Shown: piece after piece, positions 1 through 64,000 of the stretch
Position numbering within the stretch: the first letter of the stretch is position 1
Layout of the letters: every line of letters starts with the position of its first letter
Assembly (NCBI RefSeq): GCF_056746865.1
Contig: NZ_CM163382.1
Direction: 5' to 3' (one strand)
Length of the DNA stretch: 64,000 nucleotides
Translations under genes and position numbers: made by a program
Notes under the pieces: generated by a model
What the model was told of the DNA's origin: nothing
Seen by the model: only the letters and a program-made list of their open reading frames with translations
Databases searched by the model: none

Positions 1-17886: not shown

Positions 17887-18804
17887 TTAATGTGCCTGAC
17901 CGCGCATTTTCGCTACGGCTTTCACTCCCAGCACCACTATGCCGCCGATGATAAATCCAAGAATCAGATTTAAAACAGTCGGTAATATCATCGCCACCAC
18001 TGCACTTTGCTGCCCGGCGAAATGTTCAATGGCGTGATGCAGCGGCGCAATTCCATGTACCACAATCCCACCGCCGACGAGGAACATCGCCAGCGTGCCT
18101 ACAATTGATAACGCTTTCATCAGCCAGGGCGCAATGATCAATAACCCTTTACCTAATGCCTGCATCAGCGCGCTGGATTTTTCCGCCAGCCAATACCCCA
18201 GGTCATCAATCTTAACGATAACCCCTACCAGACCGTAGACGCCCACGGTCACTACCAGCGCGATGCCTGAAAGCACCAGCACCTGATTAAGCAACGGCGC
18301 TTCGGCCACAATCCCCAGCGTGATGGCGACGATTTCCGCAGACAATATAAAATCGGTACGAATCGCCCCTTTTATTTTGTCCTTTTCAAACTTCAGCGGA
18401 TCCTGCGCCGCCAGCTTCTCCAGACGCTGCTGACTCTGCGCCGGATCTTCTTTATGTTTACGCGCCTCCAGCATATGCAGCACTTTCTCTACCCCTTCAA
18501 AGCAGAGAAACGCGCCGCCAATCATCAACAGTGGCGTAATCGCCCACGGGATAAACGCACTGATGATCAGCGCCAGCGGCACCAGAATCACTTTATTGAT
18601 CAGCGATCCTTTCGCCACGCCCCAGACCACGGGAAGTTCCCGGTTGGCCCGCACGCCTGAAACTTGTTGCGCATTGAGCGATAAGTCATCCCCTAATACA
18701 CCGGCGGTTTTCTTCGCCGCCAGTTTGCCCATCACGGAGATATCGTCCAGTAGAGTGGCGATATCATCGAGCAACGTCAGTAAACTACTCCCGGCCAAAA
18801 GCAT
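17887..18804 (-). CDS. yedI: DUF808 inner-membrane protein YedI
   Basis: 305-aa hydrophobic ORF. Confidence 0.9.
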
Positions 18805-18975
18805 TCCCTCTCATTTTTATTGTTGAAGGGTGTAAGTATGAAGCAAAAACGGCAGCTCTGATACTTGCTTCACAGGTCAACATTTTTTAACAATCAAGTG
18901 CAATTATATCTCTCGCCAGCAGAATGATTTTCACGTTTACTATGAACCACCTTTTTATTTCCACCGTGAGGGATT

Positions 18976-19896
18976 ATGCGTTTCCGCCAGTTGTTACCGC
19001 TTTTTGGCGCGCTGTTTGCGTTGTATATCATTTGGGGCTCAACCTATTTTGTCATTCGGATTGGCGTGGAAAGCTGGCCTCCGTTAATGATGGCAGGCGT
19101 TCGATTCCTGGCAGCCGGTATTTTATTGCTGGCATTTTTGCTACTGCGCGGACACAAACTCCCCCCGCTACGTCCGCTTCTCAATGCCGCGCTGATTGGC
19201 CTGTTATTGCTGGCTGTCGGTAATGGCATGGTGACGGTTGCCGAACATCAAAATGTTCCTTCCGGCATCGCCGCCGTAGTGGTTGCAACCGTGCCCCTCT
19301 TTACCCTGTGCTTCAGCCGCCTGTTTGGCATTAAAACGCGCAAACTGGAATGGGTGGGTATTGCCATTGGGCTTGCCGGAATCATCATGCTCAATAGCGG
19401 TGGAAATTTAAGCGGCAATCCGTGGGGCGCGATTCTGATTTTAATCGGCTCGATTAGCTGGGCGTTTGGCTCGGTTTATGGCTCGCGCATTACCTTACCT
19501 GTAGGGATGATGGCGGGTGCGATTGAGATGCTGGCGGCAGGCGTGGTGTTAATGATCGCGTCGATGATTGCAGGTGAAAAACTGACGGCACTCCCTTCCC
19601 TTTCAGGCTTCCTTGCGGTCGGCTATCTGGCGCTGTTTGGTTCGATTATCGCCATTAACGCTTATATGTATTTAATCCGCAACGTCAGTCCGGCTCTCGC
19701 CACCAGCTACGCCTACGTTAACCCGGTGGTCGCGGTCTTGCTGGGTACGGGACTGGGCGGAGAAACGCTGTCGAAGATTGAATGGCTGGCGCTCGGCGTA
19801 ATTGTCTTCGCGGTGGTACTGGTCACGTTGGGAAAATATCTCTTCCCGGCAAACCCCGTAGTTGCGCCAGTTATTCAGGACGCATCAAGCGAGTAA
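18976..19896 (+). CDS. yedA: EamA/DMT-family transporter YedA
   Basis: 306-aa, 10-TM ORF. Confidence 0.9.
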   Translation: MRFRQLLPLFGALFALYIIWGSTYFVIRIGVESWPPLMMAGVRFLAAGILLLAFLLLRGHKLPPLRPLLNAALIGLLLLAVGNGMVTVAEHQNVPSGIAAVVVATVPLFTLCFSRLFGIKTRKLEWVGIAIGLAGIIMLNSGGNLSGNPWGAILILIGSISWAFGSVYGSRITLPVGMMAGAIEMLAAGVVLMIASMIAGEKLTALPSLSGFLAVGYLALFGSIIAINAYMYLIRNVSPALATSYAYVNPVVAVLLGTGLGGETLSKIEWLALGVIVFAVVLVTLGKYLFPANPVVAPVIQDASSE

Positions 19897-20355
19897 ATGA
19901 ATCCCCTGCGTGTCGATCTGCGCGCTGGCACCTTCGCCGCAGATCCACTCTTCCAGACGCTCGCTAAGCGCTTCATCCGTCAGCTTCTCGCGCCCACGTA
20001 ATGCACACTCCCAGACAATCAATACGCGCCAGCCGAGTTCCTGCAAACGACTGATATCGCGGCGATCGCGTTCAACATTTTTACCTATCTTCTCCAGCCA
20101 GAACTCGGTTCGAGTCGCAGGCACTTTAAACAGATAGCAGTGATGATGATGCCAGAAGCAGCCGTGGGTAAATATCACGCAGCGATATTCATCAACGACA
20201 AAATCCGGGCGTCCGGGCAGACTGGCGTCCTGAACGCGAAATGCCAGGCCCTGCCCGGTTAACAGACTGGCGAGGCGCTTCTCTATCGCCGTATCACGCG
20301 TGGCAATCGCGCGCATATTTTTGCTGCGGGTGGCCTTATCGTGAACGTCGGCCAT
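19885..20355 (-). CDS. vsr: Very-short-patch repair endonuclease Vsr
   Basis: 156-aa product from [16 protein letters not shown]; overlaps dcm 3' end. Confidence 0.93.
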
Positions 20356-21754
20356 GTTGTGCCTCTTGCTGACGCAACGCCACCGCCTGTTTGATTTTTG
20401 GCTCAAGCAGTTTTGCCACCGCGGCAAAGACCGGCACGACCACCGAGTTACCGAACTGGCGATAGGCCTGAGTGTCCGAAACCGGAATGCGGAATTTCGC
20501 TTCTCCCGGCGCTTCAAAACCCATTAAGCGCGCGCATTCCCGAGGCGTTAACCGACGTGGACGATGTTGCTGATTCAGCGGATCGTCAAAGTCTTTCTCA
20601 CCCGTGGCCATATCCCAGCCGCGATCGATTAAAATTTCCGCGCCATCTTTGTAATAACGCGCAGACAGCGTACGCGTGACGCTTTGCGGATTGTTAGGAT
20701 AGACCATTCCATAACCGAAGCCGTTACCGCGCGCCTGATGTTTTTTCGCATAACGATAGAGGTACTTCCACAGCACCGGCGTCAGGATATATTTCGCCTC
20801 GACCATCGGGTCCAGCAGCTGCGCCAGCGTCACTCGCTGTGCAGGGAAACATTCGCTGATATCACGCAGAGTAAAATCGGCTTTCAGATTAAGATCGCGA
20901 CGAAAACCCACCAGCACGATGCGTTCACGGTGCTGCGGCAGAAAATGTTTACCATCGATGATTTTCGGATCGTCCGGCCCGTTATCTTCTGCATCAGCCA
21001 CGTCATAGCCCAGTTCGTCCAGCGTCTGCATGATGATGCGGAACGTTTTACCCTGGTCGTGGCTTTTCAGGTTTTTGACGTTTTCGAGCACAAACATCGC
21101 CGGACGACGCGCGTCGATAATGCGCACCACATCAAAGAACAGCGTGCCCTGAGTATCGCAGGCAAAACCGTGCGCCCGCCCGAGCGAGTTCTTTTTCGAT
21201 ACGCCAGCCAGCGAAAATGGCTGACAAGGGAAACCGGCCAGTAAAACATCGTGTTCAGGAATGTGTTTACGAATATGTTCCGCCGCCGCCTCATCACTCA
21301 CGCCTTCTTTATGGCTGAGGGTGATGTCGCGGATATCTTCATTAAAATGATGCGTCGCCGGGTCGCAATAATGATTGGCTTTATAAGTGCGTACCGCATG
21401 TTTGTTCCATTCGCTGGTAAACACGCATTGTCCGCCAATCGATTCAAAACCGCGACGGATGCCGCCAATTCCGGCAAATAGATCGATAAAGCGAAACGCA
21501 TAATGCGGATGATGTGCCGGTGGTTTGGGTAACAACGTTTGCAGATGGGCGAACTCTTTCTCACTTAAACGGTGCCATGCCGAGTCATTCGCCAGCGCAC
21601 GTTTTAAAATTGCCGCGCTCCAGTGATTCTCACCCACACCATTAAGCTGCGCCACCAGCGTTTTAACATCATAAATTTGCAGCAGTTTCTCCAGCATTGC
21701 CTGTGCGGCATTCCCGGTGCTGTATGAATCGGTTACTGATATATTTTCCTGCAT
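20336..21754 (-). CDS. dcm: DNA-cytosine C5 methyltransferase Dcm
   Basis: 472-aa product with C5-MTase motifs FAGIGG and PCQPFS. Confidence 0.95.
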
Positions 21755-21820
21755 AGATTTCACCGGCCATCTGAGATGGCCGACAGGTTAACATAATTAC
21801 AGCCATTTAGGGCCACGCGC

Positions 21821-22516
21821 TCAGCCAGCGGATGAAAACGCATCTATCACCTTGTGATCGACACCTTCATTCTCCCCCGCCAGTTCGGCACTGAGCTTCG
21901 CCATAAACTCGACTAAAAAATGCGCGTTGTGCTGCGCCAGCTGCTTGCCTCTTGCGGTTTGCATGGTTTGCGGTAGCTTCAGCAACTTAGTCTGGAAATG
22001 ATCCAGCGCGTAGCGTTTATCATCAAGCGGGCGATGCTGTGCGAGCGGATCTTCACCATCAAACAGCGCCACGCCCAATGCCCCTGAAACGGCAAACACG
22101 CGCGCCAGGCCAATCGCTCCCAGGGCTTCCAGCCGATCTGCATCCTGGACGATTTTAGCTTCCGTGGTTAAGGGGGCGATTTGCGCGCTGAAACTGTGAG
22201 CGGCAATAGCATGACAAACGGCCTCAATTTTCTCCGCCGGAAATTGCACGAACTCTTCACGGAGCAGGCGACGCGTCTCTTCTGCTGCCAGGATTGAAGA
22301 ACGCTGCCTTTGCGGATGATTTTTCGCCAGGCTCACAATATCGTGAAAATAACAGGCGGTTAAAATCACCAGCATATCGACGTCGTCATCTGCCGCCAGC
22401 TTCTGTGCCGTAGCCCAGACGCGGCGAAAATGACACACGTCATGGGCCGCGTCCTGGTGCTGATGATGGTTTTTCAACCAGTTTTCGAACTGTGCCTGCC
22501 AGTGTTGTAAGTCCAT
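21821..22516 (-). CDS. yedJ: HD-domain phosphohydrolase YedJ
   Basis: 231-aa ORF with HD motif. Confidence 0.9.
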
Positions 22517-22555
22517 ACGCGCTCCGTTGCCAAAGAGTAGCCACCTTAGCAGTTT

Positions 22556-22921
22556 TTATTCATAGCGTCTGCTACGTGCGGGACGAGGTCGGGTGTACCA
22601 GGCAATGCTGCCTAACAATGCCCCGACCAGAGCCATAAATAAAAATCCGACCAGTGCCCCTAACCACTTTCCCGCGGTAGAGCCTAAATCGCTTTCAAAT
22701 CCCGACACGGGGGCATCGGGGATCCGGCTCATCACCCAGATGTAACGCGCCATTGCCCAGACGAAATAGCCACACCATGTATAGAAAGCCCACAAAGCCA
22801 GTTTGCCGCCAGGGCTGCGAGAGAGTCTCTCTTCCATCTTTGTCGAACCGTATTCCATTTTGAGATAACCCGGAAAATTCAGACTTAGTACTATTATGTG
22901 ATAAAAGTCACATTTTTCCAC
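22556..22921 (-). CDS. yedR: Inner-membrane protein YedR
   Basis: ORF 22556..22939; start probably GTG 22921 or ATG 22858; two TM helices. Confidence 0.75.
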   Translation of the reverse strand: MEKCDFYHIIVLSLNFPGYLKMEYGSTKMEERLSRSPGGKLALWAFYTWCGYFVWAMARYIWVMSRIPDAPVSGFESDLGSTAGKWLGALVGFLFMALVGALLGSIAWYTRPRPARSRRYE

Positions 22922-24229
22922 ATTGGATGAGCCAGTCAAGACTCAATCATTTTTTGAACAAATAGATAAATTTTGCGCAACGGCAGTGAATACAGGAAAA
23001 ATCGTTTTGAGCGATTTTATTTATCTTTGATATCGGCTTTATTAATTCATTTAATCAATATATTAGCACTGATTACAATTATACCTTTTTATTATTCTGT
23101 GTCATGATGCTTCCGTTATTAGCCTTTTATCGTCTTGTTTATATTTTTTGGGCCGGCATGATGCCGGCTTTTTTTTATGCCTTCATTAATGTGCGCCTGA
23201 TCACACCAGCCGTTTGGCGCAACAATCATTGATACCCCCTATGTTTCCGCTCAACTCATAACATATTGATATACATTTATAATTTTCATGAATATTTATA
23301 TTTAGAATTCATAATTCTGAATTATATTAAATAGATTAGAAACATTTTGAAATCTTTTAAATACATTTGTTACATGTAATCCTTAAAATAAAATGAACTT
23401 CATAGAATAGTATCCAAATGTGCTTTTTTTGGATAACGGCACTTATTGATATATTCATGAAGATTATAATCACAAGGGAATACATAATGAAAAGAAAAGT
23501 TCTGGCAATGCTGGTCCCGGCGTTATTAGTTGCTGGCGCAGCAAATGCGGCTGAAATTTACAATAAAGATGGCAATAAAGTTGATTTCTACGGCAAGATG
23601 GTTGGCGAACGCATCTGGTCAAATACTGATGATAATAACAGCGAAAACGAAGATACCTCCTATGCTCGTTTCGGTGTTAAAGGTGAAACCCAAATCACCA
23701 GCGAACTGACTGGTTTTGGTCAGTTTGAATACAACCTCGACGCCAGCAAGCCCGAAGGCTCTAATCAGGAAAAAACCCGTTTAACCTTCGCAGGTTTGAA
23801 ATATAACGAGTTAGGATCTTTCGACTATGGTCGTAACTACGGTGTTGCTTATGATGCCGCAGCTTATACCGATATGTTAGTTGAATGGGGTGGTGATTCC
23901 TGGGCTTCCGCTGACAACTTCATGAACGGTCGTACCAACGGTGTTGCAACCTACCGTAACTCTGATTTCTTTGGTCTGGTTGATGGTCTGAATTTTGCTG
24001 TGCAATATCAAGGTAAGAACAGCAATCGTGGCGTTACTAAACAAAACGGTGATGGCTATGCGTTGTCTGTAGACTACAACATCGAAGGTTTTGGTTTTGT
24101 AGGTGCATATAGCAAATCTGATCGTACTAATGAACAAGCTGGTGACGGCTACGGTGATAACGCTGAAGTGTGGTCATTAGCAGCCAAGTATGATGCAAAT
24201 AATATCTATGCAGCGGTAATGACTCCAAC

Positions 24230-24733
24230 TTATTGATAGTGTTTTATGTTCAGATAATGCCCGATGACTTTGTCATGCAGCTCCACCGATTTTGAGAACG
24301 ACAGCGACTTCCGTCCCAGCCGTGCCAGGTGCTGCCTCAGATTCAGGTTATGCCGCTCAATTCGCTGCGTATATCGCTTGCTGATTACGTGCAGCTTTCC
24401 CTTCAGGCGGGATTCATACAGCGGCCAGCCATCCGTCATCCATATCACCACGTCAAAGGGTGACAGCAGGCTCATAAGACGCCCCAGCGTCGCCATCGTG
24501 CGTTCACCGAATACGTGCGCAACAACCGTCTTCCGGAGCCTGTCATACGCGTAAAACAGCCAGCGCTGGCGCGATTTAGCCCCGACATAGCCCCACTGTT
24601 CGTCCATTTCCGCGCAGACGATGACGTCACTGCCCGGCTGTATGCGCGAGGTTACCGACTGCGGCCTGAGTTTTTTAAGTGACGTAAAATCGTGTTGAGG
24701 CCAACGCCCATAATGCGGGCAGTTGCCCGGCAT
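24230..24733 (-). CDS. insB: IS1 InsB (expressed as InsAB' by -1 frameshift)
   Basis: 167-aa ORF overlapping insA; A6C slippery run at about 24668..24676. Confidence 0.93.
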
Positions 24734-24927
24734 CCAACGCCATTCATGGCCATATCAATGATTTTCTGGTGCGTACCGGGTTGAGAAGCGGTGTAAGTGA
24801 ACTGCAGTTGCCATGTTTTACGGCAGTGAGAGCAGAGATAGCGCTGATGTCCGGCGGTGCTTTTGCCGTTACGCACCACCCCGTCAGTAGCTGAACAGGA
24901 GGGACAGCTGATAGAAACAGAAGCCAC
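24652..24927 (-). CDS. insA: IS1 InsA
   Basis: 91-aa [26 protein letters not shown]... Confidence 0.93.
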
Positions 24928-25380
24928 TGGAGCACCTCAAAAACACCATCATACACTAAATCAGTAAGTTGGCAGCATCACCCTATGCAGCAATGATGTA
25001 CGGTGAAACCCGCAACATGACCGTTTTGGCTAATGATCATTTTGCAAATAAAACCCAAAACTTTGAAGCTGTTGTACAGTATCAGTTCGACTTCGGTTTA
25101 CGTCCGTCTTTAGGCTACGTATATTCCAAAGGCAAAGATCTTTATGCTCGTAATGGACATAAAGGTGTTGATGCTGACCGCGTAAATTATATCGAAGTTG
25201 GTACCTGGTACTACTTCAATAAGAACATGAACGTCTACACAGCATACAAATTTAACCTGCTGGATAAAGACGATGCAGCGATTACCGATGCCGCAACTGA
25301 TGACCAGTTTGCAGTTGGTATCGTCTACCAGTTCTAATCAGCCAACGCGCCGCGGCGTGTTACTGTAAAACATAACACTA

Positions 25381-25419
25381 GCCTGAGTTCGTCCCTCATC
25401 GAACTCAGGCTTTTTTTAT
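25381..25419 (+). terminator. Rho-independent terminator after the porin gene
   Basis: GCCTGAGTTCG...CGAACTCAGGC hairpin followed by TTTTTTTATT. Confidence 0.7.
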
Positions 25420-25930
25420 TGGCATTTCATCTCCATCTGCGGCACACGCAATTGCCAAAGCATATCGATACAGCACCTTACCCTGCCCCTCCTGCCACAA
25501 TAACATCTACCAGCGACTCATCCAGCCAACACTCCAAATACATTTCTTTATGAATTAACCCGCAACAAACACGCCTCCCATATAGAAATTTTTGCAAAAA
25601 AAGTGCATGGAAAAAGCTTTTTCTCCACCAATCCGGGATATAAATATTCATCAGCACCACAATATTCCACATCACTAAATCTCTCCCCGCCGCCCCGTAC
25701 CTCTGATAATGGTCTAAAATCATTGAGGCCACTTGCGACGACGTTGCTCAATAAGGAAAATTTGGCGTGAATAATATTCAACACCAGTGCAGCATCATCA
25801 TTACATACTTACACCCGCCGACTACCGCTTTCGATATATTGACTCAATTTTCCAGCCTGGTTAAAAATAGCGACCAGCTCAGTCGCAAATATAGTGACTA
25901 CCCTAACTAAGCAACAATAAGGAATACACT

Positions 25931-26782
25931 ATGACTGTTCAAACAAGTAAAAATCCGCAGGTCGATATTGCTGAAGATAATGCATTCTTCCCTTCAGAAT
26001 ATTCGCTTAGCCAATATACCAGTCCTGTCTCTGATCTTGATGGCGTGGACTATCCAAAACCGTATCGCGGTAAACATAAAATTCTGGTGATCGCCGCGGA
26101 CGAACGTTATTTGCCGACCGATAACGGGAAACTGTTCTCGACCGGTAACCATCCGATTGAAACGTTGCTGCCGTTGTATCATCTCCATGCTGCAGGTTTC
26201 GAATTCGAAGTGGCGACCATTTCCGGTCTGATGACCAAGTTTGAATACTGGGCTATGCCGCACAAAGATGAAAAAGTAATGCCATTCTTTGAGCAGCATA
26301 AATCGTTGTTCCGCAATCCGAAGAAACTCGCGGATGTTGTCGCCAGCCTCAACGCTGATAGCGAATATGCAGCAATCTTTGTTCCTGGTGGTCATGGCGC
26401 ACTTATTGGTTTACCTGAAAGCCAGGACGTAGCTGCCGCTTTACAGTGGGCAATCAAAAATGACCGTTTCGTTATCTCCCTTTGCCACGGCCCGGCGGCT
26501 TTTCTGGCGCTTCGCCACGGCGATAACCCACTGAATGGTTATTCCATTTGCGCATTCCCAGACGCCGCAGACAAACAAACGCCAGAGATAGGCTATATGC
26601 CGGGTCATCTCACCTGGTACTTCGGCGAAGAGCTGAAGAAAATGGGCATGAACATTATTAATGACGACATCACTGGGCGAGTACATAAGGACCGTAAAGT
26701 TCTCACCGGCGACAGTCCTTTCGCAGCGAATGCGTTGGGTAAACTGGCGGCGCAGGAAATGCTGGCAGCTTATGCGGGTTAA
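25931..26782 (+). CDS. hchA: Hsp31 glyoxalase / chaperone HchA
   Basis: 283-aa DJ-1/PfpI-type ORF. Confidence 0.93.
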   Translation: MTVQTSKNPQVDIAEDNAFFPSEYSLSQYTSPVSDLDGVDYPKPYRGKHKILVIAADERYLPTDNGKLFSTGNHPIETLLPLYHLHAAGFEFEVATISGLMTKFEYWAMPHKDEKVMPFFEQHKSLFRNPKKLADVVASLNADSEYAAIFVPGGHGALIGLPESQDVAAALQWAIKNDRFVISLCHGPAAFLALRHGDNPLNGYSICAFPDAADKQTPEIGYMPGHLTWYFGEELKKMGMNIINDDITGRVHKDRKVLTGDSPFAANALGKLAAQEMLAAYAG

Positions 26783-26817
26783 TCCCTGTTACGTATGAAT
26801 GTAAGCGCATAATCAAT

Positions 26818-26856
26818 CGCAGCCACGTTAATACTCACGACGTGGCTGCGTTTTTT
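26818..26856. terminator. Bidirectional hairpin terminator between hchA and hprS
   Basis: GCAGCCACG...CGTGGCTGC stem followed by GTTTTTT. Confidence 0.6.
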
Positions 26857-26889
26857 CATGGTTGATTTATGGCGTACTGAAGCCCTATG

Positions 26890-28248
26890 TTAATTTCTTT
26901 GCGGTAACGTAATTCGGAACACATTATGCTTATTAAAATAGTGATACGTAGCACTTCCCCCATGCAATTCGGCAATCGCTTTGACTAAAGAAAGACCAAG
27001 TCCCTGACCTTCGGAATGACGCGAATTATCTCCCCGCCAAAATCTACGGAAGAGTTTTTCAGGCTCATTAATTTTCGTTCCAGGACTGGCGATATCAATA
27101 TTAAGATAGCCGTTGGTATCAAGAAAACTGGTTATATGAATGCGCGATTTTTCTGGTGAATATCTAATGGCATTAACAATAAGATTCGATAACATTCGTT
27201 GCAGTAAAATTTTATCCGCAAAGATTTGCTGATTGCACTCGACCTTAAAGCAAATCTCTTTCTCGTCTGAAAGGTATTCAAGATAATCCAACAAATTTTC
27301 GACTTCCTTATTGAGAGAAAGCGAGTCCAGTTTCACCAAAACATTGTTTTTATCTGCCCGGGCAAGAAACAGTATGTTCTCTGTTAACCGCGAAATATTT
27401 TCCAGCTCTTCAATGTTACCGGCAATTGTTTTTTGATATTCAGCGATACTTCTGGTTTGACTGAGCGTAACCTGATTCTGACCCAGTAATGCATTAATGG
27501 GCGTTCTAAGTTCATGAGCGAGATCGTCAGCAAATTGACTTAGACGCTCAAAATCTTTGACTAAAGCATGATGCATTTTATTCAACGCCTGCCCAAGAGG
27601 TTTTAGTTCTCTCGGTAATGCGCTAACCTCAACAGGCTCCCGGCTATCGTTATAATTCAGCGCTTCCGTTACACCACTCAACTTTTTGATCTCTCGTAAT
27701 CCCGTTCTGATTAACAGCGGACTTAATACTGAGCAAAGTACAATGGCGACAATGCAAATTATAATGCTATTAATTTTATACTGTTCAAGCATGTTATGTC
27801 TGGCTGAAGCCAATTTAGCCACAGTAACCGTTAATGATGGCGAAACTTCATCAATATTAATTCGTAAAGCATCAATCTCAGTATCATTAATAATGCTTCT
27901 GTAAATGCCAGCTGCGCTGATTGTCTCACTAGCAGGTATGTTATTTAACATGTCATCACTGACATTTGTCCGGTTAACAATTTTATTGATGCTATCACCA
28001 TGAATGATCAAGATATCCTGACTAACATCCATCATCCGGTTAAAGTATACAGGTAACGTATCTGGATTTACCCCATCAATTAACAACTGCTTGATCTGTG
28101 CTGTCCGGTTAATGAGTGTTGTATCATCGCGCCATTTCAACTCACTTGCCAGGCCATTATAGAGAGTCCAGACAATTCCAGCGCCAGCAACAGACAGCAG
28201 CAATATAAAAAGCAAGGTTAAACGGACGGTTATAGATAATCTTTTCAT
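26890..28248 (-). CDS. hprS: Two-component sensor histidine kinase HprS (YedV)
   Basis: 452-aa ORF with HAMP/HisKA/HATPase organisation (ELRTP H-box). Confidence 0.9.
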   Translation of the reverse strand: MKRLSITVRLTLLFILLLSVAGAGIVWTLYNGLASELKWRDDTTLINRTAQIKQLLIDGVNPDTLPVYFNRMMDVSQDILIIHGDSINKIVNRTNVSDDMLNNIPASETISAAGIYRSIINDTEIDALRINIDEVSPSLTVTVAKLASARHNMLEQYKINSIIICIVAIVLCSVLSPLLIRTGLREIKKLSGVTEALNYNDSREPVEVSALPRELKPLGQALNKMHHALVKDFERLSQFADDLAHELRTPINALLGQNQVTLSQTRSIAEYQKTIAGNIEELENISRLTENILFLARADKNNVLVKLDSLSLNKEVENLLDYLEYLSDEKEICFKVECNQQIFADKILLQRMLSNLIVNAIRYSPEKSRIHITSFLDTNGYLNIDIASPGTKINEPEKLFRRFWRGDNSRHSEGQGLGLSLVKAIAELHGGSATYHYFNKHNVFRITLPQRN

Positions 28249-28919
28249 TATTTTTTTACCGCTACGAATGAATAGCCCATCCCCCGGATTGTGGCGATTA
28301 GCTTTTCAGGAAAAGGATCATCAACTTTTGCGCGGAGCCTGCGAATGGCGACATCCACCGTATTGGTATCACTATCAAAGTTGATTCCCCAAATTTCACT
28401 CGCAATAACCGTTCTGGGTATAATTTCGCCAGCTCTGGAGGCCAGTAGCCAAAGTAACTGAAACTCCTTGCGCGTCAGTGTAATACTGATATTGTCCCTG
28501 CTCACACTTTGACTTACAGAGTCCATTCTTAAGCCACTGATTTCTAATGTTGAATTCAAAGCGTGATGTTGCCTTAATTGTGCCCGAACCCTTGCCAGCA
28601 ACTCAGAAAATGAAAAAGGTTTTACCAGATAATCATTTGCTCCACTGTCCAGCCCTCTGACTCTGTCATCGACAGAATCCCTTGCAGTAAGGCAAATAAC
28701 AGGGGTTTGCTTTGCTGTTCTTAACGTTTGTAAGATCTGCCAGCCATCCATACCCGGAAGCATAATATCCAGAATGATCAATGCATAATCATCCTTCAGC
28801 GCAAGATAAAGCCCATCTCTGCCATCAGAAACGGCATCAATGACATAACCCGCTTCGGAAAGCCCCTGCGTTACCCACTCCTGGGTCCTTTGATTATCTT
28901 CAATAAGTAAAATCTTCAT
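28248..28919 (-). CDS. hprR: OmpR-family response regulator HprR (YedW)
   Basis: 223-aa product from MKILLIEDNQ; receiver plus winged-helix domains. Confidence 0.9.
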   Translation of the reverse strand: MKILLIEDNQRTQEWVTQGLSEAGYVIDAVSDGRDGLYLALKDDYALIILDIMLPGMDGWQILQTLRTAKQTPVICLTARDSVDDRVRGLDSGANDYLVKPFSFSELLARVRAQLRQHHALNSTLEISGLRMDSVSQSVSRDNISITLTRKEFQLLWLLASRAGEIIPRTVIASEIWGINFDSDTNTVDVAIRRLRAKVDDPFPEKLIATIRGMGYSFVAVKK

Positions 28920-29051
28920 GAAAATAATATGCCATAAATCATATGTTATAGAAACAGCCTGGTTCATTACAAAATTGTAATGCTGCTGTAAGGTTACCCT
29001 GGCCGCTTTTTCGCTATCCTCAAAACTCATTCACATGACAAGGATATAAAC

Positions 29052-29465
29052 ATGTTAAAGCGTTATTTAGTACTCTCGGTAGCAACGGCAGCATTTTCAT
29101 TACCTTCTTTGGTTTATGCCGCACAACAAAACATTCTTAGCGTGCACATTTTGAACCAGCAAACCGGAAAACCCGCTGCCGACGTGACAGTCACTCTTGA
29201 AAAGAAAGCGGACAACGGCTGGTTACAACTTAATACCGCCAAAACAGATAAGGATGGACGAATTAAGGCACTGTGGCCCGAGCAAACTGCAACTACGGGC
29301 GATTACCGTGTCGTATTTAAAACCGGGGACTATTTCAAGAAACAAAATCTTGAAAGTTTCTTCCCTGAGATCCCCGTTGAATTTCATATTAATAAAGTGA
29401 ACGAGCATTATCATGTGCCTTTATTACTTAGCCAATATGGGTATTCAACCTATCGTGGCAGTTAA
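29052..29465 (+). CDS. hiuH: 5-hydroxyisourate hydrolase (transthyretin-like) HiuH
   Basis: 137-aa ORF with signal peptide; C-terminal YRGS. Confidence 0.9.
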
Positions 29466-29567
29466 TGCATAAATATGTAAAAGCAGATCTCTGCTACTGT
29501 TAGGGAGGACACTCCCTGACAGATTAACAGTAAACGGCTCTTGCTGGCTAACGACAAAAAAGTGTGA

Positions 29568-30578
<1,011 letters not shown>

Positions 30579-31214
30579 ATGCGTCTGACAGCAAAACAGG
30601 TGACATGGCTGAAAGTTAGCCTGCATCTTGCCGGATTGTTGCCGTTTCTCTGGCTGGTCTGGGCGATCAATCACGGTGGACTGGGTGCCGATCCGGTGAA
30701 AGATATTCAGCATTTTACCGGTCGCACTGCACTGAAATTTTTGCTGGCGACCTTGTTAATCACACCTCTGGCACGCTACGCAAAACAGCCGTTATTGATA
30801 CGCACTCGCCGCCTGTTAGGCTTATGGTGCTTTGCCTGGGCGACACTGCATTTAACCAGTTACGCATTGCTGGAGCTGGGCGTGAATAATCTGGCGTTAT
30901 TAGGCAAGGAGTTAATTACCCGGCCTTATTTAACGTTAGGAATTATCAGCTGGGTTATTTTGCTTGCTTTAGCGTTTACTTCAACCCAGGCGATGCAGCG
31001 AAAACTCGGCAAGCACTGGCAACAGTTGCATAATTTCGTCTATCTTGTCGCGATCCTGGCCCCAATACATTATCTGTGGTCAGTGAAGATTATTTCACCG
31101 CAACCGCTCATCTACGCTGGGCTGGCTGTACTGCTTTTAGCCTTACGGTATAAGAAGTTGCGTTCCCTTTTTAACCGGTTACGCAAGCAGGTTCACAACA
31201 AATTATCTGTATAA
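30579..31214 (+). CDS. msrQ: Haem-b membrane subunit MsrQ (YedZ)
   Basis: 211-aa polytopic ORF directly after msrP. Confidence 0.93.
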
Positions 31215-31247
31215 CTTCATATTGCCGACAAAGTACGCGTTATCCCT

Positions 31248-31281
31248 GCCGGATGCGGCGCGAGCGCCCTATCCGGCCTAC
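31248..31281. repeat. REP palindromic unit
   Basis: GCCGGATGCGGCGCGAGCGCCCTATCCGGCCTAC. Confidence 0.6.
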
Positions 31282-31417
31282 GCAGATCACATCAGGTTAT
31301 GTTTCGTTTGTCATCAACCTCAAATTATCAATATAATTCATTTTATTTCAATAAGATAGATAATTACACCTGAGAAAACTATGCTCTCATCTCCTAAGAG
31401 TTGTTGCATTTTGCCAT

Positions 31418-31434
31418 ATGTTACAATATAACAT
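31418..31434 (+). promoter_or_regulatory. Zur-box-like palindrome upstream of zinT
   Basis: ATGTTACAATATAACAT, near-perfect AT-rich palindrome about 40 nt upstream of the zinT start. Confidence 0.5.
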
Positions 31435-31470
31435 TACACATCATATACAATGACTCTGGAGGAAACTGTT

Positions 31471-32121
31471 TTGGCGATTCGTCTTCACAAACTGGCTGTT
31501 GCTTTAGGTGTCTTTATTGTTAGCGCTCCTGCCTTTTCGCATGGTCATCACTCACACGGCAAACCCTTAACAGAGGTCGAACAAAAAGCTGCTAATGGTA
31601 TTTTTGATGATGCCAATGTACAAAACCGAACGCTCAGTGACTGGGATGGAGTCTGGCAATCCGTTTATCCTTTACTGCAAAGTGGCAAACTTGACCCCGT
31701 CTTTCAGAAGAAAGCGGATGCAGATAAAACTAAAACATTTGCTGAAATTAAAGATTATTATCACAAAGGTTATGCAACAGATATCGAGATGATTGGCATT
31801 GAGGACGGCATTGTTGAATTCCATAGAAATAATGAAACAACATCCTGTAAATATGATTACGATGGATACAAAATACTCACCTATAAATCAGGCAAGAAAG
31901 GCGTTCGTTACTTATTCGAATGTAAAGATCCTGAAAGCAAAGCCCCTAAATATATACAATTTAGCGATCATATAATTGCACCACGAAAATCATCTCATTT
32001 TCACATTTTTATGGGTAATGATTCACAGCAATCTTTATTAAATGAAATGGAAAACTGGCCAACGTATTATCCATATCAGTTGAGTAGCGAAGAAGTGGTC
32101 GAGGAAATGATGTCTCATTGA
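31471..32121 (+). CDS. zinT: Periplasmic zinc/cadmium-binding protein ZinT (YodA)
   Basis: ORF 31450..32121; probable TTG start at 31471 after GGAGG; His-rich mature N-terminus HGHHSHG. Confidence 0.88.
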
Positions 32122-32463
32122 GTATTCTCATGATAACGCCTCGATGCCGCTTTAGTAAGTCATCATAACTGCCACTGGTCCATCCACAAACGCCACTGAA
32201 CGCAAGCTAGCTACAGACACGCTCATCACTATGACGTGTCTGTATATTAATAAGCTAACCCGCATTGAGTTAACCAATAACGGATTCCATACACAATACG
32301 GCCAACAGAGAAAGATACCTGTGCTCACGCCATTGCTTATATTGGCTGGTTACAATGTGCACTATCAATTTTTTAAATAACAAATTCTTAAAACCACATC
32401 TGTATAAGGATTTTTTAAGGTTCGTGGGATAGCTTGACTGTAAAAATTACAGGAGCTACAAAA

Positions 32464-32994
32464 ATGAACCGATTCTCAAAAACTCAAATTTATTTACATT
32501 GGATAACGCTGCTTTTCGTTGCAATAACCTATGCCGCGATGGAACTCCGTGGCTGGTTTCCTAAAGGTAGTAGTACTTATCTGCTGATGCGAGAAACACA
32601 TTACAATGCGGGTATATTCGTTTGGGTGTTAATGTTTTCACGCCTGATTATAAAACACCGTTATAGTGATCCTTCTATTGTACCACCGCCACCTGCCTGG
32701 CAAATGAAAGCGGCTTCGCTAATGCACATCATGCTTTATATAACCTTCCTTGCACTTCCTCTGCTGGGGATTGCTTTAATGGCTTACAGTGGAAAATCGT
32801 GGAGTTTCCTTGGTTTCAATGTGTCTCCCTTTGTTACCCCAAACAGCGAAATTAAAGCACTGATAAAAAATATTCACGAAACCTGGGCAAATATAGGTTA
32901 CTTTTTAATCGCAGCTCACGCTGGCGCAGCACTCTTTCATCACTACATTCAGAAAGATAATACTCTGTTACGAATGATGCCTCGCCGCAAATAA
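32464..32994 (+). CDS. yodB: Cytochrome b561-family protein YodB
   Basis: 176-aa product from MNRFSKTQIYLHW. Confidence 0.9.
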   Translation: MNRFSKTQIYLHWITLLFVAITYAAMELRGWFPKGSSTYLLMRETHYNAGIFVWVLMFSRLIIKHRYSDPSIVPPPPAWQMKAASLMHIMLYITFLALPLLGIALMAYSGKSWSFLGFNVSPFVTPNSEIKALIKNIHETWANIGYFLIAAHAGAALFHHYIQKDNTLLRMMPRRK

Positions 32995-33563
32995 GTCGAT
33001 CCCCTGACAAGGAAATGTGAACCATAGACATCAACGCGTCATAAATGTTTACGCAAGTGCACAATGCACCCTTTCCACTATCAACAAGGAGGAGCAGAAA
33101 CTGTGTAAATCGTACAATGGTAAGACTTATCAAAAATACAGGTTAATTTTGGCATTTAAACCTTTTTTACTTGTTAGTATGATACAAAGGCTTTCAAAAA
33201 AGCTGGGAAATTCAACAACTCTTGGAAATTATGGACTTTGTCCCGCGGCTTTAATCTGACGGCCGCGTTCCTTTTTTGACTCAATTATTGACCCCTTCTC
33301 TACGCAACTTCAGTTCCCACCACCAACTTTGCGGCAGTTTCATAGGATGAATGTCTAAAAGAATAATGGTGAGCGATAAGAAAACGACTGAATAACTGCA
33401 CATTTTCGCTCGAAAGCTTCCTGTCAGATCCATAGCGAATCAAGTGCTGAATGTCACAGTATCGAACAGAAAACAGTGACGATCTAACCCTTCAAGAATA
33501 TTCTACGATTGTTCTGTTTAGGAAAAGCAAGGCGGGAAGTCGGGAGATAAGTCATTGATAAAG

Positions 33564-33653
33564 TGGCGGAGAGAGGGGGATTTGAACCCCCGGTAGAGTT
33601 GCCCCTACTCCGGTTTTCGAGACCGGTCCGTTCAGCCGCTCCGGCATCTCTCC
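33564..33653 (-). tRNA. serU: tRNA-Ser (serU-type)
   Basis: Minus-strand GGAGAGATGCCGGAGCGGCTGAACGGACCGGTCTCGAAAACCGG...CTCTCCGCCA with long variable arm, 90 nt. Confidence 0.92.
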
Positions 33654-33746
33654 GTTCAGATGGTTGCCATGATGCCAGGAAATTTGGCATTTTAACAGTC
33701 CCTGTCCGTGCAATTTTGTTCAAGTGACGAGTTTGCGAGCAAAACG

Positions 33747-34544
33747 ATGATTAAGTGGCCCTGGAAAGTACAAGAATCAGCACATCAAACTGCCCTTCCC
33801 TGGCAGGAAGCACTATCGATCCCCCTTTTAACGTGTCTGACGGAACAGGAACAAAGCAAATTAGTCACTCTTGCCGAACGTTTTTTACAGCAAAAGCGGC
33901 TTGTTCCTTTACAGGGCTTTGAACTGGATTCATTAAGAAGCTGCCGGATAGCACTTCTATTTTGCCTACCCGTTCTGGAGTTAGGACTGGAATGGCTGGA
34001 TGGTTTTCATGAAGTCTTAATTTATCCTGCGCCATTTGTGGTCGATGATGAATGGGAAGACGATATCGGTCTGGTGCATAACCAACGTATTGTTCAGTCA
34101 GGTCAGAGCTGGCAGCAAGGGCCTATCGTTTTGAACTGGTTGGATATACAAGATTCTTTTGATGCTTCTGGTTTTAACCTGATTATTCATGAAGTCGCTC
34201 ATAAGCTGGACACCCGTAACGGCGATCGCGCCAGCGGAGTTCCCTTTATTCCGTTGCGTGAGGTTGCTGGCTGGGAACACGATCTTCATGCTGCAATGAA
34301 CAACATTCAGGAAGAAATCGAATTGGTTGGCGAGAATGCGGCGAGCATTGATGCTTATGCTGCCAGTGATCCTGCTGAATGTTTTGCCGTACTTTCTGAA
34401 TATTTCTTTAGCGCCCCAGAACTTTTTGCTCCTCGTTTCCCTTCATTGTGGCAACGTTTCTGCCAATTTTATCAACAAGATCCTTTGCAGAGACTGCATC
34501 GCACTAATGATACAGACTCGTTTTCGGCGACGAATGTTCATTAA
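33747..34544 (+). CDS. mtfA: Mlc-titration factor MtfA (YeeI) peptidase
   Basis: 265-aa product from [11 protein letters not shown]; HExxH motif IHEVAHK. Confidence 0.9.
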
Positions 34545-34644
34545 TTAACAACTTTGCAGATTAATTAACCAATTGAAATGACTTATGAAATTTAGTGTTG
34601 ACAGACAAGGTACCGCTAAGTAATATGCGCCCCGTTCACACGAT

Positions 34645-34720
34645 TCCTCTGTAGTTCAGTCGGTAGAACGGCGGACTGTTAATCCGTATGTCACTGGTTC
34701 GAGTCCAGTCAGAGGAGCCA
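34645..34720 (+). tRNA. asnT: tRNA-Asn (asnT)
   Basis: 76-nt TCCTCTGTAGTTCAGTCGGTAGAACGGCGGACTGTTAATCCG...GAGGAGCCA. Confidence 0.95.
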
Positions 34721-34797
34721 GATTCAAGTTTTCATGCTTATCTGTACGTTTATATTTGTTTACGATTCAGTAAGTTAGCGTGAAAATCCTTGCCGGT

Positions 34798-34869
34798 GCG
34801 TATCTGGTTTTATCTCCGCATCGGGATAATTTGGTGGTCAGATCTGGGGTCAGTTTGGTTCGATTCTGG
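34798..34869 (+). repeat. Short direct repeats (GTATCTGG / AGATCTGG / CGATTCTGG) between asnT and the integrase start; candidate integrase arm-type sites
   Basis: Three related octamers at about 34800, 34840 and 34861, plus two GGTCAG copies. Confidence 0.35.
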
Positions 34870-34882
34870 AGTGACCCCCAAA

Positions 34883-36151
34883 ATGTCTTTAAACGATTCT
34901 AAAATCCGCAAGTTAAAATCTTCTTCCCGTCCGGTAAAACTCTCCGACTCTCACGGTCTGTATCTGCTCGTCAATCCGGGCGGTTCGCGCATCTGGTATC
35001 TCAAATATCGTTTCAACGGAAAAGAATCCAGAGTCAGTCTTGGCGCATACCCGCTGGTCTCACTGGCAGAAGCCAGGCAACAGCGCGACGGTATCCGCAA
35101 GTTACTGGCGCAGAATATCAACCCGGCGCAGCAGCGCATGGCAGAGAAAGCCGCCTGCTCCCCTGAAAAGTGCTTTAAAGCGGTGGCGGTGGCGCTGGCC
35201 TGGCACAAAACCAACAAAAAATGGTCGGCTGATTATGCCGCCCGTATTCTCGCCAGTATGGAAAACCATATCTTCCCGGCGGTTGGTCATTTGCCCGTTG
35301 CCAAACTTAAAACGCAGGATTTCACTGCCCTGCTGAGGGTTATTGAGGATAAGGGCTTTCTGGAAGTCGCGTCCCGCACGCGGCAGCAACTCAGCAACAT
35401 CATGCGCTATGCCGTATAGCAGGGGCTTACCGAAAGCAATCCGGCGCAGCATCTGGATGGCGTTGTCTCCTCCCCCGTAAAGAATCACTACCCCGCGTTA
35501 CCGCTGGAGCGGTTGTCCGAACTGCTTGGCCGCATCGGTGACTATCAGCAGGGCCGGGAGTTAACCCGGCTGGCGGAGGTGCTGACACTGCACCTGTTCA
35601 TCCGTTCCAGCGAACTGCGTTTCGCCCGCTGGAGCGAGATCGATTTCAGGCACAAAATCTGGACCATCCCCGCCACCCGCGAGGCCATCGACAAAGTTCG
35701 GTTTTCGGGGCGTGGCGCAAAAATGCGTACTCCGCATATCGTACCGCTCTCCCGCCAGGCGATTGCCCTTCTGAAACAGATACAGGAGCTTTCCGGCCAT
35801 CTGGATCTGGTGTTTCCCGGCGATCATAATCCGTACAAGCCAATGAGCGAAAACACAACCAACCGGGCGCTGCGCCTGATGGGGTATGACACGAAAACTG
35901 AAATCTGCGGGCATGGACTCAGGGCAATGGCCTGTAGCGCCCTGGTGGAGTCGGACCTGTGGTCACGCGATACGGTGGAGCGGCAAATGAGCCACCAGGA
36001 GCGCAACAGCGTGCGGGCGGCATATGTGCATAAAGCAGAGCATCTGGAGGCCAGAAAGGCCATGATGCAGTGGTGGTCGGATTATCTGGATGTGTGCCGC
36101 GAGGGGTATGTTGCGCCGTACATTTATGCCCGGCAGCATAAGGCAGCCTGA
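34883..36151 (+). pseudogene. P4-type tyrosine integrase at asnT, interrupted by a single in-frame TAG at 35417..35419
   Basis: ORFs 34790..35419 and 35513..36151 share one frame and are separated only by TAG; N-terminal SLNDSKIRKLK arm-binding-type domain; C-terminal catalytic region. Confidence 0.85.
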
Positions 36152-36186
36152 ATCAGAAATAGCGTAAATCATTAAAACCGGAAAAG

Positions 36187-36217
36187 CAGATCCTGATTGA
36201 CCGGGATCTGTTTTTTT
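36187..36217 (+). terminator. Rho-independent terminator after the integrase gene
   Basis: CAGATCC...GGGATCTG hairpin followed by TTTTTTT. Confidence 0.7.
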
Positions 36218-36320
36218 GTATTGAGAGGTATTGTCGCTGTTTTTGTTATTATTAATTGGGAAGCACCGAAAATTATTCCAGTAGAATATTTGCAGTCGAT
36301 TGCCTATTAATAAATGCATT

Positions 36321-36660
36321 ATTGATAGATAATTACCTTCTGTGATTTGCCTGCAAATCACAGAAGATGAAAACCTATCAATACGGGATATTTTCACGAA
36401 AATACAAATTAATACTCCAGAATATCTGCACCAGAATATCTCCTGACCCTATACTCTGAAACCTGTAAGAACTGCATCAGATATTCAGAAACCAGACAGA
36501 TATAAGCCTGAAATTATTTGGCGTCCAATGATTTCAGGCGAAACCTATCAATGCATCTGTTTTCAACAGGCAGCCACCTTCCGTGATTCACATGTTAATC
36601 ATGGAAGGTGAAAAGCTATCAATAATCGACATTTCCACGGAATTACCACTTAATACATCC
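36321..36660. repeat. Array of three related modules, each a hairpin (palindrome) followed by a conserved box GAAA(A)(C/G)CTATCAAT-N5-a(t/c)aTTT(t/c)CA(c/a); plus one inverted box copy
   Basis: Palindromes 36337..36366 (perfect 14-bp arms), 36506..36539, 36575..36610; CTATCAAT at 36375, 36545, 36616; inverted ATTGATAG at 36321; no ORF. Confidence 0.6.
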
Positions 36661-37461
36661 CCAAAAATGCGCCATAAAATACCGGACAATCTTTCCTGAT
36701 ACAGATTATCACTGCACCAGCTATACGGAGACAAAATAATCTGCACCCGTCCTGGATAATCTGCTATCTGCGCCAGCGTCCCGCCGCTCTACCTGTTCAG
36801 TGCTGCGCCAGTACCTGGCCCTTTAGTTTTTGGCCCTTTCAGGTCAGGCGCTGTTCCCCTTATCGCCCCCTTAACCTTTATGACCCTTTCCCTTTCTGGC
36901 GCAGCCAGTTTATTTGGAAATGCTCCATGACAGTCTGCACCAGACTGTATTTTCACCACAGGATAACAATCACAAAGTGCAAAAAATAACATGAAGCACC
37001 GAAGATTCTTAATTCATATGAAGCAGGTTATTATGCCAAAAACCGTCGCAGCATTTTTATAAAATCATGAGGCATCCTGAGACCATATAATATATGTCAC
37101 AGGATACGGAAAAACACAGAGAGAATTATTCAGATATAACCCTGTGCCAGAATTAATGTGATGCCCCGGTGAATTTACATTTTAAAATTTTCCCAGCCCT
37201 GTAGTATTGGTAAAAATGATTGAAACACCTGTTATTAACAGAGAGCATTTCGTGTGATTACAGGGGTAATCACTATAATATTCCGACAAACTATATTGGT
37301 TAAGCAGGAGAATCTGATCTGTTGATATTTATTCGTCATGCTGTAACGATATTTTCACAATATAAACCCGTTCGCCCCCTGCGCCAGATCCGGAACATAG
37401 GGTACGATAAATCGCTGTCGTTACGCAGTAACGTACTATTTTGCGACATTCATGAATTCAG

Positions 37462-38346
37462 TTATTCCTCCCTCCAGCGGTATCCATACACCTGTTTCAC
37501 CCAGCGACCGCGACCGTCGCCATGACCCAGATCCGTCGCCGTCAGCGCCAGGGATTCCTTTTCGCTGAATCCCTGCGCCAGATAATGGCGGATCGCATCC
37601 TGCGCCCAGGCATAGCGCAGGGAGTGAGGGGAAAATTCCCCCTTCAGCCCCACCTTAATGACCTGTTTGTGCCAGCTCTCCAGCGCCATTTTGAGATCAG
37701 GCTTGTCGATCAGCCTGCCATTGTGTCGATCCGCGACCAGTAAGGCCTTTTCCAGAGCCTTCCTGACTGCGCCAGTATCCAGAACTGTCGTATGGCGGGG
37801 ACGCCCACCTTTGGTGCCAAACACCACTTTCAGCCGGTTTTCCCCGCGCTCAATGGCTTTCAGCCACGTTTTCAGCGACAGTGAACTCTGTACCGCTTCC
37901 TGCGAGCGTAACCCCATCAGTCGCGCGATCTCCAGCGCCGCAGCCAGCCCCGCATCCTCAGCGCGGGCTTTCTCCATAACCTGCTGGTAATGTTCCGGCG
38001 TAATGGCGCGGCGCGTACCGTTGCGTGAAGCGCCCGACACTCCCAGCGCCTTATTGGTTAGGCGTGGATGCTCCACCACCTGCCTGCGTCCAGCCTGTCT
38101 CAGCACGGCCTGCAGTGCCGCCATGTCGTTTTGCAGCGTTCGTAAACCAATATCCTGCTCCAGCCGTTCCTCAATGTAGCATTCGATATGGCGAACCCTG
38201 ATCTGCTCCACCCGCTGGATCTGGATATTCAGCGCCCGTAAATGTTCACTGAACCGTTTTGTAATATGGATACGGTCATTCACTGTTTTAAAGCTGCCGC
38301 CCGCTTTCTTCGCCAGCGCCTTCATTTCACTGCTTAATTTACTCAT
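37462..38346 (-). CDS. Tyrosine-type site-specific recombinase / integrase-family protein (294 aa), second recombinase of the asnT islet
   Basis: C-terminal HSLRYAWA...DLGHGDGRGRWVKQVYGY resembles the H-x-x-R ... catalytic-Y region of tyrosine recombinases; AGGGGA Shine-Dalgarno upstream of ATG. Confidence 0.6.
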   Translation of the reverse strand: MSKLSSEMKALAKKAGGSFKTVNDRIHITKRFSEHLRALNIQIQRVEQIRVRHIECYIEERLEQDIGLRTLQNDMAALQAVLRQAGRRQVVEHPRLTNKALGVSGASRNGTRRAITPEHYQQVMEKARAEDAGLAAALEIARLMGLRSQEAVQSSLSLKTWLKAIERGENRLKVVFGTKGGRPRHTTVLDTGAVRKALEKALLVADRHNGRLIDKPDLKMALESWHKQVIKVGLKGEFSPHSLRYAWAQDAIRHYLAQGFSEKESLALTATDLGHGDGRGRWVKQVYGYRWREE

Positions 38347-38935
38347 GAATCCCCTGCAACATAAACAAACAGTCTCCGGCGTGTGCTGTTTGGCTGCGCC
38401 AGAACGATACCTTCACGCCGGAGTGGCTGGTTGTTGAGGTTTAGGGAGTTTCAGGCTGTACGCGGTACAGACTGCCTGACGAAGCAGGGGTGTCTCCGGA
38501 GCATCGTGCCCCCCCTCGGTATCGATCTTTTTCTCCTTTACTCTGAGCTGACAGCGGCCCCAAAGGGCATGTCAGACGGCGGAAATATGGCGCAGGCCGG
38601 GACTGGCGCGGCTTGCGGCGGTATGTTGTGCAGCGTCACTTTGCCCTGTCGCTGGCGCGACCAGAGTGACACCTCGTCTGGTGCAGAGGGTAAACGTTGC
38701 GTTTCTGGTGCAGGGTGACGGTCACGCGGCAGCAAAGCCTGCTGTCTTTGCAGGCCGCAGCCCGTCAATGTAAGGCGCGGGTTGTCAGCAGAAGATAAAA
38801 CCCGGCAAAGCCAGAGTGCCAGCCCGTAAAGCCGGGTAAGCATGGCTACGAAGAAGAGAAGTGGAGAAAAAATAAATGACCGACAAATCTTATGCGGGAT
38901 GGGAATTAAACTACGCCGCTTAACTGCGGGTAACG

Positions 38936-41900
38936 GTGACCTTCACCATGCCACAGGACGTTGCGGCAAACTTTACCCTCGAAAATAACGGCATTGCCAT
39001 CACCCAAGCCAATGGGGAAGCGCATGTCACGCTGAAAGGTAAAAAAGCGGGTACGCATACGGTTACCGCAACGCTGGGTAATAACAATACCAGTGATTCG
39101 CAGCCGGTAACGTTTGTGGCGGACAAAACCTCGGCTCAGGTTGTCCTGCAGATGTCAAAAGATGAGATCACAGGTAATGGCGTCGATAACGCAACGCTAA
39201 CTGCAACGGTTAAAGATCAGTTCGACAATGAGGTGAATAATCTTCCGGTAACATTCAGCTCAGCCTCTTCAGGACTCACCCTGACCCCGGGAGTAAGTAA
39301 TACCAATGAGTCTGGCATCGCGCAGGCCACTCTCGCAGGCGTTGCCTTTGGTGAGCAGACGGTCACTGCATCACTGGCTAATAATGGTGCCAGCGACAAC
39401 AAAACTGTGCATTTTATTGGCGACACAGCAGCGGCAAAAATTATCGAGTTGACGCCTGTCCCAGACAGCATAATCGCCGGTACCCCGCAGAACAGCTCCG
39501 GCAGCGTCATCACCGCCACAGTCGTTGATAATAATGGCTTTCCGGTGAAAGGTGTGACTGTGAACTTCACCAGCAGAACAAACTCTGCCGAAATGACGAA
39601 TGGCGGCCAAGCCGTAACGAACGAACAGGGTAAGGCTACCGTCACTTATACCAATACCCGCTCCTCGATAGAATCAGGAGCGAGACCGCATACCGTTGAG
39701 GCCAGTCTGGAAAATGGTAGCTCCACGCTTAGCACATCAATTAATGTCAACGCTGATGCGTCTACGGCACATCTCACCTTGCTACAGGCACTTTTTGATA
39801 CAGTCTCCGCAGGCGACACTACCAATCTGTATATTGAGGTGAAGGATAATTACGGCAACGGTGTACCCCAGCAGGAGGTAACCCTCAGAGTATCACCAAG
39901 TGAAGGCGTGACCCCCAGTAATAACGCTATATATACTACCAACCACGACGGCAATTTTTACGCAAGCTTTACCGCTACAAAAGCCGGGGTTTATCAAGTG
40001 ACGGCAACCCTCGAAAATGGCGATTCGATGCAACAAACAGTGACCTATGTGCCGAACGTAGCGAATGCTGAAATCACGCTGGCAGCCTCGAAGGATCCGG
40101 TGATTGCCGACAATAACGATATCACGACACTAACAGCAACAGTCGCTGATACAGAGGGCAATGCGATAGCCAACACTGAGGTAACATTTACTCTGCCGGA
40201 AGATGTGAGGGCGAACTTCACGCTGAGCGATGGCGGTAAAGCGGTTACTGATGCCGATGGCAAAGCGAAAGTCACGCTGAAAGGTACAAAAGCAGGCGCT
40301 CATACTGTTACAGCATCGATGGCTGGCGGTAAGAGTGAGCAGTTGGTGGTGAACTTTATTGCGGATACACTCACTGCGCAGGTTAATCTTAACGTTACCG
40401 AGGACAATTTTATCGCTAATAACGTCGGGATGACCAGGCTGCAGGCAACAGTGACTGATGGAAACGGCAACCCGTTAGCCAATGAGGCGGTGACATTCAC
40501 GCTACCGGCAGATGTGAGCGCAAGCTTTACTCTCGGACAAGGCGGTTCCGCCATTACTGATATCAACGGCAAGGCTGAAGTTACACTGAGCGGTACAAAA
40601 TCCGGCACCTACCCCGTGACAGTTAGCGTGAACAATTATGGTGTCAGTGATACGAAACAGGTGACTTTGATTGCCGATGCTGGTACCGCAAAACTAGCCT
40701 CATTAACCTCTGTATACTCTTTCGTCGTCAGCACGACCGAGGGCGCGACCATGACTGCAAGCGTCACTGACGCTAACGGCAACCCGGTAGAAGGCATAAA
40801 AGTTAATTTCCGCGGAACCTCCGTCACGCTAAGCAGCACCAGCGTTGAAACGGATGATCGGGGTTTCGCTGAAATTCTTGTGACAAGCACCGAGGTCGGA
40901 CTGAAAACAGTTTCAGCCTCTCTGGCAGATAAACCTACTGAAGTCATCTCGCGATTACTGAATGCAAAAGCAGATATTAATTCTGCAACGATTACCAGTC
41001 TGGAGATACCTGAAGGTCAGGTCATGGTCGCACAAGACGTAGCAGTTAAAGCTCACGTCAACGACCAGTTTGGCAATCCGATTCTTAATGAATCTGTAAC
41101 ATTCAGTGCAGAGCCACCAGAGCACATGACCATCAGCCAAAATATTGTCTCTACTGATACGCATGGTATAGCCGAGGTCACTATGACGCCCGAAAGAAAC
41201 GGTTCGTATATGGTGAAAGCATCCCTGGCGAATGGATCCTCTTATGAGAAGGATCTGGTGGTAATCGATTAAAAACTGACACTCTCGGCGTCCAGCCCGC
41301 TTATCGGTGTCAATTCCCCAACAGGTGCAACTCTGACGGCAACGCTAACTTCTGCAAATGGCACTCCAGTGGAGGGTCAGGTCATCAACTTTAGCGTAAC
41401 GCCAGAAGGTGCGACGTTAAGTGGCGGAAAAGTGGGAACCAACTCTTCAGGTCAGGCTCCAGTCGTTCTGACCAGCAATAAAGTCGGTACATATACGGTG
41501 ACTGCATCGTTCCATAACGGCGTAACAATACAGACACAGACAACCGTGAAAGTCACTGGCAACTCAAGCACCGCCCATGTTGCTAGCTTTATCGCTGATC
41601 CATCGACTATCGCCGCCACCAACAGTGATTTAAGTACCTTAAAGGCAACGGTTGAGGATGGCAGTGGTAACCTGATCGAAGGTCTCACTGTGTACTTCGC
41701 CTTAAAAAGCGGCTCTGCCACATTAACGTCATTAACAGCGGTGACAGATCAAAACGGAATCGCGACAACAAGCGTGAGAGGAGCGATAACGGGGAGCGTC
41801 ACGGTAAGCGCAGTCACGACCGCTGGTGGAATGCAAACAGTAGATATAACGCTGGTGGCAGGCCCGGCAGACGCCTCAAAGTCAGTCCTTAAGAACAATC

Positions 41901-42000
41901 GGTCATCATTGAAAGGAGACTTTACCGATAGTGCTGAGCTACATCTTGTTCTGCACGATATATCAGGCAATCCGATCAAAGTTTCTGAAGGGCTGGAATT
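38936..42000 (+). repeat. Tandem coding repeats of about 300 nt (bacterial Ig-like domains) within the yeeJ remnant
   Basis: Recurrent nucleotide and protein motifs (GTCACGCTGAAAGGTA..., TVTATL/TVTASM) at roughly 100-aa spacing. Confidence 0.6.
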
Positions 42001-42775
42001 TGTGCAATCAGGTACTAACGTGCCCTATATGAAAATTAGCGCAATTGATTACAGTCAAAATATCAACGGTGATTACAAAGCCACCATTACAGGCGGCGGA
42101 GAGGGTATCGCAACGCTGATCCCTGTATTGAATGGTGTTCATCAAGCTGGTCTGAGTACCACAATACAATTCACTCGCGCAGAAGACAAAATAATGAGCG
42201 GTACAGTATCAGTCAATGGTACTGACCTACCGACAACTACATTCCCTTCGCAGGGGTTCACCGGGGCGTATTATCAGTTGAATAATGACAACTTTGCCCC
42301 AGGAAAAACGGCGGCTGATTATGAGTTTTCAAGCTCTGCCTCCTGGGTCGATGTTGATGCTACCGGTAAAGTGACATTTAAAAATGTCGGCAGCAATTGG
42401 GAAAGGATTACGGCGACGCCAAAATCAGGAGGCCCTAGCTATGTATACGAAATCCGTGTGAAGAGTTGGTGGGTGAACTCCGGCGATGCTTTCATGATAT
42501 ACAGCCTTGCTGAAAATTTTTGCAGTAGCAATGGCTACACACTTCCCCGTGCAGACCATTTAAACCATAGTCGTTCCCGAGGCATCGGGTCACTGTACAG
42601 TGAATGGGGAGATATGGGGCATTACACGACTGAAGCTGGTTTTCAATCAAATATGTATTGGTCATCTAGTCCCGCAAACTCAAGCGAACAATACGTAGTT
42701 TCCCTGGCAACAGGTGATCAAAGCGTATTTGAAAAGCTTGGGTTTGCTTATGCGACATGTGATAAAAACCTGTGA
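38936..42775 (+). pseudogene. yeeJ: 3' portion of an inverse-autotransporter adhesin gene (yeeJ-like; Big_1 Ig-like repeats and C-terminal lectin-like domain), 5' half absent, with in-frame TAA at 41270..41272
   Basis: ORFs 38936..41272 and 41369..42775 share one frame, separated by one TAA; repeated VTFTLP...FTL...G.A.VTLKG.KAG.HTVTA units; homology begins abruptly at about 38924 with no signal peptide or beta-barrel region. Confidence 0.8.
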
Positions 42776-42796
42776 TTTTCCGTTATAATTTCTTAA

Positions 42797-42826
42797 AGAG
42801 TGCTCCATTCGGAGCACTCTTTTTTA
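42797..42826. terminator. Bidirectional rho-independent terminator between yeeJ and yeeL
   Basis: GAGTGCTCC-ATTC-GGAGCACTC hairpin followed by TTTTTT. Confidence 0.75.
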
Positions 42827-43036
42827 CATTCCCTCTATAGAGCTTGCCCTTCTCTCACAGAAAATGAATAAATAAAACTGCTGCACCGCAAGAATCGCGT
42901 TCGATGTGACTATGATCGTATCCGGTGAGTACAGCTTTGATCCAAAGGCTGGTTTTCTGTGATGATTGACCAGCCTCAGAGTATTGATGACACCACCGTT
43001 CATAACAGATCGGCATTACTATGCATAAGTACTGTC

Positions 43037-43191
43037 TCATATTCTCGCCAAAACACTTTTTAATGCCTTTGCGAATTCATCCAGACTTATATTGTCAATT
43101 TTTTGCCCAACGACGACTGACTCCGAAACATCGGCCATTGCGGGCCATCGCGTTTTGTAATCAGCATAAATTGCAACAACGGGAGTATTAT
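43037..43191 (-). pseudogene. yeeL: Displaced 3' end of yeeL (about 51 codons) left of the IS2 insertion
   Basis: Minus-strand frame continues the yeeL frame once IS2 plus one 5-bp duplication (1336 bp) is removed. Confidence 0.55.
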
Positions 43192-43202
43192 TGGATTTGC
43201 CC

Positions 43203-44108
43203 CTATATTTCCAGACACCTGTTATCACTTAACCCATTACTGGCCCGCTGCCGTAGATATTCCCGTGGCGAGCGATAACCCAGTGCACTATGCGGATGCC
43301 ATTCGTTATAATGCTCGAACGCCTCTGCAAGGTTCTTTGCTGCCGTTAACCCGTCTGGTTTAGGCATGATACTGATGTAGTCACGCTTTATCGTTTTCAC
43401 GAAGCTCTCTGCTATGCCGTTACTCTCCGGACTCCGCACCGCCGTGTTCTTCGGTTCAAGCCCCAACATCCGGGCAAACTGCCGTGTTTCATTAGCCCGG
43501 TAGCATGAACCATTATCCGTCAGCCACTCTACTGGAGACGCCGGAAGCTCGTTGCCGAAGCGGCGTTCCACCGCTCCCAGCATTACGTCCTGTACTGTTT
43601 CACTGTCGAAGCCGCCCGTAGTGACTGCCCAGTGCAGTGCCTCACGGTCACAGCAGTCCAGCGCGAACGTGACTCGCAGTTTTTCTCCGTTATCACAGCG
43701 GAACTCGAACCCGTCAGAGCACCATCGTTGATTGCTTTCTTTCACGGCCACTTTGCCAGTATGTGCCCGTTTCGATGGCGGTACAGCGGTTTTTCGCTCA
43801 AGCAACAGCGCATTCTGGCGCATGATCCGGTAAACACGTTTGGCATTGATCGCAGGCATACCATCAAGTTCGGCCTGTCTGCGAAGCAGCGCCCATACCC
43901 GACGATAACCATACGTGGGCAGCTCTCCGATAACATGGTGTATACGGAGAAGCACATCCGTATCATCTGAGTGACGGCTGCGGCGACCATCTTTCCAGTC
44001 ATCGGTTCGTCTGAGAATGACGTGCAACTGCGCACGCGACACCCGGAGACAACGGCTGACTAAGCTTACTCCCCATCCCCGGGCAATAAGGGCGCGTGCG
44101 CTATCCAC
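43203..44108 (-). CDS. insD: IS2 transposase OrfB (InsD)
   Basis: 301-aa ORF with DDE-transposase sequence. Confidence 0.93.
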
Positions 44109-44431
44109 TTTTTTGCACGCCCGTATTCAACGGCTTCTTTAAGGAGTTCATTTTCCATCGTTTTTTTGCCGAGCAGGCGCTGGAGTTCTTTAATCTGCTT
44201 CATGGCAGCAGCAAGTTCAGAGGCAGGAACGACCTGCTCTCCTGCGGCCACAGCAGTAAGACTTCCCTCCTGGTATTGCTTGCGCCAGAGAAATAACTGG
44301 CTGGCTGCCACACCGTGTTGCCGGGCAACAAGGGAGACCGTCATTCCCGGTTCAAAACTCTGCTGAACAATAGCGATCTTTTCCTGTGTAGTACGCCGTC
44401 TGCGTTTCTCCGGTCCTAAGACATCAATCAT
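44066..44431 (-). CDS. insC: IS2 OrfA (InsC)
   Basis: 121-aa product from [18 protein letters not shown]; overlaps insD for -1 frameshifting. Confidence 0.93.
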
Positions 44432-44522
44432 CTGCTCTCCAATGACTAGTCTAAAAACTAGTATTAAGACTATCACTTATTTAAGTGATATTGGTTGTCT
44501 GGAGATTCAGGGGGCCAGTCTA

Positions 44523-45488
44523 ATTATAGGCACTTGCCATATGTAATATTGAGGTGTCAGGAGTTATTGCGATATAAGCATCTTTTATGATTGCTGCTGA
44601 ACGTTTAATCGAGGGTGATAAGGATAAACGGTAGACATTATTATAACAATCCACTAATACCCTGGCTTTATCTTCCCCTTTTGGTCCATGAACGATCACT
44701 ATTGGTATATCTGTTTCACTTTGAATTTTTGCTATTAGATTTTCTGCAATCGATAATGAAAATGTACGTTCCTGCGAGCTACCTTCTAAATTAAGCGCAA
44801 TGTAAGATCCTAACGATCGCATTTCCTCGCGCACCTCATCGAGTACATCCTCACTTAGTGGCAATTCATATATTGGCCTGACTGCTGGAAAACCCGCCTC
44901 ACGCATCATAAATGCCCATGTCATGGGTACAGGAGCCCGGAGATTCTGATCCATCCGGGACGCGTTCTTGCACAAAGGGGAGTAGCACTTCATGGTTAAA
45001 CCAACAACCTGAAAATTCGTTTTTGCTTTTAACTGACTGATAAATATCATCGTTTTCAGGTTCTTTTTACGCATCGCCTCTATACAAAGATCCGGCGTAC
45101 CGTATTGCTGTGTTATGTTCTTTGCTAAATCTTTTATTTCTTTTAATGTTGCGTGATCCTGCATAGTCATTGTGACTAATGTTAATTTAGTCTTTTCAAG
45201 TTTAAGTGCATTAAACACTTCTAAATTAATTGTCGACGTAACAATTAAAAGATGCTTAATTTTATGCAATTCAAGCGCCCGAATAACAGGAAAGATGGCC
45301 ATAGCATCGCCAATCTGGTCGGGAATATGGATAACAACAAACTCTGTTTTTTCAATATTAAAATTATAAGCTTTATAATCGTAGTAACTAAATGCAATAC
45401 GTCTCAACAATGATGCTAAAAACATACCTAACCTCGCCTCCCTACTGGTTATAATGCATTGCAGTCTATCAGACTCATCATGGCGCAA
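44523..45488 (-). pseudogene. yeeL: yeeL, uncharacterised putative transferase, 3' end disrupted by IS2
   Basis: 322-aa ORF whose apparent stop codon lies inside the IS2 terminus. Confidence 0.7.
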
Positions 45489-45739
45489 TTTTGTGCATAT
45501 GCGGACTTTTATGTTTCATATCTCGAACCTGTGGGTCCTCTGCTTAATCCTTAAACAACACCAGCAACTCCTGCGCTTTCATCTTCCAGCGAATTTTTCA
45601 TGTTGCCGTTAATCGGCCATAAAATCATTTGCAGATGCGCTCTGTCGAGGTAGTCTCATAAGGTTCGTTTATAGATCGACGGCAATGTGAGTTACCTTTT
45701 CCATACTAATTATAAAAAGACAGTACAAACAGGATCATT

Positions 45740-47056
45740 ATGGACTCCACGCTCATCTCCACTCGTCCCGATGAAGGGACGCTTTCGTTAAGTCGCGCCC
45801 GACGAGCTGCGTTAGGCAGTTTCGCTGGTGCCGTCGTCGACTGGTATGATTTTTTACTCTATGGCATTACCGCCGCACTGGTGTTTAATCGCGAGTTTTT
45901 CCCGCAAGTAAGCCCGGCGATGGGAACGCTCGCCGCATTTGCCACCTTTGGCGTCGGATTCCTTTTCCGTCCGCTCGGCGGTGTCATTTTCGGTCACTTT
46001 GGCGACCGACTGGGACGTAAGCGCATGTTAATGCTGACCGTCTGGATGATGGGCATCGCGACAGCCTTGATTGGTATTCTTCCTTCCTTCTCGACCATTG
46101 GGTGGTGGGCACCTATTTTACTGGTGACGCTGCGTGCCATTCAGGGATTTGCCGTCGGCGGCGAATGGGGAGGCGCGGCGTTGCTTTCCGTTGAAAGTGC
46201 ACCGAAAAATAAAAAAGCCTTTTACAGTAGCGGTGTACAAGTTGGCTACGGTGTAGGTTTACTGCTTTCAACCGGACTGGTTTCATTGATCAGTATGATG
46301 ACGACTGACGAACAGTTTTTAAGCTGGGGCTGGCGCATTCCTTTCCTGTTTAGCATCGTACTGGTACTGGGAGCATTGTGGGTGCGCAATGGCATGGAGG
46401 AGTCCGCGGAATTTGAACAACAGCAACATTATCAAGCTGCCGCGAAAAAACGCATCCCGGTTATCGAAGCGCTGTTACGACATCCCGGTGCTTTCCTGAA
46501 GATTATTGCGCTACGACTGTGCGAATTGCTGACGATGTACATCGTTACTGCCTACGCACTTAATTATTCAACCCAGAATATGGGGTTACCGCGCGAACTT
46601 TTCCTCAATATTGGTTTGCTGGTAGGTGGATTAAGCTGCCTGACAATTCCCTGTTTTGCCTGGCTTGCCGATCGTTTTGGTCGCCGCAGGGTTTATATCA
46701 CAGGCGCGTTAATCGGAACGTTGAGCGCATTTCCTTTCTTTATGGCGCTTGAAGCACAATCTATTTTCTGGATAGTTTTCTTCTCCATAATGCTGGCAAA
46801 CATTGCGCATGACATGGTGGTGTGTGTGCAACAACCGATGTTTACCGAAATGTTTGGTGCCAGTTATCGCTATAGTGGCGTTGGAGTCGGTTATCAGGTT
46901 GCCAGTGTGGTTGGCGGTGGATTTACACCTTTTATTGCCGCTGCACTCATCACTTACTTTGCCGGGAACTGGCATAGCGTCGCCATTTATTTGCTGGCTG
47001 GATGCCTGATTTCCGCAATGACCGCTTTGTTGATGAAAGACAGTCAACGCGCTTGA
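45740..47056 (+). CDS. shiA: Shikimate:H+ symporter ShiA (MFS)
   Basis: 438-aa 12-TM ORF. Confidence 0.93.
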   Translation: MDSTLISTRPDEGTLSLSRARRAALGSFAGAVVDWYDFLLYGITAALVFNREFFPQVSPAMGTLAAFATFGVGFLFRPLGGVIFGHFGDRLGRKRMLMLTVWMMGIATALIGILPSFSTIGWWAPILLVTLRAIQGFAVGGEWGGAALLSVESAPKNKKAFYSSGVQVGYGVGLLLSTGLVSLISMMTTDEQFLSWGWRIPFLFSIVLVLGALWVRNGMEESAEFEQQQHYQAAAKKRIPVIEALLRHPGAFLKIIALRLCELLTMYIVTAYALNYSTQNMGLPRELFLNIGLLVGGLSCLTIPCFAWLADRFGRRRVYITGALIGTLSAFPFFMALEAQSIFWIVFFSIMLANIAHDMVVCVQQPMFTEMFGASYRYSGVGVGYQVASVVGGGFTPFIAAALITYFAGNWHSVAIYLLAGCLISAMTALLMKDSQRA

Positions 47057-47157
47057 TAGCCTGGCGAAGATCATCCGATCTTCGCCTTACACTTTTGTTT
47101 CACATTTCTGTGACATACTATCGGATGTGCGGTAATTGTATGGAACAGGAGACACAC

Positions 47158-48612
47158 ATGAATAATAAGGGCTCCGGTCTGACCCCAGCTCAGGCACTGG
47201 ATAAACTCGACGCGCTGTATGAGCAATCTGTAGTCGCATTACGCAACGCCATTGGCAACTATATTACAAGTGGCGAATTACCTGATGAAAACGCCCGCAA
47301 ACAAGGTCTTTTTGTCTATCCATCACTGACCGTAACCTGGGACGGTAGCACAACCAATCCCCCCAAAACGCGCGCATTTGGTCGCTTTACCCACGCAGGC
47401 AGCTACACCACCACGATTACTCGCCCTACTCTCTTTCGTTCGTATCTTAATGAACAACTTACGTTGCTGTATCAGGATTATGGTGCGCATATCTCAGTGC
47501 AACCCTCGCAGCATGAAATCCCTTATCCTTATGTCATCGATGGCTCTGAATTGACACTTGATCGCTCAATGAGCGCTGGGTTAACTCGCTACTTCCCGAC
47601 AACAGAACTGGCGCAAATTGGCGATGAAACTGCAGACGGCATTTATCATCCAACTGAATTCTCCCCGCTATCGCATTTTGATGCGCGCCGCGTCGATTTT
47701 TCCCTCGCACGGTTGCGCCATTATACCGGTACGCCAGTTGAACATTTTCAGCCGTTCGTCTTGTTTACCAACTACACACGTTATGTGGATGAATTCGTTC
47801 GTTGGGGATGCAGCCAGATCCTCGATCCTGATAGTCCCTACATTGCCCTTTCTTGTGCTGGCGGGAACTGGATCACCGCCGAAACCGAAGCGCCAGAAGA
47901 AGCCATTTCCGACCTTGCATGGAAAAAACATCAGATGCCAGCATGGCATTTAATTACCGCCGATGGTCAGGGTATTACTCTGGTGAATATTGGCGTGGGA
48001 CCATCCAATGCTAAAACCATCTGCGATCATCTGGCAGTGCTACGCCCGGATGTCTGGTTGATGATTGGTCACTGTGGCGGATTACGTGAAAGTCAGGCCA
48101 TTGGCGATTATGTACTTGCACACGCTTATTTACGCGATGACCACGTTCTTGATGCGGTTCTGCCGCCCGATATTCCTATTCCGAGCATTGCTGAAGTGCA
48201 ACGTGCGCTTTATGACGCCACCAAGCTGGTGAGTGGCAGGCCCGGTGAGGAAGTCAAACAGCGGCTACGTACAGGTACTGTGGTAACCACAGATGACAGG
48301 AACTGGGAATTACGTTACTCAGCTTCTGCACTTCGTTTTAACTTAAGCCGGGCCGTAGCAATTGATATGGAAAGTGCAACCATTGCCGCGCAAGGATATC
48401 GTTTCCGCGTGCCATACGGGACACTACTGTGTGTTTCAGATAAACCGTTGCATGGCGAGATTAAACTTCCCGGTCAGGCTAACCGTTTTTATGAAGGTGC
48501 TATTTCCGAACACCTGCAAATTGGCATTCGGGCGATCGATTTGCTGCGCGCAGAAGGCGACCGACTGCATTCGCGTAAATTACGAACCTTTAATGAGCCG
48601 CCGTTCCGATAA
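47158..48612 (+). CDS. amn: AMP nucleosidase Amn
   Basis: 484-aa product from MNNKGSGLTPAQALDKL (ATG 47158). Confidence 0.93.
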   Translation: MNNKGSGLTPAQALDKLDALYEQSVVALRNAIGNYITSGELPDENARKQGLFVYPSLTVTWDGSTTNPPKTRAFGRFTHAGSYTTTITRPTLFRSYLNEQLTLLYQDYGAHISVQPSQHEIPYPYVIDGSELTLDRSMSAGLTRYFPTTELAQIGDETADGIYHPTEFSPLSHFDARRVDFSLARLRHYTGTPVEHFQPFVLFTNYTRYVDEFVRWGCSQILDPDSPYIALSCAGGNWITAETEAPEEAISDLAWKKHQMPAWHLITADGQGITLVNIGVGPSNAKTICDHLAVLRPDVWLMIGHCGGLRESQAIGDYVLAHAYLRDDHVLDAVLPPDIPIPSIAEVQRALYDATKLVSGRPGEEVKQRLRTGTVVTTDDRNWELRYSASALRFNLSRAVAIDMESATIAAQGYRFRVPYGTLLCVSDKPLHGEIKLPGQANRFYEGAISEHLQIGIRAIDLLRAEGDRLHSRKLRTFNEPPFR

Positions 48613-48954
48613 TAAGTTCTGAACCTTCTCATCAGAAATAGATGTGAAGGATTAAGTAAGACATCTGGCAAATAGCCTGCAATCAACGCGGGCTGTTTGC
48701 TTCCTTGGGCAGATGCGAGTTTCATTATCGTCTTAATGATTTCCGCATATTAAAAGCATGTATGCTTTCAAAATATAATTATAAAAAATCCCGCCAACAA
48801 CATTAGTTTTTATAAAACAAAATATAAGATTATGGCTTTAGAATATTTTTATTTCTAATAGACGAGATTTTTCCTGTTATGATATAATATGCTGATTTAA
48901 CACATGTTAACGATTTACCAGTAATGTAAATAAATTTTCGAGGAGATCATTCCA

Positions 48955-49671
48955 GTGGGACGTAAATGGGCCAATATTGTTGCTAAAAAAACGGCTAAAG
49001 ACGGTGCAACGTCTAAAATTTATGCAAAATTCGGTGTAGAAATCTATGCTGCTGCTAAACAAGGTGAACCCGATCCAGAATTAAACACATCTTTAAAATT
49101 CGTTATTGAACGTGCAAAGCAGGCACAAGTTCCAAAGCACGTTATTGATAAAGCAATTGATAAAGCCAAAGGCGGCGGAGATGAAACGTTCGTGCAGGGC
49201 CGTTATGAAGGCTTTGGTCCTAATGGCTCAATGATTATCGCCGAGACATTGACTTCAAATGTTAACCGTACGATTGCTAACGTTCGCACAATTTTCAATA
49301 AAAAAGGCGGCAATATCGGAGCGGCAGGTTCTGTCAGCTATATGTTTGACAATACGGGTGTGATTGTATTTAAAGGATCAGACCCTGACCATATTTTTGA
49401 AATTTTACTTGAAGCTGAAGTTGATGTTCGTGATGTGACTGAAGAAGAAGGTAACATTGCTATTTATACCGAACCTACTGACCTTCATAAAGGAATCGCG
49501 GCTCTAAAAGCAGCTGGAATCACTGAGTTCTCAACAACAGAATTAGAAATGATTGCGCAATCTGAAGTTGAGCTTTCCCCAGAAGATTTAGAAATCTTTG
49601 AAGGGCTTGTTGATGCCCTTGAAGATGACGACGATGTACAAAAAGTTTATCATAACGTCGCAAATCTCTAA
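48955..49671 (+). CDS. yeeN: YebC/PmpR-family transcriptional regulator YeeN
   Basis: 238-aa ORF, apparent GTG start. Confidence 0.9.
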
Positions 49672-49681
49672 TTATATTTTA

Positions 49682-49712
49682 AAGAAATCTGTCTTTACGG
49701 CAGATTTCTTTA
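49682..49712 (+). terminator. Rho-independent terminator after yeeN
   Basis: AGAAATCTG...CAGATTTCT hairpin followed by TTAAT. Confidence 0.6.
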
Positions 49713-50123
49713 ATCTCATATAACCCTTATAAAAAATATAATGTTCAACTCGTCATATTGATTATAAAAAATCCCCGTTCCCAGAGAAATAATATTTATT
49801 AAAATTCCAGTTCTTCTTTTTCTGATTACAGAAGGCAAAGTGGCAATTACGCATAGTTTCCCGATAAAGACGCGATAGCGACATCCCGCATAAGGCATTT
49901 TTCTCTTTATCTTTGTACGGTACTTCATGGAACAGAGTTTTTGACCTTGCGAATCGTGATGTCTGTTGGGGGGCAACTTGCTCACTGAAGCGTGAGACTC
50001 GATTAAGCGCACGAAACACAGAAATCAAAAAAACCGGTCACTTTTTTACAAGGTAACCGGGTAAAAATAATTTTTATTTTTTAACTGTTTTGAGACTCAT
50101 AGAGATGTCTCAAAACTAAAATT

Positions 50124-50199
50124 TGGCTCCTCTGACTGGACTCGAACCAGTGACATACGGATTAACAGTCCGCCGTTCTACCGACTGAACTACAGAGGA
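50124..50199 (-). tRNA. asnW: tRNA-Asn (asnW)
   Basis: Reverse complement identical to the asnT sequence. Confidence 0.95.
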
Positions 50200-50299
50200 A
50201 TCGTGAGAACGAGGCGAATATTAGCGATGCCCACCCACAATGTCAAAGCCTGTTTTTTAAATTTGAAATCGTTTGCTGAAATAATCTGCATTTTGTCGT

Positions 50300-51943
50300 T
50301 TATTCCGACACAACTGGCTTTTTTTCACACTTTTGCGGCTCGGGTCGAGGGTATTTCCATAGCCAACGTCCAGTAACCATTCGCCAGTAAAACAGCACGG
50401 CCCGCACAGCCCAGTCGGCAAACATTCCCATCCAGACACCAACCACACCCCAGCCAAGCATGATTCCCAGCACATAACCGACTACAACCCGACAACCCCA
50501 CATGCTCAACATCGAAACCCACATGGCGTAACGGGCATCACGAGCACCTTTAAATCCAGCGGGTAGCACCCATGAGGCGGACCAAATAGGCATAAATAAA
50601 GCATTTAGCCAAATCAGAATCACAACGACATGTTTAACCTGTGGATCCTGGGTGTAAAACGATGCCATAACCCCGGCAAAGGGAGCCGTTAGCCAGGCGA
50701 TGGCCGTTAATCCAAGAGTGGAAAGCCAGAACACATGCCGCAACTGAATCTCTGCTTGCGCTATCTGCCCTACCCCCAACCTTCGGCCTGTAATGATCGT
50801 AGAAGCAGAGCCGAGCGCACTTCCGGGTAAGTTGATAAGAGCCGCAATTGAAAACGCGATAAAATTTCCGGCAATAACACTGGTCCCCATCCCGGCAACG
50901 AACATTTGGGTTAATAACCGACCACTGGTAAATAACACTGATTCGACACTCGCGGGAATACCAATCCCCATGACTTCCCAGATAATGCTAAAATTCAGCG
51001 GTTTAAAATAGCTCTTTAACGAAATCCTTAGCGCAGGATTAAAACCAATCGCCAGCACCCACAAAATTGCAACTGCGCCAATATAACGAGAAATGGTTAA
51101 ACCCAGCCCTGCCCCGACAAATCCCAGTCCCGGCCAGGAGAAAAGGCCGTAAATCAATATGCCGCTAATAATAATATTAAGAATATTCAGGCTACCGTTA
51201 ATCAATAGCGGTATTTTCGTATTCCCTGCACCACGAAGTGCCCCGCTACCAATAAGAGTGATGGCAGCTGCTGGATAACTGAGTACCGTCAGCTCCAGAT
51301 AAGTCAACGCCAGTGCTTTAACTTCTGTCGTGGCATCACCCGCGACGAAATCAATAATTTGTTCGCCAAAATGATGAATAAGCGTTGCCAACAGTACGGC
51401 AAACAACGTCATGATCACCAATGACTGCCGCGTCGCCACCCTCGCTCGTCGTCGATCCCGCTTACCGAGACTAAATGCCACAACGACAGTAGTACCAAGA
51501 TCGATAGCAGCAAAAAAAGCCATAATGACCATATTGAAGCTGTCCGCCAATCCCACGCCGGCCATCGCATCTTTTCCCAGCCAGCTGACCAGAAAAGTGC
51601 TCAGAACCCCCATCAACAGGACACAGGCATTCTCCATGAAGATAGGAACAGCAAGCGGGGTTATCTCGCGCCAGAACAACACTTTGTAGCTCTTGCGTTT
51701 AGCGTGCCAGCGAGTGCCGTGAACAACCTGGCGTAAAGCAGAGGAGATATTCAAAGCCGACCTTAATTGCAGAAAGTGAAACCACATTTCAAATAATGAG
51801 GGAGAATCAGCAAAGCTGCAAAGATTTTCGCCAACAAATTGTCTGCAAATGCAACAAACTGTTGATAGAAACGGCAAACAGTTGGGGAATTTAAAAATCG
51901 GGTTTGACAAAAGATTTTTCGCCGTTAAGATGTGCCTCAACAA
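50300..51943 (-). CDS. yeeO: MATE-family efflux transporter YeeO
   Basis: 547-aa ORF, 12 TM helices over the C-terminal ~450 aa; true start uncertain. Confidence 0.85.
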   Translation of the reverse strand: MLRHILTAKNLLSNPIFKFPNCLPFLSTVCCICRQFVGENLCSFADSPSLFEMWFHFLQLRSALNISSALRQVVHGTRWHAKRKSYKVLFWREITPLAVPIFMENACVLLMGVLSTFLVSWLGKDAMAGVGLADSFNMVIMAFFAAIDLGTTVVVAFSLGKRDRRRARVATRQSLVIMTLFAVLLATLIHHFGEQIIDFVAGDATTEVKALALTYLELTVLSYPAAAITLIGSGALRGAGNTKIPLLINGSLNILNIIISGILIYGLFSWPGLGFVGAGLGLTISRYIGAVAILWVLAIGFNPALRISLKSYFKPLNFSIIWEVMGIGIPASVESVLFTSGRLLTQMFVAGMGTSVIAGNFIAFSIAALINLPGSALGSASTIITGRRLGVGQIAQAEIQLRHVFWLSTLGLTAIAWLTAPFAGVMASFYTQDPQVKHVVVILIWLNALFMPIWSASWVLPAGFKGARDARYAMWVSMLSMWGCRVVVGYVLGIMLGWGVVGVWMGMFADWAVRAVLFYWRMVTGRWLWKYPRPEPQKCEKKPVVSE

Positions 51944-51947
51944 CGAT

Positions 51948-52023
51948 TCCTCTGTAGTTCAGTCGGTAGAACGGCGGACTGTTAATCCGTATGTCACTGG
52001 TTCGAGTCCAGTCAGAGGAGCCA
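51948..52023 (+). tRNA. asnU: tRNA-Asn (asnU)
   Basis: Identical 76-nt tRNA-Asn sequence. Confidence 0.95.
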
Positions 52024-52060
52024 AATTCCTGAAAAGCCCGCTTTTATAGCGGGATTTTTG

Positions 52061-53011
52061 CTATATCTGATAATCAATTTCCTCTTCACTGCTTTCCATC
52101 ACCTGCCGCTTGATATCCTCAACTGACAGTCCTGCATTACAAAGTTCCAGAAAGCGCCAGACATAGTTACGCTGAAGTTGTCCTCGCTTCAGTCCCAACC
52201 AGACAGTATTAGCATCAAAAAGATGCCGCGTATCCAGGCGGATTAAATTCTCTTCCTCTTGTTCGCCACTGGATTGCTCGGCAACTAATCCGATCCCAAG
52301 CCCAAGAGCAACATAGGTTTTAATGACATCAGAATCCTGCGCACTTAATACAATATCTGCCAGCAAACCTTTGCGGGCAAATGCGTCATCAATACGTGAG
52401 CGCCCCGTAATCCCCTGTCGGTAAGTGATTAACGGCCACTTCGCTATTGATTCCAGCGTCAATGGTGAAATTTGCGTCAAGGGATGATCGTGTGGAACAA
52501 GCAAACTATGGTGCCAACGAAACCACGGGAAGGCGACGAGCTGCGGGTCATTACTCAAACGCTCGCTGGCGATACCAATATCAGCTTCGCCATTTTGCAA
52601 CAATGTCGCAATTTCCTGTGGCGTCCCCTGGATTAGCTCGAGCCGAACCTCCGGGAAAAGTTCGCGAAAAGCTTTAATGACCTCTGGCAAGCTATAACGT
52701 GCCTGAGTATGCGTCGTTGCAATAGTGAGAACGCCAGACGTATCGTTGGTAAACAGGTCTGCAAGCCGACGAACATTACTGGCTTCATTCAGAATACGTT
52801 CTGCAATGACCAGTAATGCTTTGCCCGGTTCAGTCATGCCCAGCAGTCGCTTACCTCGTCGAACAAATATTTCGATGCCAAGTTCATCCTCCAGTTCCCG
52901 AATATGACGGCTGACGCCTGACTGTGAGGTAAAAAGCATATTCGCAACCTCTGTCAGGTTGTAATCCTGACGTGCAGCCTCGCGGATTATCTTTAGTTGT
53001 TGGAAATTCAC
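52061..53011 (-). CDS. cbl: LysR-type regulator Cbl (sulfonate-sulfur utilisation)
   Basis: 316-aa LysR-family ORF. Confidence 0.92.
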   Translation of the reverse strand: MNFQQLKIIREAARQDYNLTEVANMLFTSQSGVSRHIRELEDELGIEIFVRRGKRLLGMTEPGKALLVIAERILNEASNVRRLADLFTNDTSGVLTIATTHTQARYSLPEVIKAFRELFPEVRLELIQGTPQEIATLLQNGEADIGIASERLSNDPQLVAFPWFRWHHSLLVPHDHPLTQISPLTLESIAKWPLITYRQGITGRSRIDDAFARKGLLADIVLSAQDSDVIKTYVALGLGIGLVAEQSSGEQEEENLIRLDTRHLFDANTVWLGLKRGQLQRNYVWRFLELCNAGLSVEDIKRQVMESSEEEIDYQI

Positions 53012-53112
53012 GGTAAACTCCGGGCAGTTCAGATTTCCCGTTATTGTTAAAGTCTAATGCCCGGCATAACAAATAATAAAAACCCGCATCTTATTCCATC
53101 CCGATATAACAC

Positions 53113-54030
53113 TTAGCTCACCAATTGCCACTGCCTTTTTTCCATCACTGGAGAACTAATCACTGACATTAACAACTCTTTCACTGCCTGTGCCTGTGGC
53201 GATAAGTTCGCTCTGGCGGGTAAATTTAATGACAAAGAGAGACTCATGGAAGGAGTGGTAATGCGTGACATCCACCCATTTACTGCGCCACATAACGAAC
53301 GCGCGGCCGATTCGGGTAATACTGCAACGCCCATGCCGCTGGCAATCGCTGCGGTAAGCGTGGCAATAGACTCAATTTCACCAATAACTTTTGCCGTGAG
53401 TCGCCGTAGGGAAAAAGCCTCATCAACACGAAGTCTAATAGCACTGTAATCACTGGGGAGAAAGAGGTTCATTTGCGCAATAGCATTCACATCAACGCTT
53501 TGCCCCGGGCAATCTTGAGTTCCTACCAGAAAAAGATCTTCTTTCAGCAAAGCCTGACTGGATACACCAGCCACAGGGGAATGCTCATAAATCACCGCCA
53601 TATCGAGTTGGTGATTTATCAATTTTTCGTTAAGCACTGCACCACTATTTTCATGAAGATAGATAACGATCTCCGGAAATTCAGCGCGAACCGCCTGTAA
53701 TAAGGGCATGGTGATGGATGACGCAGCGGTTCCTGGTGCAAAGCCAATCGAGACTTGCCCCGATAATGCCTGACCAACGTTATGCACCGCCAGTTGGGCC
53801 TGTTCACACTGACGTAAAATGGCCCGCGCATGGGTATAGAGAATTTTTCCGGCGTCTGTTGGTGTAACGCCCCGCTTTGTACGGATCAAAAGTTGTTGAT
53901 TTAACTCACCTTCCAGTGTGGCAACCTGCTGGCTGAGCGCTGGTTGTGCGATATGCAATACTTCAGCAGCCTGGGTCAGGCTACCAATATCTACAATTTT
54001 TACGAAGTATTTCAGGCGTCTGAAGTTCAT
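53113..54030 (-). CDS. nac: Nitrogen assimilation control protein Nac (LysR family)
   Basis: 305-aa product from MNFRRLKYFVKIVDIGSLTQAAE. Confidence 0.92.
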   Translation of the reverse strand: MNFRRLKYFVKIVDIGSLTQAAEVLHIAQPALSQQVATLEGELNQQLLIRTKRGVTPTDAGKILYTHARAILRQCEQAQLAVHNVGQALSGQVSIGFAPGTAASSITMPLLQAVRAEFPEIVIYLHENSGAVLNEKLINHQLDMAVIYEHSPVAGVSSQALLKEDLFLVGTQDCPGQSVDVNAIAQMNLFLPSDYSAIRLRVDEAFSLRRLTAKVIGEIESIATLTAAIASGMGVAVLPESAARSLCGAVNGWMSRITTPSMSLSLSLNLPARANLSPQAQAVKELLMSVISSPVMEKRQWQLVS

Positions 54031-54356
54031 GTTGCCTCCGGTTTTTAAGAATCGGCCCAAGTGCCGCCATTACTTACAACCAGATTGCAAGATGCTTGCC
54101 AGTTTTATTTTGGTGTTGATGTACAAGCTAACCAACTGTCAAATAAGAGATTATGATAGATTCGTCATTGGCTCTTTTTATCTGCAGTCGCATTCACCTG
54201 CCCTATAAAAGGAGGGTATGCACCACGATGGTTCATTACCCAATAAGATTGAAAGCTCACCACTTTGTTGAAATTGGCAGCAAACAAACAAAAAAATGCA
54301 TTTCACCCTTTGACATCACCATGCACTGCCATTAATATGCGCCCCGTTCACACGAT

Positions 54357-54432
54357 TCCTCTGTAGTTCAGTCGGTAGAACGGCGGACTGTTAATCCGTA
54401 TGTCACTGGTTCGAGTCCAGTCAGAGGAGCCA
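54357..54432 (+). tRNA. asnV: tRNA-Asn (asnV)
   Basis: Identical 76-nt tRNA-Asn; upstream 27 nt identical to the asnT upstream sequence. Confidence 0.95.
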
Positions 54433-54487
54433 AATTCAAAAAAGCCTGCTTTCGAGCAGGCTTTTTACTTTCTAATTATCAACGCTC

Positions 54488-55420
54488 TTAAAACATCTGT
54501 CTTGAACCAGAACTAATTTGCACAGGCATTCCCGATCGACGTTGCAACGCAGCATTTGCGCGATTTACATCAACTTCTTGCCCGTTGATAAACGCCCGCA
54601 AAGATGGGGTTACCGGCAATGGCACTTTTCGGTCAGACTCATATTCTGCACGATTGCGCGACAGCGGCTCATGAACTTCCAGCCACTTTGAACCATCCGG
54701 TTCCGTTGTGTATTTCACTGGCTGATCAATAATTTGTACACGAGTGCCTACAGGAACATTATCAAACAGATATTTGATATCGTCATTACGCAGACGAATA
54801 CAGCCCTGACTTACACGGAGCCCAATACCAAAATTGGCATTGGTACCGTGGATGGCATACAACCTGCCAATATAAATCGCGTACAGCCCCATGGGGTTAT
54901 CGGGCCCCGCAGGAACAAATGCGGGCAAACTCTCCCCTCGTTTCGCATATTCGCGCCGGGTGTTCGGCGTTGGCGTCCAGGTTGGTGCTTCTTGTTTACG
55001 TTCAACGGTAGTCACCCAGTTACGCGGGGTTTCTCGCCCAGCCTGGCCGATACCAATAGGAAAGACTTCCACTGTATTACTGTCTGGCGGATAGTAATAA
55101 AGACGCATTTCAGCGACGTTAACCACAATCCCTTTACGAACAGTGGCGGGCAAAATCAGTTGCTGCGGAATGGTGAGTTGTGAGCCAGGCTTCGGCAAAA
55201 AAACATCAGCGCCCGGATTCGCTTCCAGCATATTACTTAACCCTTGCCCGTATTGTGCGGCAAAAGTCTCCAGCGGCTGAGTATTGTGATCAGGAACAGT
55301 TACAGTAAGCGACTGCCCCACTAAACGGCTACCCTCTGGAGGTAATGGATAAGTTACCGCCAGGCTATTTTGGCTGGCAAAAAGCAGAGCAAATGAGCAA
55401 AAAATATTTACACGACGCAT
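54488..55420 (-). CDS. ldtA: L,D-transpeptidase LdtA (ErfK)
   Basis: 310-aa ORF with signal peptide and YkuD-type catalytic region. Confidence 0.9.
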
Positions 55421-55484
55421 CATGTCCCTTTCCTAAGTCGCGAAAGCTATCCGTTAAGTATAGCTTTTATCAGACTTTTCGTTT

Positions 55485-56564
55485 TTAACTGTTCAAATCA
55501 GAAGTCGTATTCCCCGGTAGAACAATATTACTGGCAGCAAGTTCGCCCATGTTGTTATATATCGCACAGGCAGCTTCGATGATGGGCATCGCCAGAGCTG
55601 CGCCACTCCCCTCACCTAAACGCATCTCCATATTGAGATAAGGCTCCAGCCCCAAATGCGACAGCGCAATACGCGCCCCTTTTTCTGCCGACAGGTGAGA
55701 AGGAATGAGATACGGTTTGATTGCAGGAGACATCTGGCAGGCTGCGAGCGCGGCAGCATAAGAAAGAAATCCATCCAGCAACACGGGTAAACCGCAGGAA
55801 GCAGCGCCTAACATCACGCCAGCCATTCCGACCAAATCAAATCCACCCACTTTTGCCAGGACATCAACGCCATCCTGCGGATTTGGTTGATTCAACGTAA
55901 TCGCCCGGCGCACAACATCAATTTTATTAGCCAGTTTATCTGTCGGCAGGTTTGCGCCAATCCCAACCACTTCTTCAGGATCCCGGCCAGTGATTGTGCT
56001 GACTATTGCCGCTGCCGGTGTCGTGTTTGCCATCCCCAGTTCACCTACACCAAACAGCGTGACACCGTTTTTTGCCAGCTCCCGCGTATAACATATGACG
56101 TCCAAAAGCAACTTTTCAGCCTGACGGCGACTCATTGCCGGAGCTGAAGCAATATTGCCGCTACCTCGTGCGACACGCATGTTGATAAGCCCGGGGATAG
56201 GCTCAGCACTATCAATACCAACATCAACTACGTGGACGTTAGCGCCCGCTTGTGCTGCCAGCACACACACGCCGGTTGTTCCGCGGGTCATATTTTCAGC
56301 CTGAATGGCTGTCACTTCTTTTGGGGAAATAGCGACCCCTTCCTCCCAGACGCCGTGATCGGCACACATAACCAGTACCGCTTTTTTGCCCACATGCGGT
56401 ATGCCATTCAACCCCGGCATTCCCGCCAGTTGTATGGCAAGCGCCTCCAGCCTTCCCAGGCTACCAACAGGTTTGAGTAACCCGTCAATATGCCGTTGTG
56501 CACGCGACATAGCGGCAGGATCGATAGCAGGGATCGTATTCAGTAAATCGGCAAGTGTTTGCAT
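55485..56564 (-). CDS. cobT: Nicotinate-nucleotide:dimethylbenzimidazole phosphoribosyltransferase CobT
   Basis: 359-aa ORF. Confidence 0.93.
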
Positions 56565-56575
56565 GTCACGTCTCT

Positions 56576-57319
56576 TTATAGCAGTGCCAGCAGGAAGACC
56601 AGTTCACCAAGCTCTATAGCAGCTCCCAGCGTATCGCCGGTTTGCCCGCCCAGCGTACGTTTGAGAAGCTGACCGAGGATGAAAATCGCCACCATCGTCA
56701 CCACCATAGCAGCCACACCATGCATACCCGGCAATAATACGGCAGCAAAAATAGCGGCTAAGCCGAGTGTGACGCAGGTTTGTCGCCCATCAATTTTGCC
56801 AATGAACACATTGCCAAGCCCTTCTTCCCGCGCATAACGATGACGATACATCAATAATGCGGCAGTCCCGCGGCTGACCGCACATGCTGCCGCCAGCGAT
56901 GCAAGGATCGGTTCGCCACGCAGAGCCAACTCGCTTAATACCAGAATCTTTGCCAGTACAACAAAAATCAATGCCAGACCGCCATGGGTGCCTAAACGGC
57001 TATCACGCATGATTTCCAACATGCGATCGCGGCTACGTGCAGAAAATACGCCATCACAGGTATCGGCGAGGCCGTCCAGGTGGAATCCCCCGGTCATCAG
57101 CGCCAGCACAAGTACGCTAAACAGTGCCGCCAGTGGTACGCCACACCATGCCTGCAGCACCATGAAGACCAGCCCGCTAATCGCGCCAAGCAATAATCCA
57201 ATTAAAGGAAAAGTAATAATACCGCGAGAATAATGCTCGAAATCCAGTCCCTGGGACCAGCGACGCGGTACAGGCAGACGCGTAATAAATGAGAGCATCG
57301 CCCAAAATAATTTACTCAT
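56576..57319 (-). CDS. cobS: Cobalamin (5'-phosphate) synthase CobS
   Basis: 247-aa membrane product from [11 protein letters not shown]; ATGA overlap with cobU. Confidence 0.92.
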
Positions 57320-57861
57320 TTGATTTTTACTCCAATACCCGAAACCACCAGCCATACTTCATTTGCCGCAGCGGCCAACTGCTGATTTACCCGCCCGGCA
57401 ATATCACGAAAATGTCGTGCCAGACGACTCTCCGGCACAATCCCCATTCCCACTTCGTTAGTCACTAATACAACCTTTGCGGGGCAACGTTGGCAGGCAG
57501 CAATCAACGACTGAATCTCAGCATTAATCGCCTGTTCCATCGCCTGATAATCCCATTCATCAGGGTCTTTATCGCCGCCATAATCAAACAACAGATTAGT
57601 CACCATTGTGGTAACGCATTCCAGCAACACAACCTCATTCGGGTTAATGTCTGCATGAATTAATTCATCAAGATGTTGCCAGCGCTCCACTGTGCGCCAG
57701 TGCTCCGGGCGGCCTTGCCGATGATGTTCTATCCGTGCAGCCATCTCATCATCAAGGATTTGCGAGGTAGCGATATACAGAACCTGTGAAGAGTCCCCAA
57801 TAAGCGCCTCTGCGTGGCGACTCTTCCCGCTCCGTGCGCCCCCCGTCACCAAAATCATCAT
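57316..57861 (-). CDS. cobU: Adenosylcobinamide kinase / adenosylcobinamide-phosphate guanylyltransferase CobU
   Basis: 181-aa ORF with P-loop GGARSGKS. Confidence 0.93.
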
Positions 57862-59131
57862 ACCGACTCCTGATTCAAATGTATGATGGTATTCATTGAA
57901 CAGAACAATGGATCCCCCACCGTTGCTGACCGCAAAACATTTACGCGATTAATACTGCGCGTAATATAATTAAAAATCCAGCATTCTCAATCCATTACGA
58001 AATAAGATGGCATTACGGAATAGCCAGACTTTCTCGTGTTAACGTCCGACAAAATGTGTCATTGACAGCGGTTTCTGTGGATTGACACATTTCATTCAGA
58101 TAATGAATTAATGCTACTGCCGGACCAACCAGCAAACGGGCATTGTGTTCTGAAATCCAGGCTATTGATTCAACGTCAGCGACAGTTCTGCGCTGTAAAA
58201 GAACTTGTAAAACAACGCAATAGAATTATCCGGAATGGTGGCGACTATGCACTAGAACACCACAATTTCGCTCTCTCGGTAAGGCACTGTCACAGCATTC
58301 AACAGAATGTGACTTGCCAGATTTATTAGCGCCACCAGATGTTTAACCGGGTAACCACGACCCAGTCGGGGATATATTCCATCTTCTCGCTGACATCATC
58401 AAGAATAAAAAGGTTTATCACACTCAGAGCAACGTTCTTCAGCAGGCGGGATAATTCTTCAACATTTAAAAGATGTGTTATTAAAGGCATACAAACTGGA
58501 CGTATTGTATTTTCTTTTGGTGGTTGACCTAAGGTAGCAGTTTATCCTGATGCGCTGAGATTTCTGTAATATCTACGTCAACATTCTCCTCGAATAGAAA
58601 ATGCAGCCCCGGCAAGTGATTCACATTTTTTAACAAAACGTTGTTAGCGTGCCATTTTCAGAAGCTCTCCAAGAAAGCGAATTCTTTTCTCAAATTCTGC
58701 ATTCTCAGACACAGCTTTCTACTCCATGGCAATGGCCCAAATACGAAGTTGCTCAGGATCATTAGTGGTGCTGAGAAGTTAAATAACCATGCGGAGTACC
58801 ACTCGTCATCACGTATTTATATATCATGAAGCTATTGTTGTGTTTTGTACATCAGTAGATGTATTCTGATATACTCCTTTTGCTAGACATAACCTTTCAC
58901 CTGCTTGCAAAGCTTCTGTGTTCTGACATTGCCAAATTGTTGCAATTCTGTATCCAGCCTTCTTTCAGTCATAGCTTCGGGCCGCGATAAGACTCACTGA
59001 TCTGACCCTGATTCCTCTTGCAGACTTTATAGACCAATTAAAATGCAGTTTCTGCAGGTCAACGTCTGACCATCATTGTCATCACTCTGGCCATTAGAGT
59101 AACCTTCTGCATTCATCCTTTTGTAAAAAGT

Positions 59132-59803
59132 TTATAGACTGGCCCCCTGAATCTCCAGACAACCAATATCACTTAAATAAGTGATAGTCCTGATACAAGT
59201 TTTTAGAGTAGTCATTAGTGAACAGATAATTGTTAACTTAGAACCAGTAAAATGCAAACGACGCACCACGCTGGGAAAATCGCTGCTATTCAGCAGAGTT
59301 TTGTACCGAGAATTGTGGCCAGCCACTTATTGCTCTCGCGTAAGCAGGTATCCCCATCGTTTACCAGTCCAGCACATCTTGTGGTCAGGCAGAAGAAGAG
59401 CAAACTGTTACTGGACTCACTGCATGCATGGTGGAGAAAAATGCCACGCTATCCAAAAATCCAGACTGGGAGAATGGTTCAGCTGTGTACTGAATCAGTG
59501 GGGCGCACTCTGTTATTACAGTGTTGACGGTCAGGCGGAGGCAGACATAATGCCGCGGAAAAAGCCCTTTGTGCCATCTGTCTCGGAAATAAAAACTTTA
59601 TGTTCTTCGGCGGCGAGCGCAGTGCACTGTTGTATGGGCTTATCGGCACTTGCCTTCTGAACGACATTGATCCGGAAGCGTATCTGCGCCATATCCTGAG
59701 CGTACTGCCGGAATAACCTTCCAACCGTATTGATGAACTCCTGCCATGGAACGTAGTTCTCACCAATAAATAAGCATCAATATGATTCTCCATTAACGCT
59801 TAC
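59132..59803 (+). mobile_element. Composite IS debris: IS2-like left end with decayed orfA, fused to the 3' end of an IS66-family transposase gene and its GTAAGCG-type terminus
   Basis: 59132..59186 identical to the IS2 left terminus, then a diverged, frameshifted InsC-like stretch; 59550..59775 encodes ...FFGGERSALLYGLIGTCLLNDIDPEAYLRHILSVLPE and, after a frameshift, NRIDELLPWNV; terminus ...CATTAACGCTTAC ends 59803. Confidence 0.7.
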
Positions 59804-59911
59804 CTTTTCTCAGGCTATTTTTGCTTTTTTTTGCTTTTCCCCGCCACTTTATGGTGATTATCACATCAATATACATCGATAGATATTAACGTAACTGAAG
59901 TGAGGTGAAGC

Positions 59912-61126
59912 ATGAAATTTGAACGCCATCATGAAATATTGAAACGACTCAGTAAATTCGGTTCTGTAAAAGTATCCGATCTGTCCAATAGCCTCAATGT
60001 AACGAAAGAAACTATTAGTTCAGATCTTAATGAACTTGCCAGGCTTGGCTATCTGACTCGATGTCATGGCGGTGCTTTTATCGTCCTAGACTCGCTTGAT
60101 ACTATTGCGAAAAATGAAATCGCTTATGCGCTTGAAAATTATGATACAGCCCAGGGAATAAAAAAAGGCCACTCAACTATGAAAAGTCAAGTATGCGTTA
60201 TTGGTTCGTTTAATGTTGATATCATCAGTTATTTGCCGAGGCTTCCCACTATCGGAGAATCGCTTCTGGCAAGTAATTTTATATTTTCACCGGGGGGAAA
60301 AGGCTGTAACCAGGCGCTGGCAGCAAGCTTTGCCGATACTGATGTTTATTTCATAACAAAAGTAGGTACAGATCACTTTAGTGATTATGCGATCAACTTT
60401 ATGAATTCGTCTAAGATTTATAAAAGTATAATTTATCAAACGAAAGAAACGCAAACCGGAACTGCCACGATCCTTGTTAATGAAGGTACTGGCGATAATG
60501 TTATTGCGATCTATCCCGGTGCCAACATGACAATGTCGTCCGATGAAATAACTATTCAGAAAGAAGCGATTATTAATTCTGATGTCATACTTCTGCAGCT
60601 CGAAACAAATTATACCGCTCTGCAACAAGCGATCACATTGGCGCAAAAAAACAGTATCCCGGTCATTATTAACCCGGCACCCTATAATGATATCGTCAAC
60701 GAACTTATTCAGGATGTTGATTATATCACCCCCAATGAAACAGAAGCTGGTTTACTGTCCGGCATAGACGTACACGATCTTGAATCAGCTAAACGAGCTG
60801 CAGAAGCTATCCACAATAAAGGGGTAAAAAACACGGTTATCACGCTCGGTAGCAAGGGCTCGCTCGCATTTGATGGCAAAAAATTCATTCATTCGCCAGC
60901 GTTTCCAGCGGTCGTTAAAAATACGGCAGGAGCCGGGGATGCGTTTAACGGCTCTCTGGCATCAGGACTTGCGAAAGGAAAATCACTGGAATCAGCACTG
61001 TGTTATGCCAGCGCCTTTGCATCCCTAGCGGTGGAGACAAGCAATGCTTCCGACATGCCTGAACATGAATCTGTGATACATCGAATTCAGAGTATACATT
61101 ATCAGCAAACTATTTTTACGCATTAA
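59912..61126 (+). CDS. Fusion protein: N-terminal DeoR-type HTH regulator domain plus C-terminal PfkB/ribokinase-family carbohydrate kinase
   Basis: 404-aa ORF; HTH region VKVSDLSNSLNVTKETISSDLNEL; kinase motifs GGKGCNQA and TAGAGDAFNG; RBS GAGGTGAAG before ATG. Confidence 0.75.
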   Translation: MKFERHHEILKRLSKFGSVKVSDLSNSLNVTKETISSDLNELARLGYLTRCHGGAFIVLDSLDTIAKNEIAYALENYDTAQGIKKGHSTMKSQVCVIGSFNVDIISYLPRLPTIGESLLASNFIFSPGGKGCNQALAASFADTDVYFITKVGTDHFSDYAINFMNSSKIYKSIIYQTKETQTGTATILVNEGTGDNVIAIYPGANMTMSSDEITIQKEAIINSDVILLQLETNYTALQQAITLAQKNSIPVIINPAPYNDIVNELIQDVDYITPNETEAGLLSGIDVHDLESAKRAAEAIHNKGVKNTVITLGSKGSLAFDGKKFIHSPAFPAVVKNTAGAGDAFNGSLASGLAKGKSLESALCYASAFASLAVETSNASDMPEHESVIHRIQSIHYQQTIFTH

Positions 61127-61139
61127 GAAGGGACAGAGA

Positions 61140-61898
61140 ATGAATAACACCAAAAAATCACTAAAAGTGCTCTTTATTGGGGAATCCTGGCATATTCATA
61201 TGATTCATTCAAAAGGATATGACAGTTTTACCTCAAGTAAATATGAAGAAGGTGCGACCTGGTTACTCCAGTGTCTGAAAAATAGTCAGGTAGATGTCAC
61301 CTATATGCCAGCACATACGGTACAAATTGCCTTCCCTGAAGATGTGGCACAGTTAGAACAATATGATGCCATCGTTATTAGTGATATTGGTAGTAATACT
61401 TTCCTGCTACAAAATGATACTTTTTATCAGCTTCGCATAAAACCAAACGCTCTCGAACTGATTAAAGAATATGTGAATAACGGTGGTGGGTTATTGATGA
61501 TTGGCGGCTATCTCTCATTCATGGGAATTGAAGCAAAAGCCAATTATAAAAATACAGTTCTGGCTGATGTGCTCCCGGTTACGATGTTAGATGGTGACGA
61601 TCGTGTCGAAAAACCAGAGGGTGTTATTGCACAGCCATCACAACCTGAACATCCAGTTATTAAAGGGTTCTCTGAATATCCTTTTTTCCTAGGTTATAAC
61701 CGGGCGATCGCTAAAGAAAATGCTGAGGTGGTATTAACAATAAACAACGCTCCATTACTGGTCTTTGGTAACTATCACAACGGGAAAATAGCCTGCTTTA
61801 TGAGTGACTGTTCACCGCACTGGGGTACACAGCAGTTTATGTCCTGGCCGTTCTATACCGCGTTGTGGGTAAATATACTGACTCATATTGCAAGATAA
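61140..61898 (+). CDS. Hypothetical cytoplasmic protein, possibly class-I glutamine-amidotransferase-like (ThuA-like) fold
   Basis: 252-aa ORF, 14 nt after the preceding gene; fold assignment is a tentative impression. Confidence 0.5.
   Translation: MNNTKKSLKVLFIGESWHIHMIHSKGYDSFTSSKYEEGATWLLQCLKNSQVDVTYMPAHTVQIAFPEDVAQLEQYDAIVISDIGSNTFLLQNDTFYQLRIKPNALELIKEYVNNGGGLLMIGGYLSFMGIEAKANYKNTVLADVLPVTMLDGDDRVEKPEGVIAQPSQPEHPVIKGFSEYPFFLGYNRAIAKENAEVVLTINNAPLLVFGNYHNGKIACFMSDCSPHWGTQQFMSWPFYTALWVNILTHIAR

Positions 61899-64000: not shown

Follow-up and report, generated by a model that had tools for sequence, protein, structure and literature searches.

A decayed yeeJ locus beside the asnT island

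The window, the whole stretch of 64,000 nucleotides analysed here (contig NZ_CM163382.1), carries a yeeJ pseudogene, the remains of a gene for a type Ve (inverse autotransporter) adhesin, with at least three lesions: a stop codon, an internal deletion and a promoter deletion. The gene decayed stepwise, and both deletions probably arose from the loss of adjacent DNA that accompanies the excision of an insertion sequence (IS). A yeeJ pseudogene is in itself ordinary; the left breakpoint of the internal deletion, in contrast, is common to 17 different deletions in other strains, all of which follow ...GCGGGTA. The features of the locus are as follows, with a slash marking each joint.

34726–38838, no strand assigned: island remnant at tRNA-Asn (asnT, 34645–34720), with a P4-type integrase pseudogene and a tyrosine recombinase gene
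38837–38838, plus strand: TA at the first deletion joint (38838/38839), where island site I is joined to the AGC preceding the yeeJ ATG
38842–38932, plus strand: retained yeeJ 5' end, 91 nt (MATKKRSGEKINDRQILCGMGIKLRRLTAG plus 1 nt)
38842–38988, plus strand: residual open reading frame of 48 codons, the yeeJ start frame read over the joint and ending at TAA 38986–38988
38931–38932, plus strand: TA at the second deletion joint (38932/38933), site Y, with 3,143 bp missing
38933–41269, plus strand: yeeJ passenger remnant part 1, beginning at Big_1 position 36 and continuing with seven more Big_1/Invasin_D3 domains
41270–41272, plus strand: ochre codon TAA, codon 1858 of the 2,358-codon allele, from CAA (Gln) via C-to-T, between two Ig-like domains
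41273–42775, plus strand: yeeJ passenger remnant part 2, with two Big_1 domains, Invasin_D3, Invasin_D4 and an intimin-type C-lectin cap
43037–43191, minus strand: yeeL-like glycosyltransferase family 9 gene, 3' fragment, severed by IS2
43192–44522, minus strand: IS2, 1,331 bp, with open reading frames of 136 and 301 amino acids on the minus strand
44523–45425, minus strand: yeeL-like glycosyltransferase family 9 gene, 5' fragment

Descent from yeeJ is indicated by the orthologous position and by a Big_1/Invasin_D3 passenger ending in a C-type lectin cap. The yeeJ gene of K-12 MG1655 (b1978; the adhesin of PMC5595812) occupies the same position, in the order asnT, yeeJ, yeeL, shiA and amn. The remnant shares 94.6% protein identity with residues 1059–2339 of K-12 YeeJ (94.6–96.3% over the K-12 and O157 proteins), and the K-12 protein has the same passenger domains and lectin cap. 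A single frame runs from 38933 to the natural stop codon at 42773–42775 and, as the earlier note had reported, is interrupted solely by the in-frame TAA at 41270–41272 (translated as ...LVVID-stop-KLTLSASSPLIG...). Pfam finds Big_1/Invasin_D3 repeats, Invasin_D4 and the intimin-type lectin domain in the remnant and nothing else, the first Big_1 match beginning at model position 36 of 93. The IAT_beta (PF11924) barrel spans residues 144–419 of the full-length allele of strain Ch1, within the deleted residues 31–1078, and is not matched in the window remnant. No LysM domain is listed by Pfam; LysM has the signal peptide on one side and the barrel on the other in YeeJ (PMC5595812) and, judged by this position, would belong to the missing part. 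An NCBIfam search of the remnants returned only sub-threshold intimin matches, which are uninformative.

The yeeJ ATG is located at 38842; the counterpart of the curated K-12 start codon is at 38899. The retained 5' end encodes the charged n-region of the signal peptide alone (MGIKLRRLTAG); the hydrophobic core (ICLITQLAFPMAAAA) is deleted, leaving no Sec signal peptide. The earlier statement that signal peptide, LysM and barrel are all missing therefore holds for the core, LysM and the barrel, but the charged n-region is still there. The window thus lacks the LysM and IAT_beta barrel of a functional inverse autotransporter, and no uninterrupted frame leads from the start codon to the lectin cap, owing to the frameshift at 38932/38933 and the TAA at 41270. 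A functional YeeJ product appears impossible, and the 48-residue peptide is the most that would be translated. A shorter functional allele starting at 38936, which the earlier note had named as a possible refutation, is implausible: the GTG at 38936 encodes an internal Val located midway through a Big_1 domain, and the N-terminus read from it (VTFTMPQDVAANF...) has neither a charged nor a hydrophobic signal sequence and leads to no beta-barrel.

Two deletions and an older stop codon

Mapped against the full-length Ch1 allele, following the alignment that the earlier note had proposed, the internal deletion comprises exactly 3,143 bp (yeeJ nt 92–3234). The same interval is absent relative to K-12 yeeJ and covers the core of the signal peptide along with LysM, the beta-barrel and the first Ig domains. 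The break thus lies at 38932/38933 and not at 38924, where homology had been thought to start, and the supposed loss of the 5' half is internal, with the ATG and the first 91 nt kept at 38842–38932. Since 3143 mod 3 = 2, the start frame ends after 48 codons at the TAA 38986–38988. The other deletion removed 6,585 bp relative to strain 33-6, with its right end 5 nt before the yeeJ ATG, and took away an RHS core gene, two small open reading frames, the attR repeat of the island and the yeeJ promoter region. Accordingly, the window lacks the K-12-type promoter region, and no promoter-like site was found in 38350–39000.

Homologous or unequal recombination between Big_1 units had been suggested as the cause of the 5' loss, and yeeJ does contain many such units of ~300 bp each. 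However, the left endpoint falls at codon 31, in the signal-peptide region outside the repeats, the right endpoint falls at position 36 of the Big_1 model, nothing but TA is common to both sides of the 38932/38933 joint, and 3,143 bp is not divisible by 3. The mapped joint rules this explanation out, and we assign it next to no probability. It is equally far-fetched that the deletion or the stop codon arose as an error of sequencing or assembly in a repetitive gene. Frameshifts in yeeJ may be assembly errors, according to a published warning (PMC5595812), but the sequence left of the joint is unique, the same joint occurs in complete genomes of two other strains, and the same TAA is present in 99 records.

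The codon at 41270 is TAA in the window, GAA in K-12 and CAA (Gln) in close alleles, which gives CAA as the ancestral codon that the earlier note had proposed to map. A 90-mer containing the TAA has exact matches in 99 complete-genome records, among them two independent ATCC 8739 assemblies. The exact 38932/38933 joint is present in three complete-genome records and was found in strains EC17CM13 and F11. Since the TAA is present in 99 records and the deletion in three, the stop codon is older than the 3,143-bp deletion. Second lesions differ among the TAA alleles: there is none in Ch1, a 1-nt deletion in ATCC 8739, IS insertions in 33-6, and the 3,143-bp deletion in EC17CM13, F11 and the window. 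In ATCC 8739 and 33-6, which carry the TAA, the promoter and the RHS element are still there. The EC17CM13 pseudogene ACQP5E_RS14275 (NZ_CP190333.1) and the F11 locus are 100% identical to the window over 36500–43201, including both joints and the TAA. PGAP labels the former 'Ig-like domain-containing protein; internal stop; missing N-terminus', and this annotation begins past the joint, so that the retained 91-nt 5' end is missed. In both strains, unlike in the window, the neighbouring glycosyltransferase gene is free of IS2.

The IS2 copy is 1,331 bp long, has terminal repeats and is flanked by a 5-bp target duplication, ATTAT (43187–43191 and 44523–44527); its ends are TGGATTTGCCCC... and ...GGGGGCCAGTCTA, which we take to be the IS2 termini. 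Its joint was found in 0 of 5,426 genomes, and yeeL is a pseudogene already in K-12. The two independent inactivating lesions of the earlier note are indeed independent, but they number at least three in the gene, with IS2 in the neighbour as a further one. A loss of surface structures in this lineage, also put forward there, finds weak support: the IS1 in the porin gene is common to EC17CM13 and F11, but yeeJ is intact in only about 35–40% of E. coli genomes (PMC5595812, PMC6714894), and yeeL is not intact in K-12 either. The pattern looks like the common decay of a cryptic locus and not like a lineage-specific programme.

A deletion hot spot with fixed ends and variable partners

The retained flank of site Y ends in ...CGCCGCTTAACTGCGGGTA. 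The 17 distinct joints at this site have the form ...ACTGCGGGTA followed by X, with X ranging from yeeJ nt 417 to past the stop codon, and they are natural alleles spread over many lineages. Of the 16 resolvable cases, 15 have TA immediately before X in the intact partner, the allele of GDSC2227PM being left out for want of an intact copy to compare; TA makes up 4.9% of the dinucleotides in yeeJ, and homology past TA is not more frequent than expected by chance. The right edge of the asnT island remnant (...GCCCGTAAAGCCGGGTA) is a second hot spot, site I, whose fixed end ...GCCGGGTA is joined to three different partners, each preceded by TA. Of the 19 resolved cases from both sites, 18 have TA, GTA or GGTA as the microhomology at the joint, and one (L104) has a single A. 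A fixed end, a variable partner and very short microhomology characterise 17 joints at site Y and three at site I, and the two fixed sites have the 10-mer CGGGTATCTG in common. Full-text literature yielded only unrelated primer sequences for this 10-mer or its complement, and no description of a yeeJ deletion hot spot was found in the cited literature.

A dedicated site-specific enzyme that cuts CGGGTA/TCTG and joins it to loose secondary sites, thereby switching yeeJ off, would account for a 10-mer common to two fixed ends (chance about 4^-8), and a TA match at the crossover with nothing further is expected from a 2-bp core. A candidate would be the 294-aa tyrosine recombinase encoded in the asnT island (37462–38346, minus strand; ~490 bp from site I), or else some nickase or serine recombinase. 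Yet a K-12-like asnT spacer without the island is found in seven of the ten site-Y alleles with an assembled upstream flank, the partner sites have no common motif, the L104 joint shares one A only, and every event seen is a one-sided deletion. With IS629 at the exact site as a simpler cause, we regard such an enzyme as quite unlikely. It is more doubtful still that CGGGTA/TCTG, beyond being a target of IS629, is recognised by an E. coli nicking or recombination activity that is site-specific and so far undescribed; if true, this activity would make repeated one-sided deletions and irreversibly switch off yeeJ, together with the adjacent RHS element, in natural populations.

Several other systems were compared with the joints on the basis of their known features. 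IS630-type TA cut-and-paste transposons, Hin/Gin-type invertase quasi-sites, Xer/dif-like sites, HUH nick sites, gyrase sites, Chi and Cas3 long-range deletion were rejected for a sequence misfit or because they would not produce a fixed end with a variable partner.

Insertion sequences at the hot spot

In Z1323HEC0422 and Z1323HEC0399, the sequence ...CTGCGGGTA is followed directly by TGAACCGCCCCGGG, which places a 1,310-bp IS629 at the exact site-Y nucleotide; beyond the element, yeeJ picks up at about nt 2775. In one further allele (L018), the site-Y flank runs into another IS3-family element at a point 503 nt within it, and in another (L014) an IS1 lies 1 nt from site Y. Neither window joint carries an IS or IS fragment, and IS629 is absent from the 64 kb. 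A search for an IS at site Y within an otherwise intact yeeJ returned none, the flank followed by TGA... had 0 matches in metagenome contigs, site Y was occupied in 0 of 120 sampled yeeJ 5' ends, and exact look-ups of the predicted read-through peptides gave no match. At site I, no IS was seen. Site I bears a weak likeness to the IS629 inverted repeat, with a score reached by 21 of 2,000 shuffles before correction for eight comparisons, and the likeness of site Y was not significant in local alignment against shuffles. Two loci with IS629 flanked by GGGTA (L034, L035) are uninformative on target preference because the chimeric query design selected them.

These observations also bear on spontaneous deletion through microhomology, by replication slippage or end joining without a mobile element, for which the hairpin CCGC-TTAACT-GCGG 5' of the joint would stall replication and so explain the recurrence. 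The window joint is free of an IS, the homology used is 1–4 nt only, and a hairpin with a 4-bp stem precedes both hot-spot sites. Given the positions of oriC and ter, the position and strand of K-12 yeeJ also place its transcription head-on to replication. However, 17 independent events keep the same end to the exact nucleotide, where slippage normally scatters, and the hairpin is offset by 1 nt between sites Y and I, although both have the identical 10-mer CGGGTATCTG. In two genomes IS629 stands at precisely this nucleotide, and L018 has a different IS3-family element adjoining it. Spontaneous deletion is accordingly an unlikely explanation.

Proposed history and mechanism

The lesions and their order give the following history. 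CAA at codon 1858 first became TAA. A loss of ~6.6 kb, from the asnT island site to 5 nt before the yeeJ ATG, then removed the promoter. The third step was the 3,143-bp deletion, which runs from yeeJ nt 91 to a point midway through a Big_1 repeat; it shifted the frame and took out the core of the signal peptide along with LysM, the barrel and the leading Ig-like domains. Finally, IS2 entered the neighbouring yeeL-like gene, in this strain only.

For the deletions, an IS3-family element, of which IS629 was caught in place, may insert at CGGGTA/TCTG. Its transposase, aided where present by the IS-excision enhancer IEE, would leave a flank ending in ...GGGTA-3', and this end could be rejoined to a downstream site matching just its last 1–4 nt, so that the element would disappear together with neighbouring DNA of variable length. 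We infer that this lineage once had an IS at 38932, whose removal caused the deletion. The other E. coli losses from the same nucleotide were probably likewise produced by the removal of an insertion sequence there.

The locus displays a stepwise, ordered loss of yeeJ, a cryptic biofilm adhesin, and should be annotated as one pseudogene (a 91-nt stub and two Ig-like open reading frames) instead of 'Ig-like domain-containing' proteins. If confirmed, at least 17 natural deletions from one nucleotide, together with IS629 in place, would constitute a population-scale record of IS excision with adjacent DNA, a known process so far documented mostly in laboratory assays and O157. A fixed flank and a terminal match of 2–4 nt could then serve to identify IS-less deletions elsewhere as IS scars.

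Comparison with known systems

IS629 excision and adjacent deletions are promoted by IEE, according to Kusumoto et al. (2011) as cited in PMC9943667 and 10.1101/2023.06.07.543989; the latter describes deletion joints at 2–4 bp microhomologies and a strand-switching flank 3'-OH. The yeeJ events resemble IS629/IEE excision in having one end fixed, at a putative IS boundary, and the other variable, in sizes from hundreds of bp to several kb, in joints with very short microhomology, and in the presence of IS629 itself at site Y in other strains. In contrast to IS629/IEE excision, the IS is gone in the window and its former presence is deduced, and unlike the laboratory products, the yeeJ events are natural alleles from many lineages. 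A further parallel comes from the mcr-1 transposon Tn6330, which can lose its ISApl1 (Snesrud et al. 2018, as cited in 10.1101/2023.06.07.543989), a loss attributed there to strand switching of the flank primer in copy-out transposition. As far as that citation describes them, the IS-less descendants of Tn6330 likewise have joints at 2–4 bp microhomologies, but their deletions are near the IS length (about 1,070 bp), whereas several kb of adjacent DNA are lost here. Moreover, ISApl1 belongs to the IS30 family, while the element proposed at yeeJ belongs to the IS3 family.

Domain content and internal deletion of yeeJ

The region from approximately 38927 to 42775 forms one reading frame, whose sole break in the ORF listing and translation is the TAA codon at 41270–41272 (...YEKDLVVID-stop-KLTLSASSPLIG...). 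Pfam assigns to the half preceding the stop a partial Big_1 domain, beginning at model position 36 of 93, followed by seven Big_1/Invasin_D3 domains, and to the half following it two Big_1 domains, Invasin_D3, Invasin_D4, and an intimin-type C-lectin domain. These results bear out the single frame, the stop, and the absence of N-terminal modules described in an earlier note. An 8 kb query covering the locus gave a 100% single-piece match in three complete-genome records (one of EC17CM13 and two of F11), and the match was split into two pieces against strains such as Ch1. Base-by-base comparison with Ch1 located the deletion joint at 38932/38933.

Sequences at the deletion joint (the slash marks the joint)
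Ch1, left side: ...ACTGCGGGTA/TCTGTCTG...
Ch1, right side: ...GGCGGGAATA/ACGGTGACC...
Window: ...ACTGCGGGTA/ACGGTGACC...

Relative to Ch1, 3,143 bp corresponding to yeeJ nt 92–3234 are missing, a length not divisible by three, and this exact joint occurs in only three records. The yeeJ ATG (38842) and 91 nt are still present, and the deletion is therefore internal; the earlier description of a deleted 5' half holds for the N-terminal modules but not for the 5' end itself. The curated K-12 start (NP_416485.5) corresponds to 38899, and the K-12 protein comprises 2,340 aa (PMC5595812). The frame from the yeeJ start codon now stops after 48 codons. The lost codons 31–1078 encode the signal-peptide hydrophobic core, the IAT_beta barrel (residues 144–419), five Ig-like domains, and the opening third of a Big_1 domain, and the published LysM position lies within the same codons (PMC5595812). 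Recombination between Big_1 units, raised previously as a possible origin, is excluded because the left end lies outside any repeat, and the homology between the two sides is limited to TA. PGAP annotates the EC17CM13 counterpart as a pseudogene ('internal stop; missing N-terminus') and the 7,077 bp yeeJ of Ch1 with 'internal stop'; the window allele thus already carries a pseudogene annotation in RefSeq. An assembly artefact is excluded, as independent assemblies show both the joint and the TAA.

Nonsense mutation and upstream deletion

A 90-mer centred on the TAA matched exactly in 99 records and at 95–99% identity in a further 519, the displayed rows of that band all being one-base differences. 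CAA is present in all three sampled records of the 95–99% class (O157:H7 7409, MLI106K1, and ES6), and K-12 carries GAA in a more divergent allele. Since these three close alleles carry CAA, the ancestral codon at 41270, which the earlier note had sought, is CAA (Gln), and the change is CAA to TAA. In the Ch1 allele the TAA, at codon 1858, occurs without the deletion.

Second lesions in yeeJ alleles carrying the TAA codon
Ch1: none
ATCC 8739: 1-nt deletion at nt 400
33-6: IS3-family element and IS1
EC17CM13, F11, and window: 3,143 bp deletion

This allele comparison indicates that the nonsense mutation preceded the 3,143 bp deletion. Upstream of yeeJ, homology to K-12, O157, and ATCC 8739 begins only at 38835. 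The window, Ch1, and EC17CM13 contain an island integrated at asnT (...GCCCGTAAAGCCGGGTA) fused to AGC-ATG of yeeJ; the joint at 38838/38839 connects the island sequence ...GCCGGGTA to a point 3 nt 5' of the ATG.

34726–38838: degenerate island at tRNA-Asn (asnT), holding a P4-type integrase pseudogene
37462–38346, minus strand: apparently intact 294-aa tyrosine recombinase (Pfam Integrase_1 / Phage_int_SAM_2; distant XerC-like)

Strain 33-6 likewise has the TAA; there, this island sequence runs on as TCTGGTGCAG... into an RHS element, followed by the island attR, which duplicates the 3' end of tRNA-Asn, and then the K-12-type yeeJ promoter region. Compared with 33-6, 6,585 bp are missing, comprising the RHS core gene, the island attR, and the yeeJ promoter. 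The 490 nt upstream contain no sigma-70-like site, which is weak evidence. As ATCC 8739 and 33-6 show, the promoter-region deletion is younger than the TAA. The two independent inactivating lesions proposed for yeeJ, the TAA and the deletion, are both present, and the joint at 38838/38839 adds a third.

Neighbouring genes and yeeJ decay

43192–44522: IS2, 1,331 bp, target duplication ATTAT, within a glycosyltransferase family 9 gene (flanks 43037–43191 and 44523–45425)

We take this element to be IS2 from its terminal sequences; the gene that it splits is the counterpart of the K-12 pseudogene yeeL. The IS2 joint was found in 0 of 5,426 complete genomes, and the insertion is therefore the youngest event. 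ETEC H10407 matches the joint at 93% and carries an IS3-family element in nearly the same position. An IS1 at 24215–24982 disrupts a porin gene adjoining hchA, presumably yedS by its position; EC17CM13 (100%) and F11 (99.9%) share this insertion. The suggestion that this lineage has lost surface structures finds no specific support, as yeeJ is often inactivated elsewhere and yeeL is a pseudogene in K-12. Intact yeeJ was reported in 38/96 and 44/126 complete genomes, with frameshifts in further genomes (PMC5595812, PMC6714894), and the gene's expression under laboratory conditions is cryptic (PMC5595812); a decayed yeeJ is therefore ordinary.

A deletion hot spot in yeeJ

The joint 90-mer also matched other strains with the yeeJ 5' end near Ig-like sequence, and mapping of these strains revealed variable right ends and a constant left end after nt 91 (site Y, 38932/38933). 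The 48-residue stub, used as a protein query, yielded 24 short ORFs, 13 of which diverge exactly after ...RLTAG. The DNA behind the short-ORF matches, together with 120 sampled metagenome contigs in which the yeeJ 5' end is present, raised the count to 17 distinct joints, all reading ...ACTGCGGGTA/X, with X ranging from yeeJ nt 417 to past the stop codon. TA, which constitutes 4.9% of yeeJ dinucleotides, directly precedes X in 15 of 16 identifiable intact partners; the single exception, a small deletion in metagenome contig ERZ773168 NODE-6052 with its partner at nt 417, shares only A. Matches extending to GTA or GGTA occur at no more than the chance frequency. Within the metagenome sample, picked only by a 23-nt anchor ending at TA, 117 of 120 contigs are wild type and three have site-Y joints. 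The fixed end in the asnT island (site I, 38838/38839) is joined to three different partners, TA preceding each of them, and has the 10-mer CGGGTA/TCTG (CGGGTATCTG) in common with site Y. A further copy of this 10-mer lies at 13389–13398 (0.08 expected by chance in 64 kb). In locus L019, representing one lineage, the partner TA/AGCCAGAAAG (yeeJ nt 1591) is fused to site Y, and in loci L024–L026, from three other lineages, it is fused to site I, reflecting either a recurrent partner or alleles related by a further event. A dedicated recombinase, such as the 294-aa enzyme of the island, is a quite improbable agent of the deletions: seven of the ten site-Y deletion alleles with an assembled upstream flank have no island at the locus, one joint shares a single nucleotide, and no motif is shared among the partner sites.

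IS elements at the hot spot

A composite query linked each of the hot-spot flanks with terminal sequences from twelve IS types. Z1323HEC0422 and Z1323HEC0399 read ...CTGCGGGTA/TGAACCGCCCCGGG, a 1,310 bp IS629 exactly at yeeJ nt 91, beyond which yeeJ restarts at approximately nt 2775.

5032–6341 of locus L033 (Z1323HEC0422, NZ_CP148339.1): IS629 at yeeJ nt 91

A T6SS VgrG/PAAR cluster replaces the usual asnT context upstream in Z1323HEC0422, whose locus is therefore further rearranged. In locus L018, the flank is joined, after TA, 503 nt within another IS3-family element, and in locus L014 an IS1 lies one nucleotide from the site. Thirteen short-read contigs terminate within about 10 nt of this position, which is what a repeat boundary would produce. 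A short ORF (protein match P0021) passes from yeeJ codon ~57 directly into the opposite end of IS629 (…QGVHMNRPGFPGECFICE…), and therefore represents another IS629 insertion, distinct from the first, in the 5' region of yeeJ. No IS-occupied site Y with intact yeeJ was found among metagenome contigs, the 120 sampled 5' ends, and exact peptide look-ups; neither window joint retains an IS remnant, and the target resembles the IS629 inverted repeat weakly.

Plain slippage at a small hairpin is an unlikely source of the deletions, since it would not keep one end fixed across 17 events and leaves the IS found in place out of account. Throughout, one end is fixed to the nucleotide, the partner varies, and the retained flank matches the partner only in its final few nucleotides. 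Because of this pattern and the IS found at the site in other genomes, we infer that both window deletions are probably scars of IS removal. The type of event itself is known; the nucleotide-precise yeeJ hot spot and its link to IS629 are modestly new. During the loss of copy-out-paste-in IS, the transposase exposes a 3'-OH on the flank where it meets the IS, and this end pairs at 2–4 bp microhomologies (10.1101/2023.06.07.543989). The joints at the two fixed sites resemble this described loss in their fixed end, variable partner, and flank match of a few nucleotides.

What the first reader, a model, noticed from the sequence alone, without database searches (positions are those of the whole stretch)
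38347..38923. GC-rich ORF-poor 570-bp segment with inverted repeats upstream of the orphan recombinase
This segment is conspicuously G+C-rich by eye compared with its flanks. It contains inverted repeats CCGGCGTG ... CACGCCGG (about 38382 / 38425) and two copies of GTCTCCGG, and has no convincing ORF (the 111-aa and 101-aa frames lack ribosome-binding sites and overlap each other). It is the junction between the recombinase start and the truncated yeeJ, and could hold the recombinase promoter or operator, a structured leader, or simply foreign-DNA scar.
Basis: seen in the sequence. Interest (0 to 1): 0.35.

Follow-up and report, generated by a model that had tools for sequence, protein, structure and literature searches.

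The report
Truncated EFASI leader of island recombinase
The segment is not a gene but the surviving part of a long, folded non-coding leader (it contains the known EFASI RNA motif) in front of a genomic-island recombinase gene, cut off by a deletion whose end-point recurs to the nucleotide in many other E. coli strains.

Summary
Window 38347-38838 is DNA of a tRNA-Asn (asnT) island. Positions 38839-38932 are the native 5' end of yeeJ (ATG at 38842, 30 codons). An internal, out-of-frame yeeJ deletion follows.

The island part holds a full-length EFASI RNA motif (Rfam RF02957) at 38401-38530 on the minus strand. It scores 95.7 bits against a gathering score of 51.2 and ends 55 nt upstream of the Integrase_1-type recombinase gene.

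It is a conserved, covarying helix joining the EFASI 3' tail to downstream sequence, followed by a U-rich tract, a Shine-Dalgarno sequence and the ATG. The two ORFs are not coding.

In intact relatives (other E. coli, seven other genera and plasmids) this is the 3' half of a roughly 900-nt leader: STAXI or STAXI-like domain, linker, EFASI, recombinase. The window has lost the 5' half and its likely promoter.

The unexpected part is the deletion end-point, ...GCCGGGTA|. It is identical in at least five different junctions in other strains and lies at the edge of a 10-mer (CTGCRCCAGA) that is clustered around the recombinase gene. It may be the recombinase's crossover site, but this is inferred, not shown.

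The motif itself is already known; its function is unknown.

The parts
37462..38346 (-). Integrase_1-type tyrosine recombinase gene (294 aa), the gene the leader precedes
   Evidence: Pfam PF12835 (E 6.7e-60) and PF12834 (E 1.5e-39). R147, K179, H241, R244, H275 and Y287 are invariant in 9 homologues, plasmid copies included.
38350..38355 (-). Shine-Dalgarno-like AGGGGA, 3 nt upstream of the recombinase AUG (38346-38344)
   Evidence: Read from the sequence. AGGGG/AAGGGG is kept in most of the 16 homologues.
38357..38373 (-). U-rich tract (ACUGUUUGUUUAUGUU) after helix H; includes the 3' arm of the H extension (38366-38372)
   Evidence: (I24).
38374..38383 (-).
   Evidence: I7. Helix 11 is 100% paired, with one pair UA:8 / CG:8. 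Plasmid copies keep the helix with changed bases.
38391..38404 (+). TGGCTGCGCCAGAA: a copy of the clustered 10-mer CTGCRCCAGA, and one arm of an exact 14-nt inverted repeat with 36894-36907
   Evidence: (I8).
38401..38530 (-). EFASI RNA motif (Rfam RF02957), full length
   Evidence: 95.7 bits against gathering score 51.2, E 1e-19 to 2e-20, model positions 1-133 of 133.
38414..38434 (-). 5' arm of helix H (CUCCGGCGUG, 38423-38414) and its extension (ACAACCAG, 38434-38427), inside the 'unpaired' conserved 3' tail of EFASI
38552..38576 (-). Conserved hairpin CUGACA...UGUCAG just 5' of EFASI
   Evidence: Helices 3 and 4 (96-97% paired); alignments.
38632..38673 (-). Conserved hairpin (GGYGUCACUUU... 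/ ...AAAGUGACGCC) with a variable apical part
   Evidence: Helix 2: 11 pairs, 2 with changes on both sides (GC/UA 11:3; UA/GC 10:6).
38677..38713 (-). Two direct copies of CTGCACCAGA (38677-38686 and 38704-38713)
   Evidence: D6; 8 exact copies in the window, all within 36426-38713, 0.22 expected.
38716..38767 (-). Conserved long hairpin (helix 1)
   Evidence: helix 1: 16 pairs, 98.4% paired, one covarying pair (UA:9 / GC:5).
38800..38838 (.). Terminal stem-loop ACCCGGC-N24-GCCGGGT, then A. This is the last island base and the recurrent deletion end-point ...GCCGGGTA|
   Evidence: A terminator-like call on the minus strand at 38815-38801.
38839..38932 (+). Native yeeJ 5' end (3 nt upstream, ATG at 38842, 30 codons)
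   Evidence: 98% identity to K-12 yeeJ over window 38835-38932. Strain Ch1 carries the same island|yeeJ junction followed by full-length yeeJ.
38928..38936 (+). Second junction: internal, out-of-frame yeeJ deletion (K-12 locus positions 609 to about 3750)
   Evidence: The left end in the undeleted gene is GCGGGTA|TCTG, an exact 10-mer copy of the intact island site.
36400..37400 (+). AT-rich region downstream of the recombinase gene. It holds exact (36426, 36935, 37379 on +; 36895 on -) and many degenerate copies of the 10-mer, and the left copy of a 25-nt inverted repeat (about 36698-36724)
   Evidence: (L003 I5).

Best explanation
SHOWN.
- 38347-38838 is island DNA, not yeeJ upstream DNA.
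- It contains a complete EFASI motif on the recombinase-sense strand, 55 nt before the recombinase start codon.
- It also contains further helices that are conserved and covary across Escherichia, Serratia, Klebsiella, Cedecea, Pseudocitrobacter, Salmonella and Erwinia.
H pairs the conserved 'single-stranded' 3' tail of EFASI with sequence downstream of the Rfam motif boundary.
- The segment is a deletion remnant. Intact relatives continue for about 450 nt more, through a STAXI-like domain.

INFERRED.
1. The whole roughly 900-nt stretch is a promoter-driven, structured 5' leader of the recombinase mRNA.
2. Helix H controls whether transcription or translation reaches the recombinase gene. H crosses EFASI stem P1, so the two form either a pseudoknot or alternative folds. 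H is followed by a U-rich tract, a Shine-Dalgarno sequence and the AUG.
3. In this window the leader has lost its promoter, so the recombinase is probably silent.
4. The deletion end-point, GCCGGGTA|TCTGGTGCAG in the intact island, is a sequence-specific crossover site. The most economical candidate enzyme is the adjacent Integrase_1 recombinase, acting like a resolvase: it recombines its site with weak secondary sites (..G-N-T-A|) lying in the same orientation to the right, deleting what lies between.

Confidence by step: identity as a truncated EFASI-containing island leader about 0.9; cis-regulatory role of the leader and helix H about 0.5; break-point as the recombinase's crossover site about 0.3-0.4. 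The single figure given is for the package as a whole.
For: Identity as island DNA.
- The 492 bp are present at 80% coverage or more in 307 of 5426 complete E. coli genomes.
- K-12-type genomes match only 38835-38932.

EFASI.
- 95.7 bits against a gathering score of 51.2, full length.
- All 14 homologous island copies checked and two plasmid loci have EFASI at the same place: same strand, 55-110 nt before the gene.

Structure.
- On a 16-sequence alignment, 97.7% of cells are paired, against 33-41% when partners are slid.
- 8 pairs show changes on both sides, against 1-4 for slid partners.
- Helix H is 100% paired, with UA:8 / CG:8 at one pair.
- LF82 and the plasmid copies keep H with other bases: CCCCGGCGC/GCGCCGGGG and CCCCGAUGCAC/GUGUCGUCGGGG.
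- Invariant or frequent G-U pairs (for example UG 16 of 16, GU 15 of 16) place the fold on the recombinase-sense strand.

Leader.
- In plasmids, a TTGACG-17-TACTAT promoter-like site ends 14 nt before STAXI. About 440 nt then separate STAXI from EFASI, and about 110 nt separate EFASI from the gene.
- Klebsiella indica locus L019 has TATAAT immediately 5' of a sub-threshold STAXI match (24 bits, E 0.12).

Transcription. An EFASI locus was detected by RT-PCR in vesicle RNA of an STEC strain (PMC12370729).

Deletion hot spot.
- Sequence to the right of ...GCCGGGTA differs between strains: yeeJ -7; yeeJ positions 2108 and 3294 (positions in K-12 locus L008; the ATG is at 518); mid-Rhs core (three island lineages at more than one tRNA-Asn locus: asnT, asnV and a third copy); end of Rhs core. 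The intact form continues TCTGGTGCAG.
- With a 500-bp probe spanning the site, 240 of 381 genomes are intact. Every sampled truncated copy of this lineage ends at probe position 250/251.
- The break abuts a copy of CTGCRCCAGA. That 10-mer occurs 8 times in the window, all within 2.3 kb around the gene, against 0.22 expected.
- The later deletion inside yeeJ starts at an exact copy of CGGGTA|TCTG.
- Partner sites all carry TA|, and 5 of 6 carry G at -4.
- The recombinase has an invariant catalytic set R, K, H, R, H, Y.
- Only deletions are seen. Inverted junctions between two nearby inverted-repeat pairs are found in 0 of 394 and 0 of 357 genomes.
Against: - No transcript ends are known for this locus.
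- The consensus promoter scanner finds nothing in the island leaders. The island promoter is therefore inferred from a -10 box only.
- Helix H has a 30-nt loop, and the terminator scanner does not call it. Plasmid copies lack a U-tract right after H. A terminator role is therefore uncertain, and H may simply be part of a larger EFASI fold.
- Covariation rests on few clades, about 3-4 independent lineages.
- For the hot spot, no second inverted binding arm typical of a tyrosine-recombinase core was found next to the break.
- Similarity between partner sites is only 2-7 nt and lies on one side of the junction. That also fits microhomology-mediated joining or an HUH-type nuclease.
- Plasmid homologues lack the 10-mer arrays.
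- Junction-bearing genomes are partly clonal, and the mid-Rhs junction could be one old event spread by homologous recombination.
- A metagenome scan added no new junction type (22 intact, 2 mid-Rhs).
Confidence: 0.55

Rival explanations
1. EFASI is an independent, trans-acting small RNA, which is Rfam's working description. Helix H plus the U-rich tract is simply its terminator, and the recombinase is expressed separately. The rest of the segment is spacer.
For: [quoted passage not shown]
- H followed by UUUGUUUAUGUU looks like an end of transcription in the Escherichia copies.
- EFASI was detected as an RNA species in vesicles.
Against: - No promoter-like site lies directly 5' of EFASI in the window, the islands or the plasmid.
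- Only about 25 nt separate the U-tract from the recombinase AUG, leaving no room for a separate recombinase promoter.
- Position and strand relative to the gene are fixed in all 18 loci examined (the window, 15 related island copies and 2 plasmid loci).
- Plasmid copies have no U-tract after H.
Confidence: 0.2
2. The conserved folds act as single-stranded DNA rather than RNA. They could be single-strand promoters, priming signals or folded recombination sites used when the element enters a cell by conjugation. The recombinase would act on such folded DNA.
For: - Plasmid homologues lie next to leading-region-type genes (ArdC-like metallopeptidase, DNA methylase, UmuC). In the Pantoea plasmid, STAXI flanks the recombinase on both sides.
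- Weinberg et al. note that their method cannot tell ssDNA from RNA motifs (PMC5737381).
- The recurrent break lies 12-20 nt 3' of the STAXI-like domain and right after a stem-loop.
Against: - Ordinary double-strand promoter-like sites sit immediately 5' of all three plasmid STAXI copies (one confirmed by the scanner).
- The chromosomal islands carry no visible transfer genes in the stretches read.
- G-T pairs would be less favourable in DNA.
Confidence: 0.15
3. The recurrent deletion end-point needs no dedicated enzyme. The terminal stem-loop or neighbouring repeats make a fragile point through replication stalling or breakage. Repair by short-homology joining (GGTA/TA) gives the junctions. 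Apparent recurrence is inflated by shared ancestry.
For: - All junctions show 2-7 nt of homology, on one side only.
- A 7-bp G+C-rich stem ends one base before the break.
- No inverted core arms were found.
- Many junction-bearing genomes are near-identical.
Against: - Five different right-hand partners share one left end to the nucleotide. In the rows listed for the probe search, no copy of this lineage ends elsewhere in the roughly 900-bp region.
- The later yeeJ deletion starts at an exact CGGGTA|TCTG copy that has no such hairpin.
- The discontinuous G(-4)..TA pattern is not plain microhomology.
Confidence: 0.3
4. In this particular window the segment is a functionless scar: a promoterless fragment of a decayed island (its P4-type integrase is a pseudogene), kept only because nothing has removed it.
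For: - The P4-type int is split (34790-35419 and 35513-36151).
- The leader's 5' half is deleted.
- No promoter-like site remains.
- Two helices carry mismatches in the window/L003 lineage (columns 147-172).
Against: - The recombinase ORF is intact, and its product is the same protein (WP_061353961.1) annotated in strains EC17CM13, 1919D3 and Ch1.
- EFASI still scores far above threshold.
- This reading concerns present activity only. It does not say what the element is.
Confidence: 0.5

Closest known systems
EFASI RNA motif (Rfam RF02957; Weinberg et al. 2017, NAR 45:10811)
   Same: Full-length match far above the gathering score. Enterobacteriaceae. Directly upstream of, and on the same strand as, an integrase-family gene. 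In related plasmids, about 440 nt downstream of STAXI.
   Different: - STAXI is missing here (deleted). In the island relative tested (L019) it reaches only 24 bits.
- The comparative data add a helix (H) that reaches beyond the Rfam motif boundary and crosses stem P1.
- They also place EFASI inside a roughly 900-nt conserved leader rather than as a free-standing small RNA.
STAXI RNA motif (Rfam RF01728)
   Same: Upstream partner of EFASI in the plasmid homologues (70-102 bits), each preceded by a sigma-70-like promoter. A related, degenerate domain occupies the same place in the islands.
   Different: Absent from the window. The break that created the window's junction lies 12-20 nt 3' of the STAXI-like domain.
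Riboswitch-like or attenuator 5' leaders (structured aptamer plus an alternative helix before the start codon)
   Same: A conserved multi-helix fold, then a helix that competes or interlocks with the closing stem, then a U-rich tract, Shine-Dalgarno sequence and AUG.
   Different: No ligand or partner is known. H and P1 share no nucleotides, so a pseudoknot is as likely as a switch. Terminator criteria are not met.
Integron platform (intI, attI and recombination at GTT/GWT secondary sites)
   Same: A tyrosine-recombinase gene with, a few hundred bp upstream, a fixed crossover point flanked by direct repeats of a short motif. Variable cargo lies beyond it. The secondary partners share only 3-4 nt.
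   Different: No attC-like cassette sites and no cassette array. The recombinase belongs to PF12835, not the IntI family. The events seen are deletions, not cassette insertions.
Resolvase-type tyrosine recombinases next to their site (Cre/loxP, ResD/rfsF, XerCD/dif-cer)
   Same: Small recombinase without an arm-binding domain. The candidate site is adjacent to the gene. Deletion-only outcome, with no inversions seen. The motif contains GGTGCA, reminiscent of the GGTGCG of XerC arms (from memory).
   Different: No palindromic two-arm core was found, and no experimental activity is known for this family.
Right-border deletions of asnT islands next to yeeJ (the high-pathogenicity island; frequent yeeJ truncation noted by Martinez-Gil et al. 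2017, PMC5595812)
   Same: Same chromosomal site, with island-to-yeeJ deletions that truncate or silence yeeJ.
   Different: This is a different island (no yersiniabactin genes). Here the island-side end-point is the same nucleotide in every case.

Membership tests
EFASI RNA motif (RF02957) | Covariance-model score at or above the curated gathering score over the whole model | tested here: met
   95.7 bits against 51.2, model positions 1-133 of 133, window 38401-38530 minus strand.
EFASI RNA motif (RF02957) | Lies upstream of an integrase-family gene in Enterobacteriaceae | tested here: met
   The motif ends 55 nt before the AUG of a PF12835/PF12834 protein on the same strand. The arrangement is the same in 14 island copies checked and 2 plasmid loci.
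EFASI RNA motif (RF02957) | Several hundred bp downstream of a STAXI motif (frequent, not obligatory) | tested here: not met
   No STAXI in window 36000-39200 even at E up to 1; that part is deleted. Island relative L019 scores only 24.2 bits against 40.5. Plasmid relatives score 70-102 bits.
EFASI RNA motif (RF02957) | Acts as an RNA (transcribed, folded) | not testable with these tools
   Indirect only: G-U pairs fix the strand, and an EFASI locus was detected by RT-PCR in another strain (PMC12370729).
Tyrosine recombinase (neighbouring gene 37462-38346) | Catalytic residues R, K, H-x-x-R, H/W and the nucleophile Y | tested here: met
   R147, K179, H241, R244, H275 and Y287 are invariant in 9 homologues of 48-83% identity. 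Pfam PF00589 is only a weak match (E 3e-4) but PF12835 is strong.
Tyrosine recombinase (neighbouring gene 37462-38346) | Demonstrated strand exchange at a defined site | not testable with these tools
   No characterised member was found. All names given by sources for the listed homologues (120 of 1486 with E <= 1e-10) are generic. No sequence relative in the PDB.
Site-specific recombination site (for ...GCCGGGTA|TCTGGTGCAG) | Independent rearrangements share the same crossover nucleotide | tested here: met
   Five different right-hand partners at one left end. A further deletion starts at an exact 10-mer copy of the site.
Site-specific recombination site (for ...GCCGGGTA|TCTGGTGCAG) | Core of two inverted recombinase-binding arms around a 6-8 bp overlap | tested here: not met
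   Only one motif copy abuts the break. The nearest inverted CCAGA/TCTGG pair is 23 nt apart.
Invertible DNA segment (recombinase gene between inverted repeats) | Both orientations are found among genomes | tested here: not met
   Probes for the inverted junctions gave 0 of 394 genomes (14-nt inverted-repeat pair) and 0 of 357 genomes (25-nt inverted-repeat pair).
Intrinsic terminator (helix H plus U-tract) | G+C-rich stem with a short loop, immediately followed by a run of U | tested here: inconclusive
   The stem is G+C-rich and conserved, but the loop is 30 nt and contains the P1 3' strand. The scanner does not call it. There is no U-run after H in the plasmid copies.
Protein-coding gene (111-aa and 101-aa ORFs) | Codon-position bias of substitutions, in-frame indels, homologues | tested here: not met
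   Substitutions 370/329/271 and 320/341/350 by codon position. Indels that are multiples of 3: 0-1, against 98-117 that are not. No Pfam or PHROG hit for these or for the ORFs annotated at the same place in relatives.
Integron | IntI-type integrase, attI and an array of attC-bounded cassettes | tested here: not met
   The recombinase is PF12835, not IntI. The cargo beyond the site consists of Rhs/T6SS, toxin-antitoxin, defence or sugar-uptake genes, with no repeated attC-like sites.

The most novel reading that the evidence does not exclude
The bond GGGTA|TCTG is the natural crossover site of the uncharacterised PF12835 'Integrase_1' recombinases. It lies at the 3' edge of the STAXI-like domain and at the edge of a CTGCRCCAGA repeat.

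On this reading these enzymes are resolvase-like and remove adjacent DNA by recombining with minimal G-N-T-A secondary sites. STAXI, the linker and EFASI form the long structured leader (or accessory nucleic-acid scaffold) that controls the enzyme.

This would give the two orphan motifs STAXI (2010) and EFASI (2017) a concrete biological role. It would also explain why asnT-island borders and yeeJ are so often deleted.
Probability: 0.3. Interest if true: 0.7.

Novelty: new member of a known kind. Interest (0 to 1): 0.4.

Why it matters
As submitted, the finding resolves to something ordinary: one more copy of a catalogued RNA motif, in a decayed island, next to a broken adhesin gene.

Three side results would matter if confirmed.

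1. EFASI appears to be the last domain of a roughly 900-nt conserved leader of a recombinase mRNA, and it carries an extra helix that reaches to the ribosome-binding region. This turns a motif of unknown function into a testable cis-regulator.

2. A recombinase family with more than a thousand members and no known activity gets a candidate target site.

3. A nucleotide-precise, recurrent deletion end-point explains part of the known instability of the asnT-yeeJ region. It could be used as a natural marker of recombinase activity.

Tried and rejected
- **Protein-coding reading of the two ORFs.** Rejected: no homologues, flat codon-position profile, out-of-frame indels.
- **Promoter in the segment.** None found.
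- **STAXI in the window.** None at E up to 1.
- **Unusual folding energy.** Not significant on either strand, z about -1.2. Single-sequence thermodynamics is uninformative here.
- **Invertible segment around the recombinase gene.** Two inverted-repeat pairs were tested with chimeric junction probes. No inverted form in 394 and 357 genomes.
- **Integron-like cassette platform.** No attC-like repeats, and the recombinase is not an IntI integrase.
- **The 10-mer as a Chi or Xer site.** Only partial resemblance, judged from memory; not pursued.
- **10-mer arrays in plasmid homologues.** Absent, so the arrays are a feature of the islands, not of the recombinase family as a whole.
- **Metagenome scan for more junction types.** 24 island contigs, no new type.
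- **Solved-structure relatives of the recombinase.** None by sequence. Structure prediction was not run.
- **Literature.** EFASI appears in only one paper in the searchable library, which quotes the Rfam description. The supplementary text of the discovery paper is not held. A search for 'STAXI' returned only psychology papers.
- **E. coli records H36 and H37.** They looked like other break-points but turned out to be intact, divergent island lineages next to T6SS genes.
Full report
**1. What is at the coordinates**

The window is E. coli. A tRNA-Asn gene (asnT, 34645-34717) is followed by these features:
- a P4-type integrase pseudogene (34790-35419 and 35513-36151; Arm-DNA-bind_3, Phage_int_M and Phage_integrase domains);
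- an AT-rich 1.3 kb stretch (39.8% G+C);
- a 294-aa gene on the minus strand (37462-38346) with Pfam Integrase_1 (PF12835, E 6.7e-60) and Phage_int_SAM_2 (PF12834, E 1.5e-39);
- the segment in question;
- yeeJ sequence.

First, the G+C content of 38347-38838 is 59.6%. That is higher than the window (48.2%) and yeeJ (50.1%), but about the same as the recombinase gene to its left (57.2%).

Second, the segment is composite. Positions 38835/38839-38932 are 98% identical to the start of yeeJ in K-12, from 7 nt (homology) or 3 nt (junction) before the ATG at 38842 through codon 30. The sequence then jumps to K-12 locus position about 3750 of the same gene, out of frame. So yeeJ is not 5'-truncated. 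It lost its promoter region to one deletion and about 3.1 kb of its interior to a second.

The inverted repeat (10 nt perfect, 38374-38383 / 38414-38423) and the two GTCTCCGG copies are there.

**2. The ORFs are not genes**

- Neither the 111-aa nor the 101-aa ORF has a Pfam match.
- ORFs annotated at the same place in relatives have no PHROG match.
- Across 16 homologous sequences, substitutions fall evenly on the three codon positions (370/329/271 and 320/341/350).
- Pairwise indels are almost never multiples of three (0-1 against 98-117).

**3. A known RNA motif**

A scan against Rfam finds a full-length EFASI match (RF02957) at 38401-38530 on the minus strand. It scores 95.7 bits against a gathering score of 51.2, with E about 1e-19.

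EFASI stands for 'Enterobacteriaceae, Frequently Around STAXI and Integrases'. It was reported by Weinberg et al. 2017. According to the Rfam text quoted in PMC12370729, it lies several hundred bp downstream of STAXI and upstream of integrase genes, and its function is unknown. That paper also detected an EFASI locus by RT-PCR in vesicle RNA of an STEC strain.

In the window the motif ends 55 nt before the recombinase AUG, on the same strand.

**4. The segment belongs to an island family**

- The 492 bp of island DNA occur at 80% coverage or more in 307 of 5426 complete E. coli genomes. Other genomes match only the 98 bp of yeeJ.
- With the gene included, 624 genomes hold a relative, down to about 70% identity.
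- Islands sit at more than one tRNA-Asn gene (asnT, asnV and at least one other copy).
- A scan of one genome per species found the same module in E. whittamii, E. albertii, Serratia, Klebsiella indica, Cedecea, Pseudocitrobacter, Salmonella arizonae, Erwinia and an unclassified Enterobacteriaceae isolate.

Everywhere the order is: isrK-like and C4-like RNAs; small genes (ash, a 154-aa protein, a Ner-like HTH protein); about 940 nt without genes; EFASI (93-112 bits); 55-110 nt; the recombinase gene; then, convergently, the P4-type int and the tRNA.

Beyond the module the cargo varies: Rhs/T6SS genes, toxin-antitoxin pairs, an ABC-three-component defence system, or sugar-uptake genes.

On Citrobacter and Pantoea plasmids, 48-49% identical recombinases carry the canonical arrangement. 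A promoter-like site (TTGACG-17-TACTAT, ending 14 nt before the motif) is followed by STAXI (70-102 bits), about 440 nt, EFASI (88-91 bits), about 110 nt, and the gene. In Pantoea a second STAXI follows the gene, ahead of ArdC-like and methylase genes.

The only island locus searched at a relaxed threshold that gave a STAXI match was L019: sub-threshold (24 bits, E 0.12), in the same relative position, immediately after a TATAAT box.

**5. Structure beyond the Rfam motif**

I aligned 16 distinct sequences, running from about 46 nt upstream of a conserved GGCCTGCA box to the AUG (alignment A1).

- RNAalifold and an explicit pair count show conserved helices over almost the whole retained segment.
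- 97.7% of cells are paired, against 33-41% when partners are slid by 1-3 columns.
- 8 pairs have changes on both sides, against 1-4 for slid partners.
- No shuffle out of 500 reaches the observed values for four of the five measures; the count of further pair types did not exceed the shuffles.
- Frequent G-U pairs (UG 16 of 16, GU 15 of 16, and others) place the fold on the recombinase-sense strand.

Its 3' arm (38383-38374) lies outside the Rfam model.

- H is 100% paired in the alignment, with UA:8 / CG:8 at one position.
- LF82 has CCCCGGCGC/GCGCCGGGG, and the plasmid copies have CCCCGAUGCAC/GUGUCGUCGGGG.
- An extension (38434-38427 with 38372-38366) is also kept.
- H crosses EFASI stem P1, whose 3' strand lies in the loop of H. 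The two therefore form either a pseudoknot or alternative folds.
- In Escherichia, H is followed by ACUGUUUGUUUAUGUU, then AGGGGA and the AUG.
- The simple terminator scanner does not call H, and plasmids lack the U-run. A terminator role is possible but unproven.

I therefore read EFASI as the last domain of a long structured leader, and H as the element that couples it to recombinase expression. This is inference. Thermodynamics of the single sequence gives no signal.

**6. The window's copy is a deletion remnant**

The intact E. coli form (ATCC 8739, 1919D3) continues past 38838 with TCTGGTGCAGTGATGG... This continuation is homologous to the other lineages, so it is the ancestral state.

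The window has lost the STAXI-like domain, the -10-like box and everything up to 3 nt before the yeeJ ATG. No promoter-like site remains. The recombinase ORF is intact but probably unexpressed.

Strain Ch1 has the same island|yeeJ junction followed by a full-length yeeJ. The internal yeeJ deletion is therefore a later event in the window's lineage.

**7. The unexpected part: one end-point, many partners**

The sequence to the right of ...CCCGTAAAGCCGGGTA differs between strains:

| Continuation after GGGTA | What it is | Strains |
|---|---|---|
| AGCATGG | yeeJ -7 | window, EC17CM13, F11, Ch1, CH4796 |
| AGCCAGAAAG | yeeJ position 2108 of the K-12 locus | 1EC187, ET120 and about 9 others listed |
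| ATCAACAGG | yeeJ position 3294 | LR-45 |
| ACCG[C/A]ATCACC | middle of an Rhs core | A10 at asnT, HKUOPY1 at asnV, A29; two metagenome contigs |
| TATCACCCAGG | end of an Rhs core | MDK9L1 |

- With a 500-bp probe centred on the site, 240 of 381 genomes are intact. Every sampled truncated copy of this lineage stops at probe position 250/251. No right-half-only match was listed.
- In the undeleted partners, the base pairs just left of the future junction are AGGTA, CGCTA, GGCTA, GGATA, AGGTA and GAATA (the last from Ch1). TA is invariant, and G at -4 occurs in 5 of 6.
- The later deletion inside yeeJ starts at GCGGGTA|TCTG. This is an exact 10-mer copy of the intact island site, CGGGTA|TCTG. 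An exact 10-mer is expected about 0.007 times in 7 kb on one strand.
- On the recombinase-sense strand the break reads CTGCACCAGA|TACCCGG, so it falls at the 3' edge of a 10-mer.
- That 10-mer, CTGCRCCAGA, occurs 8 times in the 64-kb window, all within 36426-38713, against 0.22 expected.
- In intact ATCC 8739 there are four copies upstream of the gene: one in the putative promoter spacer, one at the break and two retained in the window. An inverted set lies downstream in the AT-rich region.
- The orientation switch near EFASI is conserved across genera.
- A 25-nt imperfect inverted repeat pairs the break-site copy with one at window about 36698-36724.

**8. Mechanism for the hot spot**

The recombinase keeps all catalytic residues of tyrosine recombinases (R147, K179, H241, R244, H275, Y287). 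It has no characterised relative.

The simplest reading is that its crossover site lies at this bond. Rare recombination with weak secondary sites in direct orientation has then deleted the cargo, in the way integron integrases use GTT secondary sites or resolvases act only on directly repeated sites.

Evidence consistent with this reading:
- Only deletions are seen.
- Probes for inverted junctions between two inverted-repeat pairs found nothing in 394 and 357 genomes.

Evidence against it:
- No two-arm palindromic core was found.
- Similarity between partners lies on one side of the junction only. That fits an HUH-type nuclease or plain short-homology joining at a fragile hairpin equally well.
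- The 10-mer arrays are missing from plasmid homologues.
- The number of truly independent events is uncertain because genomes are related. The metagenome scan (22 intact, 2 mid-Rhs) added no new type.

I put this reading at about 0.3-0.4 and the enzyme-free reading at about 0.3.

**9. Comparison with what is known**

The RNA motif is catalogued, and membership is met on score, host range and gene context. The usual STAXI neighbour is absent here because it was deleted. Instability of the asnT-yeeJ region and frequent yeeJ truncation have been noted before (PMC5595812), but not a fixed island-side end-point.

The following seem not to be described in what I could search:
- the extra helix H;
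- the placement of EFASI in a promoter-to-gene leader shared by islands and plasmids;
- the 10-mer arrays;
- the recurrent break.

The supplementary text of the discovery paper was not available, so part of this may already be noted there.

**10. Verdict**

As a finding, this is a new copy of a known motif inside a decayed island, and it is probably inactive in this strain. Interest is moderate, and it comes from the leads in sections 5 and 7 rather than from the segment itself.

Noticed in passing
window 38839-42775: yeeJ keeps its ATG (38842) and 30 codons. It then has an internal, out-of-frame deletion of about 3.1 kb. The remainder reads as two ORFs (38936-41272 and 41369-42775), so there is at least one further disruption near 41272-41369. 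RefSeq annotates the identical locus as a pseudogene with an internal stop.
   Followed up: partly
window 34790-36151: The P4-type integrase next to asnT is split into two ORFs (209 and 212 aa). It is annotated as a pseudogene with an internal stop in nearly all relatives, but is intact in CAVP776, A29 and an O145 strain.
   Followed up: partly
window 36150-37460: The AT-rich (39.8% G+C) 1.3 kb between the two integrase genes has no convincing ORF. It holds large palindromes (42-nt arms at 36309-36350 / 36353-36394; 18-nt arms at 36575-36610), repeated CTATCAATA units and many copies of CTGCRCCAG. This layout resembles iterons or an origin, and its role is unknown.
   Followed up: partly
window 36894-36907 and 38391-38404: An exact 14-nt inverted repeat (TTCTGGCGCAGCCA / TGGCTGCGCCAGAA) brackets the recombinase gene. 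The pair is kept in all Escherichia lineages checked but not in other genera. No inverted form was seen in 394 genomes.
   Followed up: yes
L003 7421-7605; L019 2128-2332 (relatives; the region is deleted in the window): Intact islands carry C4 antisense RNA, its a1/b1 target and isrK-like RNAs upstream of ash, a 154-aa protein and a Ner-like HTH protein. This is a phage P1/P4-style RNA immunity region, transcribed towards the STAXI-like/EFASI leader.
   Followed up: no
L066 5151-7090 (Pantoea piersonii plasmid): Two STAXI motifs in direct orientation flank the EFASI-plus-recombinase unit. Each is preceded by a sigma-70-like promoter. The second leads into ArdC-like, DUF1281 and DNA-methylase genes typical of plasmid leading regions.
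   Followed up: partly
window 38801-38815 (minus strand); L019 3461-3475 and 3545-3560: The linker between the STAXI-like domain and EFASI contains repeated small hairpins, each followed by CCUUUU/UUUUAU (terminator-like calls). They may form a series of attenuators.
   Followed up: no
window 14598-14684, 23086-23175, 33567-33653, 50127-50199, 51948-52020, 54357-54429: Ordinary chromosomal RNA genes: DsrA, RseX, tRNA-Ser and three further tRNA genes with the same score as asnT (the positions of asnW, asnU and asnV in related genomes). None of these three carries an island copy of the module in this window: every copy of the module's clustered 10-mer lies within 36426-38713.
   Followed up: no
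L002 9144-12494 (strain A10): In strain A10, Mu-like prophage genes (Mor, gp16, Gam) lie a few kb to the right of the island|Rhs junction. They are probably unrelated to the junction.
   Followed up: no

Follow-up and report, generated by a model that had tools for sequence, protein, structure and literature searches.

A full-length copy of IS2 has almost certainly transposed recently into yeeL, between yeeJ and shiA, truncating the predicted glycosyltransferase gene; we put the probability of this reading at about 0.96. The insertion lies in a stretch of 64,000 nucleotides that was analysed as a whole (the window). The perfect target-site duplication, the identity of the flanks to strains with an empty site and the existence of an identical IS copy elsewhere show that the insertion in yeeL is recent, and it is specific to this strain or clone. 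The event is a real and ordinary example of already-known IS2 biology. The features of the element and of the interrupted gene are as follows.

43037–43186, minus strand: yeeL 3′ remnant, codons 302–350 and the stop codon (from the reconstruction)
43187–43191: left target-site duplication ATTAT, a single copy in empty-site relatives
43192–44522, minus strand: IS2 isoform of 1331 bp with 95.8% identity to K-12 IS2A (sequence comparison)
43192–43232, minus strand: IRR, 41 bp, the donor end, plus-strand tip TGGATTTG (IS2A alignment; PMC3299598)
43203–44108, minus strand: orfB (insD), 301 codons, rve integrase core (DDE) domains (IS2A comparison, Pfam)
44066–44431, minus strand: orfA (insC), 121 aa, HTH_Tnp_1 (IS2A comparison, Pfam)
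44108–44114, minus strand: A6G slippery site (AAAAAAG, IS positions 409–415; role from PMC3299598)
44481–44522, minus strand: IRL, 42 bp, the recipient end, identical to that of K-12 IS2A (IS2A alignment)
44523–44527: right target-site duplication ATTAT (flank comparison)
44523–45425, minus strand: yeeL 5′ part, codons 1–301, ATG at 45425 (ORF reading)
44541–44564, minus strand: candidate IRL-like target sequence CTCCTGACACCTCAATATTACATA, 19 identical positions and one gap against IRL positions 18–41

An earlier note on this DNA had described a 1331-bp IS2 flanked by ATTAT and spanning 43187–44527. This was right, the span being the element itself (43192–44522) plus both 5-bp copies. On the plus strand the element starts with TGGATTTGCCCCTATATTTCCAGACA and ends with GGGGGCCAGTCTA, which are the tips of IRR and IRL respectively, as for an element in reverse orientation. 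When both flanks were checked by script, they matched exactly at k = 5 only, with no longer match; the match at k = 2 was the AT common to both ATTAT copies. The 5-bp duplication expected of IS2 is thus present on both sides, and a flank match of this length would occur by chance about once in 1000. The only IS2 ends within the 64-kb window were those of this element.

Published IS2 has imperfect terminal repeats of 41 bp (IRR) and 42 bp (IRL) (PMC3299598). The present element is likewise about 1.3 kb long with 41- and 42-bp imperfect inverted repeats, the tips being ...CAAATCCA-3′ at IRR and 5′-TAGACTGG at IRL. Its termini had been called identical-looking, but they are imperfect repeats: an alignment of IRL with IRR contains one gap and agrees at 31 of 42 positions, in keeping with the published description (PMC3299598). 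IRR is the sole donor end of IS2 and IRL the recipient end (PMC3299598), and this asymmetry of the ends is functional. IRR departs from IS2A at a single base, the 27th from the tip (IS position 1305), and its terminal 26 nt are identical; the substituted base is also present in the IS2 copy of strain H10407. IS positions 1–87, which include all of IRL and the promoter region, are identical to IS2A.

The transposase genes are on the minus strand, and the element therefore has the same orientation as yeeL. Because both run in the same direction, yeeL translation stops after codon 301 at a TAG (44520–44522) formed by the first three bases of IRL. Removal of 43187–44522 joined the 5′ part in frame to 43186–43037 and restored an open reading frame of 350 codons, bearing out the claim that the yeeL frame continues across the site into 43037–43191. 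The number of codons lost, previously given as about 50, is 49 (codons 302–350). The gene lies between the convergent 3′ end of yeeJ, encoding an intimin-like protein, and the divergent shiA. Its identity as the yeeL orthologue is supported both by this position and by a comparison with K-12 b4497, which gave 31 differences in 1053 nt (97.1% identity). All 1053 nt of the reconstructed gene agree with the allele of ATCC 8739 (100% identity), and its product is identical to WP_000477878.1 at 348 of 350 residues. S. sonnei alleles of yeeL are K-12-like, unlike the allele in the window.

When IS2 and one copy of ATTAT were removed, the stretch between yeeJ and shiA was 100% identical over 1628 bp to that of E. 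coli AR_0061, in which the annotation gives yeeL as an intact gene for a family-9 glycosyltransferase (WP_000477906.1). We also examined eight relatives, in draft or complete genomes, that share the exact ShiA protein of the window and have flanks 98.9–100% identical to it. All eight contained the empty site GGGAGTATTATAGGCAC and the 350-aa gene. The flanks were 99.3–99.4% identical over 18 kb to the best-matching complete genomes, and 100% identical over 6.5 kb to some draft E. coli genomes. The check proposed earlier, to reconstruct yeeL and align it with intact homologues, thus favoured the insertion: E. coli homologues crossed the junction at full length with 348/350 or 350/350 identities. 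Homologues from E. albertii, Pseudocitrobacter, Erwinia and Rosenbergiella also spanned it, so that the observation named in advance as fatal to the claim, a reconstructed frame with no homologues through the junction, was not made.

Megablast searches of 5426 complete E. coli genomes with the whole region and with both 140-bp junctions did not find the exact insertion, and an exact search of the GTDB representative genomes with the left junction gave no matches. Two sets of apparent matches were discarded. H10407 and SEC470 matched the junction at full length, but their insertions are 3 bp away. Fifteen Logan contigs encoded a product of exactly 301 aa, ending at the insertion point. The end of one of these (L007), ...TATAATAC, is uninterrupted sequence, and neither the stop codon nor IS2 bases were found in any of the Logan contigs examined. 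The contig ends are most likely graph breaks at a nearby ACT/ACC polymorphism in mixed samples. Its absence from every complete E. coli genome in the collection makes the insertion useful as a strain or clone marker.

The identification of the element as IS2 was upheld. Compared with the K-12 reference copy IS2A (MG1655 381260–382590, insC1/insD1), it differs by 56 substitutions over the 1331 positions, without indels. Isoforms of an insertion sequence are defined in ISfinder by a nucleotide identity of about 95%, and the present copy, at 95.8%, is just above this threshold. A 100% identical copy is carried by plasmid NZ_CP102854.1. Copies at least 99% identical were found in 1780 records, and 99.9% identical copies occur on many plasmids and chromosomes, with as many as 16 in a single record. 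The NCBI label for this variant is only 'IS3 family transposase'.

The element has the two overlapping reading frames of IS2, orfA and orfB, in phases 0 and −1, together with the A6G site. In IS2, a −1 frameshift at A6G yields the OrfAB transposase (PMC3299598). Here the heptamer is in the right phase, and a −1 shift would join ...GRAKK to VDSARAL..., giving a 409-aa OrfAB without stops. The statement that insC and insD are intact was borne out: OrfA is exactly K-12 InsC1, despite 21 synonymous nucleotide differences, and OrfB differs from InsD1 at 10 amino acids and contains no stops or indels. Pfam searches detected HTH_Tnp_1 in OrfA, and HTH_21, rve and rve_3 in OrfB. Both transposase genes are intact, as are the A6G site and the ends, and many near-identical copies exist elsewhere; these are the grounds for reading the copy as active, and to judge by its sequence it appears capable of further transposition. 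IS2 is active in E. coli K-12, where 71 new insertions were recorded in mutation-accumulation lines (PMC5009759).

Two explanations would deny either the insertion or its activity. A repeat copy could have been misplaced in yeeL during assembly, and the fact that the junction is in no other public complete genome is compatible with this. Exact boundaries and a perfect duplication are, on the other hand, the signature of transposition, and misassembly does not produce them; here the element ends precisely at 1331 bp, the duplication is perfect over 5 bp and the site is single-copy in relatives. We therefore regard the chance of an assembly artefact as negligible. The copy could also be an inactive relic, since it departs from the experimentally studied K-12 copy by 10 amino acid changes in OrfB and one substitution in IRR. 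This is very improbable. The identity of the OrfA protein despite 21 synonymous changes indicates purifying selection, stops and indels are absent, the A6G site is intact, and the whole of IRL and the terminal 26 nt of IRR are those of IS2A. Moreover, identical or 99.9% identical copies are widespread, and the perfect duplication with flanks matching those of empty-site strains points to a recent insertion.

The event can be reconstructed as follows. A full-length IS2, a member of the IS2 group of the IS3 family, inserted into the yeeL coding sequence, probably by the copy-out/paste-in pathway through a figure-of-eight and a minicircle, both of which are intermediates of IS2 transposition (PMC3299598). 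Repair of the staggered target cut would have produced the 5-bp duplication ATTAT. Translation of yeeL now ends at the IRL TAG after codon 301, with the last 49 codons stranded beyond IS2, and the product is a truncated and probably inactive glycosyltransferase.

The host gene product is, by domain match and predicted structure, a family-9, heptosyltransferase-like glycosyltransferase. Pfam Glyco_transf_9 (PF01075) matched residues 232–321 of reconstructed YeeL, scoring 29.5 bits (cut-off 22; E = 5.9e-7). Queried with the protein sequence alone, the PDB gave no match, and a PDB profile search gave WaaC only, at E = 0.09. An AlphaFold model of the reconstructed protein, built on 16 homologues, had a mean pLDDT of 86.7. 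Its best fold matches in the PDB were the GT9 protein 3TOV, WaaF (1PSW) and WaaC (2GT1, 2H1F and 6DFE), with full-length alignments and TM scores of 0.64–0.73. The two Rossmann domains of a GT-B fold, arranged as in WaaC and WaaF, are thus present in the predicted model, as distinct from a solved structure. Literature searches found nothing functional on yeeL and no paper pairing yeeL with IS2.

Full-length homologues with 52–73% identity are present in E. albertii, Pseudocitrobacter, Erwinia and Rosenbergiella. In an alignment of 16 homologues from Escherichia, Pseudocitrobacter, Erwinia and Rosenbergiella, 14 columns within the lost residues 302–350 are invariant, and these include the motif Y..YKTRWP.M. 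In the model the lost segment forms strands 304–308 and 322–326 and the C-terminal helix 336–349. Loss of residues 302–350 should therefore destroy the C-terminal domain of the predicted GT-B fold, and it is likely that YeeL function is lost through the truncation. The yeeL gene is already a pseudogene in K-12, so that the phenotypic consequence of the insertion may be nil. The insertion is about 900 bp from the start of shiA, and a strong terminator hairpin of yeeJ lies at 42795–42822. As yeeJ is convergent and has this terminator of its own, no polarity on the downstream gene is expected.

Disruption of yeeL was surveyed in other strains (loci L001–L004, L013–L017 and L038–L044). IS2 was present in or beside yeeL in 58 of 5426 genomes. 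An apparent orientation bias disappeared once a query with flipped IS2 was included, with 33 genomes in the same orientation as the window and 25 in the opposite one. In 16 genomes examined individually the IS2 sites were all distinct, and 15 of the 16 had perfect 5-bp duplications. The exception was E. coli HCP8S3_I1 (L044), the only regional IS2 copy with mismatched flanking pentamers (CACTT and CTTTT), which suggests a rearrangement or a mis-set boundary. With the site in the window included, there are 17 distinct sites between window-equivalent positions 41016 and 45527, nine of them inside yeeL; IS2 was also found in the 3′ end of yeeJ and in both intergenic regions. The gene has been inactivated independently in many E. 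coli lineages, by IS2 at eight other in-gene positions, by IS1 (in H10407), and by nonsense mutations at codon 235 (Q235 to stop; K-12 and MB46) and codon 60 (TUM9754).

These repeated inactivations, by nonsense mutation, IS2 and IS1 in separate strains, raise the question of whether IS2 struck a gene under no selection and the insertion cost nothing, yeeL having earlier lost its function, been silenced or become dispensable in this lineage. The neighbouring yeeJ, which is broken in the window and lacks its 5′ part, would fit such a history. We consider it possible but on balance unlikely, since IS2 is the only lesion in the open reading frame, whose sequence is that of alleles annotated as intact, and since the family is conserved across genera at 52–73% identity with many invariant residues. 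A separate possibility is that the insertion was not random, the 3′ third of yeeL being a local hot spot for IS2 at which the IRL-like sequence perhaps tethers the transpososome. The independent H10407 insertion lies 3 bp away in the same orientation, 17 distinct sites (nine in yeeL) fall in the region, and 58 of 5426 genomes carry IS2 there. The IRL-like sequence at 44541–44564 is 13 nt from the duplication, resembles the protein-binding part of IRL, and has a score in the top 1.4% of the 85-nt windows of the analysed stretch. This match is modest, however, and two IRs were tested. By a rough estimate, one pair of sites within 3 bp among 17 in about 4.5 kb has a p of roughly 0.1–0.2, and the remaining sites are scattered and in both orientations (33 against 25 genomes). 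No IS2 target motif was found in 58 reconstructed duplications of new insertions (PMC5009759). Tolerance of insertions by a dispensable, AT-rich gene (the GC content of yeeL is 38%) would explain the clustering equally well. A local hot spot is accordingly improbable. We hold the wider proposal, that the yeeJ 3′ end and yeeL together form an IS2 hot spot, perhaps aided by the IR-like site, or that loss of a glycosyltransferase tied to YeeJ has been selected, to be equally doubtful. An ordinary recent transposition into yeeL remains the preferred reading.

Several other features of the window were noted. A complete 768-bp IS1 at 24215–24982, flanked by a 9-bp duplication, CTATGCAGC (24206–24214 and 24983–24991), interrupts an OmpF/OmpC-like porin gene with its start near 23418. 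Removal of IS1 and one copy of the duplication restores an open reading frame ending ...AVGIVYQF, and this is a second clean, recent-looking IS insertion in the window. A tRNA-Asn gene at 34645, in the position of asnT, is followed by a P4-type integrase split into two ORFs (34790–35419 and 35513–36151). The segment from 34645 to 36151 has the appearance of an island remnant at asnT, which is the site of the high-pathogenicity island in H10407. Three more tRNA-Asn(GTT) genes lie at 50124–50199 (minus strand), 51948–52023 (plus) and 54357–54432 (plus), giving with the copy at 34645 four genes with an identical anticodon within 20 kb. The yeeJ gene (36200–42775) lacks its 5′ part; the first Ig-like piece of its reading frame begins at 38936, and the frame is interrupted again at about 41272/41369. 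Truncated yeeJ beside asnT has been reported to be common (PMC5595812). An unrelated 294-aa ORF on the minus strand at 37462–38346 had no NCBIfam match.

For annotation, yeeL should be recorded as an IS2-disrupted pseudogene, with the 3′ remnant at 43037–43186 joined to it, and the IS2 should be entered as complete, together with its duplication. Beyond correct annotation the insertion has little significance. The recurrent, independent disruption of yeeL is a mild pointer to a dispensable or counter-selected GT9 gene beside the YeeJ adhesin gene.

In its anatomy the element shows no departure from known IS2. It shares with K-12 IS2A the length of 1331 bp, the OrfA protein, the orfA/orfB overlap with its A6G site, IRL, the 5-bp duplication and the HTH_Tnp_1 and rve domains, and differs from it by the 56 substitutions, the 10 OrfB changes and the one IRR base. 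The closest comparable insertion is that of ETEC H10407 (NC_017633.1 2254655–2255985; positions 4068–5398 of locus L004), 3 bp from the site in the window. It too is a 1331-bp IS2 in yeeL, in the same orientation and with a 5-bp duplication, but the duplication is GGTAT rather than ATTAT, the IS copy is 98.4% identical, and H10407 yeeL contains an additional IS1B further upstream in the gene. The offset, the different duplication, the IS divergence and the extra IS1B together show that the H10407 insertion is an independent event. The K-12 pseudogene b4497 occupies the same locus between yeeJ and shiA and has the same 1053 nt at 97.1% identity. It is interrupted by the change of Q235 to a stop and contains no IS, whereas the allele in the window keeps Gln235 and is disrupted by IS2 alone. 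The likeness of YeeL to WaaC (2GT1), WaaF (1PSW) and 3TOV extends to the predicted two-domain GT-B fold over the full length and to the PF01075 match. It is accompanied by only 12–15% sequence identity, and yeeL adjoins an adhesin gene rather than lying in the waa cluster.

Follow-up and report, generated by a model that had tools for sequence, protein, structure and literature searches.

What the DNA in front of the cobUST genes of Escherichia coli is made of, and whether an inverted repeat within it controls those genes, are questions raised by positions 57862-59131 of the 64,000-nt stretch of E. coli chromosome that was analyzed here and is called the window. This segment was 100% identical to the corresponding DNA of strain 14EC029, and at least 80% of it was found in 2857 of 5426 complete E. 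coli genomes. Apart from an IS5H insertion in K-12, positions 57800-58255 and 58252-59136 showed 99.1 to 99.7% identity to that strain. An earlier reading made from the letters of the window alone (the sequence-only reading) had termed the segment a downstream flank of cobU, which is true only in plus-strand coordinates. Because cobU lies on the minus strand, as do cobT and cobS, 57862-59131 is its 5' (upstream) flank. Three features in the flank (58013..58156, 58165..58353, and 58326..58490, all on the minus strand) had already been flagged by PGAP in the RefSeq annotation of identical genomes. The gene and its translation signal are positioned as follows.

57316..57861, minus strand: cobU, with its ATG at 57861-57859
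57867..57871, minus strand: cobU Shine-Dalgarno sequence AGGAG, 5 nt ahead of the ATG and kept in every Escherichia sequence aligned

The cobU-proximal flank consists of cbiP and cbiG vestiges

Two remnants of cobalamin biosynthesis genes occupy the part of the flank that adjoins cobU.

57862..58000, minus strand: remnant of the final ~46 codons of cbiP (cobyric acid synthase); the stretch no longer codes and forms the leader and promoter region of cobU
58013..58156, minus strand: C-terminal remnant, 47 codons plus a stop, of a truncated cbiG-derived ORF, carried by PGAP as a pseudogene labelled "cobalamin biosynthesis protein"

An nhmmer profile of 36 enterobacterial cbiP 3' ends matched the window at 58000..57833 (E 8e-17), and tblastn recovered traces of CbiP residues ~454-478 that contained in-frame stops, e.g., LYYAQY* against FHYAQYK. 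Since the profile match runs down to the ATG and is joined by these protein traces, the nominally intergenic DNA at 57862-58000 is the dead end of cbiP. The cbiP stop codon overlaps the cobU ATG in Citrobacter, Salmonella, and Klebsiella.

The adjacent 47-aa fragment gave no match of its own in NCBIfam or Pfam, and Escherichia/Shigella relatives were the only matches in word-indexed protein searches. It was colinear with a 111-aa ORF of the island-less E. coli N3 (E 8e-4 for the N3 ORF) and with intact ORFs of 144-145 aa in E. albertii, E. marmotae, E. whittamii, and cryptic Escherichia. These 144-aa ORFs matched positions 1-127 of the 351 in the CbiG equivalog NF004463 (E 1e-19 to 1e-23), and exhaustive phmmer searches linked them to full-length CbiG proteins such as P0062 (358 aa); the CbiG profile scores of the Escherichia ORFs were 69-84 bits versus a cut-off of 546 bits. 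With 47 codons here, at most 144 aa in any Escherichia, and scores below the cut-off, the element is therefore a vestige and not a full-length CbiG (~351 aa). We considered and dropped the assignment of the PGAP remnant to cbiP, as NCBIfam points to cbiG and the trace of cbiP is found downstream of the remnant.

In E. albertii, E. marmotae, E. whittamii, and others, the gene order is pduBA / pduF pocR, riboswitch, 144-aa ORF, and cobUST. The cobalamin riboswitch (RF00174) scored 105-113 bits in E. albertii, E. marmotae, E. whittamii, E69, and L090, and it was absent upstream of cobU in the window (Rfam, positions 57000-60500, E up to 1). In island-less E. coli, the cbiG stub is fused to a 3' fragment of pduV that is followed by tmaR-yeeA-sbmC-dacD, and this fusion is a single deletion scar. 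The Escherichia lineage has thus lost the cbi genes of the cob operon. A truncated cbiG, corresponding to the N-terminal third, became joined to the last ~46 codons of cbiP in front of cobU, with the junction somewhere in 58014-58052. E. coli subsequently lost pocR and the riboswitch, along with the 5' portion of what remained of cbiG. A cbiG/cbiP junction inside the spacer of the inverted repeat described below was rejected, the tblastn homology to CbiP at that place (E 0.005-0.009 in a tiny database) being too weak.

Insertion-sequence remnants lie beyond an island junction

From 58158 onward, the flank had the following composition.

58157..58158, no strand: junction of the ancestral backbone with a CP4-44-type island; homology with island-less E. 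coli (N3 type) ends at 58157
58165..58353, minus strand: IS4-family transposase fragment with an internal stop (PGAP), equivalent to K-12 yeeH plus the start of yoeG
58347..58790, minus strand: N-terminal third (residues 1-151 of 512) of an IS66-family transposase, equivalent to the K-12 pseudogene yoeG
58791..58913, minus strand: IS66 vestige continued, with the 3' end of tnpB and the interval separating it from the transposase gene (found by blastn, and by tblastx against L089)
58914..59131, no strand: ~215 bp without assignable homology, more than 99% common to the left end of K-12 CP4-44
59133..59313, no strand: IS2-like terminal fragment, 82-84% identical to K-12 IS2F and to the IS2 ends found in phage records

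The IS4-family fragment was identified by tblastn against annotated IS4-family transposases (55% identical residues across 62 aa, E 5e-7) and had no Pfam match. The IS66 vestige was recognized with greater significance (tblastn, 47% identity, E 5e-24); it holds five in-frame stops and contains the 54-aa ORF at 58326..58490. At the DNA level, the vestige showed ~70% identity to plasmid IS66 elements, including the 3' end of tnpB. This homology stops near 58913, and a complete element with tnpA, tnpB, an intact transposase gene, and terminal repeats is not present. By eye, a tnpB vestige had seemed to reach ~59100, an impression that neither Pfam nor tblastx supported; Pfam searches of the minus-strand frames of 58780-59135 gave only a noise-level hit to HTH_39 (E 0.031).

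The left end of CP4-44 in K-12 carries the same pseudogenes, yeeH (b4639, the IS4 fragment) and yoeG (b4640, the IS66 vestige). The window differs from K-12 in having no IS5H, which in K-12 is inserted at the position equivalent to 58252-58255, and in what follows 59136, where yoeH/yoeA of K-12 are replaced by an IS2-like end, a C-terminal piece of IS66, and an islet with a sugar kinase. Positions 59132-59136 are a real breakpoint at which collinearity with K-12 ends. In a phage collection, the flank had matches of the IS2 type only, plus one mislabelled record of 284 bp, and plasmid matches of more than 99% were discarded as chromosome-sized or misassigned records.

In this lineage, the edge of a CP4-44-type island abuts the older DNA at 58157/58158 and has brought the IS fragments with it, and no working gene lies past 58158 up to 59131. 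The description of the flank as decayed DNA in the sequence-only reading was apt, and all pieces but one can now be named: vestiges of cbiP and cbiG, then IS4, IS66, and IS2-like fragments. Its placement of the IS debris past 59131 was not, the debris beginning ~1 kb earlier, at 58158.

An inverted repeat within the cbiG vestige

The same reading had pointed to an imperfect inverted repeat near the start of cobU as a potential operator of the cobUST promoter.

58052..58092, no strand: inverted repeat with arms AAATGTGTCA (58052-58061) and TGACACATTT (58083-58092), each 10 nt and 100% complementary, separated by a 21-nt spacer

The repeat exists and is located upstream of cobU, but it is a perfect 10-nt palindrome combined with a 7-nt direct repeat (ATTGACA at 58061-58067 and 58081-58087) rather than an imperfect one, and with a distance of 191-231 nt from the ATG it is not particularly close to the start of cobU. 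According to Markov simulations, the chance of at least one repeat of this kind (at least 10 nt, loop up to 40) was 0.058 for 1.27 kb of sequence and 0.015 for the 300 bp by cobU, figures that apply to a repeat selected after the fact; as a chance event, it is mildly unusual. Across the whole window, 19 such repeats were present compared to 2.6 expected. The repeat lies wholly in the cbiG vestige, and its minus-strand arms encode the residues E-M-C-Q and N-D-T-F. Alignment by eye to full-length CbiG (...GMLG...ATDV) suggests that both arms may be derived from cbiG.

Conservation of the palindrome was poor. Its arms matched at 10 of 10 positions in the window and in one Escherichia sp., at 9 in K-12, at 8 in N3 and E. 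whittamii, at 7 in E69, and at 6 in E. marmotae, and the changes in the two arms were independent among lineages. An exact 61-mer that includes the perfect palindrome occurred in 558 records of complete E. coli genomes, versus 3463 records with the one-mismatch K-12 allele. Conservation therefore gives no support to an operator of the cobUST promoter, the perfect form being a minority allele and only 6-8 of the 10 positions matching in other lineages and species. In the comparison across cobU upstream regions that had been proposed along with the operator, the half-sites are thus not conserved (6-9 of 10 outside the window allele). A CRP-type site was also considered and rejected, since the CRP-type pattern is absent at the repeat.

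Promoters and start site of cobUST

Signals for cobUST transcription were located in both vestiges.

57963..57990, minus strand: proximal sigma-70 promoter-like site TTGAGA-16-TATATT, 10 of 12 matches in a consensus scan, in the cbiP vestige
58093, minus strand: K-12-equivalent cobU start site (PMC3415461), transferred by its 232-nt distance from the ATG and a 51-nt sequence
58100..58128, minus strand: candidate distal promoter with -35 TTGGTC (58128-58123), a 17-nt spacer, and -10 CATTAT (58105-58100), in codons of the cbiG vestige

The proximal TTGAGA is kept across Escherichia, and the same hexamers are listed for cobUST among the "constitutive promoters" obtained by genomic SELEX with RpoD holoenzyme (PMC3946193). 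The inverted repeat lies 62-102 bp upstream of this -35 element. For K-12, the atlas of Kim et al. gives one cobU start site (NC_000913.2 2064020, minus strand; 49 reads, 232-nt 5' UTR; PMC3415461, Table S1), with a read count exceeding that of most entries in the table. The 51-nt upstream sequence published with it ends ...TTATCTGAATG, the last G of which is just 5' of AAATGTGTCA. Placed at 58093, the start site directly precedes the repeat, which therefore covers +2 to +42 of that transcript; such a position is compatible with an operator as well as with a 5' hairpin. This start site comes from a single K-12 data set that was enriched with terminator exonuclease. The supplements of the Cappable-seq, ROSE, and EDL933 data sets have no cobU entry, and Mendoza-Vargas 2009 lists a single read at +18 with a pointer to RegulonDB cobUp1, 128 nt away.

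The distal promoter was not reported by the consensus scan because it has only 7 of 12 matches. K-12 carries TTGTTC as its distal -35 where the window has TTGGTC, and the spacing of the two elements was set by a 9-bp deletion specific to the K-12/window lineage. Insertions have occurred close by: ISEc8 in O157:H7 interrupts the distal -35 at what corresponds to ~58126, ~33 bp upstream of the start site, and IS5 in K-12 lies 159 bp upstream of the cobU start site. The working parts of the flank, which are demonstrated in part, are cobUST expression signals only, namely the Shine-Dalgarno sequence, the candidate proximal promoter, and the distal start at 58093.

RNA folding and interpretation of the repeat

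When folded as RNA, the repeat with its flanks yielded -21.2 kcal/mol (z -3.95). Folding from +1 (58093) gave an 11-bp terminal stem of -16.2 kcal/mol (z -2.2) with zero unpaired 5' nucleotides, so that in silico the primary transcript is predicted to begin directly with a stem. The K-12 allele folded from +1 at -15.8 kcal/mol (z -1.6), and the RNA pairing is kept in both major alleles because the K-12 change turns an A-U pair into G.U. In five other lineages (N3, E. marmotae, E. whittamii, E69, and E. albertii), the z value of the hairpin was ~0. Over nine Escherichia sequences, the helix was 93% paired with one compensatory change (AU to GC), and the covariation pair counts were not above those of shuffles (273/500 and 98/500).

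The flank is a three-layered scar of dead cbi sequence and IS debris, and we consider it probable that the repeat in it is incidental and not a conserved operator. Former cbiG coding sequence would have become palindromic in this lineage by chance, through drift. A distal transcript starting one base before the repeat would then include it as a 5'-terminal hairpin, which may be neutral or, at most, mildly stabilizing for that minor transcript. Several observations count against this incidental origin. A perfect 10-nt palindrome less than 300 bp from a gene start has P ~0.015 by simulation; the repeat begins exactly at +2 of the reported start, as a functional hairpin or operator would; and pairing is kept in both major alleles, the helix being 93% paired with its one compensatory change. 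In addition, Lawrence and Roth in 1995 reportedly found E. coli cobUST to be induced by cobinamide.

A doubtful alternative, which cuts across the other interpretations, concerns the start site itself. Position 58093 could be the processed end of read-through from the IS/island side that was mis-scored as a start because the hairpin protects it from the 5'-phosphate-dependent exonuclease with which starts were enriched, and the repeat at this place would then be a technical artifact. Terminator exonuclease enrichment was indeed the method, the -35 and -10 elements are weak (7 of 12 matches), the 5' end falls precisely at the foot of a stable stem, and insH6 of the K-12 IS5 has the orientation of cobU and reads towards it. 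However, the 49 reads are well over most table entries, and CATTAT at -12 to -7 with TTG 17 nt upstream constitutes a plausible weak promoter. Trimming to the base of the stem would, moreover, need a 5'-to-3' exonuclease, and E. coli is not known to have one that could do so.

Also unlikely, and to a greater degree, is a selected 5'-terminal stem-loop that would shield the distal cobUST mRNA from 5'-end-dependent decay (RppH/RNase E). Stabilizing stem-loops of the ompA-leader type were reportedly described at the 5' termini of E. coli mRNAs by Emory, Bouvet and Belasco in 1992. As in that type, the stem predicted for the cobU leader begins at +1/+2 and leaves no single-stranded 5' tail: the arm begins directly after the start site at 58093, the 11-bp stem folded from +1 (-16.2 kcal/mol, z -2.2) has no free 5' nucleotide, and pairing is preserved in the K-12 allele via G.U. 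Unlike the ompA type, its thermodynamic excess is weak (z -1.6 to -2.2) and it is not conserved outside one E. coli lineage: the majority allele reaches z -1.6 only, and the other five lineages have values of ~0. Covariation no greater than in shuffles, a proximal promoter that can drive cobU without the repeat, and a start site resting on one data set also speak against selection of such a structure.

Little credence is given to a combined version, in which the distal promoter and the palindrome would form a regulatory module born in dead cbiG. The 9-bp deletion would have set TTG 17 nt from CATTAT, and the palindrome, as a hairpin or an operator, would set the output of cobUST and possibly account for cobinamide induction.

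A DNA operator for the distal cobUST promoter, at which a regulator occupying +2 to +42 would block or modulate initiation and possibly underlie cobinamide induction, is very unlikely. Operators of the lacO1 type are palindromic and overlap +1. The repeat resembles them in its perfect dyad symmetry and its site just downstream of the mapped +1, and its chance of arising at random (P ~0.015-0.06) is in its favor, but it differs from them in having a 21-bp spacer between 10-bp arms and no conservation. The half-sites are 31 bp apart from center to center, which is atypical of a dimer operator; the perfect form is the minority allele (558 versus 3463 records); the arms drift independently in lineages with intact cobUST; and there is no CRP-type match. 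Both arms appear to be former cbiG codons, and the nearby ISEc8 and IS5 insertions are tolerated.

ORF content, small proteins, and RNA families

A separate question is whether the flank encodes anything small. An ORF listing bore out the earlier inventory of zero minus-strand ORFs of at least 60 aa and three plus-strand ORFs of 62 to 72 aa. On the minus strand of 57862-59131, there were just two shorter ORFs, at 58013..58135 (40 aa) and 58326..58490 (54 aa).

58111..58329, plus strand: ORF of 72 aa
58339..58527, plus strand: ORF of 62 aa
58641..58829, plus strand: ORF of 62 aa

These three plus-strand ORFs are antisense to the vestiges, and NCBIfam searches with them gave no match of note (best E 0.068). 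Simulated sequence of the same composition had a mean of 1.4 ORFs of at least 60 aa per strand, with P(0) = 0.21 and P(3 or more) = 0.15; the counts equal random expectation, and the pattern is therefore that of non-coding DNA. ORF counts show the absence of a coding signal, and no more than that. NCBIfam and Pfam searches with the 54-aa minus-strand ORF and the 47-aa remnant produced nothing usable, and Rfam returned zero matches, sRNA families included, across 57000-60500 at E up to 1. The conserved small protein or sRNA that would have contradicted the picture of decay was thus not found in these searches, Rfam being empty and the ORFs lacking family matches; the sole conserved small-protein homology in the flank is that of the cbiG-derived ORF, which is cut to 47 codons in the window.

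That 57862-59131 harbors a functional small protein or sRNA overlooked by ORF inspection is highly improbable: some genomes have the 54-aa ORF at 58326..58490 annotated by PGAP as "hypothetical protein", the SELEX list includes promoters of yoeG and yoeH (PMC3946193), and the region is more than 99% conserved across more than 2800 genomes, but that ORF is part of the IS66 transposase vestige, the ORFs have no family match and Rfam is empty even at E up to 1, island-less E. coli do without the region, and the high identity reflects recent common descent inside E. coli.

Comparison with the cbi-cob operon of relatives

The flank has the same neighborhood and strand logic as the cbi-cob operon of Salmonella and Citrobacter, with the end of cbiP before cobU and a CbiG-derived ORF upstream. 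Loss of the cbi-cob operon in the E. coli lineage was reportedly described by Lawrence and Roth in 1995 and 1996. In Salmonella, the operon order is pduBAF-pocR-cbiABCDETFGHJKLMNQOP-cobUST (PMC5282855), and the Escherichia relatives with pocR and the riboswitch have this layout minus the cbi genes. In the window, by comparison with Salmonella and Citrobacter, only ~46 cbiP and 47 cbiG codons are left, which contain stops and are no longer in frame; both pocR and the riboswitch have been lost, and cobUST must use promoters embedded in dead sequence.

Much of this was already known: the structure of the flank is annotated (PGAP; K-12 yeeH, yoeG, and CP4-44) or fits the published loss of cob/pdu genes, and the start site is published. 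Only details are new, namely that the PGAP remnant is cbiG-derived, that the 139-bp "intergenic" DNA is cbiP-derived, that both cobUST promoters are in dead sequence, and that the repeat abuts the start site. The flank offers a textbook case of the dismantling of the E. coli B12 pathway, in which stubs of cbiG and cbiP stand before the retained cobUST and were later overrun by IS elements, and it illustrates that dead coding DNA is reusable as promoter and leader for surviving genes. Searches for operators upstream of cobU should allow for the formerly coding origin of this "intergenic" DNA. Beyond tidy annotation, the value of these details is small.

An open cbiG stub in other Escherichia

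The riboswitch-controlled 144-aa cbiG stub of other Escherichia is a more interesting lead than the 1.27-kb flank. Behind the riboswitch, the stub is kept open in non-coli Escherichia, with 435 nt and no indels in four species. Its dN/dS was 0.30-0.61 versus 0.13-0.18 for cobU and 0.03-0.05 for cobS, and a rough simulation gave P ~0.0085 for all four copies staying open under random substitution. The stub may be a leader ORF that riboswitch-coupled expression requires, or it may encode an independent small protein. One genome has retained the riboswitch and the stub with cobUST gone, and E. albertii has a decayed cobU.

A cbiG stub retained in other Escherichia

Gene order in E. albertii, E. 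marmotae, E. whittamii, 'E. coli' E69, and one further genome is pocR, then a cobalamin riboswitch, then an ORF of 144 to 156 aa that corresponds to the N-terminal third of CbiG (the cbiG stub). The intact stub ORFs lie in these other genomes, and the window holds only a remnant at 58013-58156 on the minus strand. In the Escherichia species that retain pdu, the pduF-pocR interval also holds, on the opposite strand, an sRNA homologous to STnc230 of Salmonella (65-81 bits). Both features are listed by comparison locus, in the coordinates of that locus.

cbiG stub ORF and STnc230 homologue in comparison loci
L006 (E. albertii): stub ORF, 4001-4435; STnc230 homologue, 2465-2548
L008: stub ORF, 4001-4435; STnc230 homologue, 2461-2544
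L009: stub ORF, 5443-5877; STnc230 homologue, 3903-3986
L011: stub ORF, 5432-5866; STnc230 homologue, 3889-3972
L090 (GCA_023277125.1): stub ORF, 5001-5471; STnc230 homologue, 3427-3509

The dN/dS of the stub ORF was 0.30-0.61, no indels were present across four species (435 nt), and a rough simulation of random substitution in four copies gave a probability of ∼0.0085 that all four would remain open by chance. The stub may represent either a leader ORF that has been retained or a small CbiG_N protein.

Gene loss around the stub

In E. albertii a decayed cobU lies between the stub and an intact cobS (L006 4436-4957). GCA_023277125.1 has lost cobUST entirely and retains pocR, the riboswitch, and the stub, which adjoins ldtA (L090 5472-5697). 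In island-less E. coli, the stub is joined head-to-head with a C-terminal fragment of PduV/EutP (Pfam E 1.7e-27; L005 4134-4768 and L004 5182-5358), beyond which lie tmaR-yeeA-sbmC-dacD. This fusion is a single deletion scar, left by the loss of pocR, pduF, and pduA to pduV.

Raoultella possesses a second cobU locus, arranged as riboswitch, 319-aa ORF, cbiP, and cobU, and cobU is present twice in one Raoultella MAG (L034 3127-6007; L016, L036).

Promoters and insertion sequences at cobU

In the proximal cobU promoter (57963-57990, minus strand), TTGAGA aligns with the cbiP coding consensus CTGGCG and TATATT with TCCATT, so this promoter seems to have been created or improved by AT-enriching drift in the decayed end of cbiP. 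O157:H7 carries an intact ISEc8 (IS66-like) within the cbiG vestige (L091 1148-3460; window equivalent ∼58126), at the -35 element of the candidate distal cobU promoter. The K-12 IS5H lies at window equivalent 58252-58255.

Other features of the window

Four apparently intact ORFs adjoin the IS debris.

ORFs within 59912-63957
DeoR-PfkB fusion, 404 aa
Glutamine amidotransferase, 252 aa
DMT transporter, 321 aa
Phosphotriesterase-related protein, 344 aa

In the PGAP annotation of strain 14EC029, three of the four are frameshifted or internally stopped, the exception being the glutamine amidotransferase. The whole window contains 19 perfect inverted repeats (arms of at least 10 nt, loop of at most 40 nt), compared to 2.6 ± 1.5 in simulations; presumably they consist of terminators and REP-like elements.

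Follow-up and report, generated by a model that had tools for sequence, protein, structure and literature searches.

In step I of IS2 transposition, the right inverted repeat (IRR) serves as the sole donor and the left inverted repeat (IRL) as the recipient, with a spacer of 1 bp in 90% of events; the IRL is 42 bp long, and the OrfA operator is located at IS2 positions 39-48 (PMC3299598). In ExPEC, the island that flanks cobU is PAI-cobU, with the heme receptor Hma as a marker (PMC7545054). The locus described here is a mosaic of IS2-like and IS66-family sequence that is bounded on the left by a cobU-side flank and on the right by an accessory cluster with a PfkB kinase.

The window, that is, the whole stretch of DNA that was analysed, comprises 64,000 nucleotides of contig NZ_CM163382.1 and represents an E. 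coli chromosome. We have high confidence that positions 59135-59803 are inert insertion-sequence wreckage, taking their composition, decay, inheritance and status as a deletion derivative together as one joint claim. The features on which the description relies were as follows.

43192-44522, minus strand: intact IS2 of 1,331 bp, used as the reference copy, with the target site duplication (TSD) ATTAT at 43187-43191 and 44523-44527
57316-57861, minus strand: cobU, with cobS, cobT, ldtA and tRNA-Asn genes to its left
58490-59134, no strand assigned: conserved cobU-side flank, homologous to K-12, SK1144 and other layouts up to 59134 (±2 bp), exactly where the IS end begins
59135-59803, plus strand: scar core, consisting of an IS2-type left end, an IS2-like body, a 14-bp filler and an IS66-family 3' end
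59135-59189, plus strand: IS2-type left end, made up of the 42-bp IRL (59135-59176) and 13 further bases, identical to IS2 at 55 of 55 bases
59190-59346, plus strand: IS2-like sequence covering the leader and the 5' portion of orfA, collinear with IS2 positions 56-246 and identical at 122 of 157 bases (77.7%)
59252-59527, plus strand: accidental open reading frame (ORF) of 91 aa across the junction, matching no Pfam family and unannotated in RefSeq genomes
59347-59360, no strand assigned: 14-bp filler GGTATCCCCATCGT, which aligns to neither IS2 nor ISEc23 and joins the two IS fragments
59361-59773, plus strand: 3' fragment of an IS66-family tnpC, roughly the last quarter of the gene (~410 bp)
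59774-59803, plus strand: IS66 right terminal region of the GTAAGCG type, ending ...TTAACGCTTAC at 59803

The left end of IS2, TAGACTGG..., opens at 59135. The initial annotation had placed the start of the mosaic at 59132, but positions 59132-59134 (TTA) belong to the flank; the rest of its coordinates stood. When 59135-59189 were compared with the window's own IS2 (44522 down to 44468), all 55 bases agreed and the first mismatch fell at IS2 position 56, which bears out the claim that the first 55 bp are identical to the left terminus of IS2. This end takes in the OrfA-operator and P_IRL region. The alignment to the resident IS2 that had been proposed for quantifying divergence thus gave no change in 55 positions and then 35 changes in 157. 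The second part of it contained 34 gap columns, with one base absent at about 59279/59280 and 33 bp absent around 59303-59309, and the position of the orfA start codon (59226-59228) read ATA, so that the orfA-like part had been correctly described as diverged and frameshifted. By alignment, IS2 homology could be traced to 59346, while self-comparison of the window recovered only 59135-59313.

Within the IS2-like fragment, the orfA-like frame covered the first ~55 codons only, and the IS3-family arrangement, with orfA and orfB yielding a DDE transposase through a -1 frameshift, is not present: neither orfB homology nor a DDE domain was detected in the fragment, and neither a second inverted repeat nor a target duplication was found for it where it passes into IS66 sequence. 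The repaired OrfA-like peptide gave no match in Pfam. Isoforms in the ISfinder convention are about 95% identical or more. Judged by near-identity of the body (77.7%), the fragment falls outside IS2; judged by the 42-bp outer left inverted repeat, it falls within IS2. Relatives were sought in a sample of 5,426 complete E. coli genomes and 72,556 plasmids. The genomes returned either the scar itself (>95%) or IS2 (~77%) and no closer intact relative of the body, the plasmids likewise held no closer intact copy of it, and two exact-pattern scans of 100,044 species-representative genomes for the IS2 relative produced zero matches. Positions 59190-59346 come from an unnamed and apparently extinct relative of IS2 (IS3 family, IS2 group), in keeping with the earlier suggestion of a relative of IS2 and not a piece of the resident copy. 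That resident IS2 lies 15 kb from the scar and could supply IS2 transposase in trans. Its insertion site is the 3' end of an ORF (44520-45488, minus strand) whose position corresponds to that of the glycosyltransferase family 9 gene beside shiA in SK1144.

To the right of the filler, positions 59361-59803 aligned to the 3' end of tnpC and the right end of ISEc23, with 372 of 431 bases identical (86.3%) over 59373-59803 and BLAST E-values down to 1e-128 for the IS66 part. The C-terminal peptide matched PF13817, the IS66 C-terminal element (E = 4.2e-16), while the DDE catalytic part was absent and the frame was broken; the peptides quoted in the initial annotation as the 3' end of an IS66-family transposase gene are indeed encoded here. 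Four deletions were found in the tnpC fragment, one of 4 bp after 59427, two of 1 bp each after 59453 and 59546, and one of 12 bp after 59607. A premature TAA stands at 59714-59716 (TGG>TAA), the original tnpC stop being located at 59771-59773. At 59803, ...CCATTAACGCTTAC is the reverse complement of GTAAGCGTTAATGG and aligns with the right end of ISEc23, so that the IS66-family terminal inverted repeat 5'-GTAAGCG is present and the terminus ends where it had been reported to end. To the right of 59803, the window agreed in sequence with the other aligned layout, and upstream of 59361 both tnpA and tnpB were absent from the window. The left end of the IS66-family element is gone, and with it the place where one copy of the family's 8-bp target duplication would lie. 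In the 5,426 E. coli genomes, the IS66 part matched the scar or else ISEc23/IS682 at ~83%, and the plasmids behaved alike. Both fragments represent relatives, of IS2 and of IS66, that have no intact copy in these genomes.

An IS66-family tnpB pseudogene with about the first 55 nt of tnpC was observed in DETEC-P649 (positions 12430-12790 of locus L006), 11.5 kb upstream of the tnpC 3' remnant and in the same orientation. In this strain, the dgo and hypT-aspA blocks lie between the two IS66 pieces together with the IS2-like remnant, and both pieces may derive from a single IS66-family element.

The scar has thus decayed through loss of the start codon, through frameshifts and deletions, and through a premature stop. 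In homologous genomes, PGAP had annotated both pieces as transposase pseudogenes, one of the IS3 and one of the IS66 family, incomplete and frameshifted, and IS debris at an island border is of an ordinary and already annotated kind.

The IS2-like::IS66 core was present in about 2,300 of the 5,426 complete E. coli genomes. A 901-bp query (59000-59900) was 100% identical in many chromosomes and at least 80% covered in 1,660 genomes. The same IS2-like::IS66 junction was seen in DETEC-P649, 13C1079T, MS 119-7, ESBLEC_HM24, MS20645 and SK1144, and the sequence to the left of it came in four layouts.

Layout W (the window): cobU-side flank directly against the IS tip; spanned in 680 genomes
Layout Y: ...yaiO... 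ending in CTTTATATCTCTC and joined to TAGACAGG...; 833-838 genomes, e.g. SK1144 and Nissle 1917
Layout P: ...aspA... ending in GTTCC and joined to TAGGCTGG...; ~50-kb island of DETEC-P649 and a few IncF plasmids
Layout K: yoeA fragment joined at IRL position 14; K-12 and MS 119-7

Compared with IS2, the end in layout P differs at positions 4, 27, 28 and 31 and has 12 bp missing. K-12 has suffered a further loss from 59351 to the inside of yeeP, and this deletion begins within the filler after 59350. Among E. coli, the alleles of the scar diverged from each other by 1.2-4.5%. The IS2-like::IS66 junction is old and common to every layout examined. Since no layout is free of the truncation, the IS2 relative was dead before the deletion of layout W took place. 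The scar is inherited and is not a set of events in this strain, its exact left junction being present in 680 genomes. Repeated insertion and deletion at the junction, as proposed initially, was hence evident across strains, in the form of the four left layouts and of extra IS2, ISEc45, IS1 and IS3-family copies, but not in this strain. A known composite element matching the whole segment, which would have spoken against a mosaic, was looked for as well, and none was found from end to end; the end-to-end matches came from the same chromosomal locus and from a few plasmids with a larger copy of the island block, all of them the same scar elsewhere, with no independent mobile copy.

In other strains, additional insertions of IS2, ISEc45, IS1 and IS3-family elements were located in or beside the scar. 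Strain 2020N21-246 (L013) had IS2 and ISVsa5 inside the IS66 remnant, and ISEc45 was found there in L014 (3433-4566). The scar goes on gathering new IS copies. In DETEC-P649 (L005 5264-5990), a ~720-bp IS3-family fragment, whose OrfA-like peptides presumably resemble IS911, lies in the IS66 remnant after the equivalent of 59372; P-type strains and some of the K-type strains have this fragment, and the window does not. The P-type block, comprising an MFS transporter, hypT, a racemase, a dicarboxylate transporter, aspA, the IS2-like remnant and the IS66 remnant, was carried by pMTY9754_IncFIB-I (L009) and by three similar conjugative IncFIB/IncI plasmids, which indicates that part of the chromosomal island has moved to or from plasmids. 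The mosaic also appeared at 100% identity at 26104-26772 of NZ_CP079635.1, labelled as a 1.04-Mb Klebsiella pneumoniae plasmid, which is unexpected for this species and size; the record may be misassigned or hybrid. The literature on yoeD/yoeA yielded nothing useful on the scar.

The cobU-side flank (query positions 1-656/657) matched K-12 and many other genomes at 99.7%. After ...AAAAAGTTTAT, K-12 and SK1144 run on with sequence other than that of the window; in both, the flank (58480-59134) leads on to the sequence upstream of the receptor gene yoeA/hma, and by annotation DETEC-P649 has the same gene order at the flank. Since the flank runs on to yoeA/hma in other layouts, the adjacency of flank and hma is ancestral and layout W is derived. 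In SK1144, the end of the flank and the tip of the IS were separated by 9,242 bp (L016 2335-11576), and 833 genomes had the same arrangement. This interval contains genes for a TonB-dependent receptor, ibrBA-like proteins, a PIG-L deacetylase, yaiP, an acetyltransferase and yaiO; the receptor (yoeA in K-12) we take to be Hma of the PAI-cobU island. The window and 679 other genomes are deletion derivatives, and the deletion stops exactly at the outermost base of the IS end. It explains why the window strain is without the Hma, ibrAB and yaiOP that 833 genomes carry here. Accordingly, the cobU-flanking island of this strain is bordered on its left by a deletion scar, with little import beyond annotation.

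It had been claimed that the mosaic marks the junction between the flank of the cob operon and the accessory cluster. The position was right, but the left junction is not the original border, being that of the secondary 9.2-kb deletion. Between cobU and the conserved flank (58013-58490), the annotation of homologous genomes places a truncated cobalamin-biosynthesis (cbi) pseudogene and an IS4-family transposase fragment; the true breakpoint of the cob operon is about 0.8-1 kb to the left of the scar, with this IS4-family fragment representing a third IS family. Elsewhere in the window, one tRNA-Ser and four tRNA-Asn genes were located between 33564 and 54432. Only 15 kb separate the first tRNA-Asn gene from the second, so the ~30-kb yersiniabactin island, which SK1144 has in the same neighbourhood, cannot sit between them.

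We infer, with a slight lean in its favor, that the tip-precise deletion of layout W needed a genuine IS2, because it stops precisely at the tip after the IS2 relative had lost its transposase and right end. By one route, an IS2 inserted at the flank site would have recombined with the identical or near-identical 55-bp end. By the other, IS2 transposase would have taken the orphan left end as a recipient and joined an IS2 right end to its outer side at a distance of 1 bp, with later loss of the IS2 body. Strain 13C1079T (L010 3301-4645) has an intact IS2 at 99 bp beyond the end of the flank, in which the right end ...GGGGCAAATCCA is followed by C and then by TAGGCTGG...; no 5-bp target duplication was found at this junction between IS2 and remnant. 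The spacer base equals the one bordering the remnant in DETEC-P649 (layout P), and the island between the IS2 and the left end of the remnant is deleted. The junction looks like the expected step-I-type product with a heterologous, decayed recipient end, and 13C1079T offers a natural example of an intact IS2 reacting with the end of a decayed relative.

Further IS2 copies were found close to this end. ESBLEC_HM24 and MS20645 carry independent IS2 insertions, with the TSDs GGTAT and ACCGG, at 13 and 24 bp upstream of the Y-type end. These two copies (L014 1376-2712 and L015 1369-2723) are simple insertions in the same orientation as the remnant, and they may represent IR-targeted insertion. Within 30 bp, the genome-wide density would predict ~0.05 IS2 copies, against the three observed (P ~2e-5, or P = 0.007 when intergenic tolerance was weighted 8-fold), an estimate that rests on three genomes and a crude genome-wide density. 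In LWY24 and KE51, IS2 is located a few hundred bp to the right of the flank end, again in the same orientation. A chimeric query that joined 200 bp of flank to 300 bp of IS2 detected only nearby insertions, and no complete IS2 at the exact flank site, in the 5,426 genomes. The broader proposal that the orphan end is a live substrate of IS2 transposase from resident copies, serving as a recipient end or as a target of insertion, and a recurrent hot spot for tip-precise trimming of the cobU island is tentative, and we lean against it. If it were true, the 9.2-kb deletion that removed hma, ibrBA and yaiOP from 680 genomes would count among such events. The comparison of strains also hints that an IS end left on its own can go on remodelling island borders.

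How the 55 identical bases arose was considered separately. Three points favour their having been swapped in from a genuine IS2, namely the abrupt drop of identity from 100% to 78%, the diverged end of the P allele and the tip-precise rearrangements at this place. Four points speak for an end native to the IS2 relative. The end recurs (54 of 55) in another context, in the Y allele. With IS2 as the outgroup the differences of P look derived, the P/K lineage having five of the seven derived changes in the body. The alleles differed at 4 of 44 positions in the IRL and at 5 of 157 in the body, an excess that was not significant (P = 0.11). IRL position 6 (T in the window, A in the 833 yaiO-type genomes) was tried as a marker of IS2 ancestry and rejected as non-diagnostic, since the P-type allele has T as well. 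Other candidates were also rejected. The K-12 junction had suggested that the end of the IS2 relative starts at TGAATCTCC, but DETEC-P649 has a full diverged end, TAGGCTGG...; and an inversion between the K-12 yoeA::IS2 and the remnant, considered as the source of a hybrid, was dismissed on the ground that the flanks do not match.

The identity profile also bears on whether 59135-59346 might be a decayed IS2 itself, in which the first 55 bp escaped mutation by chance. The alignment is collinear and in register, as such an origin would predict, but a perfect run of 55 bp followed by 35 changes in 157 has a probability of about 9e-7 at a uniform identity of 77.7%; the 22% divergence far exceeds the 1.2-4.5% among alleles of the scar, and the substitutions are evenly spread, as between related IS species. 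The profile effectively refutes this explanation, which we find scarcely credible, and an origin from a separate IS2 relative is retained. For the junction between flank and IRL, the rival to a genuine IS2 is an ordinary illegitimate deletion of 9.2 kb that ended at the tip by chance. The T in GTTTA-T-AGAC can be assigned to either side of the junction, which gives 1 bp of microhomology; an intermediate with IS2 at the flank site was not found in the genomes searched; and the yoeA junction of the K-12 type, at IRL position 14, demonstrates a deletion here that missed the tip. Against this, an endpoint within ±1 bp of the tip is improbable among the kilobases available, and IS2 demonstrably reacts with, and inserts beside, this end in other strains. 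We therefore consider a chance deletion unlikely and prefer the participation of a genuine IS2.

Inertness of the mosaic has a rival as well, according to which it functions today, either through a chimeric 91-aa protein or through P_IRL and the OrfA operator driving the PfkB cluster. The ORF at 59252-59527 does span the junction, the 55-bp end includes the region of the IS2 promoter together with the OrfA site, and a retained promoter/operator might conceivably cause read-through in the direction of the PfkB-family gene at 59912, which has the same orientation; the sequence is, moreover, 100% conserved in many genomes. However, the ORF is not a gene: it has neither a family match nor an annotation, and indels between alleles break any frame. 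Promoter-like sites numbered 3, which is not above the 1.7 ± 1.2 in shuffled sequence, with none of them in the IRL; an Rfam scan of the region gave no match; and the conservation is explained by recent common descent. A present-day function is thus very improbable, and we hold to the reading of the mosaic as inert debris.

Compared with IS2, the scar has an identical outer 55 bp, and its next bases are collinear with the leader and orfA. Unlike IS2, it keeps only ~210 bp and is without a start codon, orfB, the DDE domain, the right end and a target duplication. With ISEc23/IS682, and also ISEc47, it shares the C-terminal region of tnpC (PF13817), the position of the stop and the right terminus GTAAGCG, but at the nucleotide level it is 81-86% identical to them, lacks tnpA, tnpB and three quarters of its tnpC, and has accumulated four deletions and a premature stop. 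The junction in 13C1079T resembles the IRR-IRL junction of the IS2 minicircle or (IS2)2 in that the right end abuts the left end of the remnant across a one-base spacer, whereas the window holds an orphan left end only, and its link to the deletion is by inference. With respect to PAI-cobU and CP4-44, the location and gene content are alike, K-12 holding yoeA (interrupted by IS2), the same remnant and yeeP; the window differs in being without the 9.2-kb part from hma to yaiO, so that its island begins at the IS scar.
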